A stretch of DNA of 64,000 nt from a virus. The DNA lies in the IMG/VR virus record IMGVR_UViG_3300028859_000011, positions 32,001 to 96,000 of that record. The stretch is one strand, 5' to 3'. Below, piece by piece: positions 1-64,000 of the stretch. Within the stretch, counting starts at the first letter, position 1, and every line of letters starts with the position of its first letter. Below the pieces are notes generated by a model. The model made no database searches. It saw only the letters and a program-made list of their open reading frames with translations, and was not told the origin of the DNA. The position numbers and the translations under genes were made by a program.

Positions 1-11
1 ATAAATAATTT

Positions 12-305
12 ATGGAAAAGACAAAAACAAAGACATTAGAAGAAATTTTAGAAGAAAATGATATATCTACAAATACTGAAGAAGAAAGTAAATTAATTTT
101 ATGGAATGATGATGTTAATTCTTTTGAATGGGTAGAAAGTTGTTTAATGCTTTATTTAAAATTTACATTTGAAAAAGCTCAAGCATCAGCATACAATGTA
201 CATCTTAAAGGAAAAGATATTATTAAGACAGGATCGAAAGATGAGTTGGAGCCATATAAAAAATTATTAGAAGAACGAGGATTAAGCCTTACAATAGAAA
301 AATAA
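12..305 (+). CDS. clpS: ATP-dependent Clp protease adaptor ClpS
   Basis: ClpS core motif LILWNDDVNSFEWV...A..VHLKGK; lies two genes upstream of a Clp ATPase. Confidence 0.85.
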   Translation: MEKTKTKTLEEILEENDISTNTEEESKLILWNDDVNSFEWVESCLMLYLKFTFEKAQASAYNVHLKGKDIIKTGSKDELEPYKKLLEERGLSLTIEK

Positions 306-328
306 TAGAAAAAATAATAGAAAGTGAT

Positions 329-598
329 ATGAAAAAATTAGCAATAAATTATATTTTATATATTTATAAAAATTTCATATATAATAATAAGGATAATGAT
401 ATTTATAAAAAATGGGCAACTTCATTTATGATTATATTAGAATATACATATGATTTATATATTTGGATATTATCAATTATATTTTTACCTTTTTTATTAA
501 TTTTAATGATAAATGATAAAAAAATAAAATCTAAAAAATTTCAATTAATGAAAATGTTTATTAACTATACTAAAAATAACAACAATAATAAAAATTAA
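329..598 (+). CDS. Hypothetical membrane protein
   Basis: Hydrophobic stretch YIWILSIIFLPFLLILMI; co-oriented between clpS and clpC. Confidence 0.5.
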   Translation: MKKLAINYILYIYKNFIYNNKDNDIYKKWATSFMIILEYTYDLYIWILSIIFLPFLLILMINDKKIKSKKFQLMKMFINYTKNNNNNKN

Positions 599-606
599 AA
601 AAGCCT

Positions 607-3141
607 ATGAATTACTCAAAAGAAGTAGAAGAAGTTATCAAATTAAGCAAGGAAATTGCTATTAATATTCGTTCTAAGTCTATTAAACCTGAACATTTAT
701 TTTTGGCAATGATTGATGACGATCATTCTGAAACATCTGAAATATTGAGGGATTTAAATCTCAATATTGGCGCAATTAAGCAAACAATTCGTGAGTTGTC
801 TACATCTGAACAACCTGGAATAAATACACTTAGAAAGAATGCATCAATTCCAATTGACTCATCAACTGAAAAAATTCTTACAGATTCTGCTATTTTAGCT
901 AAAAAAATGGGAACAGATGAAGTTAGTGTAGAACATGTTTTATGTGCTATATTAGAAAATAAAAATAATTTAGTATCAGAATTATTTAGTAAATCTCCTG
1001 ATATTTTAAGGAGTCTAATGATGATTTTGAAAAATGAGGATCATCTTGATGAATACAATAATGAAATTAATGAACGAGATATAGAAGATTATCAAGATGA
1101 GTCTAACATTAAAGATGATACTAAAAATAAATCAAAAACTAAATTGATTGATCAGTTTGGTACTAATCTTACCAATCTTGCAAAAGAAGGTAAATTAGAT
1201 CCAGTAGTTGGACGTGCAGATGAAATTAAAAGAATTTCGCAGATATTATCCAGACGTAAGAAAAATAATCCTGTATTAGTAGGTGAACCAGGTGTAGGTA
1301 AATCTGCGATTGTTGAAGGATTAGCTCAATTAATTGTAGATGGACTTGTTCCTGAAAATTTACAAAATAAAAAGGTTATAACTCTTGATATGGGGTCTTT
1401 GGTAGCAGGAACTAAATATCGTGGTGAATTTGAACAAAGATTAAGAGGTATTGTCAAAGAAATGGAAGAAAATACTGATATTATTTTATTCATTGATGAA
1501 ATTCATACTATTATTGGAGCAGGTTCTGCAGCAGGATCACTTGATGCTTCTAATATGTTGAAACCAGGATTAGCCAGAGGAACATTTAGATGTATTGGCG
1601 CTACTACTCTTGAAGAATATAGAAAGTATATTGAAAAAGATGCAGCATTAGAACGTAGATTTCAAAAAGTTGTAATTGATGCAACTAGTAAATCTGAAAC
1701 ATTAGAAATTCTTAAGAATATCAAAAAACAATATGAAAATCATCATAAAGTTACATATACTGATGATGCATTAGAAGCATGTGTTAATTTATCTGATAAA
1801 TATATATCAGATAAATTCTTTCCAGACAAAGCAATTGATGTTCTTGATGAAGCTGGAGCTATGGTTCATGTTAATGGAACAAGTGCAATTCCAGATAAAA
1901 TTGTAGAACTCAGTAAAAAAATAAAAATTTCTATTTCTGAAAAACTTGAAAGTATTGCAGCACAGAAATTTGAGAAAGCTGCTGTTCATAGAGACAATGA
2001 AAAACAATGGAAATCTGAACTTGAATCAGAAAGAGAAATATGGAGTCAGGAACATACTGATCATAGAGATGTAGTAACTCAAAAAGAAATAGCTGAAGTT
2101 GTTGCCCTAATGACAAAAATACCTGTAGATAATGTATCCGTTGATGAAAATAACAAGTTAAAATTTATGGCGGATAAAGTAAAAACTGTTGTTATTGGAC
2201 AAGATGATGCTGTTGATAAAATAGTTCAATCAGTTAAAAGGGCAAGAGTTGGTATTACTAATCATAGTAAGCCTGTTGGGTCTTTTGTTTTCTCTGGACC
2301 TACTGGAGTAGGTAAAACATATCTTGCAAAAATTATGGCAAAGGAGTTATTTGGATCAGAAGATGCAATGATTAGAATTGATATGAGTGAATTTATGGAA
2401 AAATTCTCTGTATCTAGATTAGTAGGAGCACCTCCAGGCTATGTTGGATATGAAGAAGGTGGTAAATTAACAGAAGCAGTAAGACGTAAACCATATTCTA
2501 TTATTCTTCTTGATGAAATGGAAAAAGCTCATCCAGATGTTCAAAATATACTTCTTCAAGTATTAGATGATGGTGTATTAACTGATAGTAATGGTCGTAA
2601 AGTAGATTTTAAAAATACTATTATAGTTATGACAACAAATGCAGGTTCAAGAAAATTGAAAGATTTTGGTGCTGGAATTGGATTTGGACTTAATAAAAAC
2701 AGTCAGCAATCTAAAAATGATGTTCTTAAAAAAGAATTAGAAAAAGTATTTAGTCCTGAATTTTTAAATCGTATTGATGAAATTATAAATTTCAATTCTT
2801 TAAGTAAAGAAAATATTTGTGGCATTATTGATGTTGAATGTAAATCTTTGATATCTAATCTTAAAGAAAAAGGATATGATATAATTATATCTCAATCACT
2901 TAAAGATTACTTATTTGAAAATGGTTATGATGAAAATTATGGAGCAAGGCCATTAAAACGAGCAATTCAAAGTAATATCGAAGATAAACTCGCTGATGCT
3001 ATTATTGATCAAGAAATCTCAGTTGGTGATAAAATATCATTAATATATGATAAAGAAAGTTCATCTGTTAAAATTTCAAAATTGTCAACTAAAGAGATTA
3101 AGGCTAGTAATATCTTAACAGAAAATACTACAGTTTCTTAA
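607..3141 (+). CDS. clpC: ATP-dependent Clp protease ATPase subunit, ClpC type
   Basis: Clp N-domain repeats, two Walker A motifs ([16 protein letters not shown]), UVR-like middle coil, ClpP-docking IGF loop (GAGIGFG). Confidence 0.95.
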
Positions 3142-3446
3142 TGATTAAATGGAAAGATTTAAATCTCACTGATAAAATATTCTATGTTATCTTAAATAAA
3201 GATAACATAGATGTTTTACTTAATAATGAGATGAAAATAGAAGAGATTAAAATAATTAGTATTATTAATGATAATAAAAATATATTATTTAATACTGATA
3301 TATTTGGAAACATTGAAATGACATATGATGAATATAATGAAGAAAGTTATGTCACCTCATATTTAAATGATTCTCTTATAATATTTTCAGTCGATCATAA
3401 TGGAATTATAACTGAATTGAAAAAATTATTAAATGATTTAAATTAA
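3141..3446 (+). CDS. Hypothetical protein
   Basis: ORF overlapping the clpC stop (TAATG), followed by a terminator. Confidence 0.6.
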   Translation: MIKWKDLNLTDKIFYVILNKDNIDVLLNNEMKIEEIKIISIINDNKNILFNTDIFGNIEMTYDEYNEESYVTSYLNDSLIIFSVDHNGIITELKKLLNDLN

Positions 3447-3459
3447 CAATTTAAATATT

Positions 3460-3488
3460 AAAACCCTCTGATTTTCAGAGGGTTTTTT
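3460..3488 (+). terminator. Intrinsic terminator
   Basis: AAAACCCTCTGA-TTT-TCAGAGGGTTTT hairpin with T tract. Confidence 0.85.
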
Positions 3489-3550
3489 ATTTGTAAAATT
3501 GATTACTGTTTTTTTATATATAATATTGTTAAAAAATAAAATTATAAATT

Positions 3551-4657
3551 ATGCCAGAGCAACAATATAAAATACATTTTCAAAGAAAATTTAAAACATA
3601 TGAAAAACATAATGACTTTTATAATAAATTATTAGACTTAGATATACAACATTTATTTGAGGTTTTACACAAATTAAGATTACCAAATGGTTTTTATAAA
3701 GCATCAGTTTCTACTGATTATAGGTACAGTTGGTTAAGAGATAATTTCTTTTGTTCATTTCCAGAATTATGGAACGATACAGAAAAATATATTCAAACAT
3801 ATCAAACATGGTTAGATTATTATAAAAATATAGAAACAAAATATGGAAAATTTTCATCTTTAATTAAAAAGAAAAAAATAGATTTTGATTGGGAATTTCC
3901 TAATCCAAGAATAAATACAGATTTGACAGAAATTCATTCTGGATGGAATCATATTCAAATTGATCAAATAGGATATTTTTTATATGGAATATCAACTGGT
4001 GAAAATAATGGATTGAATATAATTCGTGATAAATCTGATATTGATATTATATCAACAGTAATTAATTTACTAGATGCTATTAATTATCACACAGTACCTG
4101 AATCTGGAGCTTGGGAAGAGGGTAAAGAAGCTCCAAGGGCATCTACAATTGGTGTAATAGTGGCTGGCTTAAAATCAATTAAAATGTGTAATAACATTAA
4201 TATAGAAATTCCTGTTCATCTGATCGAAAATGGTATTAAAACTTTAAATAGTATTTTACCAAATGAAACCCCCACCAGAAAATATGATTTAGCACAATTA
4301 TTTCTTATTTATCCATTTAATTTATTAACTATTGAAATGTCTAAAACAATATTAAAAAATATTGAAGATAATTTATTAGATGATAATGGAGTCTATAGAT
4401 ATCTAGATGATAAATATTATAATCACAATGGAGAAGCAACTTGGTTATTTGGATTAAGTTATTTAGGATTAATATATTGTCAATTAGGAGATAAAGAAAA
4501 AGCAAAATATTTTTATGAAAAAATAGTTGATGAATCCATAGATTATGAAATACCTGAATTGTATTATCACGGTACAAAAACTCCAAATGATAATAATCCA
4601 TTAAGTTGGAGCATAGCAATGACTATTGAATTAGCACATATGCTTAAAACTAATTAG
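3551..4657 (+). CDS. Glycoside hydrolase family 15 / phosphorylase-kinase-regulatory-like (alpha/alpha)6 protein
   Basis: Y.YSWLRD, QID..G, ESGAWEE, G..RY..D.Y and C-terminal IPELY...PLSWS motifs typical of the GH15-like fold. Confidence 0.7.
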   Translation: MPEQQYKIHFQRKFKTYEKHNDFYNKLLDLDIQHLFEVLHKLRLPNGFYKASVSTDYRYSWLRDNFFCSFPELWNDTEKYIQTYQTWLDYYKNIETKYGKFSSLIKKKKIDFDWEFPNPRINTDLTEIHSGWNHIQIDQIGYFLYGISTGENNGLNIIRDKSDIDIISTVINLLDAINYHTVPESGAWEEGKEAPRASTIGVIVAGLKSIKMCNNINIEIPVHLIENGIKTLNSILPNETPTRKYDLAQLFLIYPFNLLTIEMSKTILKNIEDNLLDDNGVYRYLDDKYYNHNGEATWLFGLSYLGLIYCQLGDKEKAKYFYEKIVDESIDYEIPELYYHGTKTPNDNNPLSWSIAMTIELAHMLKTN

Positions 4658-4690
4658 AGTATAATTATTTTATATTTAGCTATTATCATA

Positions 4691-4732
4691 AAAAATGCAC
4701 CATTATCATTGATAATGATAATGGTGCAAAAA
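4691..4732. terminator. Bidirectional terminator between convergent genes
   Basis: TGCACCATTATCA-TTGA-TAATGATAATGGTGCA region forms an inverted repeat flanked by A and T tracts. Confidence 0.75.
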
Positions 4733-4761
4733 TATTAATATTTAATTGTGATATATAATTA

Positions 4762-5403
4762 TCAAACAACATTATCCTTATATCTTTCAGGATTTGAGCA
4801 TTCTGGTATGACTCTAATTTTAGGACTTACAGGCATTTTTAATTCTTTTTCTTCAGATTCTTTAATCTTAATTAATCCAAAAATCGCATAATTAATCATA
4901 TCAAAATAATTTGCATCAATTCCTTCTGATATTATAGTTTTACCGTCATTATCTTCAATTTGTTTAGTTCTATATATTTTCATTAAAATTAAATCAGTAT
5001 ATGATTCTATTCTCATTGATCTCCAAGCTTCGCCATAATCATGATTTTTATTTAACATTAATTCTTTAGCTTTCTGGATATATTTATTATATAATTTTAT
5101 TCCTTTATCATAAGATAAATCATCTGAATCAGAGTAGCCAAGTTCTAATTGAATTAATCCAATTATTCCATAATTTACAATCGCTATCAATTCTGAATTA
5201 ATTCCTTCGTCAATTTTTTTCTCTAATTTAATTTCTATACTTCTAATTCTATTAGCTTTTATAAATATCTGATCTGTAACAGATTTTGGCCTTAAAATTC
5301 TCCAAGAAGAACCATAATCTTTCATTTTTTTAGTGTAAATATTTAAGCAATCATTTATTATTTGATCAAATTCCTCAATAGTTTTATTTATTTTATTCGT
5401 CAT
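4762..5403 (-). CDS. DUF1599 (nucleotide modification associated domain 1) protein, two domains
   Basis: Duplicated K..DYG.(S/A)WR motifs (KMKDYGSSWRIL, KNHDYGEAWRSM) and duplicated NY.I.GLI. Confidence 0.8.
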   Translation of the reverse strand: MTNKINKTIEEFDQIINDCLNIYTKKMKDYGSSWRILRPKSVTDQIFIKANRIRSIEIKLEKKIDEGINSELIAIVNYGIIGLIQLELGYSDSDDLSYDKGIKLYNKYIQKAKELMLNKNHDYGEAWRSMRIESYTDLILMKIYRTKQIEDNDGKTIISEGIDANYFDMINYAIFGLIKIKESEEKELKMPVSPKIRVIPECSNPERYKDNVV

Positions 5404-5974
5404 TTTTCAATATATTTTTTAATTTATCTGATCTTTTTTCTTTTACTGATAATTTATTATTTTCATATAATATTTTTTCGAATTTAAAATTGACATTTAA
5501 TTTGCTTAAATTACAATATCCATTTTTAAATTTAAAATTATTCTCAATATTTGTAAATTGAAATTTTGTATAACATATTGTCATCAATTTTGAAATTTTT
5601 ATTTTAACTGACATTTTTATTTCATCTTCTATTAATTCCATTAATTTTTCATATGGTTGTATTCTATTGCCAGATAATTCACAATTAAATATAAAAGTTT
5701 TATCATTAATTTCACATAAAGAATCAGATAATTTAGAATCGTTATCAAATTCAAAAATGACAGAATAATTTAAACATTCTAAGAAATTTAATGATTCTTT
5801 ATTTTCTACTCCATAAAAATAATTTGGATTAATACAACTACCATATAATTCATTTATAGTAGTATTATTATAATTTCCAGTAGTAATATTTGATGATATA
5901 GATGTTGCTAATGTTGATGTTGATGCTAAAGTGTTAGATAAATTTAAATTTGCTAAGTTATTAAATATAGACAT
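5393..5974 (-). CDS. Hypothetical protein with C-terminal RxxKL motif
   Basis: ORF ending KRSDKLKNIL. Confidence 0.6.
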   Translation of the reverse strand: MSIFNNLANLNLSNTLASTSTLATSISSNITTGNYNNTTINELYGSCINPNYFYGVENKESLNFLECLNYSVIFEFDNDSKLSDSLCEINDKTFIFNCELSGNRIQPYEKLMELIEDEIKMSVKIKISKLMTICYTKFQFTNIENNFKFKNGYCNLSKLNVNFKFEKILYENNKLSVKEKRSDKLKNILKNDE

Positions 5975-6053
5975 ATGATTTTTATTATTTTTATTATTTT
6001 TATATTACAAAGTTTGTTTTTTTATATATAGAAAAAACTATAAAACTACAAAT

Positions 6054-7943
6054 ATGCCAAGCTCTAGTAAAATGATGATGATTAATACAAATGTCTTAAT
6101 GGAATGGACATTTGATAGTGAAAATAATATAACTGAAAATTACAAAGTTATAACTAATTTGAATGAAAATAAAAAAAGAAGTTTTCTTTCTACTACAAAT
6201 AATAATTCCATAAATAATAATTTAGTTTTATTGGATACTGTTCTAAAAAAATATACTCCTATTGATGTAGTAAAATATAATTTTTTACAATATCAAGATT
6301 ATAATACAGCACCAATACCATATGATACTGTAAAATTATATTTACCAACGAATTATAATTTCGTAATGAATGAATATGTTGGATTATATGTTAAAATTTA
6401 TACATATGATTATTATAATGAAAATGTATATGAATTATCTAATATATTTTTTGATTCTACAGTTAATACAACATCAGGATTAACTCAATTATCTATACCA
6501 TTTTTATATAATGAACAAGAATGGGGTAAATATTATGAATTTCAAATTCCATCTATTGATTATATATCTAATCAAAGAATAATATCATTAACAGAAAATG
6601 TAGTATTAAATAATACAATCAATGATAATTTTACGATAGGAGTAGGATTAAGTCAAACATCTCCAATATTTGTTGAATTTCAATATTTAACTTCAAAAGA
6701 AATTATACTTGGTACAACATATTATTATTCATCAGAGTCTTACCGTACATCATTATCTAAAAGTGCTGATTATAATACATTAGCAGTCAATATATCAGAA
6801 TCAACAGAAGGAGATTTCTTTGAAATAAACGGTACATATGGAAATTCAACTCAAAATTTGGATAATTTCATAAGAGAAATGGAGAATAAAGGACGTAGAA
6901 TGAGAATTGAGTACGATATTTATCTACTTGAAGAGAATATACAGACAAATATGCAAACCGTTGTTGTAACAGGAAATGGCGCAAATGATGATTTTACAAA
7001 AACTATATTATATAGACCTATTTTAACATTTTCAAACACAACAGCAGCAATAAACGTTGTAATGAGAGTTATTGATTTAGTGGATATGAGTACAATAGAA
7101 AGAACATCAACTCTTGGGTTAACTACTAATATACAAAAATATGGTAAAAAATTAATTAGTTTAAATATACAAAATTTAAATAAACTTAAAATTTATAATG
7201 CGAAACCAGATGAAATTATTTTGGGCTCAGATTATTTATCAGGAAATATAACTACAGAAATTGTAAAAGTAAATTCTCCTCAATTGATAGAAGTTGGTAA
7301 ATTAATAGTAAATAGTTCATCTAATAGTTCATCTACCGCATTAACTAATAATGATTATAAAACTATGGGATTATTAAATATTGTAATTACTCCATTTGAT
7401 AATATCATACAATTTAGATTGGCATCTCTTCAATCAACAAATTCTACTACTAATCAATTGGTTATATATGATTTATCTACAATATTGAATAATGCAGAAT
7501 TAGTATTAGTATTTAAATCTGATTCAGAAACAATAGAAAAATCTATATATCAAGAAGCTACAAATGATTATATAAACGGAATTGTTAATTTTAAAATTTT
7601 AGAAAATGATTTACCTGTATTAAACTCAATTTACAATAAAGGATTCACTAATTTTTATTTAACATTAGTGTCAAATAATCAGTCATCAAATAGTACAACT
7701 CAAGTTATTGGACTTGATAAAGTACGAACATTATTATATTCTGGTACATTTACATTATTTGAAAATGTCACATTTGTTGATGATAGTACAACATATATTT
7801 CAGACTCAAGTAGTTCTGTTCCTATATCATCAGGTAGTGCATCTACTAATACAACAACTACAACAGCATCAATATGGCCAATGGCAGGAAGAACAGTTAT
7901 TATTTATACCAAATATAAAAATACATCATCAACATCAAATTAA
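6054..7943 (+). CDS. Putative virion structural protein
   Basis: 629 aa Asn/Thr/Ser-rich, beta-rich ORF behind a TTTTATATATA late-type motif. Confidence 0.55.
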   Translation: MPSSSKMMMINTNVLMEWTFDSENNITENYKVITNLNENKKRSFLSTTNNNSINNNLVLLDTVLKKYTPIDVVKYNFLQYQDYNTAPIPYDTVKLYLPTNYNFVMNEYVGLYVKIYTYDYYNENVYELSNIFFDSTVNTTSGLTQLSIPFLYNEQEWGKYYEFQIPSIDYISNQRIISLTENVVLNNTINDNFTIGVGLSQTSPIFVEFQYLTSKEIILGTTYYYSSESYRTSLSKSADYNTLAVNISESTEGDFFEINGTYGNSTQNLDNFIREMENKGRRMRIEYDIYLLEENIQTNMQTVVVTGNGANDDFTKTILYRPILTFSNTTAAINVVMRVIDLVDMSTIERTSTLGLTTNIQKYGKKLISLNIQNLNKLKIYNAKPDEIILGSDYLSGNITTEIVKVNSPQLIEVGKLIVNSSSNSSSTALTNNDYKTMGLLNIVITPFDNIIQFRLASLQSTNSTTNQLVIYDLSTILNNAELVLVFKSDSETIEKSIYQEATNDYINGIVNFKILENDLPVLNSIYNKGFTNFYLTLVSNNQSSNSTTQVIGLDKVRTLLYSGTFTLFENVTFVDDSTTYISDSSSSVPISSGSASTNTTTTTASIWPMAGRTVIIYTKYKNTSSTSN

Positions 7944-7953
7944 AATAATTAAA

Positions 7954-9192
7954 ATGACTACTACAACTACTACAATATCAAATACTAAAAATGATTTACT
8001 TAACGCATTAAATATATCATCAGGTGAAACTTTAAGTTATAATTCATCAATTGAGAATATTATAAATACTCAAGGCGGAACTGTTTTATATTCGTACGAT
8101 AATATAATTATAGCATCTGAAATTACAGATTCATTTTATAATGAATTGATTAAAAATCCAAACATAGAGTATATAGATTCACTACCTTTAAAAAAATATG
8201 GTGATGTTAATTATAATTTAATTAACCAAGTAGTGATTAATAATAGTAATACATCGAATTTAAGTTCAACTTCAGGTTCAAATTCAGGAACAACTGTTGC
8301 TTTCGTAACAGGAATAAATGTGACAGGATATACAAATGATATTACAAATTCTATAAATTTGTTAAATACTCTTACTACGACACTTCAAGATGGAATATCA
8401 GGTAAAACTAGTTTATCATCAAATATAAATATATCACCTACCATAACAAATGATATTTTTGCATTAAGTGCAGAAACCAATAATACATTCAATTATCTTA
8501 TTAATGCAACTGGTACTGTACCAATTAAATATGAGATTATAACGCCAAGTAACTATATTGGAACAATAGGACTCAATTTAAATAATATAAGTGGAATCAC
8601 ATCAAAAACTGGAACATATAATTTTACATATAGTGCAATAAATTATTACGGTTCTGCATCAAAAGATTTAGTTTTGACTGTTATTGAATATGTTAAAATA
8701 ACCAATACAAATCTTATTATTAATAGTAATTTTGGTACAAATATTACATATCAAATATTATCAACTGGAAATCCAAATTCATATTATTCAACATCTTTAC
8801 CATCTGGATTAACTATGAACAATTCAACTGGAGTAATTAGTGGAATTTGTGTTATAACTGGAAGTACTAATGTTAATATAACTGCTTCTGGAATAACAGG
8901 AATGGATTCTAAAATATTAACAATTAATGTAGGATATTATCCAATCATTACTAGTATTGGTACTATTTCAGGTAAGACATATTCAGCGTTTAATTATACT
9001 ATAACATCAACTGATAGTGGTGCTACATATAAAATTGTAGGTAACTTACCTAGTGGATTAAATTTTAATAATAATATAATAAGTGGATTACCAAATAATC
9101 CTGGAATAGTAAACGTATCAATAACAGCAAGTAATGCGTTTGGATATTCCACTAAAAATTTATCAATTATTATATCAAATATGAATATATAA
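7954..9192 (+). CDS. Putative structural protein with tandem Ig-like (He_PIG-like) domains
   Basis: Repeated LPSGL....G.ISG motifs. Start placed at ATG 7954 rather than the TTG 7708 of the ORF track. Confidence 0.7.
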   Translation: MTTTTTTISNTKNDLLNALNISSGETLSYNSSIENIINTQGGTVLYSYDNIIIASEITDSFYNELIKNPNIEYIDSLPLKKYGDVNYNLINQVVINNSNTSNLSSTSGSNSGTTVAFVTGINVTGYTNDITNSINLLNTLTTTLQDGISGKTSLSSNINISPTITNDIFALSAETNNTFNYLINATGTVPIKYEIITPSNYIGTIGLNLNNISGITSKTGTYNFTYSAINYYGSASKDLVLTVIEYVKITNTNLIINSNFGTNITYQILSTGNPNSYYSTSLPSGLTMNNSTGVISGICVITGSTNVNITASGITGMDSKILTINVGYYPIITSIGTISGKTYSAFNYTITSTDSGATYKIVGNLPSGLNFNNNIISGLPNNPGIVNVSITASNAFGYSTKNLSIIISNMNI

Positions 9193-9206
9193 AAATAAAA
9201 TAAAAA

Positions 9207-9455
9207 ATGGCTACATCAACTCAAAATTCATTATTTCAAGGATTAACATATAATGATGATATAACAAATGAAATTATATCAAGTGGAGGAACTATAGTTT
9301 TTACTAGAGATAACGTAATAATGGCATCAGAAATATCAGAAGCTGAATATAGATCATTATTAAATAATCAATATATATCTAAAATAGAAGTATTACCATT
9401 AAAAAGATATGGAAATCAAGGTATTACGACTACATCTATAACAACAACTCAATAA
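9207..9455 (+). CDS. Small paralog of the N-terminal domain of the upstream Ig-like protein
   Basis: GGT...DN.I.ASEI...LPLK.YG shared with 7954..9192. Confidence 0.7.
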   Translation: MATSTQNSLFQGLTYNDDITNEIISSGGTIVFTRDNVIMASEISEAEYRSLLNNQYISKIEVLPLKRYGNQGITTTSITTTQ

Positions 9456-9471
9456 AAAAATAATTATTTAA

Positions 9472-9654
9472 ATTAACTATTTAAAAACATTTGAAAAATA
9501 TGATAATTCTTATATTTATGATATATTAACTGAAAGATTTGCAAATTATATTAAAAATGTTTTAAAATTTGAAGAAGAAACTCCAAACTATAGTAATAAT
9601 TTTTATAAAATAAAAAGTAATAAATTAAAATATGAGAATAAGTTCACAAAATAA
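9472..9654 (+). pseudogene. Remnant, or ATT-initiated, small ORF with a capsid-targeting-like N-terminus
   Basis: Reads (I)NYLKTFEKY..., matching the MKYLKTFE family, but begins ATT instead of ATG. Confidence 0.4.
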
Positions 9655-10279
9655 TCAATTTTTATTCCAGCTTCCAACCGACTTTATATCAGATGAAGTT
9701 AATGAAAGAATGAAAAATTATTTATATAAAAATTGGATACCTTATCTTACCCCAATGGATTATTTAAATAGTTCTATAAAAGAATGTGTATTTCCAAGTA
9801 TTACGTATGAAGGATCAGAGCAAATAATTAAATATGGTAAAAAAATTGAATATAAGCCAGCTACAAATATTTATGATACATATAATAATACATTAGATAT
9901 AACATTTAGGAGTGTAGATTCTCATTCTAATTATTTTATGATGCAGCAAATTTTCAATGAATATTATAATAATACAAGAAAATATTCATTAACTAATATT
10001 AATTTATTTATTTTAGATAAAGATGGAGATTTTTTATATTCAATTGTATTTAGAACAGCATTACTTAAGTCATTATCAGAAGTTAGACTTATGTATCAAT
10101 CAATTGATGTATCAGAACAAACTTTTACTGTAACGTTTAAATTTAATTTTATGGATGTATATTGGAAATTAACAGATAATCCAGATTATAAAGAAGATAA
10201 TATATTTTATTCTAAAACTTGGGATCATACTAATGAAATTTTACCCATGAAAAGATCACAAAATAATTATAATTTATAA
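9632..10279 (+). CDS. Putative tail tube / baseplate-type structural protein
   Basis: Pattern ..FPSI...LDITF..VD....F.VTFKF resembling T4 gp19/gp54-like folds; structural neighbourhood. Confidence 0.45.
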   Translation: MRISSQNNQFLFQLPTDFISDEVNERMKNYLYKNWIPYLTPMDYLNSSIKECVFPSITYEGSEQIIKYGKKIEYKPATNIYDTYNNTLDITFRSVDSHSNYFMMQQIFNEYYNNTRKYSLTNINLFILDKDGDFLYSIVFRTALLKSLSEVRLMYQSIDVSEQTFTVTFKFNFMDVYWKLTDNPDYKEDNIFYSKTWDHTNEILPMKRSQNNYNL

Positions 10280-10310
10280 AACTTTTTATTTTTAATATTA
10301 TATAAATTAC

Positions 10311-10556
10311 ATGAAATATGAAAAACATAAATATGGAATATGGAATTTAAATTATCCAACAGAAATAGATAATTTTGCGTATAATATATATCTATTGGAA
10401 TTTAATAAAAAATATTTAAAAGGTTCTCCTTATTTAGATCAAATAACATTTAAATCATATTATCATAAGAATAATGATAATGAATATTATAAAAAAGCAA
10501 AGCAATTAATTAGAATAAATAAATTAGAAAAAATAAATAAATTAGAAAATAAATAA
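10311..10556 (+). CDS. Hypothetical protein with C-terminal RxxKL motif
   Basis: Ends IRINKLEKINKLENK; paralog of 23553..23813. Confidence 0.6.
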   Translation: MKYEKHKYGIWNLNYPTEIDNFAYNIYLLEFNKKYLKGSPYLDQITFKSYYHKNNDNEYYKKAKQLIRINKLEKINKLENK

Positions 10557-10582
10557 ATTAGAAAATAAATAAATTAGAAAAA
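10513..10582 (+). repeat. Tandem ~17-nt repeat (AAATAAATAAATTAGAA), about 4 copies
   Basis: Directly visible, spanning the stop of 10311..10556. Confidence 0.8.
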
Positions 10583-10659
10583 AATAAACTTTCTAATATT
10601 TATGATATACAATCAAAACAATCAAAATAAATAAATTAATTATTAACATAAAAAATAAA

Positions 10660-11817
10660 ATGAACACAGAATTAGTAGTAGGAGTAAATATCGGTAGTTT
10701 ACCAGATCCATTTCCAGAATTGAGTAACAATAGAATCAGAAAAATAAAGAGTTCTGGTGATTTGAATTCAGAATATAGAGATATGTATGAAAAGATGGAA
10801 AAATCATTATCTGGTAAAAAAGAGATTAAAGAAAATCAAGTAGTTACAGGTACAATATCTTCAATCAATCAGAAAGAAATTTTAATTGATTTTGGATTTA
10901 AAGATTTTATTTATGTAGAAAAACCTAAATTGAATACAGTTGTAACAGAATTGCTAGTAGGTGATTCAATTGATGTATTAATAACATCAGTATCAGAAAA
11001 ACCATATTTAATTAAGGGTTCTATTACAGAACTAATTAAACAAAATGTTCACAGTAAAATGAAAGAATATTTTGAACAACGATTGCCTCTTATATCTGAA
11101 GTTAAATCAATGATACCAGCAGGTTATATGATGGATATTATTATGGATAATGTTAGAGTTGAGGCATTTATGCCAAATACATTAGCAGATGTAAATAAAT
11201 TAACAGACTCAGAATCTATATTAGGTTTGACTTTTGAAGTAATGCTAGAAACATTACAGCAAGAAAAGGGTGTTTATGTAGTATCAAGAAAAAAATATTT
11301 ACAATCATTAATACCAGACGAAGTAAGAAAATTAAAATATGATATTACATATACTGGAGATATTACAGGTACAACTCCATTTGGTGTTTTTGTACAATTT
11401 AAAGCTACTGAAGATGGTCCTAATTGCTTAACTGGTATGGTTCATAAAGCTAATATTGGTGAAAAATGGCAAAATAAATGGAATGAAATAGTACCTGGTA
11501 TGACTATTGATTTTTATGTTAAAGAAGTTATAAAAAATAATAAAATTATTCTTACTCAAATTTTAAAAGAATCTATGTGGGATAGTATTAAAGTTGGTAA
11601 AATATTAACTGGTAAAATAAGAGATATTAAAAATTTCGGTGCTCTTATCACACTTGATGATGAAACAACTGGATTAATTCAAACTACATATCTTAATAGA
11701 AGTGATAAAAAATATAAAGTTGGTGAAGAAGTTACTGTAAAAGTTATATCATTAATAAGGGATGATAGAAAAATTTATTTAAATTTTGCTGATGCTAAAC
11801 CAAAAAGGGATGAATAA
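10660..11817 (+). CDS. Ribosomal protein S1-like multi-S1-domain protein
   Basis: Four S1/OB repeats (VVTGTISSIN..ILIDFG, GDITGTTPFGVFVQF..GMVH, GKIRDIKNFGALITL..GLI). Confidence 0.85.
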   Translation: MNTELVVGVNIGSLPDPFPELSNNRIRKIKSSGDLNSEYRDMYEKMEKSLSGKKEIKENQVVTGTISSINQKEILIDFGFKDFIYVEKPKLNTVVTELLVGDSIDVLITSVSEKPYLIKGSITELIKQNVHSKMKEYFEQRLPLISEVKSMIPAGYMMDIIMDNVRVEAFMPNTLADVNKLTDSESILGLTFEVMLETLQQEKGVYVVSRKKYLQSLIPDEVRKLKYDITYTGDITGTTPFGVFVQFKATEDGPNCLTGMVHKANIGEKWQNKWNEIVPGMTIDFYVKEVIKNNKIILTQILKESMWDSIKVGKILTGKIRDIKNFGALITLDDETTGLIQTTYLNRSDKKYKVGEEVTVKVISLIRDDRKIYLNFADAKPKRDE

Positions 11818-11823
11818 AATAAA

Positions 11824-11866
11824 AATAGAGAATGATTCGTTATAACGAACCATTCTCTATTTTTTT
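11824..11866 (+). terminator. Intrinsic terminator
   Basis: ATAGAGAATG...CATTCTCTAT stem followed by a T tract. Confidence 0.75.
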
Positions 11867-11941
11867 ACTTTACAGTAGATTAAATATTCGACAAATATTG
11901 ATATAATATATTATTTAAATTATCATATTTTTTATATAACT

Positions 11942-11972
11942 AAAAAAGCATCACCATTGGTGATGCTTTTTT
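11942..11972. terminator. Bidirectional terminator
   Basis: AAAAAAGCATCACC-ATT-GGTGATGCTTTTTT perfect inverted repeat. Confidence 0.85.
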
Positions 11973-11980
11973 AGTTATTA

Positions 11981-12496
11981 TTAATTTTCATCTTTTATAA
12001 ATTGTGTATAATTTAAATCTAGCATAACTTCTCTATCAAAAACATTAACTGCAATTTTAGATTTTTTCTTAACATCATCAAGAGTTTTAATGACTCCTTT
12101 GAAATTATTAAATGGTCCATCTATTATTTTAACTCGTTCTTTAATATAATAAGTATTATCATTAACATAAACAATTAAATCATCAGTTTTTTTGTCTAAT
12201 AATCTATCAACTTCAGATTGCCTTAATGGTTTTTTTAATACACTTTGTACTCCTCCAATATATTTAACAAAACCTTCAACAGTATCTATAGATTCACATT
12301 CAATAAATATATAACCTGGTATTGTTATTTTTTCAACATTTATCTTTTTTCCATTTCTTAATTGCTGAGTTTTATTACTAGGTACTAATATATTTGATAT
12401 GAGATTTTCAATAGGATGCATTTTTAATTCGTGTTCTATTGATTCTTTTACTTTTTTTTCTTTGCCATTGGCAACTTTTATAACATAGTATTTCAT
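11981..12496 (-). CDS. nusG: Transcription termination/antitermination factor NusG
   Basis: NGN domain (YVIKVANGKEKKV...IPGYIFIE) plus KOW motif (VKIIDGPFNNFKGVI). Confidence 0.9.
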   Translation of the reverse strand: MKYYVIKVANGKEKKVKESIEHELKMHPIENLISNILVPSNKTQQLRNGKKINVEKITIPGYIFIECESIDTVEGFVKYIGGVQSVLKKPLRQSEVDRLLDKKTDDLIVYVNDNTYYIKERVKIIDGPFNNFKGVIKTLDDVKKKSKIAVNVFDREVMLDLNYTQFIKDEN

Positions 12497-12583
12497 TTTT
12501 TATAATTATTTTTATAATTATTATATAAACTTTTAAATAAAAAGTTCAAAAAAATCCTTATATTTTTACATATAAGGATTTTG

Positions 12584-13054
12584 TTAATATCTTCTAATAA
12601 TTGTCTTTTTTTTTGGTTCTTCCATTACAGGAGGATAATAAGGAGTAAATGATTTATCATCGCTATATTCATCTGTAAATATTTTATCAGTATCTACATT
12701 AGTATTATATTTTTTAGGCTCAAATATTGAATCATTACTATCACCTTTTTCTTCATCTCTTTTTAGTCTTTGATTTATAAATTCTCTAACATAATTATGA
12801 GCAGATTTTAAATCATCTTTCTTTTTATTTCTTAATCTCACACTTTTTCCATCTTTAGTTTTTTTGAAAATTTTACAAATGAAAAATATTCCCTTTTTCT
12901 GTATTCTAGCAAAATAATATGGTTCTACATTTCCTGATTTATATTTTATAATTCCTCCAAATACAGTAGGATTATATTTTGCTTTGCCACTAGTAAATAA
13001 TTTATCATCTATAATATTATCTTTCCAGTTTTCAAATGTTTTAATTTTTTTCAT
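12584..13054 (-). CDS. Hypothetical protein with capsid-targeting-like N-terminus
   Basis: Starts MKKIKTFE, downstream of a TATATA motif. Confidence 0.6.
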   Translation of the reverse strand: MKKIKTFENWKDNIIDDKLFTSGKAKYNPTVFGGIIKYKSGNVEPYYFARIQKKGIFFICKIFKKTKDGKSVRLRNKKKDDLKSAHNYVREFINQRLKRDEEKGDSNDSIFEPKKYNTNVDTDKIFTDEYSDDKSFTPYYPPVMEEPKKKTIIRRY

Positions 13055-13122
13055 ATTACATATATATATAAAACTTTTATTATTATTTTTTCTATATTAA
13101 TTATAAAATAATAAATGAAATA

Positions 13123-13398
13123 ATGAAAAACTCTTTATTGAAAATTAGAATTGATGATGAAGAATATAAAAAATTTCAAGACGTCTGTGAAAAAAAAGAT
13201 AAATCTATGAGTGAGGTTATAAGATCATTTATCAGTTCATATAATAATGGAAAAAATATCATATTATTAGATATCGATAACGAAACATTTGATAAAAGTT
13301 TAGAAATGTGTAAATCTAAAAAAATAAAACTTAATGATGTAGTTAAATATCTATTAAATAAAGCAATTAAAAATAAAGATAAACTAACGTTTAAATAA
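13123..13398 (+). CDS. Ribbon-helix-helix DNA-binding protein, tandem domains
   Basis: LKIRIDDEEYKKF..C......SEVIR.FI, repeated once in the C-terminal half. Confidence 0.7.
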   Translation: MKNSLLKIRIDDEEYKKFQDVCEKKDKSMSEVIRSFISSYNNGKNIILLDIDNETFDKSLEMCKSKKIKLNDVVKYLLNKAIKNKDKLTFK

Positions 13399-13430
13399 AA
13401 AGTGCTGTTTTATAAAACAGCACTTTTTAT

Positions 13431-13637
13431 TTAAACCCATTCCTCTTCTTCAAGAAGTATTGGATCATATTTTAATCCAAGTTCATATATTTTATCATAA
13501 ATTTCATTTTTGTTTTTTGTTTCGAAAAATTCATTAACTGTTTCAAATTCACCTTCAATTTGCTTTAACAACAAAACATCTTTTGTTTCAGCATCCCAAA
13601 CCAATTTTCATACATCTTTTTTTTCATTTTTTTTCAT
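13431..13637 (-). pseudogene. Small ORF interrupted by an in-frame TGA at codon 10
   Basis: MKKNEKKDV*KLVWDAETK...EEEEWV; TGA at 13610-13608. Confidence 0.5.
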
Positions 13638-13859
13638 AGAGAATTTATTATTTTTTTATTGTAAATTAAGTTGAATATAATTCAACTTTTTTAAAAATTT
13701 TGCTATATACTTATAGTATTTCTCACTCAAGTATATATTAATTAATACGCATCAGATATTTCTATTTTATTTAATTATTTGATATTTAGATTATTATAAG
13801 TTATTGATTAATAGAAATAAATAAAATAATTAAAAATAATTAAAAATAATTAAAAATAA

Positions 13860-14438
13860 ATGGCTAAATTATATTTTAGATACTCTACAATGAATGCAGG
13901 TAAAAGCATAGATTTAATTAGAACTAATTTTAATTATCTTGAAAATGGTAAAAAGACCATGTGTTTTACATCAAGTAAAGATAATAGATATGGAGTAGGT
14001 AAAATAACATCAAGAATTGGATTATCAATTGATGCTATACCAGTAAATGAGGATACTAATATATATGATATAGTTAAAAAAGAAGTAGATATATCTTGTG
14101 TATTTGTAGATGAAGTACAGTTTTTAACATCTGATAATATATTTCAATTGTCAGATATCGTAGATGAATTAAATATACCAGTAATTTGTTATGGACTTAG
14201 ATCGGATTATAAAATGATAGGATTTATTGGATCATCTCAATTAATTTCAATATGTGATTCTATTGAAGAAATTAAAACTATATGTAATCATTGTAAAACT
14301 AAAAAAGCTATATTAAACGCTAGATTTTTAAATGATAAAATAATAATTGAAGGACCACAAATTATAATAGGTGGTAATGATAGCTATAAACCTTTATGTA
14401 GAAAATGTTATAAAACAATATTAAAAGAACAAAAATGA
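13860..14438 (+). CDS. tdk: Thymidine kinase
   Basis: STMNAGKS P-loop variant, VFVDEVQF, CYGLRSD, Zn-binding CNHC...CRKC. Confidence 0.95.
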   Translation: MAKLYFRYSTMNAGKSIDLIRTNFNYLENGKKTMCFTSSKDNRYGVGKITSRIGLSIDAIPVNEDTNIYDIVKKEVDISCVFVDEVQFLTSDNIFQLSDIVDELNIPVICYGLRSDYKMIGFIGSSQLISICDSIEEIKTICNHCKTKKAILNARFLNDKIIIEGPQIIIGGNDSYKPLCRKCYKTILKEQK

Positions 14439-14638
14439 AAGATAATTTAAATGAGAAATTAGAACAAGGATATAAAAGACTTTGTTTAGTAAATGTGGTT
14501 TGGTCATTATTATTAATGCCATTAGCATTTGTATTTAATCAAAATGATTTATCTATGTTTGTACTTATATGGATGATTTGGATTATTATCGGATTATTTT
14601 TATCACCTAAAATAACAATGAAAATATGGCGAAAGTAG
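14435..14638 (+). CDS. Small membrane protein
   Basis: Two hydrophobic helices. Confidence 0.55.
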   Translation: MKDNLNEKLEQGYKRLCLVNVVWSLLLMPLAFVFNQNDLSMFVLIWMIWIIIGLFLSPKITMKIWRK

Positions 14639-15039
14639 ATTTTATAACACTTGCAAATATTATATTTAAAGATAAAGATAAATATAAATTTATAACAGAT
14701 GAAGAAAAAGAAGATTCTTTTTTTATGCTTAATAGAAAATTCGCATATAAATATTTGAGAAAAGCACAATTTTTTAATAATAAAAATATTAATAAATCAT
14801 CATCATTAGATATTTGGTATCAAATTTTTTATAAAACTACTAATGGAACACCTGATTGGTGGTGGAAAACAAAGCAGCCTTCAAAAAATAAGATAAAATC
14901 TGAATTTAATAATAATGATCTGAATTTAATAATAGATTATTATGAAATAAAAAAAAGTGATATTGAATTTTTAATTAAATATTATAGTCAAGATTTAAAG
15001 GATGATATTAAAAGACTTAAGAAATTTAAAAATGAATAA
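14626..15039 (+). CDS. Hypothetical protein, weak resemblance to the T4 gp62 clamp-loader small subunit
   Basis: FMLNRKF..., WWWKTK, ...YYE pattern; resemblance by eye only. Confidence 0.35.
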   Translation: MAKVDFITLANIIFKDKDKYKFITDEEKEDSFFMLNRKFAYKYLRKAQFFNNKNINKSSSLDIWYQIFYKTTNGTPDWWWKTKQPSKNKIKSEFNNNDLNLIIDYYEIKKSDIEFLIKYYSQDLKDDIKRLKKFKNE

Positions 15040-15067
15040 AAAAAAGTAGATAAAAATCTACTCTTTT

Positions 15068-15862
15068 TTATTCTAAACGAATATTATATATTTCTTCTTT
15101 AATGTAGTTACAATTTGTTTTGTAATAATAACCATCAATTGTTATACAATTTTTATTCCTACCATTTGATATAATTATAATATCGTATGAATAATTATAA
15201 TTAATCTTTTTCTCATTATATAAAACTAAATAGTGTGTATCAAATTTTAATATTCCTGCAGATTCAAATATAACATCATCTAATGTTCTTTTTTGTGATG
15301 AAAATGGCTTTACTTGAACTGTATATTTTTCATTATCAAACATAAATGATCCATCTATTCCACTAACATCTTCTGCTATATTTATTGGAGGATTAAATTT
15401 AATTATTTTTTTAGTTTTATTATTATTATTAATAAAATTTTGAAAATATATATTTGCTAAATTTTCACCACGCTTACCTTTATTAGATGTACATTCGACG
15501 ATATGATAATTACCAATAAAAAATACTCCATTATAATGATATTGATTAAATAAATTATATTTCATATATTTAATAAAAGATTCTTCAGTTCTTATATCAT
15601 TAAATTTTGCTATACTCTCAAATGTTCTTTTATTATTAATAAATTTATTTATAATTTCCATTTCATAACTTTTTTTATTTATTTCAAATTTATCTTTATT
15701 ATTATTTTTTATATAACCAAATTTTGAATATACTCTTTGAATAAAATTTTCAATTTTATCATTTATTTTTGATTTTTCTTTTGATGAAATTTCAACATTA
15801 ACTTCTTCATTATCATCATCATACCATTTCAATATTGTTGGTTTATTATTATTTTCACTCAT
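15068..15862 (-). CDS. Putative PD-(D/E)XK-type nuclease-fold protein
   Basis: E(RGENLA)...GIDG.....YTVQVKP motif arrangement. Confidence 0.45.
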   Translation of the reverse strand: MSENNNKPTILKWYDDDNEEVNVEISSKEKSKINDKIENFIQRVYSKFGYIKNNNKDKFEINKKSYEMEIINKFINNKRTFESIAKFNDIRTEESFIKYMKYNLFNQYHYNGVFFIGNYHIVECTSNKGKRGENLANIYFQNFINNNNKTKKIIKFNPPINIAEDVSGIDGSFMFDNEKYTVQVKPFSSQKRTLDDVIFESAGILKFDTHYLVLYNEKKINYNYSYDIIIISNGRNKNCITIDGYYYKTNCNYIKEEIYNIRLE

Positions 15863-15925
15863 TTAAATTAAGACTTTATTAATTGTTTTTTATTATCGAT
15901 TATTTTAATTAATAACGAATATAAT

Positions 15926-15955
15926 AAAAAAAAGTGAAACAACCTAATGTTTCAC
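15926..15955 (-). terminator. Intrinsic terminator downstream of ncRNA candidate E1
   Basis: Minus strand GTGAAAC-ATTAGGTT-GTTTCAC followed by T7. Confidence 0.75.
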
Positions 15956-15981
15956 CTCCTTTTTTTGTTAAATTTAAAAAT

Positions 15982-16053
15982 AGAGAGATAGCTTCCACAC
16001 ACCAAATGTAATTTTATTGATTAATTCGTCAGGACCTTAACCCGAATCTCTCT
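15982..16053 (-). ncRNA. Candidate small structured RNA E1 (unclassified)
   Basis: 8-bp closing stem AGAGAGAT/ATCTCTCT, GC-enriched, bracketed by terminators; shares motifs with E2. Confidence 0.5.
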
Positions 16054-16067
16054 TATATTATAAATAC

Positions 16068-16106
16068 AAAAACCTAGCAAACTTTAAAAAAAAGTCTCAC
16101 TAGGTT
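16068..16106 (-). terminator. Intrinsic terminator upstream of E1
   Basis: AACCTAG...CTAGGTT stem with T tract on the minus strand. Confidence 0.6.
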
Positions 16107-16203
16107 GTAAATATTTAATATCTTTTAATATCAGTTTTTTACTCATAATTATATACCTTATATATAAATATATTTATATCTATTTTATCTAAAACTAAAA
16201 ATT

Positions 16204-16755
16204 TTATTTACATAAACGATCTGAAGCAGAACTTGAAGCAAAACTATATGGTTTTCCCATTACTTTATATTTTTCACCGCATAACCATCCCATAACATCA
16301 TTATAAACTTTATTTGATTTATTGTTTGATAATCTTGCTCCATTTCTTGTATTTTTTTTAACATTTAAATCTACATGAATTTCTACTAGCTTATTTGGTG
16401 TTGAATCATCATAATAGTTTTTATCAAATTTATATTTATAATTATTATTACTTAATGTTTCGTTAATAGATTCAGCAACATCATGAGACAATAATGCTTC
16501 ATTCCATAATTTAGTTACAAGGTCTTTAACTTTAGGCTCAGTATATGTTGCATAAACTACATGAGCACCTTTTCTTTTTTCCTCATTATAAAAAACAACT
16601 GAAACTGCATATTTAGTTCTATGCATATGACTATCTGAATCACAACCAATAATTACTTTTGATCCTTTATCAACATTTTTAACATAATTTAATACGTAAT
16701 CATTTATACTTATAATTTTTTCTCCATTTATTTTTCTCCATGCTAAATTTTCCAT
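16204..16755 (-). CDS. RNase H-like YkuK family protein
   Basis: VIIGCDS...E...S....EIHVDLN...G...KP.S..AS..SD motifs. Confidence 0.75.
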   Translation of the reverse strand: MENLAWRKINGEKIISINDYVLNYVKNVDKGSKVIIGCDSDSHMHRTKYAVSVVFYNEEKRKGAHVVYATYTEPKVKDLVTKLWNEALLSHDVAESINETLSNNNYKYKFDKNYYDDSTPNKLVEIHVDLNVKKNTRNGARLSNNKSNKVYNDVMGWLCGEKYKVMGKPYSFASSSASDRLCK

Positions 16756-17008
16756 GTCTATTAATTATTTAATTTTTTATTTATTAATGATTATGTATTT
16801 TATATTTTCAAATAAGTTTATTATTTAATTAATATCTTATCTTTATTTTTATCATAAATTAAATTTTATTATATATGTCATTATATTATTTCAATTTATC
16901 ATTTTTATAAGTGTTTTTATAACATTATTTAAGTTCAAAATATAAACTTATCTATCATTTTTTATATACATTTGTAAATTAATACGTAATAAATAAATCA
17001 AACAAAAA

Positions 17009-17722
17009 ATGTCAAAAATAAAAATTAATAATGAATATGCAGTCAGAATAAATCATCCAGAATTTGGAATTTTTTATTTTTCATATTCTAGTAATAATAT
17101 AAAAGGAGAAACATTTGTATTTACTAAAAATTTATCTAAAGTTCAAACTTGGAAAACAATAAAATTTTCAGATAATCAAATTAATGTAATTATATCAGCA
17201 ATGAAATTTAAGACTCGTAATATATATTTATCACTTGATAAAAATATAGAAAATAAAACACAAGATAATATTATAAAATCAAGAAATAAATATTATTATG
17301 TTATTGATTCATCACAAGATATCAAATCAAAAATGCTTCTATTAACTGCAGATAAAAATATAAAAAAATTAAATGATACATTAATAGAAGATTCAGAAAG
17401 TATATATAATTTATATACTAATATTAAAACTAATGTCATCACAAGTAATTTTAAAAAAATCAATAATTGTGATGTAGATTTTGATAAAATATTAAAAGAT
17501 TCAAATGATACATTATCAGCTATTCAATTACAGAATGATATACAAAATGAATTAGCACTTAAAGTGAATAATTATATTGATGATATTTCACAATATAAGA
17601 AAGATAACAATATTTTAAAAGAATTTGAATGCTATACTGGAATATATTTAGATGTTATTGATGCATCTTATGGTTTTAGAAAATTAAAATTAAAATTACT
17701 TAATAATATTAATAATCACTAA
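17009..17722 (+). CDS. Hypothetical protein with C-terminal RxxKL motif
   Basis: Ends GFRKLKLKLLNN. Confidence 0.6.
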   Translation: MSKIKINNEYAVRINHPEFGIFYFSYSSNNIKGETFVFTKNLSKVQTWKTIKFSDNQINVIISAMKFKTRNIYLSLDKNIENKTQDNIIKSRNKYYYVIDSSQDIKSKMLLLTADKNIKKLNDTLIEDSESIYNLYTNIKTNVITSNFKKINNCDVDFDKILKDSNDTLSAIQLQNDIQNELALKVNNYIDDISQYKKDNNILKEFECYTGIYLDVIDASYGFRKLKLKLLNNINNH

Positions 17723-18358
17723 TTAATTTTTTATCAGTTTTTTAATATTATCTAATTTATTTATCGAAAAAATCCATCCAGCTTTTTTACCACCAGTTTT
17801 AGGATCAGTTAAAAATTTATTATATCTACAACCTAATGATAATAATTCATCTTTAATTTTTTTTGTTCCAATACCAAAAAGCGCATATGCTTTATCTGAA
17901 TATTTAACTAACTCTATATCATCATTTTCTTTTTGATCAAATGTAGATATTGATTTTATATGCTTTAATTTTGGATTTTCTTTTTTTGGCTCTTCAACTT
18001 TTGGTTCTTCAATAATATCAGGTTTATATAACATAAATACTTCAGATAATAGCATTTGATTGCCTTCTTCATCTTCCCAATGTCTAGAAAAATTATGCTG
18101 AGATATTTTATATTTTTTCAATAATGAATTTACCAAAACAGTATCTATTTTTGTATTTAAATTTCCAATTTTAATAAACTCTAAATCTTTTTTCCATTCA
18201 CCTTTACCTAATCCAGATTTTGATATAAAACTATTCATTTTAAGATATAAATCATCATTGTTTATATCTAATAATATCTTAGCTTCAACAGAATTATAAT
18301 CGTAATCCCAAGAGTAATAAGATTTATTTTTAGCTAATAATTTAAAATTTTCATTCAT
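17723..18358 (-). CDS. Hypothetical protein
   Basis: C-terminal domain YSDKAYALFG..TK.IKDEL..LG.RYN..L....GWIFS. Confidence 0.6.
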   Translation of the reverse strand: MNENFKLLAKNKSYYSWDYDYNSVEAKILLDINNDDLYLKMNSFISKSGLGKGEWKKDLEFIKIGNLNTKIDTVLVNSLLKKYKISQHNFSRHWEDEEGNQMLLSEVFMLYKPDIIEEPKVEEPKKENPKLKHIKSISTFDQKENDDIELVKYSDKAYALFGIGTKKIKDELLSLGCRYNKFLTDPKTGGKKAGWIFSINKLDNIKKLIKN

Positions 18359-18430
18359 AATATAAACTATATTTTCGTTATATATAAAATAAACTTTTTA
18401 ATTTATTTATATTATAACAAATAAAAATAT

Positions 18431-18733
18431 ATGTTCAAATTAGAAATAGAAACTTGTATGAGTGAACCTCCAATTATTATTGATATAGAATCTTTTAAAG
18501 CATTTGATAGAAAGAAATCCGAAATTCATAAGATGTTAAATAGTTATATATTTGAAATAAATACAAAACAAATCAGAGATGAAATTAAAGAAAATGTATT
18601 AAAAATTTTAAGTATGGATATAATAAATATTAGAAGAGAAAAACTTAAAATATTGGATGAAATTTCTGGAAATAAAAAAATAAAAAAATATTATCATAAT
18701 GATATGATGATCAAGTACAATATTGAAATATAA
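18431..18733 (+). CDS. Hypothetical protein with RxxKL motif
   Basis: Contains IRREKLKIL. Confidence 0.55.
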   Translation: MFKLEIETCMSEPPIIIDIESFKAFDRKKSEIHKMLNSYIFEINTKQIRDEIKENVLKILSMDIINIRREKLKILDEISGNKKIKKYYHNDMMIKYNIEI

Positions 18734-18746
18734 AAACAACTGAATA

Positions 18747-19214
18747 ATGATGACATTACCTCATTTTAATTCTATACAAAACTGTTGTTATAATATAGAT
18801 CCTATTTATCAATCATGTTTTGAAGTTAGATTTAATAATAAATTTTTACTAGATAATTGTATATCTATAGAAAATAATATTATTAATTTTAATCTTTATA
18901 TTTATGAAAATGAGTTACAACCATTTAATATTATAAATGATATGATTAATAATAACGAAATTATAAATTATTTAGAAATTATAAATTATAATAACGAAGG
19001 TACAATAAAATATGCAGTATTTTTAGAAAAATTTAAATTTGTAGAATTTGTAGGATTTCTTGATTTTGATTTGGTTAAATATGATAAAAAATATAATATA
19101 AAAAATTTACATGTTAAATTTAAATATGATAAAATGACTGTAATTATAGAAAAAAAATATAATAACTTTATTAGAAAAATTAAAATTAAGTGTTTAAATG
19201 AAAAAGATTCATAA
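18747..19214 (+). CDS. Hypothetical protein with C-terminal RxxKI motif
   Basis: Ends FIRKIKIKCLNE. Confidence 0.55.
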   Translation: MMTLPHFNSIQNCCYNIDPIYQSCFEVRFNNKFLLDNCISIENNIINFNLYIYENELQPFNIINDMINNNEIINYLEIINYNNEGTIKYAVFLEKFKFVEFVGFLDFDLVKYDKKYNIKNLHVKFKYDKMTVIIEKKYNNFIRKIKIKCLNEKDS

Positions 19215-19235
19215 AATATGAATCTTTTTCATTTT

Positions 19236-19622
19236 TTAATATTCATCTAAAAATTCAATCTCATCTTCATCATCTACATTTATTAACTTTATAACATTTG
19301 TATAACCAGTAAATTCTTTTAGTTCATCTATCATATCATAAAAATCAGATTCATCCAAACTATCTAATAAATCAGCTAATTCATATTTAGCAGGTTGATA
19401 ATCATCTTCATCAATATAATCATCTAAACTTTTTTCTCCTTGAGTGTCTAATATTTCTAATATCTGATCAATTGCATCATGTTTATATTCCCAAAAAGAT
19501 TCATGTTCATCATCAACTCTAACTTCCCATTTATCTTCGTTTTCATTATCGTTTTCATTTTCTTCGTCATTCAGAATATTTTCATTAATATATTCAAACT
19601 CATCAAATTTTTTAAGCCCCAT
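19236..19622 (-). CDS. Acidic protein with capsid-targeting-like N-terminus
   Basis: Likely start MGLKKFDEFEYINE (ATG at 19622); D/E-rich. Confidence 0.6.
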   Translation of the reverse strand: MGLKKFDEFEYINENILNDEENENDNENEDKWEVRVDDEHESFWEYKHDAIDQILEILDTQGEKSLDDYIDEDDYQPAKYELADLLDSLDESDFYDMIDELKEFTGYTNVIKLINVDDEDEIEFLDEY

Positions 19623-19760
19623 AATATTATTTTTATTTGTATATATTAATTTTAATATATACAAATAAAAAATATGAGAATAGTAAGTATAAAGTATTTT
19701 TTAAGGCCAACTGCCCATTGTTCTAATGGCTGTTAGATATGGGCATCGGGAGATGCCCTT

Positions 19761-20138
19761 TTATTTTGGTTCGTCAAATATAACATTCCAATTATTTAAT
19801 TTATGCCAACCACTAGGCATTAATATTTCTAATTCATTTGATAATAAATTATCAAATGTAACATATTCTTTTACTTTACCGTTTTTTACTTTGTCAGAAA
19901 TTTTAAATTTATCATTTAATTTGGTTCTTAAAATAACCATTTTAGATTCTCCTCCTTTATATTTAGCATAATATTTAGCATAATTTATATCATTAGTAAA
20001 AGATATTGATGACTTTTCATCACCTGTATTATTAGTTTTCATATATCCATCATTTTGTATATGTAATGACTGCCCTCTACCTGTACCATGATAAATATAA
20101 TTATCATCATTATCAAATTTATTAAAAGTTGTAATCAT
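19761..20138 (-). CDS. Putative ADP-ribosyltransferase-fold protein
   Basis: YHGT...SFT.D..YA..YA...EY motif set; N-terminus MITTFNKFD. Confidence 0.6.
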   Translation of the reverse strand: MITTFNKFDNDDNYIYHGTGRGQSLHIQNDGYMKTNNTGDEKSSISFTNDINYAKYYAKYKGGESKMVILRTKLNDKFKISDKVKNGKVKEYVTFDNLLSNELEILMPSGWHKLNNWNVIFDEPK

Positions 20139-20162
20139 ATTTTAAATTATTTTAAATTATTT

Positions 20163-20468
20163 TTAATCATATTTATCTATCAAAGGTTTAATTAATAAAT
20201 ATGTTAAGTAACATATAAAACTTCCAATAAATCCATATATTGGAATTATTAATAAACTCATAATAGTTAGTTCATGATAATATATCATTAATAAAGTTTT
20301 AATTATAATACCCCAATAGAATCCGCTGCACTGACAGCACTTTAATAACTTACCTAATGATTGATTCATTTCTTGTATTTTATCTCTTATATGCTTAAAT
20401 ATATAAGATTGGGTTGTTATTAATGTTGCTCCAATTGTTGCTAATATAAATAATAAAAAGGTTAACAT
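20163..20468 (-). CDS. DUF1360-like membrane protein
   Basis: Hydrophobic, with L.C..C.GF(Y)W motif. Confidence 0.6.
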   Translation of the reverse strand: MLTFLLFILATIGATLITTQSYIFKHIRDKIQEMNQSLGKLLKCCQCSGFYWGIIIKTLLMIYYHELTIMSLLIIPIYGFIGSFICYLTYLLIKPLIDKYD

Positions 20469-21595
20469 TATTCTTTATTTTTTTTATCAAGTTCAGATAT
20501 TATTTCATCTAATGTCATTCCTTTTATATAATAATTATATACATCATATCTTTCATAACCAAATGATGAGTCATAATGTTTATAAAGTTCATTCATTAGT
20601 CTATTATACTTACTAATTTCTTCTAAATTTTTAAACTCACCAACTTCATAATAAATTGATTCAATTACTATTGTTTCTTTTGGATTAAATATCGCATACG
20701 TATTGTGTTTTTTTTCTTTTGCGACATAACCAACAAATCCTAATTTTTCAATTGTATTAGATACAGAATCATTTTCATAATATCTCCAAGTATCATCTAA
20801 TTTTATTTTTTTTGGTTTTTTATTCCATGATTTTTTATATTTAGAAGCATATTCTTTCATCATATTTTCTTTTGCGATGTTATATAATTCTACTCCTTTT
20901 TCATATTGTTCATCTGTTATTTCAATATTTAAATATGTTTTGTGATATTTTTTATCAAGAAATATCCCAGTTAAATGATCAGATATTCTATAAATATCAG
21001 TTCCTTTAAATATACTTTTTATATAATTTCTAAAATCTTCAAAATATTTACGATATTCATATCCAAATTTATTATCTCCGTATGATATTGATTCTGCACC
21101 ATTTAAATAATATGAAAAAGTTTTTTTATCAATTGTATAAACATAATCGTCATCAACATCAACAACTATTAATTTATCATATTTATAATATGGATCATCT
21201 ACGTTATCTCCAATTTTAGCATTTATTATATTATCAACTGGTTCTATAATATCATCTCCTTTTAATAATTCTAAAATATCTTGTTTTTTATAATCCGTAG
21301 GAAAACAAAAATTGCTCATATAACAAGTAATTTTATCTGGTAATGCATCATCTAATTGTTTTAAATGCTCTTCTATATTTGCATCAAATATTTTACCATT
21401 TAATTTACATGTATAAATAACTGGAGATTGATCTAACTCATTATCACTTGATTTTTCACTTGCGTAGTCATATGCAAATTTACTATTATCTGAAAAAAAT
21501 GTTATATTATTTTTAAATTTAGAAAATAAATATGGTGAGCCATGATATAATGTAAAATTTGACATCATTTTTTCAAATGTTTTTAAATATTTCAT
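20468..21595 (-). CDS. Putative ADP-ribosyltransferase-fold protein with a large insertion
   Basis: LYHGS....F.....FFSD...FA..YA, IY...L, late G..G......YAIFNP; N-terminus MKYLKTFE. Confidence 0.6.
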   Translation of the reverse strand: MKYLKTFEKMMSNFTLYHGSPYLFSKFKNNITFFSDNSKFAYDYASEKSSDNELDQSPVIYTCKLNGKIFDANIEEHLKQLDDALPDKITCYMSNFCFPTDYKKQDILELLKGDDIIEPVDNIINAKIGDNVDDPYYKYDKLIVVDVDDDYVYTIDKKTFSYYLNGAESISYGDNKFGYEYRKYFEDFRNYIKSIFKGTDIYRISDHLTGIFLDKKYHKTYLNIEITDEQYEKGVELYNIAKENMMKEYASKYKKSWNKKPKKIKLDDTWRYYENDSVSNTIEKLGFVGYVAKEKKHNTYAIFNPKETIVIESIYYEVGEFKNLEEISKYNRLMNELYKHYDSSFGYERYDVYNYYIKGMTLDEIISELDKKNKE

Positions 21596-21646
21596 AAATT
21601 ATTATTATTTTATTATGTTATATATTAATATATCAAATCTTTTTTA

Positions 21647-21654
21647 TATCTTTG
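21647..21654 (+). promoter_or_regulatory. Bacteroidota-type -7 promoter element
   Basis: TATCTTTG upstream of the 21.7-27.5 kb small-gene run; no clear -33 element. Confidence 0.55.
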
Positions 21655-21682
21655 TAATTAGAATAATTAAATAAAAAATTAT

Positions 21683-22189
21683 ATGAAATCATTTGAAACT
21701 ATATTTAACAATTGGATAAGTAGTAAAGTTGAATTTCAACTTAAAATAATAGATAACATTGCATCTGAAACGGGAGTTGATCCTGAAAAATGGTTTATTG
21801 AAAATTTTTTACGTAGGCATATCGGAGATTATACTGAAGATGATTTTTTAAACGTTCTTCTACAAGAATATATAGGTTATTTATCTAATGAATTTGACAA
21901 AATTGTAGGGGTTTATTTAGAAAGTGATAAACATAATATGTATGGAGAACCAATATATGACATATATATAACATTAGAATATGATTTTGATAATAATAAT
22001 ATTTTTATTAATGAAGAGTACGGAGAAAGAGTTGATATTGAAAAAGTCATACAATCAGTATCTCTTAATAATAGATCTGTGTTGATGAAAAATAAATTAT
22101 TTTCATATATCATTAATAAAACAAATTTAAATATTTTTTCTAAAAAAGATATAAGAGCATTAAAATTGAAACAATTAAATGAAATATAA
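21683..22189 (+). CDS. Hypothetical protein, RxxKL tail
   Basis: Ends IRALKLKQLNEI. Confidence 0.6.
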   Translation: MKSFETIFNNWISSKVEFQLKIIDNIASETGVDPEKWFIENFLRRHIGDYTEDDFLNVLLQEYIGYLSNEFDKIVGVYLESDKHNMYGEPIYDIYITLEYDFDNNNIFINEEYGERVDIEKVIQSVSLNNRSVLMKNKLFSYIINKTNLNIFSKKDIRALKLKQLNEI

Positions 22190-22391
22190 AATTAATGATA
22201 TTGTATTGCTTAATAATGATATTAAATTAAAAATAATAGAAATTGGTGAAATTTCATTGTATTATGTAGTAGTATATTTAACAGAATCACGTCGCACTTA
22301 TATTGATTCTGAATATTTAGATTATAATTCATATCTAATAGATATTAAATATTTAAGAAAAGAAAAATTAAATAAATTATATGAAATATAA
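22179..22391 (+). CDS. Hypothetical protein, RxxKL tail
   Basis: MKYKINDIV...YLRKEKLNKL. Confidence 0.6.
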   Translation: MKYKINDIVLLNNDIKLKIIEIGEISLYYVVVYLTESRRTYIDSEYLDYNSYLIDIKYLRKEKLNKLYEI

Positions 22392-22617
22392 AGTAGGAGA
22401 TATTGTAGTTGGAAACATTGTAGTTGGAAACATTTTTAAAATCGAAATTATAAGTATTTTGAATAATGAATATGAATATTGTCTAACATGCAGGTCAAAT
22501 AAAAAAATTACGAAATGGTGCACGATATCAATTGATAATTATACTAAATTAGATGATCAATATCTTAGAAAAGAAAAATTAAAGAAATTATATGATACTT
22601 CAGCAGTGGTTAAATAG
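22381..22617 (+). CDS. Hypothetical protein, RxxKL tail
   Basis: MKYKVGDIV...YLRKEKLKKL. Confidence 0.6.
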   Translation: MKYKVGDIVVGNIVVGNIFKIEIISILNNEYEYCLTCRSNKKITKWCTISIDNYTKLDDQYLRKEKLKKLYDTSAVVK

Positions 22618-23152
22618 TCAAGATTTTTTAGAAAAAGATCAATTTGAAAAAAGAAAAATATTAAAAAGATGCATACTTACAGATAAATTTTGTATAATAG
22701 GTAAAACTGTTATATGCTTTGAAACTGAACGGTATTGTAATGAAAACAATAAAAGATATTATGATCCATCAATTAAAGGATGTAATTTAACTATTGGTAA
22801 ATCATATAATATATTAGATCATAATATTGGTAAAATAAAAGTTTTAAATGATAACAATAAAAAAGTATGGTGCACAATTAAAAGATTTATATATTCAATA
22901 AAATATGAGAGAAGAGATAAATTAAAACAAATTGATAACGAAGAAAATGATATATCAGATAAAAAATTAATTTGTGTTTTATGCGGGCAAGAATGGGGAG
23001 TAGAAAATAAGTTTACAAATACTTGTGAAAATATCGAATGTAATGGTTTCTGTACTTGGGGATATTCTCCTATGAAACCAGAAAGTTTTACAATTGATGA
23101 TAACGGATTTTGGCATTTAAAACCAATTCCGAAAGATTTAAATAATTTATAA
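22592..23152 (+). CDS. Hypothetical two-part protein (internal RxxKL motif plus Cys-rich C-terminal domain)
   Basis: ERRDKLKQI mid-protein, then CVLC...C...CNGFC. Confidence 0.55.
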   Translation: MILQQWLNSQDFLEKDQFEKRKILKRCILTDKFCIIGKTVICFETERYCNENNKRYYDPSIKGCNLTIGKSYNILDHNIGKIKVLNDNNKKVWCTIKRFIYSIKYERRDKLKQIDNEENDISDKKLICVLCGQEWGVENKFTNTCENIECNGFCTWGYSPMKPESFTIDDNGFWHLKPIPKDLNNL

Positions 23153-23162
23153 ATAATATATT

Positions 23163-23552
23163 ATGCTAGATAAAAAATCAACAAGTCTTATTAAAAATTA
23201 TGCTATTAGTACTGGTAAAAAAATAAACGTAAAAAGTGGTAGATGTAGATATAATTTTAGATGCCAAATGAATGCTGTTAATGATGCATTAAGTAGCAAT
23301 CAATCGACATTAGGAATGTGCATATGTATAAATGATGACTCATGTTTTATTCATTTTATTAATATATCTAAAAATAATACATATATTGATAATACTTTAG
23401 GACAATGGTCAATTAAATATAACTATTATTTAGTAAAAATAATTGATAAAAAAGATTTTTTAAATATAAATGATATATTTACTCAATATAGAAAAGAATT
23501 ACATCAAAAATTACCATTATATTTAAGAATGATAAATACAGTAGAATTTTAA
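23163..23552 (+). CDS. Hypothetical protein
   Basis: Conserved-looking NFRCQMNAV...CFIHFIN...YIDNTLG. Confidence 0.6.
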   Translation: MLDKKSTSLIKNYAISTGKKINVKSGRCRYNFRCQMNAVNDALSSNQSTLGMCICINDDSCFIHFINISKNNTYIDNTLGQWSIKYNYYLVKIIDKKDFLNINDIFTQYRKELHQKLPLYLRMINTVEF

Positions 23553-23813
23553 ATGATTATAGATAAAGGATGGGGATATTGGAATTTAAAAAACTCTACA
23601 ATATTTGATGATATAGCATATTATCTATTTGTACAATATTATGTACATGACTACAAAGATTCTCAATTATATATGTCAAATATGGAATATGAGCCACCTA
23701 ATCAAAAATGGTTTTATTTCAGGAAACTTTATTATGAAAAATATTACAATAAAGCAAATATTATATTAAGAAAAGAAAAATTAAATAAAATAAATGAAAC
23801 TATAATAGAATAA
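23553..23813 (+). CDS. Hypothetical protein, RxxKL tail
   Basis: Ends ILRKEKLNKI; paralog of 10311..10556. Confidence 0.6.
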   Translation: MIIDKGWGYWNLKNSTIFDDIAYYLFVQYYVHDYKDSQLYMSNMEYEPPNQKWFYFRKLYYEKYYNKANIILRKEKLNKINETIIE

Positions 23814-23838
23814 GTTAAACAATAAAAATTATAATATT

Positions 23839-24150
23839 ATGATAGTAGTACATAAAAGTGAAAAATACGGAGATTATTACGGAGAATTAGTTGAGTTTGA
23901 TTACACTACATCCATGAATATTCTTGATTGGAGTAGTAGAGATACCGCAATTTTCTGTACACTACTTGTTAATTTTGGAGTATCAGAAATTCTTTTTGAT
24001 ATGGAGTCAAAAAAAGATTATACTTGTACTGTATATATTGAAACAACAGAAAAAACAGACTATAAAAGTCTAATGATGTTAATTTTTTCAAAACATCCAA
24101 GTGAGTTTTCAGAAGAAACTACTAATCATTTTAGATTGTGGTTTGAATAA
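23839..24150 (+). CDS. Hypothetical protein
   Basis: Intact ORF in operon-like run. Confidence 0.55.
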   Translation: MIVVHKSEKYGDYYGELVEFDYTTSMNILDWSSRDTAIFCTLLVNFGVSEILFDMESKKDYTCTVYIETTEKTDYKSLMMLIFSKHPSEFSEETTNHFRLWFE

Positions 24151-24182
24151 AAATAAATAAATAAATAAATAAATATAATATT

Positions 24183-24623
24183 ATGTCAAGTGTTACAGAA
24201 AAATTAGAAGAATATTTAGAGTTTTTAAAAACTCCTGAGGGTGAAGAAAGTATTCGTGAGTTCCGAGAAAAATTACAATTAGAAGATGATCAAAATAATA
24301 TTAATATCGAAAGAATTAAAAAAATGTTCAATGATCAAGAAACTTTTGATTCTTTAGTCAATAGAATAATAAGCAAAAATGGAGAAGAATGGAGGGACAA
24401 ATGTTACAAAAATGGTTGTACACCATATCCAACTCAACTATTATACTCATTGTTTGATTTAGCAGAAAAAGAAGGAACTGAAATAACAGAATCTATTGAT
24501 GATTTTACAAGTCATTTTCCGTCTGATATCTGTGAATATAACGGTTGGCAATTTGCTTTGACATATGGTCAAGGTACATGTAGTAGTATATACTACAATA
24601 AAAAATTAATGTATAGAGATTGA
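24183..24623 (+). CDS. Hypothetical protein
   Basis: Intact ORF in operon-like run. Confidence 0.6.
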   Translation: MSSVTEKLEEYLEFLKTPEGEESIREFREKLQLEDDQNNINIERIKKMFNDQETFDSLVNRIISKNGEEWRDKCYKNGCTPYPTQLLYSLFDLAEKEGTEITESIDDFTSHFPSDICEYNGWQFALTYGQGTCSSIYYNKKLMYRD

Positions 24624-24877
24624 ATTCAATTAAAACAGTAAAATCAAGATATAGTATAACTACAATATCATCAAGTTATTATAATACACTTTCATCAAGT
24701 TATAATACAAATGACATTATTTCTGGTTCAACTGGATTATTAGAGCAAGGTTATATATTTGTTCCTTATATAATGTCTACAACAACATCAATTATTACTG
24801 AATCAAGAGAATGGAAGATACAGAGATTAAGAGAAAAACGGATAGAAAAACTTAATAAATTAGGTTGGAATGAATAA
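24620..24877 (+). CDS. Hypothetical protein, RxxKL tail
   Basis: GYIFVPYI segment; ends KRIEKLNKL. Confidence 0.5.
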   Translation: MNSIKTVKSRYSITTISSSYYNTLSSSYNTNDIISGSTGLLEQGYIFVPYIMSTTTSIITESREWKIQRLREKRIEKLNKLGWNE

Positions 24878-25145
24878 TAACGGTTGGAATCAAGGTGATG
24901 AAATAGTATGTATAAATAATAGTAGTTATCCAAATATATTAACTATTGGAAGATCATATAAAATTATTGGAATTCATTGTAATACTAATATTAATAAATA
25001 TCAAGTTATTATTCAATCAAATAGTAATAGTTATACATTAACTGTATTTTGTGATTTGTTTTTATCACTCAATGATTTTAATAAAAAACAAAGACTTGAT
25101 AAGTTAAAAAAACTTAATAAATTATGCAATATAAATATTCAATAG
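24870..25145 (+). CDS. Hypothetical protein, RxxKL tail
   Basis: GDEIVCINN...LTIGRSY...QRLDKLKKL. Confidence 0.6.
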   Translation: MNNNGWNQGDEIVCINNSSYPNILTIGRSYKIIGIHCNTNINKYQVIIQSNSNSYTLTVFCDLFLSLNDFNKKQRLDKLKKLNKLCNINIQ

Positions 25146-25381
25146 ATGATAACGTTATCTGCATTTTAAATGATAATGGATATGAAAGATATTTAACAAT
25201 TGGAAAAACATATAAAGTCTTATATGTTTATATTGGAAAAATAACTAAATTAGAACATATATATGTTAACTCTGATATAAAGCATCAAGATATTAAACCA
25301 TTAAGTAGTCAATTTTTAACTATTAATAAATTTAAAAAATTTCAAAGAAAAGAAAAACTAATTAGATTAAATCTATTATAA
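25124..25381 (+). CDS. Hypothetical protein, RxxKL tail
   Basis: VICI.N....LTIGKTY...QRKEKLIRL; paralog of the previous gene. Confidence 0.6.
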   Translation: MQYKYSIDDNVICILNDNGYERYLTIGKTYKVLYVYIGKITKLEHIYVNSDIKHQDIKPLSSQFLTINKFKKFQRKEKLIRLNLL

Positions 25382-25404
25382 CAATAATAAAAATAAAATA
25401 GTAT

Positions 25405-25626
25405 ATGAAGATATTAAGAAAAAATGACACTTTTAAAAAATTACCTGATGGAAGTATTAATGAAGTTGTTAGTATAAAATCTTATATTGAACAAGGATGG
25501 AAATATTGTTCGAAAAAAGAATATAAAGATTTTTTCAAATCAGGAGTTTCAGAGAAATTAGAAGAAAAGAAAATAGAAAAAGCTGAAAATAAAGAAAAAA
25601 AGAAAGAAAAAAAGAAAAATAAATGA
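25405..25626 (+). CDS. Small basic hypothetical protein
   Basis: GWKYCSKKEYK; Lys-rich tail. Confidence 0.55.
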   Translation: MKILRKNDTFKKLPDGSINEVVSIKSYIEQGWKYCSKKEYKDFFKSGVSEKLEEKKIEKAENKEKKKEKKKNK

Positions 25627-26057
25627 TTTTAGATATAATCAAATATGATGATTCTAACTCAGGTAAATTACGAAAAATAAATGTAGACGTAAAAAAAGAA
25701 AATCCTTTTTTAATTTCTTTGATTAAAGATATGTTTGAAACTATTAATTATCATAATTTTGAATTTGGATTATCTGCGCCACAAGTTGGACACAATTTAA
25801 ATTTATTTGTAATTAATAATCCTGATTTAAAAGAAGTATTTATAAATCCAGAAATAAAACTTGATGGATTTCTTATACAAAATAAAGAAAAATGCTTAAG
25901 CTTTCCTAATTTAGAATTTCCAATTAATAGAAGATCAATAGTTCATATTAAATATTATGATATTAATTGGAATTATAAATTATCTACATTTAAAGATTTA
26001 AATGCCATCGCAATTCAACATCAATTTGATCATATTAACGGTAAATTAATAATATAA
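25623..26057 (+). CDS. def: Peptide deformylase-like protein with degenerate catalytic motifs
   Basis: GLSAPQVG, EKCLSFP and QHQFDHING correspond to PDF motifs 1-3. Confidence 0.8.
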   Translation: MILDIIKYDDSNSGKLRKINVDVKKENPFLISLIKDMFETINYHNFEFGLSAPQVGHNLNLFVINNPDLKEVFINPEIKLDGFLIQNKEKCLSFPNLEFPINRRSIVHIKYYDINWNYKLSTFKDLNAIAIQHQFDHINGKLII

Positions 26058-26063
26058 AATATA

Positions 26064-26435
26064 ATGAAAGCACCAAACGAAATTAGCGTAATTTCAATTA
26101 ACAATAAAGAAGACGTTTTAAAAACAATTGAACTTTTTAACAAAATTGGAATTAATGTATTTAAAGATAAACTATCAAAGAATTGGTTTATTTTGTCCGA
26201 AGAAGAAATAACAAAATGTTTTCTAATATCAGATAATGACGGTAACTGGAGACTACAATCTCATTTTTTAACAGATGGAATATCAGTTAAACAATTAGAA
26301 GAAATTATTAATACAGTATTATCAATAAATGAACAAATTAAAAATGATATTGGAAGTGTGAATAATTTAAAAAATGAACTTAAAAAATTTAAAAAATCAA
26401 TTAAAGAATTTGAAAATAAATTAAATTCATTATAA
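26064..26435 (+). CDS. Hypothetical protein
   Basis: Intact ORF with coiled-coil-like C-terminus. Confidence 0.55.
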   Translation: MKAPNEISVISINNKEDVLKTIELFNKIGINVFKDKLSKNWFILSEEEITKCFLISDNDGNWRLQSHFLTDGISVKQLEEIINTVLSINEQIKNDIGSVNNLKNELKKFKKSIKEFENKLNSL

Positions 26436-26436
26436 T

Positions 26437-26814
26437 ATGTTTAATAGGAAAAAGAAAGAAAGAAAAAGAAAACTAAAATATGAAGAATTAAATAAATTGT
26501 TCAGGATTAAACATGGAATTATTTGTAATTGGCGGAACAGAAAATATTCTTATCCTCCAGATACAATAGAAGGAAAAAATTTTCATAAAAATTTTTATTA
26601 TTTTTTTGTACAGGAATATGGTAATTTTTCACATTCTTTCAATGAATTTGCTTGTGTTAATTATGCTTTTGATCCAAAATTTGATCATTATCCAGTTGAA
26701 AAACTAAAAGAATTATATGATAAGATTGAAATAACTTTTCCTGAACCATTTATTCAAATTAATAGATTAAAAAAACTGAAATATATAAATTCTGTTAAAT
26801 ATGAAGAAAGGTGA
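26437..26814 (+). CDS. Hypothetical protein, RxxKL tail
   Basis: Ends NRLKKLKYI. Confidence 0.55.
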   Translation: MFNRKKKERKRKLKYEELNKLFRIKHGIICNWRNRKYSYPPDTIEGKNFHKNFYYFFVQEYGNFSHSFNEFACVNYAFDPKFDHYPVEKLKELYDKIEITFPEPFIQINRLKKLKYINSVKYEER

Positions 26815-27031
26815 TAAAATTACTTATATGAGTAACGATATTTGTATTTTCGATAAATATAAAACATATACTATTATTAATATACACAAAGATATTATAA
26901 CAAATGTGAGTTATCTTGATAATTATAAAAATTTATGTTATATAGTTTGTAGTTATACTATGAATAAATTCATAACATATAATCAATATAGAAAATTAAA
27001 ATTAAATAAAATTAATGAAAAAATATGTTAG
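26801..27031 (+). CDS. Hypothetical protein, RxxKL tail
   Basis: MKKGDKI...YRKLKLNKI. Confidence 0.6.
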   Translation: MKKGDKITYMSNDICIFDKYKTYTIINIHKDIITNVSYLDNYKNLCYIVCSYTMNKFITYNQYRKLKLNKINEKIC

Positions 27032-27207
27032 TAAAAGAATTAATAGAAAAAATAGAAGAATTAAGAGTAATATATCCTAATATTGATGATATTGAAATTG
27101 GACCACTTTTTGATGATAGTGCAGTGATGATGATTAGTGATTTGACGATAGAAGAAGGAACAGGATGGGAAACTGACGATGCAATTGGTATAATTTGGAA
27201 TTGTTAA
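27025..27207 (+). CDS. Hypothetical protein
   Basis: Short acidic ORF. Confidence 0.5.
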   Translation: MLVKELIEKIEELRVIYPNIDDIEIGPLFDDSAVMMISDLTIEEGTGWETDDAIGIIWNC

Positions 27208-27234
27208 GTTTTTATAAAAAAAAATAAATATTAA

Positions 27235-27477
27235 ATGTTAGAGGAAATTATAAATAATTATCCAGATGAAGAAATATTATCTGCTGATGGATTAGATGAT
27301 GCAGTTATTGGACTTGAAATAAACTCAATGAGATTGATATACTCAGTATCAAAATGTATTGAAATATTTATAAATGACGGCATGACAGAAGAAGAAGCAG
27401 AAGAATATTTTGAATATAATACTGCTAACGCTTATGTGGGTGATCATACACCAATATGGTGCTACGATGATTTTTAA
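27235..27477 (+). CDS. Conserved phage hypothetical protein
   Basis: ADGLDDAVIG...RLIYS...EEAEEYFEYN...AYVG..TPI, a motif typical of small phage proteins. Confidence 0.7.
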   Translation: MLEEIINNYPDEEILSADGLDDAVIGLEINSMRLIYSVSKCIEIFINDGMTEEEAEEYFEYNTANAYVGDHTPIWCYDDF

Positions 27478-27490
27478 AAATAACAATATT

Positions 27491-27714
27491 ATGAAAAAAT
27501 GGACAGATTTATTGGTAGGTGATCCAATATATATTTTAAAATATGTTAAAAAAATATAACTAGTTTTATTGAAACAAAATGTGAAGGATTTGATAACATA
27601 GGTTATGCAATTGTTATTTATTATTATGTTGAGAGATTAGCAAATGATAAAGATTTTGAAGGTAAAGATTCCGTTACAAAAAATTTAAATAAAAATATAA
27701 AAAAGTGTAAATAA
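27491..27714 (+). pseudogene. Small ORF broken by a frameshift in an A7 run
   Basis: MKKWTDLLVGDPIYI... stops at 27559; one extra A at 27548-27554 would restore a frame to 27714. Confidence 0.45.
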
Positions 27715-27759
27715 AATAAACTTTTTTAAAATATTATACTATTAAATATAATTAAACAA

Positions 27760-28104
27760 ATAGTTCTTTGATGTCATGATAAAATGGTTGTTAGTTAAAA
27801 ACTTAACTAACGTAAAATCATAAAAGTAATAAGTTTGATTAAAAATCAAACTGAAACTTTTAATCTTTATACATATCAATAATATTGATTACAGTAAACA
27901 TAAAACGATTAATACACTTTTAAATACATCTTAACAACGGACTATAATAAGTCTTAAAAATGGTTGTTCGTTATGTAGTTTAAATAATTAAAAGCGACTA
28001 CGATTTCTTTAAACTATAGAGAATAGTGTGTTCGGATAAAGAATTTCATCAAACGAAATTCAAACGTCACAGCAAGTACAAATTTGTATAAGTTTAAGTT
28101 GACG
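27760..28104 (+). ncRNA. Candidate structured RNA / antitermination leader
   Basis: ORF-free, boxA-like GTTCTTTGA, serial hairpins, duplicated AAAATGGTTGTT. Confidence 0.35.
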
Positions 28105-28415
28105 GTACTGGATTATATTTTCCATTATATAAAGCAGATATAGATAGTTCTAAAACAGAAGATAATAATAACTATTACTTTTGCGATATTGATGCTGTTA
28201 TAGATGAAATGAATGAATATGAAAAAGATTTAAATGATTTAAAATCTAAATTTAATAAATTATTTGATACTATAATTGATATAAAAAATAAATAATTTGA
28301 TTTGATGTATATTTTTTGTTCAATTAAATATGATGTTCATTGTCAATGAAGTTAATATTATTTTGAACAAAATATTTTTTATATCAAGATATTATTGTAT
28401 ATTTGCAAAAAAATT

Positions 28416-28616
28416 ATGAAAGATAAAAAATCAGAAGATATATATTCTAATTGGGTTAAAGATTCAGGAATAAAAGATTTGACTGGTAATCAATCAAATT
28501 TTGTTAAAATGATTATTTTAAATAGAAAATATATTTGTGAAATAGGAAGCTTTAATAAAATATTTATTAGCATTTATAAATATTTGAAGAATAATCGTGA
28601 AAAATTAGAAGATTGA
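28416..28616 (+). CDS. Hypothetical protein
   Basis: ATG 28416 preferred; a TAnnTTTG-like element (28398-28405) overlaps the TTG start of the ORF track. Confidence 0.45.
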   Translation: MKDKKSEDIYSNWVKDSGIKDLTGNQSNFVKMIILNRKYICEIGSFNKIFISIYKYLKNNREKLED

Positions 28617-28619
28617 AAT

Positions 28620-28871
28620 ATGAAATCTAAAAATTATAAAATAGGTGAAAAAATAGTTTGTATAGATAATTTCACATTATATTCACCAGATACAAAATTA
28701 AGTAATATAAAATTATTAGAAATAGGTAAAGTGTATACTGTTAGTAGTGGTTATTACACTAATGAAGAATTGGGACTTAATGAAATATCTCACCATTTAT
28801 TCAATAATAATAGATTTATAAAAATTTCAGAATTAAGAAAATATAAATTAGAAAAATTAAATGAAATATAA
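28620..28871 (+). CDS. Hypothetical protein, RxxKL tail
   Basis: IVCIDN...LRKYKLEKL. Confidence 0.6.
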   Translation: MKSKNYKIGEKIVCIDNFTLYSPDTKLSNIKLLEIGKVYTVSSGYYTNEELGLNEISHHLFNNNRFIKISELRKYKLEKLNEI

Positions 28872-29124
28872 AGACTATAAATATGGTACTAAAATGATTT
28901 GCATTGATAATTATTCACGATATTCTAGTATAGAATTAGGCGGTTCTATCTCATTATTAAAAATGGGAGAAACCTATACTTTTAATTCTATTAATAGTTA
29001 TGGTGAAATTAATTTTAAGGAATTTCCTAATGCACTTTTTAGAAAACAAAGATTTATAGAATATTCAAAATTTAGAAAATATAAATTAGAAAAGTTAAAT
29101 AATATTAAAAATCCATCTGTTTAA
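28861..29124 (+). CDS. Hypothetical protein, RxxKL tail
   Basis: MICIDN...FRKYKLEKL; tandem paralog of the previous gene. Confidence 0.6.
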   Translation: MKYKDYKYGTKMICIDNYSRYSSIELGGSISLLKMGETYTFNSINSYGEINFKEFPNALFRKQRFIEYSKFRKYKLEKLNNIKNPSV

Positions 29125-29172
29125 GATGGATTTTTATTTTTATATATACCAATAAATAAAAATTTATTTATA

Positions 29173-29487
29173 ATGAAAATATATAGTTTTGATGAATATT
29201 ATCACATGAAATTACAAGCAGATATTTATTATACTAATATGATGAAAGTTTTTTATGATTATATAACTACTAATGATGAGTTTATAAAAAAACATGGTCC
29301 TATTTCTATAACAAGAGTTGAAGATATATCAAAAAATAATTTTAGATCAGGAGGATATATTATAAATTATAGAGCTAAAGATTATTCCGTTAGAAAAATT
29401 AATATAACTGATGAAGAATATAATGATATGATTAAATATATGAAAGATCCAGAATTATATGACTCAGTAAAAAAATTTAATTTATAA
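29173..29487 (+). CDS. Hypothetical protein with KFNL tail
   Basis: Starts MKIYSFDE, ends KKFNL. Confidence 0.6.
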   Translation: MKIYSFDEYYHMKLQADIYYTNMMKVFYDYITTNDEFIKKHGPISITRVEDISKNNFRSGGYIINYRAKDYSVRKINITDEEYNDMIKYMKDPELYDSVKKFNL

Positions 29488-30257
29488 TGAGTAAAAAAGT
29501 TAAAGATTGGAATGCATTTATTTTAGAACAACAAAATATAGAAAATTCAAAATATTCAATATTTGATATTGATGATAATTTACTTATTATGAATACGCCT
29601 TTACATTTTCAACATTTTGAAAATGGTAAATGGACAAATAAAGATGTCTCAATTCAAGATTTTTCTAAAATACGTTCTAAATATCCGACAAACTATATTG
29701 ACAACAATGAATGGAAAGCAGATACTAAATATACATTTTCTGAATTTAGTGATAATGGGACAAGAGTAGATAACGCACTTGTCTATGATATTAAAAAAGC
29801 AATAAATAATAAAAATTTTGGACCATCATGGGAATCATTTTTAACAACTCTAAAAGAAGGTAGATTATTCTCTATTATAACAACAAGAGGACATGAACCT
29901 AATACAATTCGTTCAGCAGTTAAATATATAATAGATAGTGTATTAGATGAGAATTATAAAAATATTATGCTTACAAATATTCAAAAATATAATCAACTAT
30001 TCAAATTTGAATCAACTGATCAAATAGAAAATTATTTAGATTGCTGCTATTTTATTGGATTAATGTCTCAAGCATTTAAAGATGAATTTTATTTTACTCC
30101 AACAATGAAAACAAAAAATCAAGCTATACAAGATTCTACTAACAAATTTTCAAATTACGTTAAAGAAATTTCACCTGGTGCAATAGATAAATTTATGAGT
30201 TTGGAAAAATCATTAGATTTTCCAGAATTTTTTATGATATCTAATTCTAAAAGTTAA
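29487..30257 (+). CDS. HAD-superfamily-like protein
   Basis: IFDIDDNL (DxD motif I), IITTRG (motif II). Confidence 0.55.
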   Translation: MSKKVKDWNAFILEQQNIENSKYSIFDIDDNLLIMNTPLHFQHFENGKWTNKDVSIQDFSKIRSKYPTNYIDNNEWKADTKYTFSEFSDNGTRVDNALVYDIKKAINNKNFGPSWESFLTTLKEGRLFSIITTRGHEPNTIRSAVKYIIDSVLDENYKNIMLTNIQKYNQLFKFESTDQIENYLDCCYFIGLMSQAFKDEFYFTPTMKTKNQAIQDSTNKFSNYVKEISPGAIDKFMSLEKSLDFPEFFMISNSKS

Positions 30258-30354
30258 AAAATAATATTTTCATAAAAAATATCTTGAATAATTTTTTTAT
30301 TCAAGATATTTTTTTTATCTTTGTATTCTATAAACAACATAAAAATATAAAAAT

Positions 30355-32253
30355 ATGACTTTATCAGAAATTTATAAATTGTTAGATAATAACAAATTTA
30401 ACGAAGCTTCAATCGAAGTTAAAAAACTAAATCAGAAATATCGTAATGGAGAACCTGAAATAACTGATCCTGAATATGATAAGTTGATTTTAACATTTCA
30501 AAAATTAAATCCAGATAATGAAATATTTGAATCTGGCGTTATTGAAGATAGTGAAGATGTAAATCCAGATAGAAAAGAATCTTTGAAATATCCAATGTAT
30601 TCATTGGATAAATACCATACAATTGAAGAAATTCATAAATGGTTAAAAAATAAAGGACTACCTTTAGAAACAGAATTAGTCTGTACATCAAAATATGATG
30701 GAATGTCAATCCTTAAAGATGAATATAACCAACTTGCTTGGTCAAGAGGTGACGGTATAACTGGGGAATCAATGCACTTGCATTACACTAAGCTTAGAGA
30801 TAAAGGAGAACGAATTAATTTGTTCACTATTGGAGAAATGATTTTTCCAAAACCAGTTTTTAATAGTCATACCTTTTATAGAGACAACGGAGAACCATTT
30901 AAAAATGCTCGTAATATGATCGCAGGACTTAAAAATTCTGATACACCATCAGAAGATTTAAAATTTGCTAAACATATTCGTTATGGATATGCAAGTGAAG
31001 ATTTCACTCAAGATAAATCTGAACAATTAAAATTTATTAATGAAAATTTTTCTGATGTACCATATAAAATATTTAAAGCAAAAGATTTGGACTTTGATGA
31101 GTTGAATGAAATATTTATTGAATGGGGTAAAGAGTATGATATTGATGGACTTGTTTTTGATATTAATGATAAAGATATCAGAAAGAAACTTGGAAGAGAA
31201 ACTAATAATAATCCTGCATATGCAAGAGCATATAAAAATCCTCAATGGTCTGAAACCGCTGAAACAACAATTCTTGAAATTGTTAAAGAAGTCTCTAAGC
31301 AATCCTATCTGAAACCAGTTGCTCTCATAACTCCTGTGTTATTGGATGGCGCTCTTATATCTAGAGTGACATTAAATAACTATAAGTTTGTAAAAGATAA
31401 TGGCTTGGGTATCAATAGTTTAATAGAAATTACACGCAGCGGGGGTGTCATTCCTAAGTTGATTAGAGTGTTAAAATCAACTGGATTTGAAATGCCAACC
31501 TTTGGATCATCAAAAGTATTTTGGAATGAAACAGGTGTAGAATTAATGGTTGAAGGAACTGAAGAACAAGAGATAAAAAAACTCATTTCATTCTTTGAAA
31601 TTCTTGGTGCTGAAAATGTATCAGAAGGTATAATTAATCAATTATATAATGCTGGGTATAAAACTGTTAAACAAATACTAGAATTATCAAAAGAAGATTT
31701 AGAATCATTAGACCGCTTTGGAGATCGGAAATCATCTATAGTTTTTCAATCCATACATAAAGCAGTTACAAATGTTAAATTATCAAAATTGATGCACGCT
31801 TCAAATTTCTTTAAGAATCTTGGTAGTAAAAAGATTGAATTGCTGATGCATCTTGATTATAAACCATCACTTGATGAAATTTTAGCAATCAAAGGATTCT
31901 CAGATAAATCAGCACATGCATATCTTGATGCTTATGATACTTTTTATGAATGGCTTCAAGACAAACCTCAAATAACAATTGAAACAAAACAATTAAAAAA
32001 TAATATTATGAAAAATAAAGATTTAGAAGGACAAATTTTTGTATTCACAGGCTTTAGGCTTAAAAAAGGTAGTGAAGAAGAAAATTTATTTATTAAACAT
32101 GGTGGAAAAGAAGGGTCATCAATTTCAAAAAATACAACACATTTAGTTTGCAGTGATATTTCAAGTTCAAGTTCCAAGATGAATAAAGCAAAAGAATTCG
32201 GTGTGAAGATAATGTCTATTAGTGATTTTTATGAAATGCTTAAAAACTTATAA
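30355..32253 (+). CDS. ligA: NAD-dependent DNA ligase
   Basis: Y..G.P.ITD.EYD Ia domain, KYDG adenylation motif, DG, HhH repeats, C-terminal BRCT (FVFTG..SKNTTHLV). Confidence 0.92.
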   Translation: MTLSEIYKLLDNNKFNEASIEVKKLNQKYRNGEPEITDPEYDKLILTFQKLNPDNEIFESGVIEDSEDVNPDRKESLKYPMYSLDKYHTIEEIHKWLKNKGLPLETELVCTSKYDGMSILKDEYNQLAWSRGDGITGESMHLHYTKLRDKGERINLFTIGEMIFPKPVFNSHTFYRDNGEPFKNARNMIAGLKNSDTPSEDLKFAKHIRYGYASEDFTQDKSEQLKFINENFSDVPYKIFKAKDLDFDELNEIFIEWGKEYDIDGLVFDINDKDIRKKLGRETNNNPAYARAYKNPQWSETAETTILEIVKEVSKQSYLKPVALITPVLLDGALISRVTLNNYKFVKDNGLGINSLIEITRSGGVIPKLIRVLKSTGFEMPTFGSSKVFWNETGVELMVEGTEEQEIKKLISFFEILGAENVSEGIINQLYNAGYKTVKQILELSKEDLESLDRFGDRKSSIVFQSIHKAVTNVKLSKLMHASNFFKNLGSKKIELLMHLDYKPSLDEILAIKGFSDKSAHAYLDAYDTFYEWLQDKPQITIETKQLKNNIMKNKDLEGQIFVFTGFRLKKGSEEENLFIKHGGKEGSSISKNTTHLVCSDISSSSSKMNKAKEFGVKIMSISDFYEMLKNL

Positions 32254-33603
32254 TGATTTTTTACTTTTTTTCACATAATCTTTTATATTATTCTCCAATA
32301 GTTCATATAACCAACCTTTTTTATAGGCTGAGTTATATGCACCAGGAGCATTTTTTCTAAAATCACCGTGAGTTTTATATTTCCTGATTTCTTCTAAACA
32401 TTTATCATATGTCCAATAAAGTATTATTCCGCCTATTGAACCTGTTTTGTTTTTATTTAAAGCTTTCCAATTGTTAGTTTTATATTCATTTAAGATAATT
32501 TCTTCCATTTTTACAGCATCTTTAACATCTAAATAATCACTTTTTATTATAAAATTAGGTTGAATATTTGTATTCTTTATATATTTATAAATAGAATCTT
32601 TATCATCATTTAAATGTTGATAGTGTCGTCTATTTAAATCACATGTCAATCCAACATAACAAGTATTATCGGAAAATTCATAAACATACAATGCTCTTTT
32701 ATAAAAATTTGGCATTTTTTTCATATGTTCTAATAATTCACTCCAGCCATTATTATTTATTCTATAATAAGCGCCACCATTATCTTTTCTGAAATCTTTT
32801 AAATTGTCATATTTTAGTGCAACATCTTTACATTTATCATATGTCCAATAATTGGGTGGTTTTTGTTCTCTCAATTTTTCAATTATATCTAACCAACTAT
32901 GCCTATATATAGCATCAACTGCTCCAGGATATTTCTTATTGAAATCTTTTAAAGTTTTAAATTTTTTAGAATATTTTTTGCACTCATCATATGTCCATTC
33001 ATTTTTAATCTTACATTTCATATTATTAAGAATATCGTACCATTTATTTTTAAGTATTGATGTGTATGCACTTGAAGAATATTTTTTTAAATCATATTTA
33101 TATTCATATTTTAGTGATTCTTCTACACATTTATCATACGTCCATATTTTTGCATTTGGCATATGATTTAATAATTCGTTCCAATTATTTTTAAAAATTT
33201 TCCTATATACAGCCGAATGGTTTTTACTTAATTCTGTTCTATTTGAATAATTAGATGCAATATTTTTACATTCATCATAAGACCATCCACCAATTTTTAT
33301 AGTATAAAAGTCTTCAAGTAAATCGTTCCATTTATTATTTAAAATAACTTTATATATCCATTTGTTTTTAAATTCTGCGAGTTTTTTATATTTGGCTAAC
33401 TCTGTTTTACATTTCTCATAAGTAGTACAGTATCCGTTAATTTTTCTAATATCAATAAAATGTTTCGCCAATTCTATCCATTTATTTTTATAAATCAAGT
33501 TATATGCTGTTCCATATTTTTTTCTTAGTTCTTCTTTAGTATTACATTCTAACGCAGCTTCTTTACATTTTTCATATGTCCAATATCCATTTGGTTTCTT
33601 CAT
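32248..33603 (-). mobile_element. GIY-YIG-like homing endonuclease with 7 tandem WTYxxC repeats
   Basis: ALYVYEF.....YVGLT....RR..QH...E...N nuclease motif; six repeats before it and one after. Confidence 0.7.
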
Positions 33604-33605
33604 AT

Positions 33606-33764
33606 TTACAATTTTATTTTTTTAATTCTATCATCTGTATATTTTACATTAAGATCATTATATACCAGCCATTCTATATACTTTGATTTATTTGAAATTA
33701 GTTTTAGCATTAAGTTATCTAAGTCTTTATTTACCGTTATTCTTATATTTACTTTTTTATCCAT
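33606..33764 (-). CDS. Ribbon-helix-helix protein (not in the ORF track)
   Basis: MDKKVNIRITVNKDLDNLM...NKSKYIEWLV, 52 aa; homologous to 33867..34058. Confidence 0.65.
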   Translation of the reverse strand: MDKKVNIRITVNKDLDNLMLKLISNKSKYIEWLVYNDLNVKYTDDRIKKIKL

Positions 33765-33866
33765 GATATTTTTTATTCTATATATAAATATATTAAGGTC
33801 ATAAAAATGATTTTTTAGTGATTTAACAAACTATTTTAAAATATTTTTATATTATAAATAAAAACT

Positions 33867-34058
33867 ATGTCGAGACACAAATTATCAGAAGATATTAAGA
33901 AGCCTAAAATAAGCATAACATTAAATAGAGATTTGGATGTTATTTTACAAGATTATATAAAAGAGAATGATTTAAGTCGTTCAAAATATATTGAAAATCT
34001 CATAAAGAGTGATATGGAAAAACGGGGATATAAAATAAAGGAAGATTTTGAGAAATAA
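33867..34058 (+). CDS. Ribbon-helix-helix protein
   Basis: KISITLNRDLD...SRSKYIENLI. Confidence 0.7.
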   Translation: MSRHKLSEDIKKPKISITLNRDLDVILQDYIKENDLSRSKYIENLIKSDMEKRGYKIKEDFEK

Positions 34059-34059
34059 A

Positions 34060-34159
34060 TTTGGTAGGTATAAATAAATATATTATCTTTGTTGATATAA
34101 AAATAAACAAAAATATTGAACAATTAATTTGGTAATTAGAAATAAATATATTATCTTTG
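34060..34159 (+). promoter_or_regulatory. Tandem duplicated Bacteroidota-type promoters
   Basis: TTTG-N20-TATCTTTG at 34060/34084 and 34128/34152, 68-bp period. Confidence 0.8.
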
Positions 34160-34178
34160 TTGATATAAAAATATAATT

Positions 34179-34481
34179 ATGGGTTGGGGAACAGATTTTA
34201 CAGCAAATGTATATCTTAATAGAATGTCTTTTGAGGCTATTGAAGATGTAAGAAATAAAATTGATGAGAATATTAATGTTATTAATGATGCAAAGCAAAA
34301 AATAAAAATGTTTGTATCTTCTACTCCTATTGGTATTATACCAGATGAATGGAAAGAAGAGCCAATTAATTGGCTAAATTCAGAAATTGATATTTTATTT
34401 GAAATAATAGATGAATCAATTAAAGAAAATGTAATACTATATCAATATGTTAAATATTTAGAAAATAAATCTAGTTTATAA
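34179..34481 (+). CDS. Hypothetical protein
   Basis: MGWGT... ORF after the duplicated promoter. Confidence 0.6.
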   Translation: MGWGTDFTANVYLNRMSFEAIEDVRNKIDENINVINDAKQKIKMFVSSTPIGIIPDEWKEEPINWLNSEIDILFEIIDESIKENVILYQYVKYLENKSSL

Positions 34482-34559
34482 TAAGAAGTCTGCCGATTCA
34501 GGTTAAGATATACATATTTGGAGGGTGCACCCCCGCTATCAGAGATAGAAGACTACTTA
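34482..34559 (+). ncRNA. Candidate small structured RNA E2 (unclassified)
   Basis: TAAG-A-AGTC/GACT-A-CTTA closing stem, GGG-TGCA-CCC hairpin, motifs shared with E1. Confidence 0.5.
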
Positions 34560-34618
34560 TTATAAACTTATTATAAACTTATTGTTTTTCTTTTAGTATA
34601 TAAGAAAAAATTAAATTT

Positions 34619-34816
34619 ATGAATTATAATATAATAGTTTATCTTGATGATGAAACAGAAATAACAATACCTACTGAGTATGAAAATGAATACACATTAA
34701 GGCAAAATGTGACAGGAATAGGAAATAATGGAGTATGGCAACAATTTGATAAAGATTTCTTATTTATACCATCACATAGAATATTAAAAATCGAAGTAAA
34801 AGAAGATAAAAAATAA
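34619..34816 (+). CDS. Hypothetical protein
   Basis: IPSHRILKIE-type short beta protein. Confidence 0.55.
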   Translation: MNYNIIVYLDDETEITIPTEYENEYTLRQNVTGIGNNGVWQQFDKDFLFIPSHRILKIEVKEDKK

Positions 34817-34826
34817 AAAATAAAAT

Positions 34827-35063
34827 ATGAAAAAAAAGGAATATAAAATTCAAATGACTCTTTCAATTGAATCGGAAGACGCTGATTATGAAAGAGTAGA
34901 ACAATATGCACAAGAACTTTCAGAAAGTATTATGCAGGATAATACATTAGTGTATGATGATATAGAAATTGTAGAAACTGTAGTATCTGATGTACAAGAT
35001 CTTAATGATGATGAAGATATCAATAATTCATATAAAGAAGACGACGAAGAAGAAGGATATTAA
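34827..35063 (+). CDS. Acidic hypothetical protein
   Basis: D/E-rich intact ORF. Confidence 0.55.
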   Translation: MKKKEYKIQMTLSIESEDADYERVEQYAQELSESIMQDNTLVYDDIEIVETVVSDVQDLNDDEDINNSYKEDDEEEGY

Positions 35064-35105
35064 TTAAAAATATATTAAACAATAAAAAATTATAAATAAA
35101 AAATT

Positions 35106-35447
35106 ATGAACATTACAGAAAAATTATCAGAATTAACTGATCCAACAACTGAAAATCAAAAAGAATTTCTTAATGAGGTTAAAGAAATTAAAATTTTTGA
35201 TCTTAGTGAAACTGACAAATTAGCATTAATTGATTTCCTTTGTGAAAAAGCTGATCAAGATTTAGCTATTGATTATCTTTATCATGTGTTGGATAATGAA
35301 ATTTCATATCCAATTGATGATGAAAAAGTAAAATCTCTTTTCTCAGACGAAAGAATGCAGAAATTGAAAGATGTTATGCTATCACAACTTAATGATGAAG
35401 AAGAAGGAACAGAAGTTGAATCTGAAGATGAAACAACAGAAGCCTAA
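35106..35447 (+). CDS. Acidic hypothetical protein
   Basis: D/E-rich intact ORF. Confidence 0.55.
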   Translation: MNITEKLSELTDPTTENQKEFLNEVKEIKIFDLSETDKLALIDFLCEKADQDLAIDYLYHVLDNEISYPIDDEKVKSLFSDERMQKLKDVMLSQLNDEEEGTEVESEDETTEA

Positions 35448-35539
35448 TTAAAAAATCATTATAATAAACCTATAATTATCAAGTGCATTATACAATTTAC
35501 TTGATAATTATAGGTTTATTTAAAAAATATTGAGTTTCC

Positions 35540-35570
35540 TTTGGTAATTCAAAAACTTTCCTTATCTTTG
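35540..35570 (+). promoter_or_regulatory. Bacteroidota-type promoter upstream of clpP
   Basis: TTTG-N19-TATCTTTG. Confidence 0.8.
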
Positions 35571-35607
35571 TATCTAATCAATTAAATAATAACTAAAATA
35601 TTAAATT

Positions 35608-36357
35608 ATGCAGAAAAACGATTTCAAAAACTACGCTACTAAGCATTTACGTATGAATTCAACAGTGGTAGATAATGCAATAAAATATCAAATTAAGAAT
35701 TATGGACTAACCCCTATGATATTAGAAGAAAGAAAATTAAATGTTACACAATTATCTGTGTTTGATAGATTGCTTTTAGATAGAATTTTATGGGTCTCTG
35801 GAGAAGTAGATGATGTTATGTCAGATATTATTCAAGCACAATTGTTATATTTGGATAATGCAGAACCTGGAAAGGATATTACAATGCAAATTTCAAGTCC
35901 AGGCGGGTCAGTTATACAAGGACTTGGTATCATTGATGTAATGAACTGGATTAAGTCTGATGTGTCTACAGTCAATTTAGCAATGTGCGCGTCAATGGGG
36001 TCTGTTCTACTTTCTTCTGGTGAAAAAGGTAAACGTTCATCACTAATTAATGCTACCGTTATGTTACATCATGTTGCTGCTGGAACTAGTGGTAAAGTAG
36101 ATGACACTCGTATTAGTCAAATGGAGACTGAAAAATATAATTTTTTATTATTCAAGATTCTTTCTCAAAATACTGGAAAGCCGTTTGAAGAAATCCACAA
36201 TTTTTGTCAAAGAGATAAATGGTTAAATTCAGATCAAGCAGTACAATATGGTTTGATCGATACTATTATTGGATTAAAAGATGATAATTCAAATTCAATT
36301 ACCACTATGATGGATGGATTTAATGATTATTATGATAAATATGTATTAGATAAATAA
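35608..36357 (+). CDS. clpP: ATP-dependent Clp protease proteolytic subunit
   Basis: DRLLLDRILW, ISSPGGSV, ASMGS (Ser), MLHH (His), RDKW (Asp). Confidence 0.95.
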   Translation: MQKNDFKNYATKHLRMNSTVVDNAIKYQIKNYGLTPMILEERKLNVTQLSVFDRLLLDRILWVSGEVDDVMSDIIQAQLLYLDNAEPGKDITMQISSPGGSVIQGLGIIDVMNWIKSDVSTVNLAMCASMGSVLLSSGEKGKRSSLINATVMLHHVAAGTSGKVDDTRISQMETEKYNFLLFKILSQNTGKPFEEIHNFCQRDKWLNSDQAVQYGLIDTIIGLKDDNSNSITTMMDGFNDYYDKYVLDK

Positions 36358-36364
36358 AATTATT

Positions 36365-36889
36365 ATGACTGAAAAATTAGATAACTATTTAGTTAAAAAA
36401 TATCCAAAAATTTTCATAGATCGTTATGAAGGTATGACTAAGACTGCAATGTGTTGGGGATTTGAACATGGTGATGGTTGGTTTTGGATATTAGATCAGT
36501 TATGTTATTCTATTCAAAATTATATAGATAATAATAACGAATATAGATCTGATGATAAAAAAATCTCTCAAGTTGTTGCAACTCAAGTTAAAGAAAAATT
36601 TGGAACTTTAAGTTTCTATTTTAATGGAGGCGATGAACAAATAGATGGTATGGTAAGATTTGCTGAAAATATGTCTGCAAATACTTGTGAATTTTGTGGA
36701 TCAACTGAAAATATTGGATTTACAAAAGGATGGATATCAACAATTTGTAAATCTTGTTATGATAATTCAGACGATAGAATTAAAAATAGAATATGGTCTG
36801 AACATAAAAACAATCTATCTTATAGTGATACAATAAAAGCAGTAAGAAAAATTAAACTTGATAAAATAGACAACATTAAAAAAATATAA
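36365..36889 (+). CDS. Hypothetical protein with Zn-ribbon and RxxKL tail
   Basis: QVKEKFGTLSFY, CEFCG...C..C, ends VRKIKLDKI. Confidence 0.65.
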   Translation: MTEKLDNYLVKKYPKIFIDRYEGMTKTAMCWGFEHGDGWFWILDQLCYSIQNYIDNNNEYRSDDKKISQVVATQVKEKFGTLSFYFNGGDEQIDGMVRFAENMSANTCEFCGSTENIGFTKGWISTICKSCYDNSDDRIKNRIWSEHKNNLSYSDTIKAVRKIKLDKIDNIKKI

Positions 36890-37029
36890 GTCTTATAATC
36901 TATCAATGATATTATAGAATTTTAATCAATAATATAGAAAAATATTATATTAAACTTTATTTTATATTATTTATATATAGTACAAAGATACAAATATATT
37001 TTGATTAAACCAAATAATTATTGAATTTA

Positions 37030-38481
37030 ATGATCAAATCTTATAAATTTATCACCAACGCAAATGATATTAAAACAAAACACATTCAGGATAAATTATA
37101 TCCAGAGTGGCGTAGAGTAGCTGAAGTGTTAATAAATAAACATATGAATCATTACTATAAATATAATTCAATTTGTATTGATAACTCGCTCTACAAAGAC
37201 GTTTATACATTTCTAACTGAACGTTATAAAGATGCAATAAATAGACAAGTAGTTGGATTGTTTAAATCTAAAGTCAGTAATTTCAAGCGTAAATTCAACA
37301 AGATTGTACTATCAAGTAACTTAAGTAACGAAATAAAGAAAGATTTATGTTTAGTAAATAAAAGGAATTTATTTTTCATTAATGAAGACATTCATGGTAA
37401 AAATCACAAGGTAAATTACGAAACAATTAAACTTGGTCGTTGGATATTCAAGAACTTCTTTGGTAAATTACCATCATGCAAAAATATTAACATGGTACTT
37501 CAGTATAAAATTGCCGTCATTGAAACACCAACTGGCTTAAATTCTAATATAAAATATGTAATTAAATTATCATCAGGAAAAAAAAATATCAAAGGTAAAT
37601 TTTATTACATTCCTTTACTAAATAATAAATACGCTGACAAATTTGAAGGTAAACTTAATACTTCTTGTACATTAATATTCAAAGATCATAAATTCAATAG
37701 TGTATTGATAACTAAAGAATTAGATATTATTAAACCAGAATTAAGTAAAGTTAAATTATCGTTTGACATTGGATTAAATATTCTGTTAGCAACAAATAAT
37801 GGAGAAACCTACGGTAAATGGTACTTGAAAAAGTTAAAGAAATTAGATGATCAATTAATGATATTAACTAATCATTTGAAAGAAATTCATGGTAAGTATG
37901 TAAAGTTATCTGAGTTTAGTGAATATAATAAATTAGTTAATATGATTAGAGATTTCAGTAAAAACGAGATCAATCGGATATTTAATAAAATTTATAAAAA
38001 ATATAAACCAGAAACCTTAATCATGGAAGATTTAGATTTTAAAGGTAGTAACATTGGCAAAAAGAATAATCGTTTACTCCATAGATTTGGATTAAGTATT
38101 ATCAAGAGTAAACTTAATCAATTAAAAATAGATTACGGAGTTAAAATTAAATTTATTGATGCAGCTTACTCAAGCCAGACTTGTAGTAAATGTGGATATA
38201 TAGACAAAAATAATAGAAAATCACAGAAAGAATTTGAATGTCTTTGCTGTGGTAAAAAAATAAATGCTGATGTTAATGCAGGTAAAACATTATATAATTT
38301 CGAAGAACGTTTCGGCGAAAAATTGTTTTACACAGTTAATGACAGGAATAAGAAAAGAACCCTTTTGATCAATGATTTTATTGACAGTAAGGTATGGACG
38401 GATAATGAGAGGCTTATCCAAGCATTAAATAATAATCCTTACAAAAAAGATTATTATTTAATACTCCGTGAAAAATTATAA
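37030..38481 (+). mobile_element. tnpB: TnpB-like RNA-guided endonuclease, no adjacent transposase
   Basis: RuvC D (SFDIG), E (IMEDL), D (NADVNA); Zn finger SQTCSKCG...CLCCG. Confidence 0.85.
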
Positions 38482-38576
38482 AATTATAAATATTTATATA
38501 ATTTTCTATATTTTTTACAACTCTCCTGACTTATATCAAAAAATATAATCTAAATTAAAATTATAAAATAATTATT

Positions 38577-39080
38577 ATGAGTTATGAAGATATATTAAAT
38601 GCAATAGAACAATCTAAAGGAAGTTATATTGAGTTAATTATGGATTCTATCAGTAAATCTTTTTTAATAATGATCAAAAAAGATTTTATTAAATTTGGAT
38701 ATAGAATAATAATAGGCACAGAATATTTATCAGATATCGAAAAATTAAATAATTTCATAAAAAATATTAATGAAAAAACAATAATTTTTTTTGATAGTAT
38801 TTTTGTTCCAAAAAATAATGTAAAATTAAATTTATTTCTTAATTCTAGTTGTATTATAATATTTTTAAGTAAATACTCTAATAGTAAGCATAATTTTAAT
38901 TTTAATTATACATTATCATTTATGACATCATTAATAATATCAATAGTATCAAATAATTTAAGAGTATTAAAATCAAGATATACAAATACATATAACAATG
39001 AAATTTTAAATATTACCATATTATTAAGAAAAAATAAATTAGAAGAACTTGAGTATAACATAAAAAATAATAAAATATGA
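38577..39080 (+). CDS. Hypothetical protein, RxxKL tail
   Basis: LRVLKSRY motif; ends LRKNKLEEL. Confidence 0.5.
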   Translation: MSYEDILNAIEQSKGSYIELIMDSISKSFLIMIKKDFIKFGYRIIIGTEYLSDIEKLNNFIKNINEKTIIFFDSIFVPKNNVKLNLFLNSSCIIIFLSKYSNSKHNFNFNYTLSFMTSLIISIVSNNLRVLKSRYTNTYNNEILNITILLRKNKLEELEYNIKNNKI

Positions 39081-39475
39081 AAAACGTAAAAGAATTTGTA
39101 GAACAATTAGTTAAAATTGAGTTGATGGACGGTGAAGAATGTTATGGACATTATCCATTTCAATTATTTGTAGAAACCAGTGATGGTAAATTTGAAATGA
39201 ATGCATTAGCATTGGGAGGAGATGTTGAATCTTGTTATAATAGAGCTAAAAAATATTTTAATGAAGGTGCAAAAAAAGTATTTATGTCATTAGATTTTCC
39301 TGAATCAATAGACATTAATAATGATTTTGTTTGTATATACTCTATTGTAGATGGTGAATTTGATGTGTATGCAATTCCATATAATTTTGAAACAGGAGAA
39401 ATATATGATGAGATTCATGAAAGTGAAATATTGGATAAAATACTAGAAGATTTTAAATCAATTTGTTTAAAATAA
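39077..39475 (+). CDS. Hypothetical protein
   Basis: Intact ORF. Confidence 0.6.
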   Translation: MKNVKEFVEQLVKIELMDGEECYGHYPFQLFVETSDGKFEMNALALGGDVESCYNRAKKYFNEGAKKVFMSLDFPESIDINNDFVCIYSIVDGEFDVYAIPYNFETGEIYDEIHESEILDKILEDFKSICLK

Positions 39476-39491
39476 AAATAAATTCCTGAAG

Positions 39492-40283
39492 TTATAAAAT
39501 TTCAGGAATTTCTTTTTTTAATACATTATATATGTGATAATGTTTAATTCTCATCATAGCAACATTTTTTATTTCATTTTTCCAATTTGTATTCGATAAA
39601 ACTTCAATGATTCTACTTTTCAATTTATCATTATGTATAAATATTTTATATTCTCCAGCATATCTTTTATCATCTTTTGATAATATTTTTCCTGCACATC
39701 CTGATCCCCAATATACCATTCTCAAATCAAAATTATCAATATCATTATAGCCTTTATAAGTTTCTCTTATTATAGTCAAGTCCTTCATTTTAAAATCAGG
39801 CTTAGAATTTAATCCTTTTTCTGGCCTTTTATAAATATTTAAAACACAATGAATATTTCTATCTGTATAATACTGTAAACCTAAATCTTCACTATGAATA
39901 AGATCAAATTCATATAAGCTTGCAACGTTATTTAATTGAGAAATTGGTAAAATAAAAGATATATAATCTCCAAGTTCTATTGATTTTTTAAAAAATTTAT
40001 TAGCTAAAAACATTTTAGTACCATAAGGAGGATTACCAATAATTAATCTACCTTTTTTATATGGTATATTTAATTGTAGATAATCTTGATTAATTATATT
40101 TTTAGATTCTGGTTCAATATCATATGCAGTACAATTTAATTGATTAGAAAAAGAGCCATTACCAGCACTTGGTTCAATAATATCTGTAATAATATCATTA
40201 TTAAGTATTTCAAATGTTTTATCAATACAATATTTAGAAATTTCTATTGGGGTATAATACTTATCGTTCTCTATTTTAGACAT
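39492..40283 (-). CDS. DNA adenine (N6) methyltransferase
   Basis: DKYYTP, IEPSAGNGSF (SAM binding), IIGNPPYG catalytic motif. Confidence 0.85.
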   Translation of the reverse strand: MSKIENDKYYTPIEISKYCIDKTFEILNNDIITDIIEPSAGNGSFSNQLNCTAYDIEPESKNIINQDYLQLNIPYKKGRLIIGNPPYGTKMFLANKFFKKSIELGDYISFILPISQLNNVASLYEFDLIHSEDLGLQYYTDRNIHCVLNIYKRPEKGLNSKPDFKMKDLTIIRETYKGYNDIDNFDLRMVYWGSGCAGKILSKDDKRYAGEYKIFIHNDKLKSRIIEVLSNTNWKNEIKNVAMMRIKHYHIYNVLKKEIPEIL

Positions 40284-40328
40284 TCAATAAATTATTTTAA
40301 TTTATTATATGAAAAATAATGAAAAATG

Positions 40329-40360
40329 TTTGGTAAATAAAATAATATGTATTATCTTTG
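40329..40360 (+). promoter_or_regulatory. Bacteroidota-type promoter
   Basis: TTTG-N20-TATCTTTG. Confidence 0.8.
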
Positions 40361-40412
40361 TATCCTCAATTAAACATAAATAATAATTATTAAAAACAAA
40401 AAACAAAAAAGT

Positions 40413-41363
40413 ATGAAAAAACAATTGATTTTAGTATGTGTGCTTGTAGTATCATTAATGTCATCCTGTATGAAACCTTATCAAAAGCAGAAAATCGTTG
40501 AGGTTAAACCTAACGAAACAGCTTACCTTATTCCATTGGAGAATGGAACTCAAACTAATCAAACTAAATTAAAATCTCAGGATTATTTGGAAAAGAACAA
40601 AGTAGTTGCAAAACGAATTTACATTCCTACACAATGGCAAAAAACTGGTAGAGGTAATAATTCTGGTTATTGGATGCCTTCTGATACAGTTATTATTGTA
40701 AATAGAACTCCTGTTACACGTGAATGGAATCAAGCAGGTGGAGGTTCGAATAAAACTTCAAATGATGCAATTAAAGTAGAGTCTAGAGAATCAATCGGAT
40801 TTGAAGTTTGTATAACTGCAACTGCATCAATTCCAGAAGAATGGGCTACATTATTCTTATATTCTTATAGTGGAAGATCTTTATCAGATTTGATGGATAG
40901 TGATGTTCGAGCATATGTTCAAACTTGCTTAACTACAGCATTTGGAGATAGAACGTTAACACAAGGACAAAATGAACGAAGTGTAGTATTTTCTCAAATG
41001 GCTAAAGATGTATCTGCACATTTTGCCTTATATGGTATTAAAATTATGAATATTGGTTCTGCTGGACAATTCTCATATGAAAATAAAGCTATTCAAGATG
41101 CTATTGATGAAAAATATTCTTCTGAAATGAATATACAAACTGCTCAGAATAAAGTAATTTCAGCCAATAAGTTTGCACAAGCAAAAGCAGCTATTGAAGC
41201 TCAGAGTCATCTTGATGCAGATATTGCAATTAAATTAGCATTTGCTGATGCACTTAAAAATGGTAAACTTCAAGTGCCAAGTACAATCGCTGGTGGAAAT
41301 TTCTCACTTCTTGAATTGTATGGCTTAACTAGTATGAGTAACACATCAAAAACAAAACGATAA
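40413..41363 (+). CDS. SPFH/Band-7-like lipoprotein
   Basis: Lipoprotein signal ending LMSSC, VKPNETAYLIP, C-terminal coiled coil. Confidence 0.65.
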   Translation: MKKQLILVCVLVVSLMSSCMKPYQKQKIVEVKPNETAYLIPLENGTQTNQTKLKSQDYLEKNKVVAKRIYIPTQWQKTGRGNNSGYWMPSDTVIIVNRTPVTREWNQAGGGSNKTSNDAIKVESRESIGFEVCITATASIPEEWATLFLYSYSGRSLSDLMDSDVRAYVQTCLTTAFGDRTLTQGQNERSVVFSQMAKDVSAHFALYGIKIMNIGSAGQFSYENKAIQDAIDEKYSSEMNIQTAQNKVISANKFAQAKAAIEAQSHLDADIAIKLAFADALKNGKLQVPSTIAGGNFSLLELYGLTSMSNTSKTKR

Positions 41364-41680
41364 TGAAAAATAAATTATTTAAATCTTTATTGGTTTTTAT
41401 TCTTTTGATTTTTCTCGGAGTATCACATGAGTTAATCTCACGTAAAGCATCACAAGATTATTCAGCAGCAGCTGCTCAGCAATTTACTAATGATAATGCA
41501 TATTATACATTACAGACTCAACATTCAACAATTAATTTTATCGATGTGGTATTTGTTGCTGCTTCTCTTACTTCTTTAAGTCTATTCTACTTTATTTGGA
41601 AAACAAAAAAAGAAGATGAAATACCTAATATAGAAGAATTAAAAGAAGATGAACTACCTGATATAGAAGAAAAAGTTTAA
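41363..41680 (+). CDS. Membrane protein
   Basis: Two hydrophobic segments; coupled to the SPFH gene (TAATG). Confidence 0.6.
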   Translation: MKNKLFKSLLVFILLIFLGVSHELISRKASQDYSAAAAQQFTNDNAYYTLQTQHSTINFIDVVFVAASLTSLSLFYFIWKTKKEDEIPNIEELKEDELPDIEEKV

Positions 41681-41873
41681 AATAATATGAAAATAAATGA
41701 AAAAGTCCTTGCTTATGTGAGGACTTTTTTTTATCTTTGTATTCAATATTTTATTCAAATTAAAAACTATAAATTATGTCAGCAATAATAGCAATATGTG
41801 CACTTTTAATTGTAGAGTCTATCATTTATATTATGATTGATGAATAAATTTATGAAACGTAAATAAAAATTGT

Positions 41874-42077
41874 ATGCAAATAGATTTTAGAAAAAATAAG
41901 AATTTTGGTGATCATGGAGACGTAAGATTAATAACTAAATTTTTATGGTACCCATTAATTTTAAAAGGTAGAATGATTTGGATGGAAACCGCAACAATTC
42001 AACAAATATGTTTTACTAATCCTTCATATTTATATACCAAAACATTTTGGATTAATGACTGCTTTGTAAAACAATAA
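41874..42077 (+). CDS. Hypothetical protein
   Basis: RLITKFLWYPL...W.E motif. Confidence 0.55.
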   Translation: MQIDFRKNKNFGDHGDVRLITKFLWYPLILKGRMIWMETATIQQICFTNPSYLYTKTFWINDCFVKQ

Positions 42078-42090
42078 ATTACAATAAAAT

Positions 42091-42306
42091 ATGAAAAGTA
42101 AAATACAAATAATTGATAATCAAGAAGTTATTGTTACACATATAACAGAAAAAGATTTCAAAAAAGCAATTAGTCTCATAATTAATAGATGTGATACAAT
42201 TAAAGATATTTTTAATGAAACATCTTGGTTGTTTTCACCTGCTGAAGATATTAGTCAGCTATTAGTAGTAACTGAAAAAATAACACATATCAAAAACAAA
42301 AAATGA
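42091..42306 (+). CDS. Hypothetical protein
   Basis: Intact ORF in run. Confidence 0.5.
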   Translation: MKSKIQIIDNQEVIVTHITEKDFKKAISLIINRCDTIKDIFNETSWLFSPAEDISQLLVVTEKITHIKNKK

Positions 42307-42527
42307 GCAAGAGTAAAATTACAAAAGAATTGATAGATAAAGTAAAAATACTTTATCCTGATTGCGATGTTTTTAAATCAAGAATTAAACATAACTATAT
42401 TTGTATTCGTAAATTGTTAGGTCAATCAATATACTATAGAGATGAAAATAGAACATTTGAATATGATAATACAGAAATTGAATATTTATATGTAGCAGAA
42501 GCTATATTAGAAATTAATAAACTATAA
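42303..42527 (+). CDS. Hypothetical protein
   Basis: Intact ORF, ATGA overlap. Confidence 0.5.
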   Translation: MSKSKITKELIDKVKILYPDCDVFKSRIKHNYICIRKLLGQSIYYRDENRTFEYDNTEIEYLYVAEAILEINKL

Positions 42528-42528
42528 T

Positions 42529-42870
42529 ATGACAACTAAAAAATTAAATAATAAAACCTTTATTTTTAAAGATTATAAAGATCCAAAATATAAAGAAATT
42601 GTATATGATGGTAAAAAATATCAATATCATCAAGTTGAAGATAATTGTGGTGAAAAAACATATTTTTACTATAATACTACTTATGCTAGTCATCCTAAAT
42701 ATTTAATATTTGGCCCTATAATTATAAAAACAATTCCAAAATTTATATTCCAAATATATGGTCATATTGAATCTGAAATATTTTCTAAAGATGATATAAG
42801 AATGAAGATTCATGAAAAAGTAAATATCATAAATAGAAGAAAAGAAATAAAAAGAGGAGAAATAATTTAA
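42529..42870 (+). CDS. Hypothetical protein
   Basis: Intact ORF in run. Confidence 0.55.
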   Translation: MTTKKLNNKTFIFKDYKDPKYKEIVYDGKKYQYHQVEDNCGEKTYFYYNTTYASHPKYLIFGPIIIKTIPKFIFQIYGHIESEIFSKDDIRMKIHEKVNIINRRKEIKRGEII

Positions 42871-42888
42871 TATAAAAATATATTAATC

Positions 42889-43107
42889 ATGACATCAAAA
42901 GATATTGTAAATAAAATTTTATTTAATGATAATAGAATATTTTACCTTAACGTAATGCTAAATAGTAATAGATTGATTGATAAAGAATATGTTAATTTAA
43001 TATATCGTAAATTTGAACTCAAAAAAGAAAATAATATACTTTATAAAAAATTAGAAGAAAATAGATTAAGAATCGAAAAATTGAAAGAATTAAATAATAT
43101 ATCATGA
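42889..43107 (+). CDS. Hypothetical protein, RxxKL tail
   Basis: Ends LRIEKLKELNNIS. Confidence 0.55.
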   Translation: MTSKDIVNKILFNDNRIFYLNVMLNSNRLIDKEYVNLIYRKFELKKENNILYKKLEENRLRIEKLKELNNIS

Positions 43108-43319
43108 AATTTAAAGATATTGAAAATGAAATTGTATTTTTAGAGAAAAAAAGTTTATCTTTGGAATGAATACTTTATAATATAAGTTATAATACAATCG
43201 AATTCATTGAGATACGGGAAAAATTTGATAAACTAAATATATATTTAAAAGAAATAAAAGAAAAATTTGAATTAAATAAATTAAGAATTGAAAAATTAAA
43301 AGAATTGAATGATATATGA
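43104..43319 (+). pseudogene. RxxKL-tail ORF interrupted by an in-frame TGA
   Basis: MKFKDIE...SLE*ILYN...LRIEKLKELNDI; TGA at 43167-43169. Confidence 0.55.
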
Positions 43320-43672
43320 TTGATTATAAAAAAGATGTAAAATTATCAAATGAATTCAAAACAGTACACGAACAAATGCAAGATAAATTATATAAAAATG
43401 TAAGATTACTATGTAACGTCGAAACAAGACAAAAACAAATATACGTCACTTTATATAATGAAAAATATTTTAATTATGAATATCCTTATTTTGATGATCA
43501 TGACTTGATATATAAAGTAGATAATGAAGATTTCTATGAAAATTTTAAAAAAATAAGAAAAATAAAAAGAGATTATAATAATTCTTATAAACCAATAAAG
43601 TTTAAAACTGAATTTGAATGCTTAAAATATTTGAAATCTATCGGAATTGATGAAGTTGGTCCGAATAATTAA
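43316..43672 (+). CDS. Hypothetical protein
   Basis: Intact ORF. Confidence 0.55.
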   Translation: MIDYKKDVKLSNEFKTVHEQMQDKLYKNVRLLCNVETRQKQIYVTLYNEKYFNYEYPYFDDHDLIYKVDNEDFYENFKKIRKIKRDYNNSYKPIKFKTEFECLKYLKSIGIDEVGPNN

Positions 43673-43686
43673 TTAAAAATAAAAAT

Positions 43687-43908
43687 ATGAAACAAAAAAT
43701 TTTAGAAATATTAGGTAAGAATCATACTACGCCATGCGTATTCACAAATAACCAAGAAGTTGAAGCGATTTATACATATAAAAATGATGTATATTGCTTA
43801 GAAATGGGAGAAGATTTTCCTTTTGATGATGTTTCTGAAAAAGGACAAAAAAAGATTCTTGATGCTATTGTAAATAATGAATATAAAAAAGATAAAACTT
43901 TTCAATAA
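43687..43908 (+). CDS. Hypothetical protein
   Basis: Intact ORF. Confidence 0.55.
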   Translation: MKQKILEILGKNHTTPCVFTNNQEVEAIYTYKNDVYCLEMGEDFPFDDVSEKGQKKILDAIVNNEYKKDKTFQ

Positions 43909-43912
43909 AAAG

Positions 43913-43944
43913 TTTGGTGAATTGAAAACTTTTCCGTACTTTTG
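43913..43944 (+). promoter_or_regulatory. Bacteroidota-type promoter for the leader/tRNA-Leu unit
   Basis: TTTG (43913-16)-N20-TACTTTTG (43937-44). Confidence 0.75.
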
Positions 43945-43998
43945 TACTACATAATAAAAATAGAAAAAAATCATATTTTTTAAAGAATATATACTGAT

Positions 43999-44091
43999 AT
44001 GAAAAACTACAATAACATAATGAACTTGCTACTCTTAAACCTATTATTACAAAATAATCGGACTGAGAGTACTATGTCATATCTATTGTAA
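43999..44091 (+). CDS. Leucine-rich attenuator leader peptide (30 aa; alternative ATG at 44020)
   Basis: MKNYNNIMNLLLLNLLLQNNRTESTMSYLL; 7 Leu in 8 codons (TTG CTA CTC TTA AAC CTA TTA TTA). Confidence 0.85.
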   Translation: MKNYNNIMNLLLLNLLLQNNRTESTMSYLL

Positions 44092-44151
44092 CAAATAATA
44101 TAAGCATATTAAAAAGACCTCAGTCATTTATTTGATTGAGGTTTTTCTTTT
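44030..44151 (+). promoter_or_regulatory. Transcription attenuator with alternative 1:2, 2:3 and 3:4 pairings
   Basis: TACTCTTA(44030-37):TGAGAGTA(44064-71); GACTGAG(44061-67):CTCAGTC(44119-25); terminator 44112-44151. Confidence 0.8.
44112..44151 (+). terminator. Conditional intrinsic terminator (attenuator 3:4)
   Basis: AAAGACCTCAGTCA-TTTATT-TGATTGAGGTTTTT followed by CTTTT. Confidence 0.85.
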
Positions 44152-44161
44152 ATAATAAAAT

Positions 44162-44247
44162 GCTCTGGTGGTGAAACTGGCGAAACACGATACTTTTAAA
44201 AAGTATTACATTAAGAAACAATGCGGGTCCGAATCCCGCTCAGAGTA
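44162..44247 (+). tRNA. tRNA-Leu(TAA)
   Basis: Acceptor GCTCTGG/TCAGAGT, anticodon arm ATACT-TTTAAAA-AGTAT, long variable arm, A73, no encoded CCA. Confidence 0.85.
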
Positions 44248-44255
44248 CAAAAAAT

Positions 44256-44338
44256 GTTCCTGTGATGAAATTGGTAGTACATAAATTTCTTAAAAGAATT
44301 TGCCCACTGGCGTGTCGGTTCGAGTCCGACCAGGAATA
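44256..44338 (+). tRNA. tRNA-Leu(TAA), second divergent copy
   Basis: GTTCCTG/CAGGAAT, loop CTTAAAA, variable stem GCC/GGC, GGTTCGAGTCC T arm. Confidence 0.9.
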
Positions 44339-44349
44339 CAATAAAACAT

Positions 44350-44435
44350 GCTGATGTGGCGGAATGAATACGCGGCAGTCTAAGAAACTGTTTCTGAACA
44401 AAGTAAGAATGTGGGTTCAAGTCCCACCATCAGTA
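44350..44435 (+). tRNA. tRNA-Leu(AAG)
   Basis: GCTGATG/CATCAGT, anticodon arm GCAGT-CTAAGAA-ACTGT, long variable arm. Confidence 0.85.
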
Positions 44436-44442
44436 CAATAAT

Positions 44443-44516
44443 GACTGAGTGATGTAATTGGTAACCATGTCATCCTCAAAAGGTGAATTTTGTGGGTTCG
44501 ACTCCCATCTCAGTTA
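44443..44516 (+). tRNA. tRNA with CAA anticodon (Leu) and short variable region
   Basis: GACTGAG/CTCAGTT, TCATC-CTCAAAA-GGTGA, 5-nt variable loop ATTTT. Confidence 0.8.
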
Positions 44517-44524
44517 CAATACAT

Positions 44525-44614
44525 GTTCCAGTGGCGAAACTTGGTTGAGACGCGTTAGATTTAGGATCTAATACAGTTAATGACACACTGCGGGTCCAAA
44601 TCCCGCCTGGAATA
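44525..44614 (+). tRNA. tRNA-Leu(TAG)
   Basis: GTTCCAG/CTGGAAT, TTAGA-TTTAGGA-TCTAA, long variable arm. Confidence 0.88.
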
Positions 44615-44615
44615 C

Positions 44616-44660
44616 AAAGTGTGAGCCAATTTTATTAAAAAAATTGACTCACACTTTTTT
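44616..44660 (+). terminator. Terminator closing the tRNA array
   Basis: AAAGTGTGAG...CTCACACTTT followed by a T tract overlapping a TTTTATATATA motif. Confidence 0.75.
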
Positions 44661-44682
44661 ATATATACAATAAAAAAAGTAT

Positions 44683-45621
44683 ATGAATAAATATAATAAA
44701 GAAAAATTTGAAGAAGTTATTAAAAAATCATTTTCTTATTCAAGCACTTGCAAGAATATTGGATTAGTGCCAGTAGGAGGAAATATTCTCACAGTAAAAA
44801 AATATATTAAATTATATAATATAAACATTGATCATTTTACTGGGCAAGGATGGAATTTTGGAGATAATTATAAGCAAACAAAAAATGCTATACCATTAAA
44901 TGACATATTAGATGGTTTGCATCCATCATATGGCACAACTCATTTAAAGAAAAGATTAATTAAAGATAGACTAAAAGAAAATAGATGTGAAGAATGCGGG
45001 TTGACAGAATGGAATAATATGCCAATTGCTTTACAATTACATCATAAAGATGGTGATAGTACAAATCATAAATTTGAAAATTTAAAAATATTATGTCCAA
45101 ATTGTCACACACAAACAGATACATATGGATCTAAAAATAAAGGAACAGAGAAAACATATGATAAGATACAATTATTGGAATCTATTTCCAATTCCAAAAA
45201 TTACAGTGAAGTCAAAATAAAAATAGGATTAAAAAGAGGAGGTGATAATAATGTAATAAAAAATATCATGTTTGAATATGATATAAATTTTAATGACAGT
45301 GAAAAAATAAAAAGTATAATTTTAGAAGAAAAAGAATTAATAGAAAAAGAATTAATAGAAAAAGAAGAAATTCAAAATAAATCAACAAAAAAAATTAAAA
45401 TTAGAAAAAAATATCCATCAATAAAAAATATTTGCTCATGCGGCAAAGAAATTCAAACCAGATCAAATCAGTGCAATGAGTGTTATAGATTATCTGAAAG
45501 AAAAGTAATGAACAGACCAACTAAAGATGAATTAAGATTAATGATATCTGATACAAGTTTAGAAGCTGTTGGTAGAGTTTATGGTGTGACTGGCAATACA
45601 GTTAAGAAGTGGCTAAAATAA
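44683..45621 (+). mobile_element. HNH homing-type endonuclease
   Basis: CEECG...LQLHHKDGDSTNH..ENL.ILCPNCH; extra Zn ribbon (CSCG...C..C) and C-terminal HTH. Confidence 0.88.
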
Positions 45622-45675
45622 TGTCTTATATTGAAATGTCTAAATGAGATGGTTCGACTCCCACCTAAGTTACAA
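45622..45675 (+). pseudogene. Degenerate tRNA 3' remnant
   Basis: GGTTCGACTCCCACCTAAGTTACAA resembles the 3' end of the 44443 tRNA; no D or anticodon arm. Confidence 0.5.
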
Positions 45676-46213
45676 ATTAAATTTCTTTGATGCTATAATT
45701 GATTCCATATCAATTATAGAACTTGACCAATACTTCATTGATCCATCATCAGTTTTAACAATTCCTGGTCCGTCGTGAGGTCCAGGATTCATTTTTTTAA
45801 CTTCATAATCAATTGAAGCCCATCTAAAATTTTCAATTCTTTCTTTCTTTATTACTTTACACAATTCAGTATTATTCCAACCAAGTAAGCAATAATCTCC
45901 AATAGATGGTAGATTTTCCAGATCTTCAATTTTTTTAGAATAGCTTTTTATTTGTTCACGTTTAACTAAAAAATTGTTATTCCACAATTCATATTTATCA
46001 AATTTAACGTTATAGTATTCTGTGTGTTTCTATAGATATTATTTTACCTATTCTATATTTATAGTCAGTATCGTTTTTTCTAGGGGTAAAATATTCAGGT
46101 ATTTTAGATTCATAGAAATCTTCGTTGAGTCTGACGTAATCATTTATTTCTGGTTCTGAATCACGTGTAAATTCTTTTGTATTGTAGAATTCAATTTTTT
46201 TAATATGTTTCAT
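45670..46213 (-). pseudogene. Single CTS/KFNL-family gene split by a frameshift at an (AC)3A repeat
   Basis: MKHIKKIE... (46213) and ...KKFNL (45670) join with a one-frame shift between 46012 and 46029. Confidence 0.6.
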
Positions 46214-46582
46214 ATGTTATATTTTTTTGCATGTATTTTTAGTTTGAATATCGTCATATATATCATCAAATGATATAGCTAAAAAATCATCAACTGATAG
46301 CATATTTTGCATGTAATCTATTCCATCACCCCAACCTCTTGTAGAAACAGAACTGATAGATATTGAATATTCTGAATATTTTGAAACCTCAACAATTATT
46401 GCATAATAGCCTGGAGTTTTAACATTCCTTCTTATAGTATGTTCGTCATTATAACTTAGATTATATGTTTTGAGTTTATCAATAAGTTGTTCTGTTTGTT
46501 CGTCTGTTATGCCTTCAATATTTATTGCAAATCTGAATTTATTTTTAGAACTTTCATTAATGAATTGATTATATTTTTTCAT
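46210..46582 (-). pseudogene. CTS-family gene with a late frameshift
   Basis: MKKYNQFINE...; the alternate frame gives FKLKIHAKKYNI* ending at the ATGA overlap. Confidence 0.55.
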
Positions 46583-46971
46583 AGGTTAAATTTATTTGCG
46601 TCATTTTTTAATTTAAAATAATTTTCAACTCCATCTAATCCAACCAACAAAAATTCTTCTAATGATATTAAATTTACTTTTACTGAACTACCGAAATCTA
46701 TACCTGAAATTTTAATATAATTAGTATTATTTATATCATAATACAATGATATCTCCTATGAATATTTTGTTGATATTAAAAATTCTTCATTCCAAGAATA
46801 TAATTTAACATGTTTTTTTATTTCATTTATTGCGGATTTTTTCTTATCAATTGTATTATTTGTACTTTTATCAATAACAAATGTAATATTAGGCTCTGAT
46901 TCAGGTATCATATCTTTACTATCAATTAATATGTAATTATTTTCATTAATGAATTGGTTATATTTTTTCAT
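46579..46971 (-). pseudogene. CTS/KFNL-family gene with an internal TAG
   Basis: MKKYNQFINE...KYS*EISLY...DANKFNL; TAG at 46758-46756, frame stays open to the paralogous end. Confidence 0.7.
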
Positions 46972-47402
46972 ATATTAAATTTATTTGCATCTTTTTTCAT
47001 GTTGATAATTTCTTCTTTTGCTTTGACAAGTTCTTCAGCTCCTTCAAATCCAACTTTAAAGAATTCATCTAACGATAATATACATTCCATATAAGTATAT
47101 CCTGCTCCCCAACGTGGTGTTGTAACTGTTGATATATCTATTCTACAACGATTAAAATAATCAGTAATCTCGAATCCTAAAGCCCAAGGAAAGAAAGAAT
47201 TACTTCCAAAAATATCCTTTTTGTATCTAAGACTCAATAATTCTGATTTTCCAAATTCTGAATATTCATCATAATTTACAGATTTTTTGTAAATCATATC
47301 AAATAATTTATCAATTTGATCATCTGTGATATTTGTTATATCAACAGCAAATCTGAATTTATCAGAAATACTTTCATTGATGAATTGTTTATATTTTTTC
47401 AT
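46968..47402 (-). CDS. CTS/KFN-family protein
   Basis: MKKYKQFINE...DANKFNI. Confidence 0.7.
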   Translation of the reverse strand: MKKYKQFINESISDKFRFAVDITNITDDQIDKLFDMIYKKSVNYDEYSEFGKSELLSLRYKKDIFGSNSFFPWALGFEITDYFNRCRIDISTVTTPRWGAGYTYMECILSLDEFFKVGFEGAEELVKAKEEIINMKKDANKFNI

Positions 47403-47839
47403 AGGTTAAATTTATTTGCATCTTTCTTAATTTTATAAAGTGTTTCAACTCCTTCTAATCCAATTATAAGGAAATTATCTAATGAAATTATAAGGTTATT
47501 CTCACCTCTCATCTCATCAGATCTCAGTTTTAAAAAATCTATTGTATCTCTTGGTATTGCAGAATTGCCCCAACTTTCATATACTTGAATATACCATACC
47601 CAGTAATTATTTTTATCTACTGAGAAACGTTTCCAATCAGTATCATTATCTCTAATTAATAAACTTTTTATATTGTGAGTTTCTAATGTCACATATTTTC
47701 TAAATTCATCAAATGCTTCTTGTTGTCTTTTTTCATCTGCATCTTCCAATGATATGAAAAATTTAAAATCCATATTATTGGATGCATAATTTTCTCCATA
47801 TGCTCTATTTTCGTTAATAAATTCTTTATATTTTTTCAT
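47399..47839 (-). CDS. CTS/KFN-family protein
   Basis: MKKYKEFINE...DANKFNL. Confidence 0.7.
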   Translation of the reverse strand: MKKYKEFINENRAYGENYASNNMDFKFFISLEDADEKRQQEAFDEFRKYVTLETHNIKSLLIRDNDTDWKRFSVDKNNYWVWYIQVYESWGNSAIPRDTIDFLKLRSDEMRGENNLIISLDNFLIIGLEGVETLYKIKKDANKFNL

Positions 47840-48303
47840 ATATTAAATTTTTCAGCTTTTTTTATCATTAGATATTTTTGATATTGTTTTGGATATTCAT
47901 CTATTATTTTCTTTTTATCATTAAGTTGTAAATATGTCAAAAAATCATTACCAAGATTGTCTTTTAGATTCCAATTCGCATTAGATTCTATTAATACTTT
48001 TACTATATTAATATTTTCTCTTAATGTAGCATACTGTAATGCGGTTCTATCATATATATCTTGATAGTTTATATCAGCGCCTTTTTCTATTAAATACTCA
48101 ACCACGTCTATTCTATTATTATCTGCTGCTAATATTAATGGTGTATAATTATTATTTTCTATAATATTTATATCAATTTTTTCAACTTCTATATATTCTT
48201 TAACAACTTCTAAATCTCCCCTTCTACAAGCTTCAAATATACTAATATCACTATTGAAAAAGATATCAGAATATCTATCTTCAAATGTTTTTATAAATTT
48301 CAT
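47836..48303 (-). CDS. Ankyrin repeat protein
   Basis: YTPLILAA....VVEYLIEKGADIN, RTALQYA; MKFIKTFE start, EKFNI end. Confidence 0.9.
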   Translation of the reverse strand: MKFIKTFEDRYSDIFFNSDISIFEACRRGDLEVVKEYIEVEKIDINIIENNNYTPLILAADNNRIDVVEYLIEKGADINYQDIYDRTALQYATLRENINIVKVLIESNANWNLKDNLGNDFLTYLQLNDKKKIIDEYPKQYQKYLMIKKAEKFNI

Positions 48304-48917
48304 ACCGCAGTTTTATTTTTTAATTTTGAAATTGCTTGTTTTATAATATCTATTGTTAAGTTATTAATTTCAAATATATTAAAATCTCCTTCAATTTCTG
48401 TATTATGAGGATGTTCAATTTTAATTGACACTTTACTTAATGGTTTACTCCCAATAACTTTTTGAGAGTCTTCTACTAATATATCAACAAATTTCCATTT
48501 ATCACTTGATGAATTAACAAATATTATATCATCATATTTGAAACCATAATGATCTAACCATTTTTTAGCAGCATTTTTAGATTCTTCAGTTGGTTGTTTA
48601 GTTATAATGTTTAATGTATATCCATAAGTTTTCACAAAGTCATATATATTATTAACTGTATCAACTGCTCCTTTATATGGTTGAGCTATATCAAACACTT
48701 CAGCTTTTTTATTATTGAACCAAGTTTTAGATGATTCACCGTTATAATCCATAGTTTCATACCAATGCCAATTTTGATCACTAGTTATTTCTTTATCAGG
48801 AAAATATCTTTTATATAGTGTATTATAAGAATTAACAAAATCACATATAGTACCATCAATATCGATTCCTATTGTTACTTTATTAGTAAATGTTTCAAAT
48901 AATTTTAGATGTTTCAT
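48300..48917 (-). CDS. 5'(3')-deoxyribonucleotidase (NT5C/HAD family)
   Basis: IGIDIDGTICD, A.PYKGA, IIT, K.WLD, DILVED. Confidence 0.8.
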   Translation of the reverse strand: MKHLKLFETFTNKVTIGIDIDGTICDFVNSYNTLYKRYFPDKEITSDQNWHWYETMDYNGESSKTWFNNKKAEVFDIAQPYKGAVDTVNNIYDFVKTYGYTLNIITKQPTEESKNAAKKWLDHYGFKYDDIIFVNSSSDKWKFVDILVEDSQKVIGSKPLSKVSIKIEHPHNTEIEGDFNIFEINNLTIDIIKQAISKLKNKTAV

Positions 48918-49026
48918 ATTTTAATTAAAATTTTATATATTATATATAAATTTTTAAGCTAAGATTTATTTTAAAAATGAGTTATATTTTTTTATATATA
49001 ATATAATAAAAAACAACTTAACTATA

Positions 49027-49221
49027 ATGAAAACAAAACTAGAAAACCTATTAAGTTTTACTGATTTTACTGGTAACTATAATTCACAGCAAGCAACTAA
49101 AACTAAAAGAACAGACACTGGAGTAGATGTCATAAAAGAAAATAATGAAGAGAATATCGAAGATAATATTGAAGATAAAGATTATTCTACTGAATTTGAT
49201 TCTGAACTTGAAAAAGATTAA
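49027..49221 (+). CDS. Small acidic protein
   Basis: After a TATATA motif; LLSFTDF...VIKE resembles a propeptide. Confidence 0.5.
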   Translation: MKTKLENLLSFTDFTGNYNSQQATKTKRTDTGVDVIKENNEENIEDNIEDKDYSTEFDSELEKD

Positions 49222-49257
49222 TATATATTTAATTAACAAAAAAATATAGAATTGAAA

Positions 49258-49416
49258 TTATTCTATATTTTTATATAATTCACATATTGCTATTCCAGTT
49301 ATTATATCATATGATATTATTTCTCCTATGATTTCAGTTAAATTTTCTTCTGATACAACTGTGCCTATAACATCATCCATTATTAATTTTTTTTCAAGTT
49401 GAATTTTTATTTCCAT
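49258..49416 (-). CDS. Small hypothetical protein (not in the ORF track)
   Basis: MEIKIQLEKK...ELYKNIE, 52 aa, contiguous with the upstream gene. Confidence 0.45.
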   Translation of the reverse strand: MEIKIQLEKKLIMDDVIGTVVSEENLTEIIGEIISYDIITGIAICELYKNIE

Positions 49417-49608
49417 TTAATATTCATTTAATTTTTTAAGTTTTAATTTTCTTAATTCTGATTGATCATAATAGAATATAGCAATAGTTATATAATCATC
49501 ATCTTGAGTTTGAGTGACATTGAATATTTCAATATTACTAGTAGACAACCATTCATTTATTTTTTCTTCTAATGTAGTTTTATTAGAATTTATAATCTTA
49601 CATTTCAT
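49417..49608 (-). CDS. Hypothetical protein, RxxKL tail
   Basis: Ends LRKLKLKKLNEY. Confidence 0.6.
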   Translation of the reverse strand: MKCKIINSNKTTLEEKINEWLSTSNIEIFNVTQTQDDDYITIAIFYYDQSELRKLKLKKLNEY

Positions 49609-49721
49609 TATTTAAAAATATTTTTATACATTATATATTATAAGTTATGCATTCAAATTAAAAATTAACTCATATTTATAATAATAAAAAATTATATATA
49701 ATTAAAATATAAAAAATATCA

Positions 49722-49985
49722 ATGAGTAAAAATAATTTAATTTTAATTTCTAAACCTAATACCACCAAATATTACATTAATTTTTTAAAGACTACTGGAA
49801 AAATAGCATTAGAAATTGATAATAATGAAATTTATATGTTATCAGAAGATAATAATTTTTTAATAATGGAGAATGGCTCATATGAATTAAATGAAATTTA
49901 TAATAATGAAATTTATATGTTATCAGAAGATAATAATTTTTTAATAATGGAGAATGGCTCATATGAATTAAAAGAAATTTTATAA
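49722..49985 (+). CDS. Small protein with a duplicated 27-aa unit
   Basis: NNEIYMLSEDNNFLIMENGSYEL twice. Confidence 0.55.
   Translation: MSKNNLILISKPNTTKYYINFLKTTGKIALEIDNNEIYMLSEDNNFLIMENGSYELNEIYNNEIYMLSEDNNFLIMENGSYELKEIL
49820..49981 (+). repeat. 81-bp tandem duplication
   Basis: Copies start at 49820 and 49901, near-identical. Confidence 0.9.
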
Positions 49986-50043
49986 TTGATAAAATTTATT
50001 TTAATTATAAAATTTATATATAATATAAAATAATTAACAAAAT

Positions 50044-50484
50044 ATGAATAGCGAAAAACAATCAAAATTATGGATAAATAATAACTGGGTATATTTCAAA
50101 ATAAAAATTGGTACGTACACTAATATTATCACATTTTTAGATGATAATAATATATCTTTTATTAAATATAATTATATTGATTTTACTAAAATTCCAAGTG
50201 TTATATATGGTTACGGTAAGAGTACAAATTTATTAGAATATTTATCTAATAATAATAACAATGGAAATTTAATAATATCATTTTTAAATTATTTTTTAAA
50301 TAGTTTAAAATTTAGTTATATTGATGGATCAGCAATAAGAATATTAATGGTGAATAATATAGATTGGAAAATTTCAAATGTAATAGTTATAAAAAATAAT
50401 TGGAAGTATTTTACAGTTGATACATCATTTTTTACCGCAGATAATAGTATAATTACAGCAGATAAAACAATTATTACAATATAA
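50044..50484 (+). CDS. Hypothetical, possibly tail-associated protein
   Basis: C-terminal TVD...FTAD...ITAD motif seen in phage tail proteins. Confidence 0.5.
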   Translation: MNSEKQSKLWINNNWVYFKIKIGTYTNIITFLDDNNISFIKYNYIDFTKIPSVIYGYGKSTNLLEYLSNNNNNGNLIISFLNYFLNSLKFSYIDGSAIRILMVNNIDWKISNVIVIKNNWKYFTVDTSFFTADNSIITADKTIITI

Positions 50485-50508
50485 TTATTTCATAAAAAAT
50501 AAAAAAAT

Positions 50509-53538
<3,030 letters not shown>

Positions 53539-53570
53539 AAATAAAAGAGTAGATTTTAAATCTACTCTTT

Positions 53571-54158
53571 TTACATATTAAATTTTTTAGAATCTCTATA
53601 TAAAGGATAATATTTAGTATTAATTTCATCATATTCTTTCCAACTCGTTTGAAATATATATCCAAAATTTTCTACATATTTATTATTTTTAGCCATATCT
53701 ATAAATAGTTTGTGATAATTTATACATCTATTAATAAAAAATTCCCCTTTCCCTATAATAGAGCTAATTAAATCTAAATAACCATCATCTGATGGCATAA
53801 AGGCTGAATATTTATTATCTAGCCAAGTAGGTTTAAAATATAAATAAAGTTCTTCTATTAACTTATCATATTCATTTTTAAAATTCATAAGAGTATTATA
53901 TTCAAAATTTTTGAATACTCTTATTTTCAATTTTAATTCTTCTTCTTTATCTTTATTTTCAAATTCATCCTTAGTTTTAATTATTTTATTCCAATCAACT
54001 ACACGTATAAAATTCCAAAAATCATCACTATAATTATTAACATTAGGCTTATTAATTCTAATAATATCACCGTTACTAGTTATAGTTATCAAATTACCAT
54101 TTTTATCATAATGCTCATTGTACTCTATATTTTCAAATATTTTAAAAATTGTTATCAT
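53571..54158 (-). CDS. CTS/KFN-family hypothetical protein
   Basis: MITIFKIFE...SKKFNM. Confidence 0.65.
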   Translation of the reverse strand: MITIFKIFENIEYNEHYDKNGNLITITSNGDIIRINKPNVNNYSDDFWNFIRVVDWNKIIKTKDEFENKDKEEELKLKIRVFKNFEYNTLMNFKNEYDKLIEELYLYFKPTWLDNKYSAFMPSDDGYLDLISSIIGKGEFFINRCINYHKLFIDMAKNNKYVENFGYIFQTSWKEYDEINTKYYPLYRDSKKFNM

Positions 54159-54162
54159 ATTA

Positions 54163-55317
54163 TTACATATTAAATTTATTTGTATCTACGATAAACATAT
54201 ATTGTTTAAATTCTTTTTTAATTTCTGAATCTAATATGAAATTAGAATTTAGTTTTTTTAACGCATCAGCTATCAAATCACCTTTTTCTTCTTCTGTACT
54301 ATCATCATAACCGTTTTCTTTTACATATTCTTTTATATATCTTTTTTGAAATTCATATTCATCTGAAATATCATCATTATGCTCATCTTTATCTTCAAAT
54401 ATTTCAAAAAGTAACAATGTAAGATTATCTGAATCATTAAAATTATCCATTAAATAATGTTGTATTTCTATGCTATTTGCAATTTGATATTTTATCCAAT
54501 CAGATTTAGTATCATCATTTTCAAATTTTTTATAATTTTTTACAAGTTTATCATCATCTATATATGAACTAAAATTTTGATAAAATTTTTTAGGAGTCAT
54601 ATCTTTAATAAGTTCTGATAAATTATCTACACAATATATTTCTACTAATAGTTCGGTAAAATATCTACCTTCATATCTATCTCTGATCATTTCATCAAAA
54701 AAATCTACTTCATCAGTATATTCTTGTATTACATATTTTAATTGATCTGAATCTAAATCATCTATCATATCAGAATCATATTCCACATCATTACTTTTTG
54801 CAATAATAGTATCATAACTAATTTCATCTCCATCTTCAACCAAAATAAAAAAATTATTAGGTATTTCATATTCCTCAGTAGAATCACCTTCAGTTATTAC
54901 AATTTTTCGTATATCATCATTTTCTATAATAGAAACTATTCCATCATATTCAGTTTTTATAATTTTTTCACTATCATTATTTTCACAATAATATTCAATT
55001 ATTTTATTCTCCATTTCTATAGTTAAATGATTTTCTATATAATCTTTAAATTCTTGATCATCAAAATCATCCATTGATGAATTATTAATTTCATTTTTTA
55101 TAGTATCTTCAACATATTTATCACTATCAAAAACTCCAGATATTATATTTGGATCATTTGTTATTATATCAATAATATCACTCTCATTATAATTAGTCAA
55201 ATAGTGTTCATCATAATAATTTGATATATAATCATTATCTAAAAATTCATTTACTAATTCATATTTTGAGCTATCTGCACTCTCAAATAATTTAAATTTT
55301 TTAAAACTTACTATCAT
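54163..55317 (-). CDS. Acidic CTS/KFN-family protein
   Basis: MIVSFKKFKLFE...TNKFNM. Confidence 0.65.
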   Translation of the reverse strand: MIVSFKKFKLFESADSSKYELVNEFLDNDYISNYYDEHYLTNYNESDIIDIITNDPNIISGVFDSDKYVEDTIKNEINNSSMDDFDDQEFKDYIENHLTIEMENKIIEYYCENNDSEKIIKTEYDGIVSIIENDDIRKIVITEGDSTEEYEIPNNFFILVEDGDEISYDTIIAKSNDVEYDSDMIDDLDSDQLKYVIQEYTDEVDFFDEMIRDRYEGRYFTELLVEIYCVDNLSELIKDMTPKKFYQNFSSYIDDDKLVKNYKKFENDDTKSDWIKYQIANSIEIQHYLMDNFNDSDNLTLLLFEIFEDKDEHNDDISDEYEFQKRYIKEYVKENGYDDSTEEEKGDLIADALKKLNSNFILDSEIKKEFKQYMFIVDTNKFNM

Positions 55318-55441
55318 ATTTTTTATTTTGTTATATCTTTAATTTTTATTATGATTAAATGCTATTTTAATAATATCTATTGATATTAATTATAATAGAT
55401 GATGAAACTATTCATTATATAAATACAACTCTTAAAACTCA

Positions 55442-56266
55442 TTATATGTTGAATTTACTGGTATCATTAATAATACTCCATTCATTATAGTATTCATCTG
55501 ATAATAAATTAGAAAAATCATCTATTGTTTTATATAATTCATTTTTAAATATAAAGAATTTTTTCAATTCTTCAATTTTATATTCTCTATCTGCAATAAA
55601 TTTTTTATTTTTATTTTTATCAATATTTTGTAAAAAAATATTAGAGTCAAATAAATATTCATTAAATATTATACTATATTTGAATAATTTTGTTCTTAAA
55701 TTATAAAATTGATGAATAGATATAAAATTAGGTATTTTACCAGTATATACATTTTTAATATGTGCTGAATTAAAATTGATATTATCTATTTCAAAATAAC
55801 CATAAGTATCTTTTGTAAAATTATTAGTTTTTCTAATGAGTTTATCAAAAACATCTACATAACGTGATTTTATTTTTGCACTATTAAAATATTTTGATAT
55901 ATTTTTATCTTTACTAATATATAACATAATATTATATAATTCTGATGAATACATTTTATTTTGAATATCAGTTATTTCTGAATCATATTCTTTTAATATT
56001 CTATCATTTTCTTCTTCTTTAAATTTTTCACGTCCTATTTTTTTAATATGATTTATTCGTTCTTTCTCTATAATATCTAATTTTTTTCTATATTCAGGAT
56101 CAAATTCTTCATATTTTTGTTTAGCAATATTAAGTCCTTTGTTACCAATTAAATTTAAAAATTTAGTATATAACTCTGAATTCTCTTTTTTTACCTTATC
56201 TAAAAACTTAACATTTTCTTTATCTTGTAGTATATCAAATACTTTAAATTCAAATATTTTTTTCAT
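55442..56266 (-). CDS. CTS/KFN-family protein
   Basis: MKKIFEFKVF...TSKFNI. Confidence 0.65.
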   Translation of the reverse strand: MKKIFEFKVFDILQDKENVKFLDKVKKENSELYTKFLNLIGNKGLNIAKQKYEEFDPEYRKKLDIIEKERINHIKKIGREKFKEEENDRILKEYDSEITDIQNKMYSSELYNIMLYISKDKNISKYFNSAKIKSRYVDVFDKLIRKTNNFTKDTYGYFEIDNINFNSAHIKNVYTGKIPNFISIHQFYNLRTKLFKYSIIFNEYLFDSNIFLQNIDKNKNKKFIADREYKIEELKKFFIFKNELYKTIDDFSNLLSDEYYNEWSIINDTSKFNI

Positions 56267-56269
56267 TTA

Positions 56270-56608
56270 TTATAAATTAAAATTTTTAGTGTCATTAGTA
56301 AATTCTGGAACATTAAAATATTCAAGAAAAATTGGAAATCTATTATAATTAACATTAAACTCTTGTAGATTTTCATTATCATCGAACATAAGAACTTTAT
56401 GAATACATTCAATCGGCAAATAATTTAAGACATATTTATTTATTGCTGCTTCTGTATCACCATAATATCCAGAAACCTTATAATATACCCCTTTTTTAAA
56501 ATTTATAACTTCATTAGTTGATTTTTTATGATAATTTTTTATGCATATTACATTATCATCTATTCTCCTCAAATCTGGATTATTATAATTTTCAAATATA
56601 GTTATCAT
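56270..56608 (-). CDS. CTS/KFN-family protein
   Basis: MITIFE...TKNFNL. Confidence 0.6.
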   Translation of the reverse strand: MITIFENYNNPDLRRIDDNVICIKNYHKKSTNEVINFKKGVYYKVSGYYGDTEAAINKYVLNYLPIECIHKVLMFDDNENLQEFNVNYNRFPIFLEYFNVPEFTNDTKNFNL

Positions 56609-56946
56609 AAATTAAATTTATTTGTATCTAATATTAAAAGATATTCTTTTTTTGCATCTTTAATATTATCATATGATGATTTAACATAAATTTCATAAAT
56701 ATATAATATATCAGTTAATTTACATTCAAAACTTAAATCATCTGGATTCCACATATAAATTTCAAGATTAACACTATAATATGAATTAACACTAATAAAT
56801 TTAGCAAGATAATAATCTTCTTTATATTTAAATATTACATATTTATCATAATATTTTTTATAGTCCAATGCTTTTTTAGCCATCTTTTCATTACATTTTT
56901 TTATTGAATCTTCAATAGTATTTTCAAAATGTTTAATATACTTCAT
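56605..56946 (-). CDS. CTS/KFN-family protein
   Basis: MKYIKHFE...TNKFNL. Confidence 0.6.
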   Translation of the reverse strand: MKYIKHFENTIEDSIKKCNEKMAKKALDYKKYYDKYVIFKYKEDYYLAKFISVNSYYSVNLEIYMWNPDDLSFECKLTDILYIYEIYVKSSYDNIKDAKKEYLLILDTNKFNL

Positions 56947-57244
56947 TTAATATAAATATAATTTATAATATATATAAAAATAAAATAACGCAAACTTTTA
57001 TAATTATTATTTATATAATAAATAAAAAAATATGCAAACAGTTTGTTTTTAATTCATCAGATAAAACTACTATTTTATATGAAGGTTAGATTAGGTTATT
57101 ATGAAATAATGCAAAAAAAAGAAATATCTAATTATAGCAATGGAAAAAATGTTACGTTTTCAGTGGCCAGATTACCTATTTCTAATACCAATATGATAAT
57201 AAAAAATGAATAAATATTATATAAATATTATATAAATATTATAT

Positions 57245-57829
57245 TTATAAATTAAAAATATTTGCATCTCTTTTCATTTCCCATTCTTCTTTATATTGCG
57301 GAAATCTATCTGTTATATATTTTTCAATATTATCAATAAACTCATTTTTATGATCATTAATTTTTTTATATTTCATAATATAATCATAAAAATTTTCATC
57401 GTAATTATTTTTTTTATCAAGATTAAATCCATGACTTAAAAATTTATTTAATATTATAATAAATGTTCCTGAATCATAAATATATTGTACATAATATACT
57501 AATGCTGAATTATCATTAATATCTCTAATATTAACATCTGCTTTTGCATTTAATAATTTATTAATAACTAATAATGTAGACGCCATCATTAATGCTGTCA
57601 TTTTGTGCTTATCAGTAGCATTAACATCAGCATTTCCTTCTATTAATGCATCAACAACAAATGGAAATTTAATAGCGTGCATTAATGCTGTTCTACCATC
57701 AGAATCTTTCATATTAATTTCAACATTTTCTTTTATCGCTTGCTTTACCGCATTTGTATTTCCTCTTTTTGCTGCTGATATAAAAGGATGCTCTTTTACT
57801 GATTTTTCAAATAATTTTAAATATTTCAT
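57245..57829 (-). CDS. Ankyrin repeat protein
   Basis: GRTALMHA, KMTALMMA, ADVN repeats; MKYLKLFE start, ANIFNL end. Confidence 0.9.
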   Translation of the reverse strand: MKYLKLFEKSVKEHPFISAAKRGNTNAVKQAIKENVEINMKDSDGRTALMHAIKFPFVVDALIEGNADVNATDKHKMTALMMASTLLVINKLLNAKADVNIRDINDNSALVYYVQYIYDSGTFIIILNKFLSHGFNLDKKNNYDENFYDYIMKYKKINDHKNEFIDNIEKYITDRFPQYKEEWEMKRDANIFNL

Positions 57830-57912
57830 TTTTAATATTTGATTTTTTTATTATAAACTATATATAATTTTTTTAAAAAATAAAAAATCCTGATTTCTCA
57901 GGATTTTTATTT

Positions 57913-59409
57913 TTATTTGTCTATAAACAATTTATTATCAGGTGGCCATTGTATATCTGGAGCTTCTTGCGCTTCAGTAATTACCCATAATATTTTATCA
58001 TAATATTTAGGAATTTGATATTTAAATTTATTTGGTGGAACACCATGAGAATCTGTAAAATATATAACAAACGAAGGAACTGTTCCTTTTTTAATCATAT
58101 TATTTTCAATCCATTGAAACGGCGGAATAAAACTTGTTCCTCCTCCACCTATTGCTTTAAAATGTTTAGCAAGAATTTCTTTAAATTTACCTTCATTCAT
58201 AGAATCTCCACTCTTTGTTTTAAGATCTATTTTTTCTATTCCTTTTATATCAGCATCACACCATATAATTATAGCTTCTTCTATTTTTTTTGAACCAAAA
58301 ATACCATAAATTTCTGCTGCAAATTTACCAAGTGTATCATCTCCAATTGAGCCAGATGTATCAACACATAATACAATTTTTCTAAATCCACTATCCTTAG
58401 GAAATTTTAATCCTGGTAAATACATTGGATCATCTTGACCTATAAATCTCTTATTAAAATAACCATATTTAGGATTACTAGCAAAGCATTTATTCATAAA
58501 TTTAATTAATGTCGCTTTCCAATTAACTTTTGGTTTACCAATTTTATTAAACCATCTATTCAATGTTGCTGAACCAGTTCCTTGATTTTTACTTTTAGCA
58601 TCATTTAATATCTTACCCCATTCTCTAGCTAAATCTGTAACATCTTCTACTTTTGCTAATTCATCATTACCTTCAAATAATGTTGGTCCTTTTTTATCAG
58701 TTAAACTACCTGGCTCTCTTAAATCATTTGTTCCTGGTATTGAACCTCCTCCATCTCCTCCTGGACCTCCTCCATCTCCTCCTGGACCTCCTTCATCTCC
58801 TCCTGGACCTCCTCCTGGACCTCCTCCATCTCCTCCTGGACCTCCTCCATCTCCTCCTTTTTTAGGTTTTTTAGGATTATTTTTTTCTTCTGTTTCAAGA
58901 ATCACATAAATTTGTTCAGCACTCATACCTCTATATTTTTCATCTAATAAAATATTTTGTGGTACACTCAATATATTAACAACAGATGCTGCACCTTCAG
59001 GCTTTTCTTTACTCATATCAGCTATTTGAATATTAATAGCATAATCAGTTGCTTGATTCCACAATGAATGATCTCTATCTCCTTGTCTTAAAAAGTGAAG
59101 ATTTGCGTTATGCATAACTTCATGTATCAGCACAAATGCTACTTCCTCAGTATTTCTTAATACTTCATTTACAAATTTAGGACTATATAAAATACTTTTA
59201 CCATCAGTTGCCATAGTGTCAATTCCACTATTTGGAGATGCTTCTGCGATAGTCAATTGAAAAAATAAATCAGCAAAGAAATTATAATACGACATAGTAG
59301 ATGCTAATGCTGCTCTAACTCTACCTTTTGCTAATTTATTTAAATTTGGATCATTTAAATCTTCATTTGTACTTAATAAATTAAATATGTTAAATTTTTT
59401 TATCATCAT
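57913..59409 (-). CDS. DUF2201-like metallopeptidase / VWA domain protein
   Basis: TMATDGK, HEVMH (HExxH), WN.ATDY.IN, VLCVDTSGSI MIDAS, GGGTSF, YFTD; probable start 59409 (MMIKKF). Confidence 0.85.
   Translation of the reverse strand: MMIKKFNIFNLLSTNEDLNDPNLNKLAKGRVRAALASTMSYYNFFADLFFQLTIAEASPNSGIDTMATDGKSILYSPKFVNEVLRNTEEVAFVLIHEVMHNANLHFLRQGDRDHSLWNQATDYAINIQIADMSKEKPEGAASVVNILSVPQNILLDEKYRGMSAEQIYVILETEEKNNPKKPKKGGDGGGPGGDGGGPGGGPGGDEGGPGGDGGGPGGDGGGSIPGTNDLREPGSLTDKKGPTLFEGNDELAKVEDVTDLAREWGKILNDAKSKNQGTGSATLNRWFNKIGKPKVNWKATLIKFMNKCFASNPKYGYFNKRFIGQDDPMYLPGLKFPKDSGFRKIVLCVDTSGSIGDDTLGKFAAEIYGIFGSKKIEEAIIIWCDADIKGIEKIDLKTKSGDSMNEGKFKEILAKHFKAIGGGGTSFIPPFQWIENNMIKKGTVPSFVIYFTDSHGVPPNKFKYQIPKYYDKILWVITEAQEAPDIQWPPDNKLFIDK
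58740..58860 (-). repeat. Gly-rich GGPGGD coding repeat
   Basis: Repeated CCTCCTGGACCTCCTCCATCT units; the highest-GC patch in the window. Confidence 0.85.
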
Positions 59410-59420
59410 TTTTATTTTTT

Positions 59421-60959
59421 TTATTTTCCTACCATAGTTTTTTGGAATACAGAATGCCATTTTTTAGCAAATTCTGTCCATATAGGTAAATATTCTTTTT
59501 TAATATATGGATGAGCTTTTAAGAAATAAGATCCTATTGTTACAATTGCCTCATTTTCTTTACCCATAGTAGCGAAATCATATACATTTTTTACTTCATC
59601 AGCAGTCAAATGTTTACCTTGTTTAAAAGTTGCAATAGCAATTGAACAAGCTCTAATTTGGTCTTGTCTTGTAGGCCATTTTACTTTTTTAGATTCTGCA
59701 TTACCATCATATATATCTTGAATATCTTTTTCACTAAAGAACTCTTGTAATTTCATATAATTAATAAAATCTAATGTAGGTTCTAATCCTACATATTTAG
59801 TGTATATTTTTTGAATTTGAGGATATGTTAATTTTTTAGACCAATCTTCACCTCTATAATTATATTCATCTTGTGAAGCCATTTCCCAAGATCTTGGAGA
59901 TGCCCATACTGGACTACCAGATTCTAGATCTAATCTATGAAAGTAATTAGGATGATATTGTAAATATGAAATAAGAAATGGATTAATATCTTTTTTAGTT
60001 AATGCCCATTTAACCCAATCATCAACAGTTGGAGTATAATTAACATGAGCAAAACGATTCCACAAAATTGGATCATCAGTCAAATCAGTTGTATTTATAT
60101 CATCTTTTCTATTACCTGCTGCAATAATAATCCATCTTGGAGGTAAATCATAATCACCATGTTTACCACTTAATGCTAATGCTAATGATGCACTTAATAC
60201 CATTTGTGGTGCTCTATTCATTTCATCAAAAAACATAATACCACCTTTTCCATTACCATCACTTGTAGGAAATATTGCTGGTAATTTAGAAACAGTTTGA
60301 TTATTTTCAATTTTAGGAACTCCTCTAAAGTCAGTAGGTTCAATTTGGGATAAATGCCATTCTTGAACAACAATATCTAATTCTTTAGCTACCTGATGTA
60401 AAATTTCAGTTTTACCAATACCAGGAGCGCCCCAAATAAACAATGCATGTGTTTTTTTTCTGGCAAATTCAGAGGTTCTTTCATAATTATCTTGTTCATG
60501 CTTAGTTGCTCTATGTAAATTCATATTATAAACTCTTTTGATTCTATCTTTAAGCTCATCAACATTTATATTTCTCATTACTTCTTCATCACCACTTGGA
60601 TATTTTAAAGTTACAAATGCTTCATCTACAGGCATTTCTTTTTTTATTTTTTCTCCTTTTTCATCAAATCTTGAACGTATTTCATTTTCTATATCTTCTG
60701 CTGTAGGAACTTTAACACCAGATTTCATTCTATCAAAATAATTATTTGGAATAATCACTTCAACTACATCTCTAGTTTTACCATCTTCATCTACATATGT
60801 TGGAATTTCACCTTTTTCTTTTAAATATTTAGCATAATATAACCATGAATTTTTACCAAATTTTTTATTGAAAAAATTAGATACCACATTCCATGCGTTT
60901 TTTAACACATTTTCATTTAATTTATATTCTTCAGAATAACTATCATATTTCTTTATCAT
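59421..60959 (-). CDS. MoxR-like AAA+ ATPase (paralog 1)
   Basis: IWGAPGIGKT, DFRGVP, MFFDEMNRA, AAGNR, NRFAH, SPRSWE. Confidence 0.85.
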   Translation of the reverse strand: MIKKYDSYSEEYKLNENVLKNAWNVVSNFFNKKFGKNSWLYYAKYLKEKGEIPTYVDEDGKTRDVVEVIIPNNYFDRMKSGVKVPTAEDIENEIRSRFDEKGEKIKKEMPVDEAFVTLKYPSGDEEVMRNINVDELKDRIKRVYNMNLHRATKHEQDNYERTSEFARKKTHALFIWGAPGIGKTEILHQVAKELDIVVQEWHLSQIEPTDFRGVPKIENNQTVSKLPAIFPTSDGNGKGGIMFFDEMNRAPQMVLSASLALALSGKHGDYDLPPRWIIIAAGNRKDDINTTDLTDDPILWNRFAHVNYTPTVDDWVKWALTKKDINPFLISYLQYHPNYFHRLDLESGSPVWASPRSWEMASQDEYNYRGEDWSKKLTYPQIQKIYTKYVGLEPTLDFINYMKLQEFFSEKDIQDIYDGNAESKKVKWPTRQDQIRACSIAIATFKQGKHLTADEVKNVYDFATMGKENEAIVTIGSYFLKAHPYIKKEYLPIWTEFAKKWHSVFQKTMVGK

Positions 60960-61005
60960 TTTATTTTTTTTATTTTTTTATAATTTATTATTTTAGGTTT
61001 TTTAA

Positions 61006-62424
61006 TTATTCTGGTGTTCCCTTCTTTTTTCTTCTTTCTTCATCTTTCTTTCTTTCTTCTTCACGTTCTTTCTCATCTATTTTTTGCAACCAGTTAACAA
61101 ATGCGGTAGCACTTGCATATCCAACAAAATCTTCATATATATTTTTTACTTCATTATATGGTAATTTATTTTTCCAATCAAATCCTCTTTCAAAATAATC
61201 TTCTTCTGATGCCATCTCCCAAGTTCTTGGAGATGTCCAATTTGGAGCTTGACTAACAGTATTTAATCTATGATAATATTCTGGATTTTCAGTAATAAAT
61301 TGTATAAGTTTAGGATTAACTGATTTTATATTTTTTGCATATCCAATCCAATCAGAAGGTCTTGGAGAAAAATTAATATGCTGAAATCTATTCCATAAAA
61401 TTTTATCATCAGTTAAATCACCTGTACTTAAATCTGATCCTCTATTACCTGCAGCAATAACTATCCAATATTGAGGTAATTCATAAGTACCATGTTTACC
61501 ACTTAATGCTAATGATAATGATGCATCAAGTACCATTTGTGGTGCTCTATTCATTTCATCAAAAAACATAATACCACCTTTTCCATTTTTACCATTACTG
61601 GTAGGAAAAATTGATGGTAATTTCCAAACTGTTCTTTCATCTTTTGAATCATCAGATCCAATAATATTTTCAATTTTAGGAATTCCTCTAAAGTCAGTAG
61701 GCTCAATTTGTGATAAATGCCATTCTATTACGGCAATATCTAATTCTTTAGCTACCTGATGTAAAATTTCAGTTTTTCCAATTCCAGGTGCACCCCAAAT
61801 AAATATCGCATTAGTTTTTTTTCTACCAAATTCATTAGATTTTTCTCCTTCTTCTTGATGCCTACCTGCTCTAAGAGCATTCATATTATAAAGTCTTTTT
61901 ACTTCTTCTTTTAATTCAGCAACATCTTCATTAACTACATTTGGATCTGGATGATCTAAACTTACAAAATCTTGATTATCATCAAGTAAACTTTCATTCA
62001 AATATATTTTTGTTAAACTTTCTTTAACTTTTTCTAATTCTTCTATTTCATTATCAACTTTATTTTCTTCTTGATTTTCATCATCTTTAAGTCCAGGAAT
62101 TTCATTTTCTTTTTCATCTTCAACTGTTTCATTATCAACAGGTTCAACATCAGATTGAATTTGAGAATCTTCAATTTCTTTATCAGTTGGTATATCTGAT
62201 ATGTTAGCATATGTTGGAGGACATATTAATTCAATACCTTTTGGTAGTTTTCCTTTTTTCTGTAAATATAATGCATAATATATCCAAGCGTGTTTTCCAA
62301 AATGATTTTTGAAAAAAGAAATTACTTTATTAAAAATATCAGAAAAGACATTTTCATTGATTTTTGCACTTTCATTTGCTCTATATTCTTTAGAAAAATG
62401 ATCATAATTTTTTAATGTTTTCAT
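61006..62424 (-). CDS. MoxR-like AAA+ ATPase (paralog 2)
   Basis: Same motif set as paralog 1, with long stretches of near-identical DNA. Confidence 0.85.
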   Translation of the reverse strand: MKTLKNYDHFSKEYRANESAKINENVFSDIFNKVISFFKNHFGKHAWIYYALYLQKKGKLPKGIELICPPTYANISDIPTDKEIEDSQIQSDVEPVDNETVEDEKENEIPGLKDDENQEENKVDNEIEELEKVKESLTKIYLNESLLDDNQDFVSLDHPDPNVVNEDVAELKEEVKRLYNMNALRAGRHQEEGEKSNEFGRKKTNAIFIWGAPGIGKTEILHQVAKELDIAVIEWHLSQIEPTDFRGIPKIENIIGSDDSKDERTVWKLPSIFPTSNGKNGKGGIMFFDEMNRAPQMVLDASLSLALSGKHGTYELPQYWIVIAAGNRGSDLSTGDLTDDKILWNRFQHINFSPRPSDWIGYAKNIKSVNPKLIQFITENPEYYHRLNTVSQAPNWTSPRTWEMASEEDYFERGFDWKNKLPYNEVKNIYEDFVGYASATAFVNWLQKIDEKEREEERKKDEERRKKKGTPE

Positions 62425-62485
62425 TCTTTGAAATTATTTTTATTTTATATATAAATTTTTCAATTTCCTTTTTTTATTCAAAAAT

Positions 62486-63145
62486 TTATATATTATTTTG
62501 TTTGCTCTCTGATGAATATTTTGCTTGTCTCCATCTAATATCATTCATTGTACCCCAACCTGTTTTATATGAACCTCCATAAATTTTAGGATTAGTACCT
62601 GCAGCTATTTTTACGGCTTTTTCTTTGGCATTCATTAAATGCCACAATTTTTCTCTTTCTGGTACATTTTCTGATCCTGTATAATCTTCAATAGAAACTA
62701 AATCTTCTACATCAAAATCTACATCAGAATTATAATAATCATCAATATCATTACTAAATTTAGTTTTTACTATTTCACCATCTTTTTTAACTACTTCGAT
62801 TCTCCAATCATTATTAAAAATTTTAATATTTAATTCATTTTCAATTTTTCTAATTATTGATTTAAATAATAATATATTTGGATAAATCCAAAAAGATATA
62901 ATTTTACTTTTAGTCCATAATCTTCCAGGATAACTCGGATTCTCTACATCATAACCTGCATTAAAATGTGAATCTTGATAATCACCAAAATAAACATTTA
63001 TTACATTTGTGTGATTATCATTAACTTCACAATAAAAAGGTTTAGAATCTTTATCATCCATATCACATACTTTTTTACCATTCTCATCACGTATATAACT
63101 CGGATTTTCTTTTATTAATTTAAATTCTTTAAATTCTTTAATCAT
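62486..63145 (-). CDS. Hypothetical protein with capsid-targeting-like N-terminus
   Basis: MIKEFKEFKLIKE; GRLW...IISFW. Confidence 0.6.
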   Translation of the reverse strand: MIKEFKEFKLIKENPSYIRDENGKKVCDMDDKDSKPFYCEVNDNHTNVINVYFGDYQDSHFNAGYDVENPSYPGRLWTKSKIISFWIYPNILLFKSIIRKIENELNIKIFNNDWRIEVVKKDGEIVKTKFSNDIDDYYNSDVDFDVEDLVSIEDYTGSENVPEREKLWHLMNAKEKAVKIAAGTNPKIYGGSYKTGWGTMNDIRWRQAKYSSESKQNNI

Positions 63146-63154
63146 AATTTCTAA

Positions 63155-63370
63155 TTATACTTTAATAGGCTTATCATATTTTACTGTTCTTGGATCAAAA
63201 CTTGTATAAACTCCACATGGATAATACTCCTCAACAAAAAAATGTAAAGCTTGTAATAATGCATACTTACTTTTAACATAAGTATATATAACAGGAGCAA
63301 CTCCTTTTTCTCCATGTTTTGATGCTACTTTATTCGAATATATAAAAGTAACATTAGTATATTTCCACAT
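63155..63370 (-). CDS. Hypothetical protein
   Basis: Intact ORF after a TATATA motif. Confidence 0.5.
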   Translation of the reverse strand: MWKYTNVTFIYSNKVASKHGEKGVAPVIYTYVKSKYALLQALHFFVEEYYPCGVYTSFDPRTVKYDKPIKV

Positions 63371-63466
63371 TGTAAAATAATTATTTTTTCTATATATAAA
63401 TTTACAAAATGTTTTTTTATTTGAATTATTATCCTTATATTTACATTAAATAAAAAATATAAATAT

Positions 63467-64000
63467 ATGAATGAAAATATGATTAAAAAATTAGGAACAT
63501 TTAATACTGAAAGTGACGAATTAAGAATAACAGATCCATGTTATGAAAAAACTGTATGGTGCTGTGAAACTTTAAAAAATTGTAATATTGGAGAATGGAC
63601 TTCATTTATAAAATATAATGAAGGTGATAATAGAGTAGCAGAAATTATTACTACTTTTGGAAATGATAGTGTTGATATATTAGATATTATAGAAGAATCA
63701 AAATGGATAGATTCAGGAATTGATGTTGGAGTTGATTCTGGACAATGTGGTATTTTTGACGATTCAAAATATCCAAAAACTAAAGAAGAACTTGGCGAAT
63801 GGGGAGATGAATCATCTTTTTATGGTAAATGTTGTGATCTTACTGATACTTATGAAAAAGGCGGATTGCTAGATTTTGGAGCAGTATCAAGTTCAGGATA
63901 CGGAGATGGTTCATATACTTGTTTATATGCTGAAAAAAATGATAAAATTTCTACAATAAGAATAATATTTATTCCTGATGATGAAGATGAAGATGAAGAA
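63467..64000 (+). CDS. DUF4241-like protein (3' partial, runs off the window)
   Basis: ITDPCY, VGVDSGQCGIFD, SSSGYGDGSY motifs. Confidence 0.7.
   Translation, partial: MNENMIKKLGTFNTESDELRITDPCYEKTVWCCETLKNCNIGEWTSFIKYNEGDNRVAEIITTFGNDSVDILDIIEESKWIDSGIDVGVDSGQCGIFDDSKYPKTKEELGEWGDESSFYGKCCDLTDTYEKGGLLDFGAVSSSGYGDGSYTCLYAEKNDKISTIRIIFIPDDEDEDEE

Follow-up and report, generated by a model that had tools for sequence, protein, structure and literature searches.

A 72-nt element on the minus strand of a viral DNA (E1, positions 15982-16053 of the 64,000-nt stretch analysed here, referred to as the window) is, as judged from its sequence and those of its relatives, one member of a conserved, hitherto unnamed family of structured small RNAs carried by AT-rich huge phages that were sampled in peat and lakes. 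That E1 is a real, conserved and stand-alone structured RNA is very probable. The window corresponds to positions 32001-96000 of an IMG/VR virus record that has a length of 125.5 kb and 22% GC and for which CheckV estimates a completeness of 18%; the record is therefore a fragment of a huge phage. Near-identical DNA is present in peat, freshwater and soil metagenomes. An earlier sequence-only reading had described E1, reported that its motifs recur at a second site (E2, 34495-34540, plus strand), and proposed on that basis a novel family of phage non-coding RNAs with a conserved core and variable stems. This account was borne out in part. The description of the E1 sequence stands, but a recurrence at E2 beyond chance does not; similarly, the proposal of a novel family holds for E1, with its 15 homologues, but the basis given for it, a motif common to E1 and E2, does not.

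The relatives of E1 are found in other phages. Contigs reached via close relatives of the YkuK-like protein encoded upstream of E1 carry an orthologue about 85% identical to E1 in the same position. Further diverged copies were retrieved by pattern scans of IMG/VR and of JGI metagenomes, and additional loci by a profile of the YkuK-like protein (alignment A2); the RNA was present at every locus obtained with this profile. The family comprises at least 15 distinct variants on related phage contigs of 22-30% GC, among them records of 501 kb and 235 kb, with an RNA length of approximately 75-110 nt and a core of 72-78 nt. The copy in the window has the features that define the family: P1 and P2 helices with compensatory changes, the GUGUG..RAAGCU strand and a site downstream of the YkuK-like gene. 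Strong copies of the E1 type occur once per record. Weaker model matches in the 501-kb record (G004) were rejected as chance, one lying inside what on reading is an evident ORF and the other being AT-rich and devoid of P2. The first pattern scan of IMG/VR, for a 13-mer together with ATTTGG, was also discarded, its six matches all being chance occurrences in coding sequence of unrelated contigs. A search of 185,579 prokaryote species, one genome per species, with the exact family pattern turned up just two matches, both by chance in coding DNA. The 2-kb region had no blastn match among cultured and GenBank phages, and the 264-aa protein encoded downstream retrieved no relatives when used as a search anchor.

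With the family covariance model (R1), the E1 core, from the 5' to the 3' strand of helix P1, scores 85 bits (E about 5e-21) and aligns with 14 other variants. The motifs listed in the sequence-only reading are found on the minus strand in the order that it gave (16053-15982), with GATTCGGGTTAAG at 16036-16048, and the closing stem of 8 bp that it described is helix P1, in which the 5' strand AGAGAGAT (16046-16053) pairs with the 3' strand ATCTCTCT (15982-15989). Across the family, P1 has 7-8 bp and shows double-sided changes at seven of eight pairs. Joined directly to it, with no unpaired base on the 5' strand, is P2 (16029-16045), a T-arm-like hairpin of 5 bp that reads UCGGG - UUAAGGU - CCUGA in the window and has the family consensus UCRGG, a 7-nt loop YURANGU, and CCYGR; its cells are 100% paired in the 15 variants, and its middle pair is G-C, A-U or G.U. 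P1 and P2 thus make up a continuous 12-bp helix that is capped by the 7-nt loop. A linker and a variable AU-rich hairpin, P3, follow (16008-16028; UAAU/AUUA in the window, by eye). In most variants P3 begins 1-5 nt past P2 and has stems of 4-8 bp that differ in sequence (by eye), and the hairpin is missing in members L035 and L070. The 3' part of the core is a single strand, J3/1 (15990-16003, GGUGUGUGGAAGCU), which is near-invariant (columns 57-70 of the 15-row alignment A3) and has the consensus (G)GUGUG(U)GRAAGCU, after which the 3' strand of P1 begins; RNAalifold adds a weak 3-bp helix of GGU with GCU within this invariant strand. Nine or more members have in addition an outer 8-bp stem, P0 (GAUGGUGA/UCACCAUC). 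The spacer between P0 and P1 is 0-15 nt long 5' of the core and 1-2 nt long 3' of it; P0 is absent from the window, L022, L035, L070 and L076. Two further readings of the core were tried and rejected by eye. A pairing of AGAUUC with GAAGCU and an extended small P4 helix are both lost in L071, L075 and L076, and a hammerhead reading of CUGACGA in the window places its U at a paired, covarying P2 position that is C in other members.

The evidence for this structure comes from covariation. The search for homologues and covariation that the sequence-only reading had proposed yielded 15 E1 variants with compensatory changes, and the covariance model of the E1 family did not report E2. In A3, 93% of the cells pair, and double-sided changes are seen at 8 of 13 pairs; none of 500 shuffles reached any of the five measures, and sliding the partners by 1-3 columns left 42-58% of the cells paired. 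The outer stem P0 pairs at 97% in its nine members, with one double-sided and two one-sided changes. The structure-blind alignment A1, made with MAFFT only, gave the same covariation picture, RNAalifold recovered P1 and P2 unaided, and single-sequence folds of several members reproduced P0 to P3. It should be noted that E1 alone folds no better than its shuffles (z = -1.0), and hence its structure is shown by the relatives and not by energy. The pair table of A3 contains approximately 20 G.U cells versus four A.C cells, the latter arising from a 1-nt deletion in two rows. This excess shows that the functional strand is the minus strand of the window, the one on which E1 had been placed from the start, and that the element acts as RNA rather than as DNA.

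No known class was recognised in E1 by the sequence-only reading, and scans against Rfam 15 agree with it, as no family matched. At the gathering thresholds only five tRNAs pass in the whole window. At E <= 10, the core from P1 to P1' yields only psm_mec, with 18 bits against a gathering threshold of 85; at E <= 1, six other members of the E1 family gave nothing on the element, and the E2 site gave no match either.

Three motifs, GATTCAGGTTAAG ... ATTTGG ... GCTATC, are indeed found at E2 in the same order as in E1, and they had suggested a single RNA family with the core GATTCRGGTTAAG / ATTTGG / GCTATC and variable stems. In favour of such a family, both sites are co-oriented with their neighbouring genes and enclosed by stems, and two of the motifs are infrequent, with GGTTAAG occurring only 5 times and GCTATC only 14 times on both strands of the 125-kb record. 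However, when model R1 was run over the whole window with filters off, E2 was not listed at E <= 10, and the family profile HMM found only a 12-nt stretch of E2 (E = 33, ranked fourth). A composition-aware alignment of E1 against the 125.5-kb record placed E2 3rd to 13th among the non-self windows, with a score that lay below all 16 maxima of random Markov sequences, very cheap gaps included. Moreover, E2 has neither the 3' arm of P2 (CCYGR) nor the GUGUG..AAGCU strand, and ATTTGG, taken at first for a conserved motif, is not conserved among the true orthologues, the nearest relative of E1 reading ATTAGG. Finally, E2 has no counterpart elsewhere in IMG/VR and lies exactly where homology with related phages breaks off. 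A common family of E1 and E2 is therefore very improbable.

Instead, the best reading of E2 is that of a palindrome that occurred once, either inserted or left as a scar at a deletion junction. Homology to the relatives (90.6% at the nucleotide level to L084) ends at about 34487, just past the stop of a 100-aa ORF, after which the relatives continue into genes of approximately 240 and 175 aa, and a close relative (G001), in which E2 is missing, has about 1.8 kb in place of window positions 34181-34569. The palindrome (34482-34568, plus strand) folds strongly (z = -4.4), and its two arms of 17 nt (34475-34491 and 34550-34566) duplicate in inverted form the promoter-proximal CTTATTATAAA located after E2, a sequence that is itself tandemly duplicated. 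The GC-rich core of E2 had no match in the record or in IMG/VR, and a MITE was rejected because no second copy of the arms or the core was found in either. Thus, the true relatives of E1 are the orthologues in other phages, E2 is not its paralogue, and a false lead is removed.

The surroundings of E1 are also largely as first described. No ORF of at least 30 aa overlaps the element. Upstream of it, a terminator-like hairpin (16068-16106, minus strand; -16.9 kcal/mol, z = -5.5) with a U run after it ends the transcript of the YkuK-like gene, and downstream, an intrinsic terminator (15926-15963, minus strand) begins 19 nt past P1, is called by the terminator scan (two sites versus 0.1 expected), is seen in the fold and is conserved in L022. 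A TATAAT hexamer, on sequence reading a -10-like box, is located 3 nt ahead of P1 (16057-16062, minus strand), and in four members (the window, L022, L035 and L070), which also have separate terminator hairpins both before and after the element, an A/T hexamer (TATAAT, TATATA or TATTTA) precedes P1 by 3-7 nt. A promoter role of the hexamer would be an inference from its position; a sigma-70 scan called no promoter on the strand of E1, and in a genome of 22% GC TATAAT is a consensus look-alike. In three metatranscriptome runs, the only contigs lay on the two flanking genes, at a depth of 2-4, a result that speaks neither for nor against a transcript of E1.

Several smaller observations were made on these flanks. 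A terminator of the type AACCTA(G/A)...(C/T)TAGGTT plus a T run precedes the RNA gene in the window (16068-16106), L035, L070, L022 and L051, and this type is also found elsewhere in the same phages of the clade. A 20-codon ORF (MSKKLILKDIKYLQPSETFF, 16085-16144, minus strand) overlaps the upstream terminator but is unlikely to be a gene; an ATG stands at the corresponding position of L022 and opens a different peptide. The 5' arm of the downstream terminator contains a perfect Shine-Dalgarno-like AGGAGGTGA (15944-15952, minus strand); with GAAGGTGGA in the nearest relative, L022, the likeness is lost, and it is thus probably a coincidence.

In the window, the order of promoter-like box, element, terminator and gene, all on one strand, could be that of a riboswitch or attenuator leader, which would act via the terminator at 15926-15963 on the downstream gene for the 264-aa protein (15068-15862). 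However, at least 8 other members carry their downstream gene on the strand opposite to the RNA, the family of this gene varies among members, no alternative anti-terminator pairing was seen by eye, and Rfam contains no riboswitch that matches, all of which makes this explanation most improbable. The RNA itself was found downstream of the YkuK-like gene and on the same strand at every locus tested, at a distance of 130 to 1,500 nt, whereas the families of the downstream neighbours differ and there is no conservation of the far flank. At L048, L050, L051, L052, L054, L055, L056, L059 and L075, the following gene runs towards the RNA. These facts rule out a leader or riboswitch for a downstream gene and favour a free-standing RNA; the stand-alone reading fits the context. 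At these same loci, arrays of convergent small genes lie just 3' of the RNA. Their products start with MITNFK(I/L)FE or MKYIK and end with K(F/Y)N(L/I)-stop, the stop being approximately 10 nt from the 3' strand of P0, and the KFNL-stop end of the convergent gene accounts for the conserved bases just past P0.

In most members the RNA closes a transcription unit and lies between two convergent genes, as would also be expected of a cis-acting 3'-end element, that is, a terminator working in both directions or a structure for stabilisation or processing, that closes the transcript of the YkuK-like gene and the convergent transcript and has no function as a free RNA. P0 and P1 together make a long stem that would suit such an element, and in L076, which has no P0, a U-rich run follows immediately after P1. 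Nevertheless, terminators need neither a near-invariant single strand of 14 nt nor a conserved heptaloop, both of which E1 has, and separate terminator hairpins flank the element on both sides in the window, L022, L035 and L070. E1 is thus not an intrinsic terminator alone, and a purely cis-acting role of any of these kinds appears unlikely.

The constant upstream neighbour of the RNA is a gene for a YkuK/DUF458 (PF04308) RNase H-like protein (16204-16755, minus strand; Pfam E = 3.4e-21). Across the clade, the protein has 53-81% identity and the invariant residues D39, E86, E95, D129 and D179 (alignment A2). Its AF2 model (pLDDT 80) is nearest to RNase H1, with 3u3g and 4e19 as the best PDB matches, and its structural neighbours include RNase H1 complexes with RNA/DNA hybrids. 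The gap between this gene and the RNA is a hot spot for mobile genes. It contains ORFs resembling GIY-YIG homing endonucleases in four lineages (L051, L054, L055 and L075), other ORFs in L059 and L071, and in L076 a 387-aa ORF (3057-4220, minus strand) that starts with MLKSFKYRIYPT and presumably encodes a TnpB-like protein of the IS605 OrfB family.

RNase H cuts RNA II of ColE1, and on this model the RNA might serve the adjacent RNase H1-fold nuclease as partner, substrate or primer, for instance if its G/U-rich strand were cut within an RNA:DNA hybrid or if it were the subunit of a ribonucleoprotein. The constant order of the two on the same strand, in spite of the insertions of homing-endonuclease and TnpB genes and of the changed far flank, is consistent with such a partnership, as are the invariant acidic residues and the closeness of the protein model to RNase H1, including its RNA/DNA-hybrid complexes. 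However, the phages that carry the family are all related and largely syntenic, and the linkage may therefore be plain ancestry; within one clade, adjacency is not separable from shared descent. Distant YkuK homologues in huge phages of 480-735 kb (LR7565xx and LR745206) have no RNA nearby. The GC skew does not turn at E1, the divergent gene layout expected of an origin is absent, and the site lies between convergent genes in many members; the idea that E1 is a replication origin was rejected for want of a skew turn. A functional partnership of this kind is accordingly regarded as rather unlikely.

The helical part of E1 resembles the acceptor/T-arm minihelix of tRNA and of viral tRNA-like structures: a stem of 7-8 bp stacks on a second one of 5 bp, 12 bp in total, that ends in a 7-nt loop. 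The core of 72-78 nt is comparable in size to a tRNA. Model R1 cross-matches the T arm of one of the phage's tRNAs (44401-44476; its position is also given as 44350-44435), and this T arm differs by a single base from the commonest P2 of the family, GGGUUGAAGUCCC. The T-loop pattern consists of five nucleotides, U-N-N-R-A, with U1 and A5, and is closed by a G-C pair. Counted to this pattern, 13 of the 15 loops read UUGAA, UUAAA or CUAAA and are closed by G-C, those of the window (UUAAG) and L022 (UUAAU) falling outside it. Yet E1 is no tRNA: ARAGORN and RF00005 made no call on it, the only tRNAs being the five at 44162-44615. It does not form a cloverleaf and has one T-arm-like hairpin in place of the D, anticodon and T arms; position 3 of its loop is a purine where tRNA has C56; no CCA is encoded after P1; and its extra domains are on the 3' side of the minihelix, whereas those of tRNA are on the 5' side. 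The five adjacent tRNA genes (44162-44615, plus strand) are all assigned to Leu by ARAGORN (UAA, UAA, AAG, CAA and UAG), and the one with the CAA anticodon (44443-44517) is short, at 75 nt, and is missing the long variable arm that a tRNA-Leu should have.

The explanation that we prefer is that E1 is a single-copy structured RNA gene with its own transcript, whose product acts in trans and binds a protein by imitating a tRNA minihelix; taken as a whole, the chances for and against it seem about evenly balanced. The context suggests that the RNA would be made on its own, from the -10-like box before P1 to the terminator 19 nt past P1, as a transcript of roughly 125 nt in the window, and that it would act in trans rather than on a neighbouring gene. 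The invariant strand and the P2 loop have no complementary target of at least 9 nt in the 125-kb record, and therefore a protein or a tertiary contact is likelier for the invariant strand than pairing with an mRNA. As a guess, the RNA might be bound by a tRNA-recognising enzyme of the host or the phage or by the RNase H-like YkuK protein encoded upstream. That it is a mimic of the tRNA minihelix which binds a tRNA-recognising or RNase H-like protein is a tentative proposal, possible but on balance improbable. A more specific version, which we consider unlikely, is that of a "mirror-wired" minihelix, with the body attached to the other strand, that would serve as a decoy or recruiter for tRNA-recognising proteins; candidate targets are tRNA-cleaving defence nucleases of the host, RNase P, CCA-adding or T-arm-modifying enzymes, and the YkuK protein. 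If true, such a minihelix would be a new kind of RNA-based tool for takeover or counter-defence.

Some known RNAs invite comparison. YrlA, the Y RNA-like RNA of bacteria and phages, contains a tRNA-like module with a T-arm-like element and occurs in some phages. It shares with E1 the T-arm-like element and a non-coding nature; however, E1 has no Rfam match, and no Ro-binding stem was seen in it. RNAC and RNAD of T4 are, by description, likewise small stable phage RNAs, and their biological roles are unknown (PMC3014915). They derive from the tRNA gene region, whereas E1 is approximately 28 kb away from the tRNA array and beside the YkuK-like gene. Structured RNA candidates have been compiled from IMG/VR by Fremin et al. 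2023, including 8,495 unnamed ones from DNA viruses, some of which are tRNA-like (PMC10690425). They come from the same database as E1 and are based on the same kind of evidence, intergenic covariation, and the E1 motif could be among those 8,495 candidates; a named description of the motif was not found.

Among the small RNAs of lytic phages, few have been assigned a role, and even RNAC and RNAD of T4 are still unexplained (PMC3014915). Being compact and covarying, with one copy per genome, an invariant strand and a tRNA-like helix, E1 is a testable candidate for an RNA that acts on the tRNA or RNA machinery of the host. It has stayed beside the YkuK-like gene through several insertions of mobile genes. 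It may also offer the first clue to the function of the YkuK/DUF458 family, which is uncharacterised (PMC3985635).

Follow-up and report, generated by a model that had tools for sequence, protein, structure and literature searches.

The window, the whole 64,000-nucleotide stretch of phage DNA analyzed here, very probably contains a ribosome-mediated (leader-peptide) transcription attenuator that gates an operon of five phage tRNA-Leu genes. The parts of this locus, their conservation, the alternative pairings of its RNA, and the match between leader codons and tRNAs across paralogues were all observed computationally. The strongest evidence came from paralogous leaders in related huge phages, the composition of which matches the tRNA cluster that each precedes. 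The phage probably makes its tRNA-Leu set only when Leu codons are read slowly, and no experiment supports this yet. Control by leader-peptide attenuation is textbook knowledge for amino-acid biosynthesis and for a small number of synthetase or resistance genes; we found no published account of tRNA genes under such control in the literature. If this reading is correct, attenuation controls tRNA genes themselves, providing a direct feedback between decoding speed and tRNA supply, in a virus.

Organization of the tRNA-Leu locus

The original prediction listed a promoter, a short ORF, a hairpin with a T tract, a set of tRNA-Leu genes, and a closing terminator, and we confirmed all five elements in place on the plus strand. 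The Bacteroidota-type promoter (43913-43944), identified as a pattern match, has TTTG at -33 (43913-43916) and TACTTTTG at -7 (43937-43944), with a spacing of 20 nt. This pattern had 11 matches in the window against 5.4 expected, a number reached by 1 of 100 shuffles, and five of the 11 shared a TTTGGT start, all five lying just upstream of co-oriented ORFs on the plus strand. Promoters of the same type (TTTGGT..TAnnTTTG) also stand before paralogous leaders, among them those of L029 and L033. A scan with the sigma-70 consensus returned 66 sites, fewer than the 71 in shuffles, and is therefore uninformative for this host type. The phage genome has a G+C content of 22%, and its host is probably a member of the Bacteroidota. 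Between promoter and start codon, the Leu leaders conserve an A-rich/T-rich 5' motif (43956-43994), which is also kept in paralogous leaders (L029, L030, and L031).

The intrinsic terminator (44113-44155) is formed by a hairpin of 14 pairs, four of them G-C, with a 6-nt loop (44113-44146), followed by TTTTTCTTTT, and sits 10 nt ahead of the first tRNA gene. Among the 54 hairpin-plus-T sites of the 125.5-kb record, two had an upstream complement together with an ORF, one of them being the Leu leader. The five tRNA-Leu genes (44162-44615), identified concordantly by ARAGORN and Rfam (46-54 bits), carry the anticodons UAA (44162-44248), UAA (44256-44339), AAG (44350-44436), CAA (44443-44517, 75 nt and without a long variable arm), and UAG (44525-44615), and no other tRNAs were present in the record. 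The operon terminator, a closing hairpin with a T tract at about 44617-44661, was read from the sequence and is kept in L002-L005. Two kinds of Rfam match were rejected as hairpin-driven, namely rnk_leader (44047-44153), which with 27.7 bits (E=0.07) fell short of the cut-off of 50, and the mir-3156 matches on the closing hairpin.

In RNA libraries from two studies, the only contigs matching 43600-45000 span 44001-44168, which hints weakly at a short leader RNA of high abundance. Such contigs reveal no starts, ends, strand, or level, and the libraries may contain DNA; the missing cover over the tRNAs and flanks is no evidence, and one contig (X21) is apparently chimeric. A blastn search of the GenBank phage collection gave short tRNA-level matches and one promoter-region match (LR756502.1), without a close relative. 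No Pfam match was found for the flanking small ORFs or for a 77-residue ORF in a homologous contig (L008), and the two small ORFs were unlike each other.

Leader ORF and its homologues

The leader ORF (43999-44091) has 30 codons and no Shine-Dalgarno sequence. Its absence is common to all genes of this phage, with the core found in none of 104 long ORFs, and the A/T-rich start context of the leader matches that of the other genes lacking it. Codons 10-17 (44026-44049; TTG CTA CTC TTA AAC CTA TTA TTA) contain 7 Leu in 8, and two further Leu codons lie just before the stop. In total, Leu makes up 9 of the 29 leader residues, compared with 7.8% of the proteome (p=3e-4), and rare Leu codons are over-represented in the leader relative to the genome. 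A cognate downstream anticodon had been claimed for each of the four Leu codons used; this holds with a reservation for CUC, the decoding of which by the AAG tRNA requires A34-to-inosine editing or wobble, neither of which has been shown.

Homologues were searched with a degenerate DNA pattern for the peptide N-terminus only and, separately, with the hairpin only. Thirteen distinct homologous leaders were obtained from viral and metagenome contigs (alignment A1). The original prediction called for a search of related jumbo phages for such leader ORFs before tRNA clusters, and this search was positive, the Leu leader being conserved in these 13 versions ahead of tRNA-Leu arrays. The ORF is open in 13/13, and an all-Leu tRNA array lies downstream of every leader with enough downstream DNA, despite an intervening 77-codon ORF in L008, L011, L015, L019, and L026. 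Compared with L001, the window is 94% identical across the promoter and leader and 86% across the upstream ORF, and identity in the tRNAs reaches 75% at most; the linkage holds even where the tRNAs themselves have been replaced.

The homologues retain 6-7 Leu in 8-9 codons, and their Leu codons differ by synonymous changes; at the six core Leu positions, we counted 8 synonymous Leu-to-Leu codon types versus 2 non-Leu types in the alignment. Six indel events in the ORF are multiples of three, a compensated -1/+1 pair in L008 being the one exception to this pattern, whereas indels in the spacer are of any length. Nucleotide conservation of the leader is very high and exceeds that of the flanking genes. 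The peptide is also fairly conserved over its whole length, beyond the Leu run, with the qualification that conservation of its N-terminus was partly imposed by the search pattern. In L008, the C-terminal part of the peptide is wholly different. A further candidate (L012) matched the N-terminal pattern only, was unrelated beyond it and without tRNAs, and was discarded as a false positive.

Predicted alternative RNA structures

The mutually exclusive pairings proposed for the leader RNA are present, with 8 bp and -9.0 kcal/mol for 1:2, -12.9 for 2:3, and -17.9 for 3:4. The antiterminator strand, segment 2 (GACTGAG, 44061-44067), pairs with segment 3 (CTCAGTC, 44119-44125) in the 5' arm of the terminator. 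The 2:3 duplex scored -13.5 against -6.0 +/- 1.8 in dinucleotide shuffles, and was equalled in 5 of 2000. Segment 2 is kept in 13/13 homologues, varying only at a single purine, the sixth position (GACTG[A/G]G); the partner strand ACCTCAGTC does not vary in any of the 13. The antiterminator cannot show compensatory change, because both of its strands are essentially invariant apart from this purine. The length of the 2:3 pairing ranges from 7 to 12 bp between homologues, and variation is unrestricted in the spacer and the terminator loop. In the coding frame, segment 2 employs the rare Glu codon GAG, which accounts for only 9% of the Glu codons of the phage, and in L008 the motif lies in a different reading frame, having survived the frame shift.

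These features bear on whether the ORF instead encodes a working micro-protein of 30 residues and has a terminator of its own, the Leu richness being that of a hydrophobic peptide and the tRNAs being made by constitutive leaky read-through. The conservation of the peptide over most of its length in most homologues would fit such a protein, and synonymous variation in the N-terminal codons suggests protein-level selection. We nevertheless regard it as very unlikely, since it leaves unexplained the invariant partner and the antiterminator motif kept at a rare codon and across a frame shift, the constant tie to tRNA-Leu arrays, and the different C-terminal part in L008, as well as the paralogous peptides described below, the composition of which tracks each downstream tRNA cluster.

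The 1:2 helix of the original prediction exists as part of a longer hairpin, P1 (44030-44071), the putative anti-antiterminator, in which the Leu-codon arm (44030-44049) pairs with 44053-44071, including part of segment 2; only the inner part is conserved. P1 was recovered by both minimum-free-energy (MFE) folding and RNAalifold, with 88.9% of the alignment cells paired and covariation at two pairs. The RNAalifold consensus gave this pairing of the Leu-codon run with the antiterminator strand, as well as the terminator, unprompted. Across the structure, 87% of cells were paired, compared with 38-46% when the partners were slid.

A further helix, P0 (44008-44090), which was absent from the first description of the locus, was observed in the MFE fold. 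It joins codons 4-8 with the final codons of the leader and encloses P1; 12 of 13 pairs form in L011-type homologues, and about 84% of cells are paired. Covariation in P1 and P0 is modest (five pairs changed on both sides), and some of these changes probably go back to a single event within one clade.

Much of the region has a conserved secondary structure (P0, P1, and the terminator), and its nucleotide conservation exceeds that of the flanking genes; both would also be expected of an RNA-only element that binds a protein or tRNA directly in a T-box-like manner, or that acts in pre-tRNA processing or stability, the ORF being incidental. An ORF open in 13/13 homologues with indels in threes makes this very unlikely, as do the confinement of cognate amino-acid enrichment to the ATG-set frame and the lack of any T-box or other Rfam match at E up to 1 in 43000-46000, barring the sub-threshold rnk_leader.

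When a ribosome footprint was masked on the Leu run, segment 2 was predicted to pair with segment 3 in 12/12 homologues, as the attenuator requires. When the free RNA was folded only as far as the end of segment 3, the antiterminator was already part of the MFE structure in 5/12, so that the OFF state would depend on folding kinetics or ribosome position. The caveat raised in the original prediction about the stop codon is also valid: the stop lies 21 nt beyond segment 2, and a ribosome waiting there therefore leaves segment 2 uncovered. The Leu unit thus departs from the textbook in where its stop codon lies. Together with the ambiguous free-RNA folds, this leaves some room for a translated, Leu-sensing leader with an output other than intrinsic termination (Rho-type polarity, RNase access, pre-tRNA processing, or a response of reversed sign). 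Such an output appears very improbable in view of the canonical hairpin and T tract exactly between leader and tRNAs in every unit and the conserved competitor of the terminator 5' arm, and a reversed sign would reduce the tRNA supply precisely during slow decoding.

Paralogous leaders upstream of other tRNA clusters

The expectation that other amino acids would be paired with their own tRNAs was borne out in related huge phages, which carry paralogous leaders matched to their clusters. These leaders resemble the Leu unit in promoter type, 5' motif, and hairpin logic, and precede other tRNA clusters, with a hairpin and T tract positioned between leader and tRNAs in every unit. The detection script was blind to composition, and leaders were found solely in front of tRNA clusters. 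Residues cognate to the downstream tRNAs amount to 5/17 in a Gln leader (p=4e-5), 19/30 in a Lys/Phe/Ser/Trp/His leader (p=8e-6), 29/37 (p=1e-5) and 22/29 (p=4e-4) in two Met/Glu/Asp/Asn/Tyr/Cys/Ile leaders, and 22/35 in an Arg/Pro/Ala/Gly/Val/Thr leader (p=2e-7). The enrichment is limited to the amino acids of the own cluster, every mismatched pairing being not significant, and is confined to the reading frame that the ATG defines. Two more contigs conserve the Lys/Phe/Ser/Trp/His leader with the same tRNA kinds downstream, and in a published phage of 642 kb a leader rich in Gln and Asp precedes tRNAs for Pro, Asp, and Gln.

At 22% G+C, short ORFs and Leu codons are frequent, and on that ground an accidental ORF with accidental complementarity beside an ordinary terminator can be imagined; it is practically ruled out by the 13 conserved versions, the significant shuffle tests, and the composition-matched paralogues. 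Leader control is not universal: in L025, a promoter immediately precedes the tRNA-Gln genes without a leader in between. A His-rich short ORF (L029:216-145) was considered as a His leader and rejected, because it runs antisense within a coding region and is followed by neither a hairpin nor a tRNA.

Together, G001 and G002 hold five tRNA sets that cover all 20 amino acids. We somewhat favor the view that these phages have a self-tuning, genome-wide tRNA supply system, with a codon-matched attenuator for each operon and the Leu unit among its modules. The near-complete tRNA sets of phages of about 0.6-0.7 Mb would then be sorted by amino acid into operons, and the phage would gauge decoding speed for each codon family and replenish only those tRNAs in shortage. 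A shortage could arise where host tRNAs are depleted, cut by anticodon nucleases, or outrun by an AT-rich codon demand. Attenuator control of tRNA genes, if true, would explain how the large tRNA sets of giant phages are regulated, and provide a sequence rule by which leader composition predicts cluster content and assigns tRNAs to operons. It would also bear on why phages carry tRNAs, whether to compensate for codon usage or to evade host defences that target tRNAs, since each sensor has a trigger that can be tested. The modules are compact (about 200 nt) and, if they work, could serve as codon-specific sensors of translation capacity for Bacteroidota, for which, to our knowledge, few regulatory parts are known.

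Proposed mechanism and comparison with known attenuators

In the attenuator model, transcription would begin at the 43913-43944 promoter while the 30-codon leader is translated concurrently. The interval from the hairpin to the first tRNA is too short for another promoter, and the tRNAs would therefore arise only via read-through of the terminator (44113-44155). With plentiful Leu-tRNA, the ribosome would traverse the Leu run, and 44030-44049 would re-pair with 44053-44071 (P1, closed by P0); alternatively, the ribosome itself may sit over segment 2. In either case, segment 2 would be unavailable, the terminator hairpin would form, and a short leader RNA without tRNA would result. With slow Leu decoding, the ribosome would stall on codons 10-17, covering the 5' arm of P1; the freed segment 2 would pair with CTCAGTC (44119-44125), blocking the terminator, and RNA polymerase would enter the five tRNA-Leu genes. 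The tRNA products would restore Leu decoding, and the loop would therefore be self-regulating. That the leader is translated and coupled to transcription, that stalling operates the switch, in which direction the system responds, and what triggers it in nature (starvation or tRNA-cleaving defences) are all inferred. The claim is limited by the absence of experimental evidence for leader translation, termination, or read-through, and transcription-translation coupling in the host is unshown.

In leuL, trpL, hisL, and pheL, a short ORF with a codon run for one amino acid is followed by mutually exclusive anti-antiterminator, antiterminator, and terminator pairings, and leuL of E. coli and Salmonella uses rare Leu codons. 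The phage Leu unit shares with leuL the single-amino-acid codon run, the rare Leu codons, and the competing antiterminator and terminator pairings, to which a predicted anti-antiterminator is added. It differs in controlling tRNA genes rather than biosynthetic enzymes, so that the sensed molecule is the operon product, in belonging to a phage of a probably Bacteroidota host without a Shine-Dalgarno sequence, and in having its stop codon well past segment 2. In contrast to the trp leader and the Gln paralogue, a ribosome at the stop of the phage Leu unit leaves segment 2 exposed. The two lack similarity in sequence, the Rfam Leu_leader model having no match at E up to 1 in 43000-46000, and the resemblance is functional, not one of family membership.

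T-box elements bind uncharged tRNA directly without a ribosome, through Stem I and the T-box sequence, and control synthetase and amino-acid genes. The phage unit is similar in outline in that it would respond to the state of one tRNA species via an antiterminator/terminator choice, but contains an ORF. The pheM leader attenuates pheST (Phe-tRNA synthetase), a part of the translation machinery for the sensed amino acid. It is comparable to the phage unit as an attenuator placed over a translation component, with the difference that pheST is a cellular protein-coding synthetase gene and not a tRNA gene. The ilvGMEDA, ilvBN, and thr leaders combine codons for several amino acids in one leader. 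The paralogous phage leaders mix codons in a similar way, and their mix mirrors the downstream tRNA kinds, up to seven, whereas the Leu unit of the window is monovalent.

Layout of the Leu unit and its source genome

The source of the window is a 125.5-kb IMG/VR virus record, of which it forms bases 32001-96000. CheckV estimated the record to be 18% complete, indicating that the whole genome would be several hundred kb. The G+C content was 22.5%, none of 104 long ORFs had a Shine-Dalgarno core, and promoter-like sites of the Bacteroidota pattern (TTTG, ~20 nt, TAnnTTTG) were found 11 times against 5.4 expected. The DNA sequencing runs containing the stretch were peat and freshwater metagenomes.

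The Leu unit was confirmed, with every element listed in the original prediction found on the + strand: a match to the Bacteroidota promoter pattern (43913-44), a 30-codon leader ORF (43999-44091) with seven Leu in eight codons and another two ahead of its stop codon, a 14-bp hairpin and T tract (44113-55), five tRNA-Leu genes (44162-44615) on which ARAGORN and Rfam agreed, and a second hairpin and T tract that close the operon (~44617-61). These five are the only tRNA genes in the 125.5-kb record. The 10 nt between the T tract and the first tRNA cannot accommodate another promoter, so read-through of the hairpin must be the source of the tRNAs. The codons CTA, CTC, and TTG, which make up 6%, 1%, and 10% of the Leu codons of the phage, account for six of the nine in the leader. 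In RNA-seq libraries from two studies, contigs on 43600-45000 covered only 44001-44168, the leader up to the terminator. Because contigs neither prove transcription nor mark transcript ends, this hints only weakly at an abundant short leader RNA.

Several other features were observed around the unit. Further promoter matches of the Leu-leader type (TTTGGTAA ... TATCTTTG) were located at 34060-34091, 34128-34159, 35540-35570, and 40329-40360, each with a + strand ORF directly downstream. Between the promoter and the leader start (43956-43994) lies a conserved motif consisting of an A run, a short spacer, a T run, and an ATATATA-like box. This motif, of unknown role, is present in all tRNA-operon leaders and in the same place in three related loci (L029, L030, and L031); in two others (L015 and L019), a second promoter-like site is located downstream of it. 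Bacterial tRNA-Leu normally carries a long variable arm. The tRNA-Leu (CAA) at 44443-44517 is only 75 nt long and lacks this arm, and its 5' acceptor strand reads GACTGAG, identical to segment 2, the antiterminator strand of the leader. Directly 3' of the operon, a 312-residue ORF (44683-45621) has a sub-threshold match to HNH endonucleases.

Conservation of the leader in related viruses

Relatives were sought from three separate parts of the unit, which in each case left the other parts as independent observations: a tRNA fragment, a degenerate pattern of the first nine codons run on viral and metagenome contigs, and a pattern of segment 2, segment 3 (the terminator 5' arm), and segment 4 (its 3' arm) only. 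Combined, they yielded 13 distinct Leu leaders, and every leader having enough downstream DNA is followed by an array composed exclusively of tRNA-Leu genes. Between the window and one related locus (L001), identity was 94% over the promoter and leader and 86% over the neighbouring ORF, and no tRNA pair exceeded 75% (44162-44615 vs L001:7106-7378). The leader thus outlasts its tRNA cargo, with tRNA genes turning over much faster.

Array order and content also vary: L001 has no AAG tRNA, and L013 has GAG instead. In L001, L015, L019, and L026, the CAA tRNA stands ~0.9-1.2 kb apart from the other genes of the array; this gap may hold a mobile gene like the HNH-match ORF of the window. At L026:6222-6335, past the attenuator hairpin, lies a degenerate sequence resembling a tRNA, its ends similar to an acceptor and a T arm; ARAGORN makes no call there. 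Five relatives (L008, L011, L015, L019, and L026) carry a 77-codon ORF between the hairpin and the tRNAs (L008:1381-1614, - strand), which would be co-regulated with the tRNA-Leu genes by virtue of this position. It is conserved, of unknown function, present in one branch of the family, and without a match in a Pfam search.

All 13 aligned leaders keep an open ORF. Six indel events inside the frame are multiples of three, the exception being two compensating changes (-1/+1) separated by 22 nt in L008, and spacer indels past the stop codon are of any length. At the six core Leu positions, the alternatives seen comprise eight codons for Leu and two for other residues. Open frames, indels in threes, Leu-to-Leu codon changes, and rare Leu codons are, at the level of comparison, signals of translation.

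The RNA is constrained as well. The core of the terminator 5' arm, ACCTCAGTC, is invariant and GACTG[A/G]G is retained in 13 of 13 leaders, whereas the stop-to-hairpin stretch and the hairpin loop vary freely. GACTG[A/G]G is kept in L008 although the reading frame differs there, and the GAG of segment 2 is a rare codon, comprising only 9% of the Glu codons of the phage. The antiterminator complementarity reaches 12 bp in L013 and 8 bp in L008, L016, and L026. With the alignment as sole input, RNAalifold recovered the terminator and P1, a hairpin on the Leu-codon run. For these two and the outer helix P0 jointly, 87% of cells were paired, compared with 38-46% when partners were slid, and five pairs were changed on both sides. 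Covariation cannot support the antiterminator, since both its strands are invariant; the evidence for it is therefore conservation and excess stability.

Predicted folding of the proposed switch

The pairings originally proposed (segment 1, the Leu-codon strand, with segment 2; segment 2 with segment 3; and the terminator) exist in the sequence; for that of GACTGAG (44061-67) with the terminator 5' arm, only 5 of 2000 dinucleotide shuffles gave an equally strong pairing. The minimum-energy fold contained two helices not in that proposal. P1 is a longer, interrupted hairpin, with the Leu-codon run (44030-49) as its 5' arm and a 3' arm (44053-71) that includes part of segment 2, and P0 encloses it by pairing codons 4-8 with the last codons of the ORF.

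Twelve leaders were folded after being cut just past segment 3, the moment of decision. When 28 nt were masked for a ribosome stalled on the Leu run, segments 2 and 3 paired in all 12. Without a ribosome, P0/P1 formed with segment 3 free in seven, and the antiterminator was already preferred in five. In these models the ON state, in which the tRNAs are read, is robust, and the OFF state would depend on folding kinetics, P1 being formed while segment 3 has yet to be transcribed, or on a ribosome lying over segment 2.

Paralogous leaders before other tRNA clusters

The contigs of L008 (501 kb, 70% complete) and L002 (235 kb) contained 49 tRNA matches in several clusters and 14 tRNA matches, respectively, and ARAGORN showed the clusters to be sorted by amino acid. 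Upstream of a tRNA-Gln triplet, we found an 18-codon ORF with a Leu-leader-like N-terminus and five consecutive Gln codons, whose stop codon overlaps a 9-nt stretch complementary to the 5' arm of the next hairpin. A composition-blind detector (a hairpin with T tract, an upstream complement of its 5' arm, and a short ORF covering the complement) returned only units heading tRNA clusters in the tRNA-cluster loci. Across the entire 125.5-kb record, it returned the Leu leader and one other site (window 19741-19758), a G+C-rich 7-bp hairpin with a 20-codon ORF and no tRNA nearby, which is probably due to chance.

Leader peptides were enriched in exactly the amino acids of their own cluster and in those of no other cluster's set. 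Cognate residues numbered 9/29 in the Leu leader (p=3e-4), 5/17 in the Gln leader (p=4e-5), 19/30 in the Lys/Phe/Ser/Trp/His leader (p=8e-6), 29/37 and 22/29 in the first and second units of the Met/Glu/Asp/Asn/Tyr/Cys/Ile leader (p=1e-5 and p=4e-4), and 22/35 in the Arg/Pro/Ala/Gly/Val/Thr leader (p=2e-7). The five leader/cluster sets combined cover all 20 amino acids. The promoter type and the A-rich/T-rich 5' motif are common to these units and the leader of the window. Two additional contigs keep the Lys/Phe/Ser/Trp/His leader ahead of tRNAs of the same kinds. In a published 642-kb uncultured phage genome (LR756502.1:420373-423467, locus L033), a promoter of the shared type and a Gln/Asp-rich leader ORF precede tRNAs Pro, Pro, Asp, Asp, Asp, and four Gln. 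The geometry of the paralogues is simpler, as the antiterminator forms unless a ribosome is near the ORF end over segment 2.

The search of related phages suggested with the original prediction thus revealed leaders of other amino acids matched to their own tRNA clusters. That leader codons follow tRNA identity is predicted for a sensor read by the ribosome; a leader acting as a micro-protein, or as an RNA-only element, would not predict it. Together, the conserved Leu leaders and the tRNA-matched paralogues support the attenuator interpretation on comparative grounds, and the mechanism is experimentally untested. Under it, a virus would control tRNA genes through translation of the codons that these tRNAs read.

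Attenuator leaders control the leu, trp, his, and phe operons of enterobacteria, and the ilv and thr leaders are multivalent. The Leu unit would work like the former and the paralogous units like the latter. The Leu unit belongs by sequence to no Rfam leader family or T-box family, and a full-text literature search turned up no account of leader-peptide attenuation acting on tRNA genes. The regulation type itself is known; the new element would be its target, viral tRNA genes. If true, regulation known from amino-acid operon leaders extends to tRNA genes in a virus.

Additionally, the 501-kb relative (G001) has a tRNA (L032:485-556) whose CTA anticodon would decode TAG stops, a hint that this stop codon is reassigned or suppressed in part of its genome.
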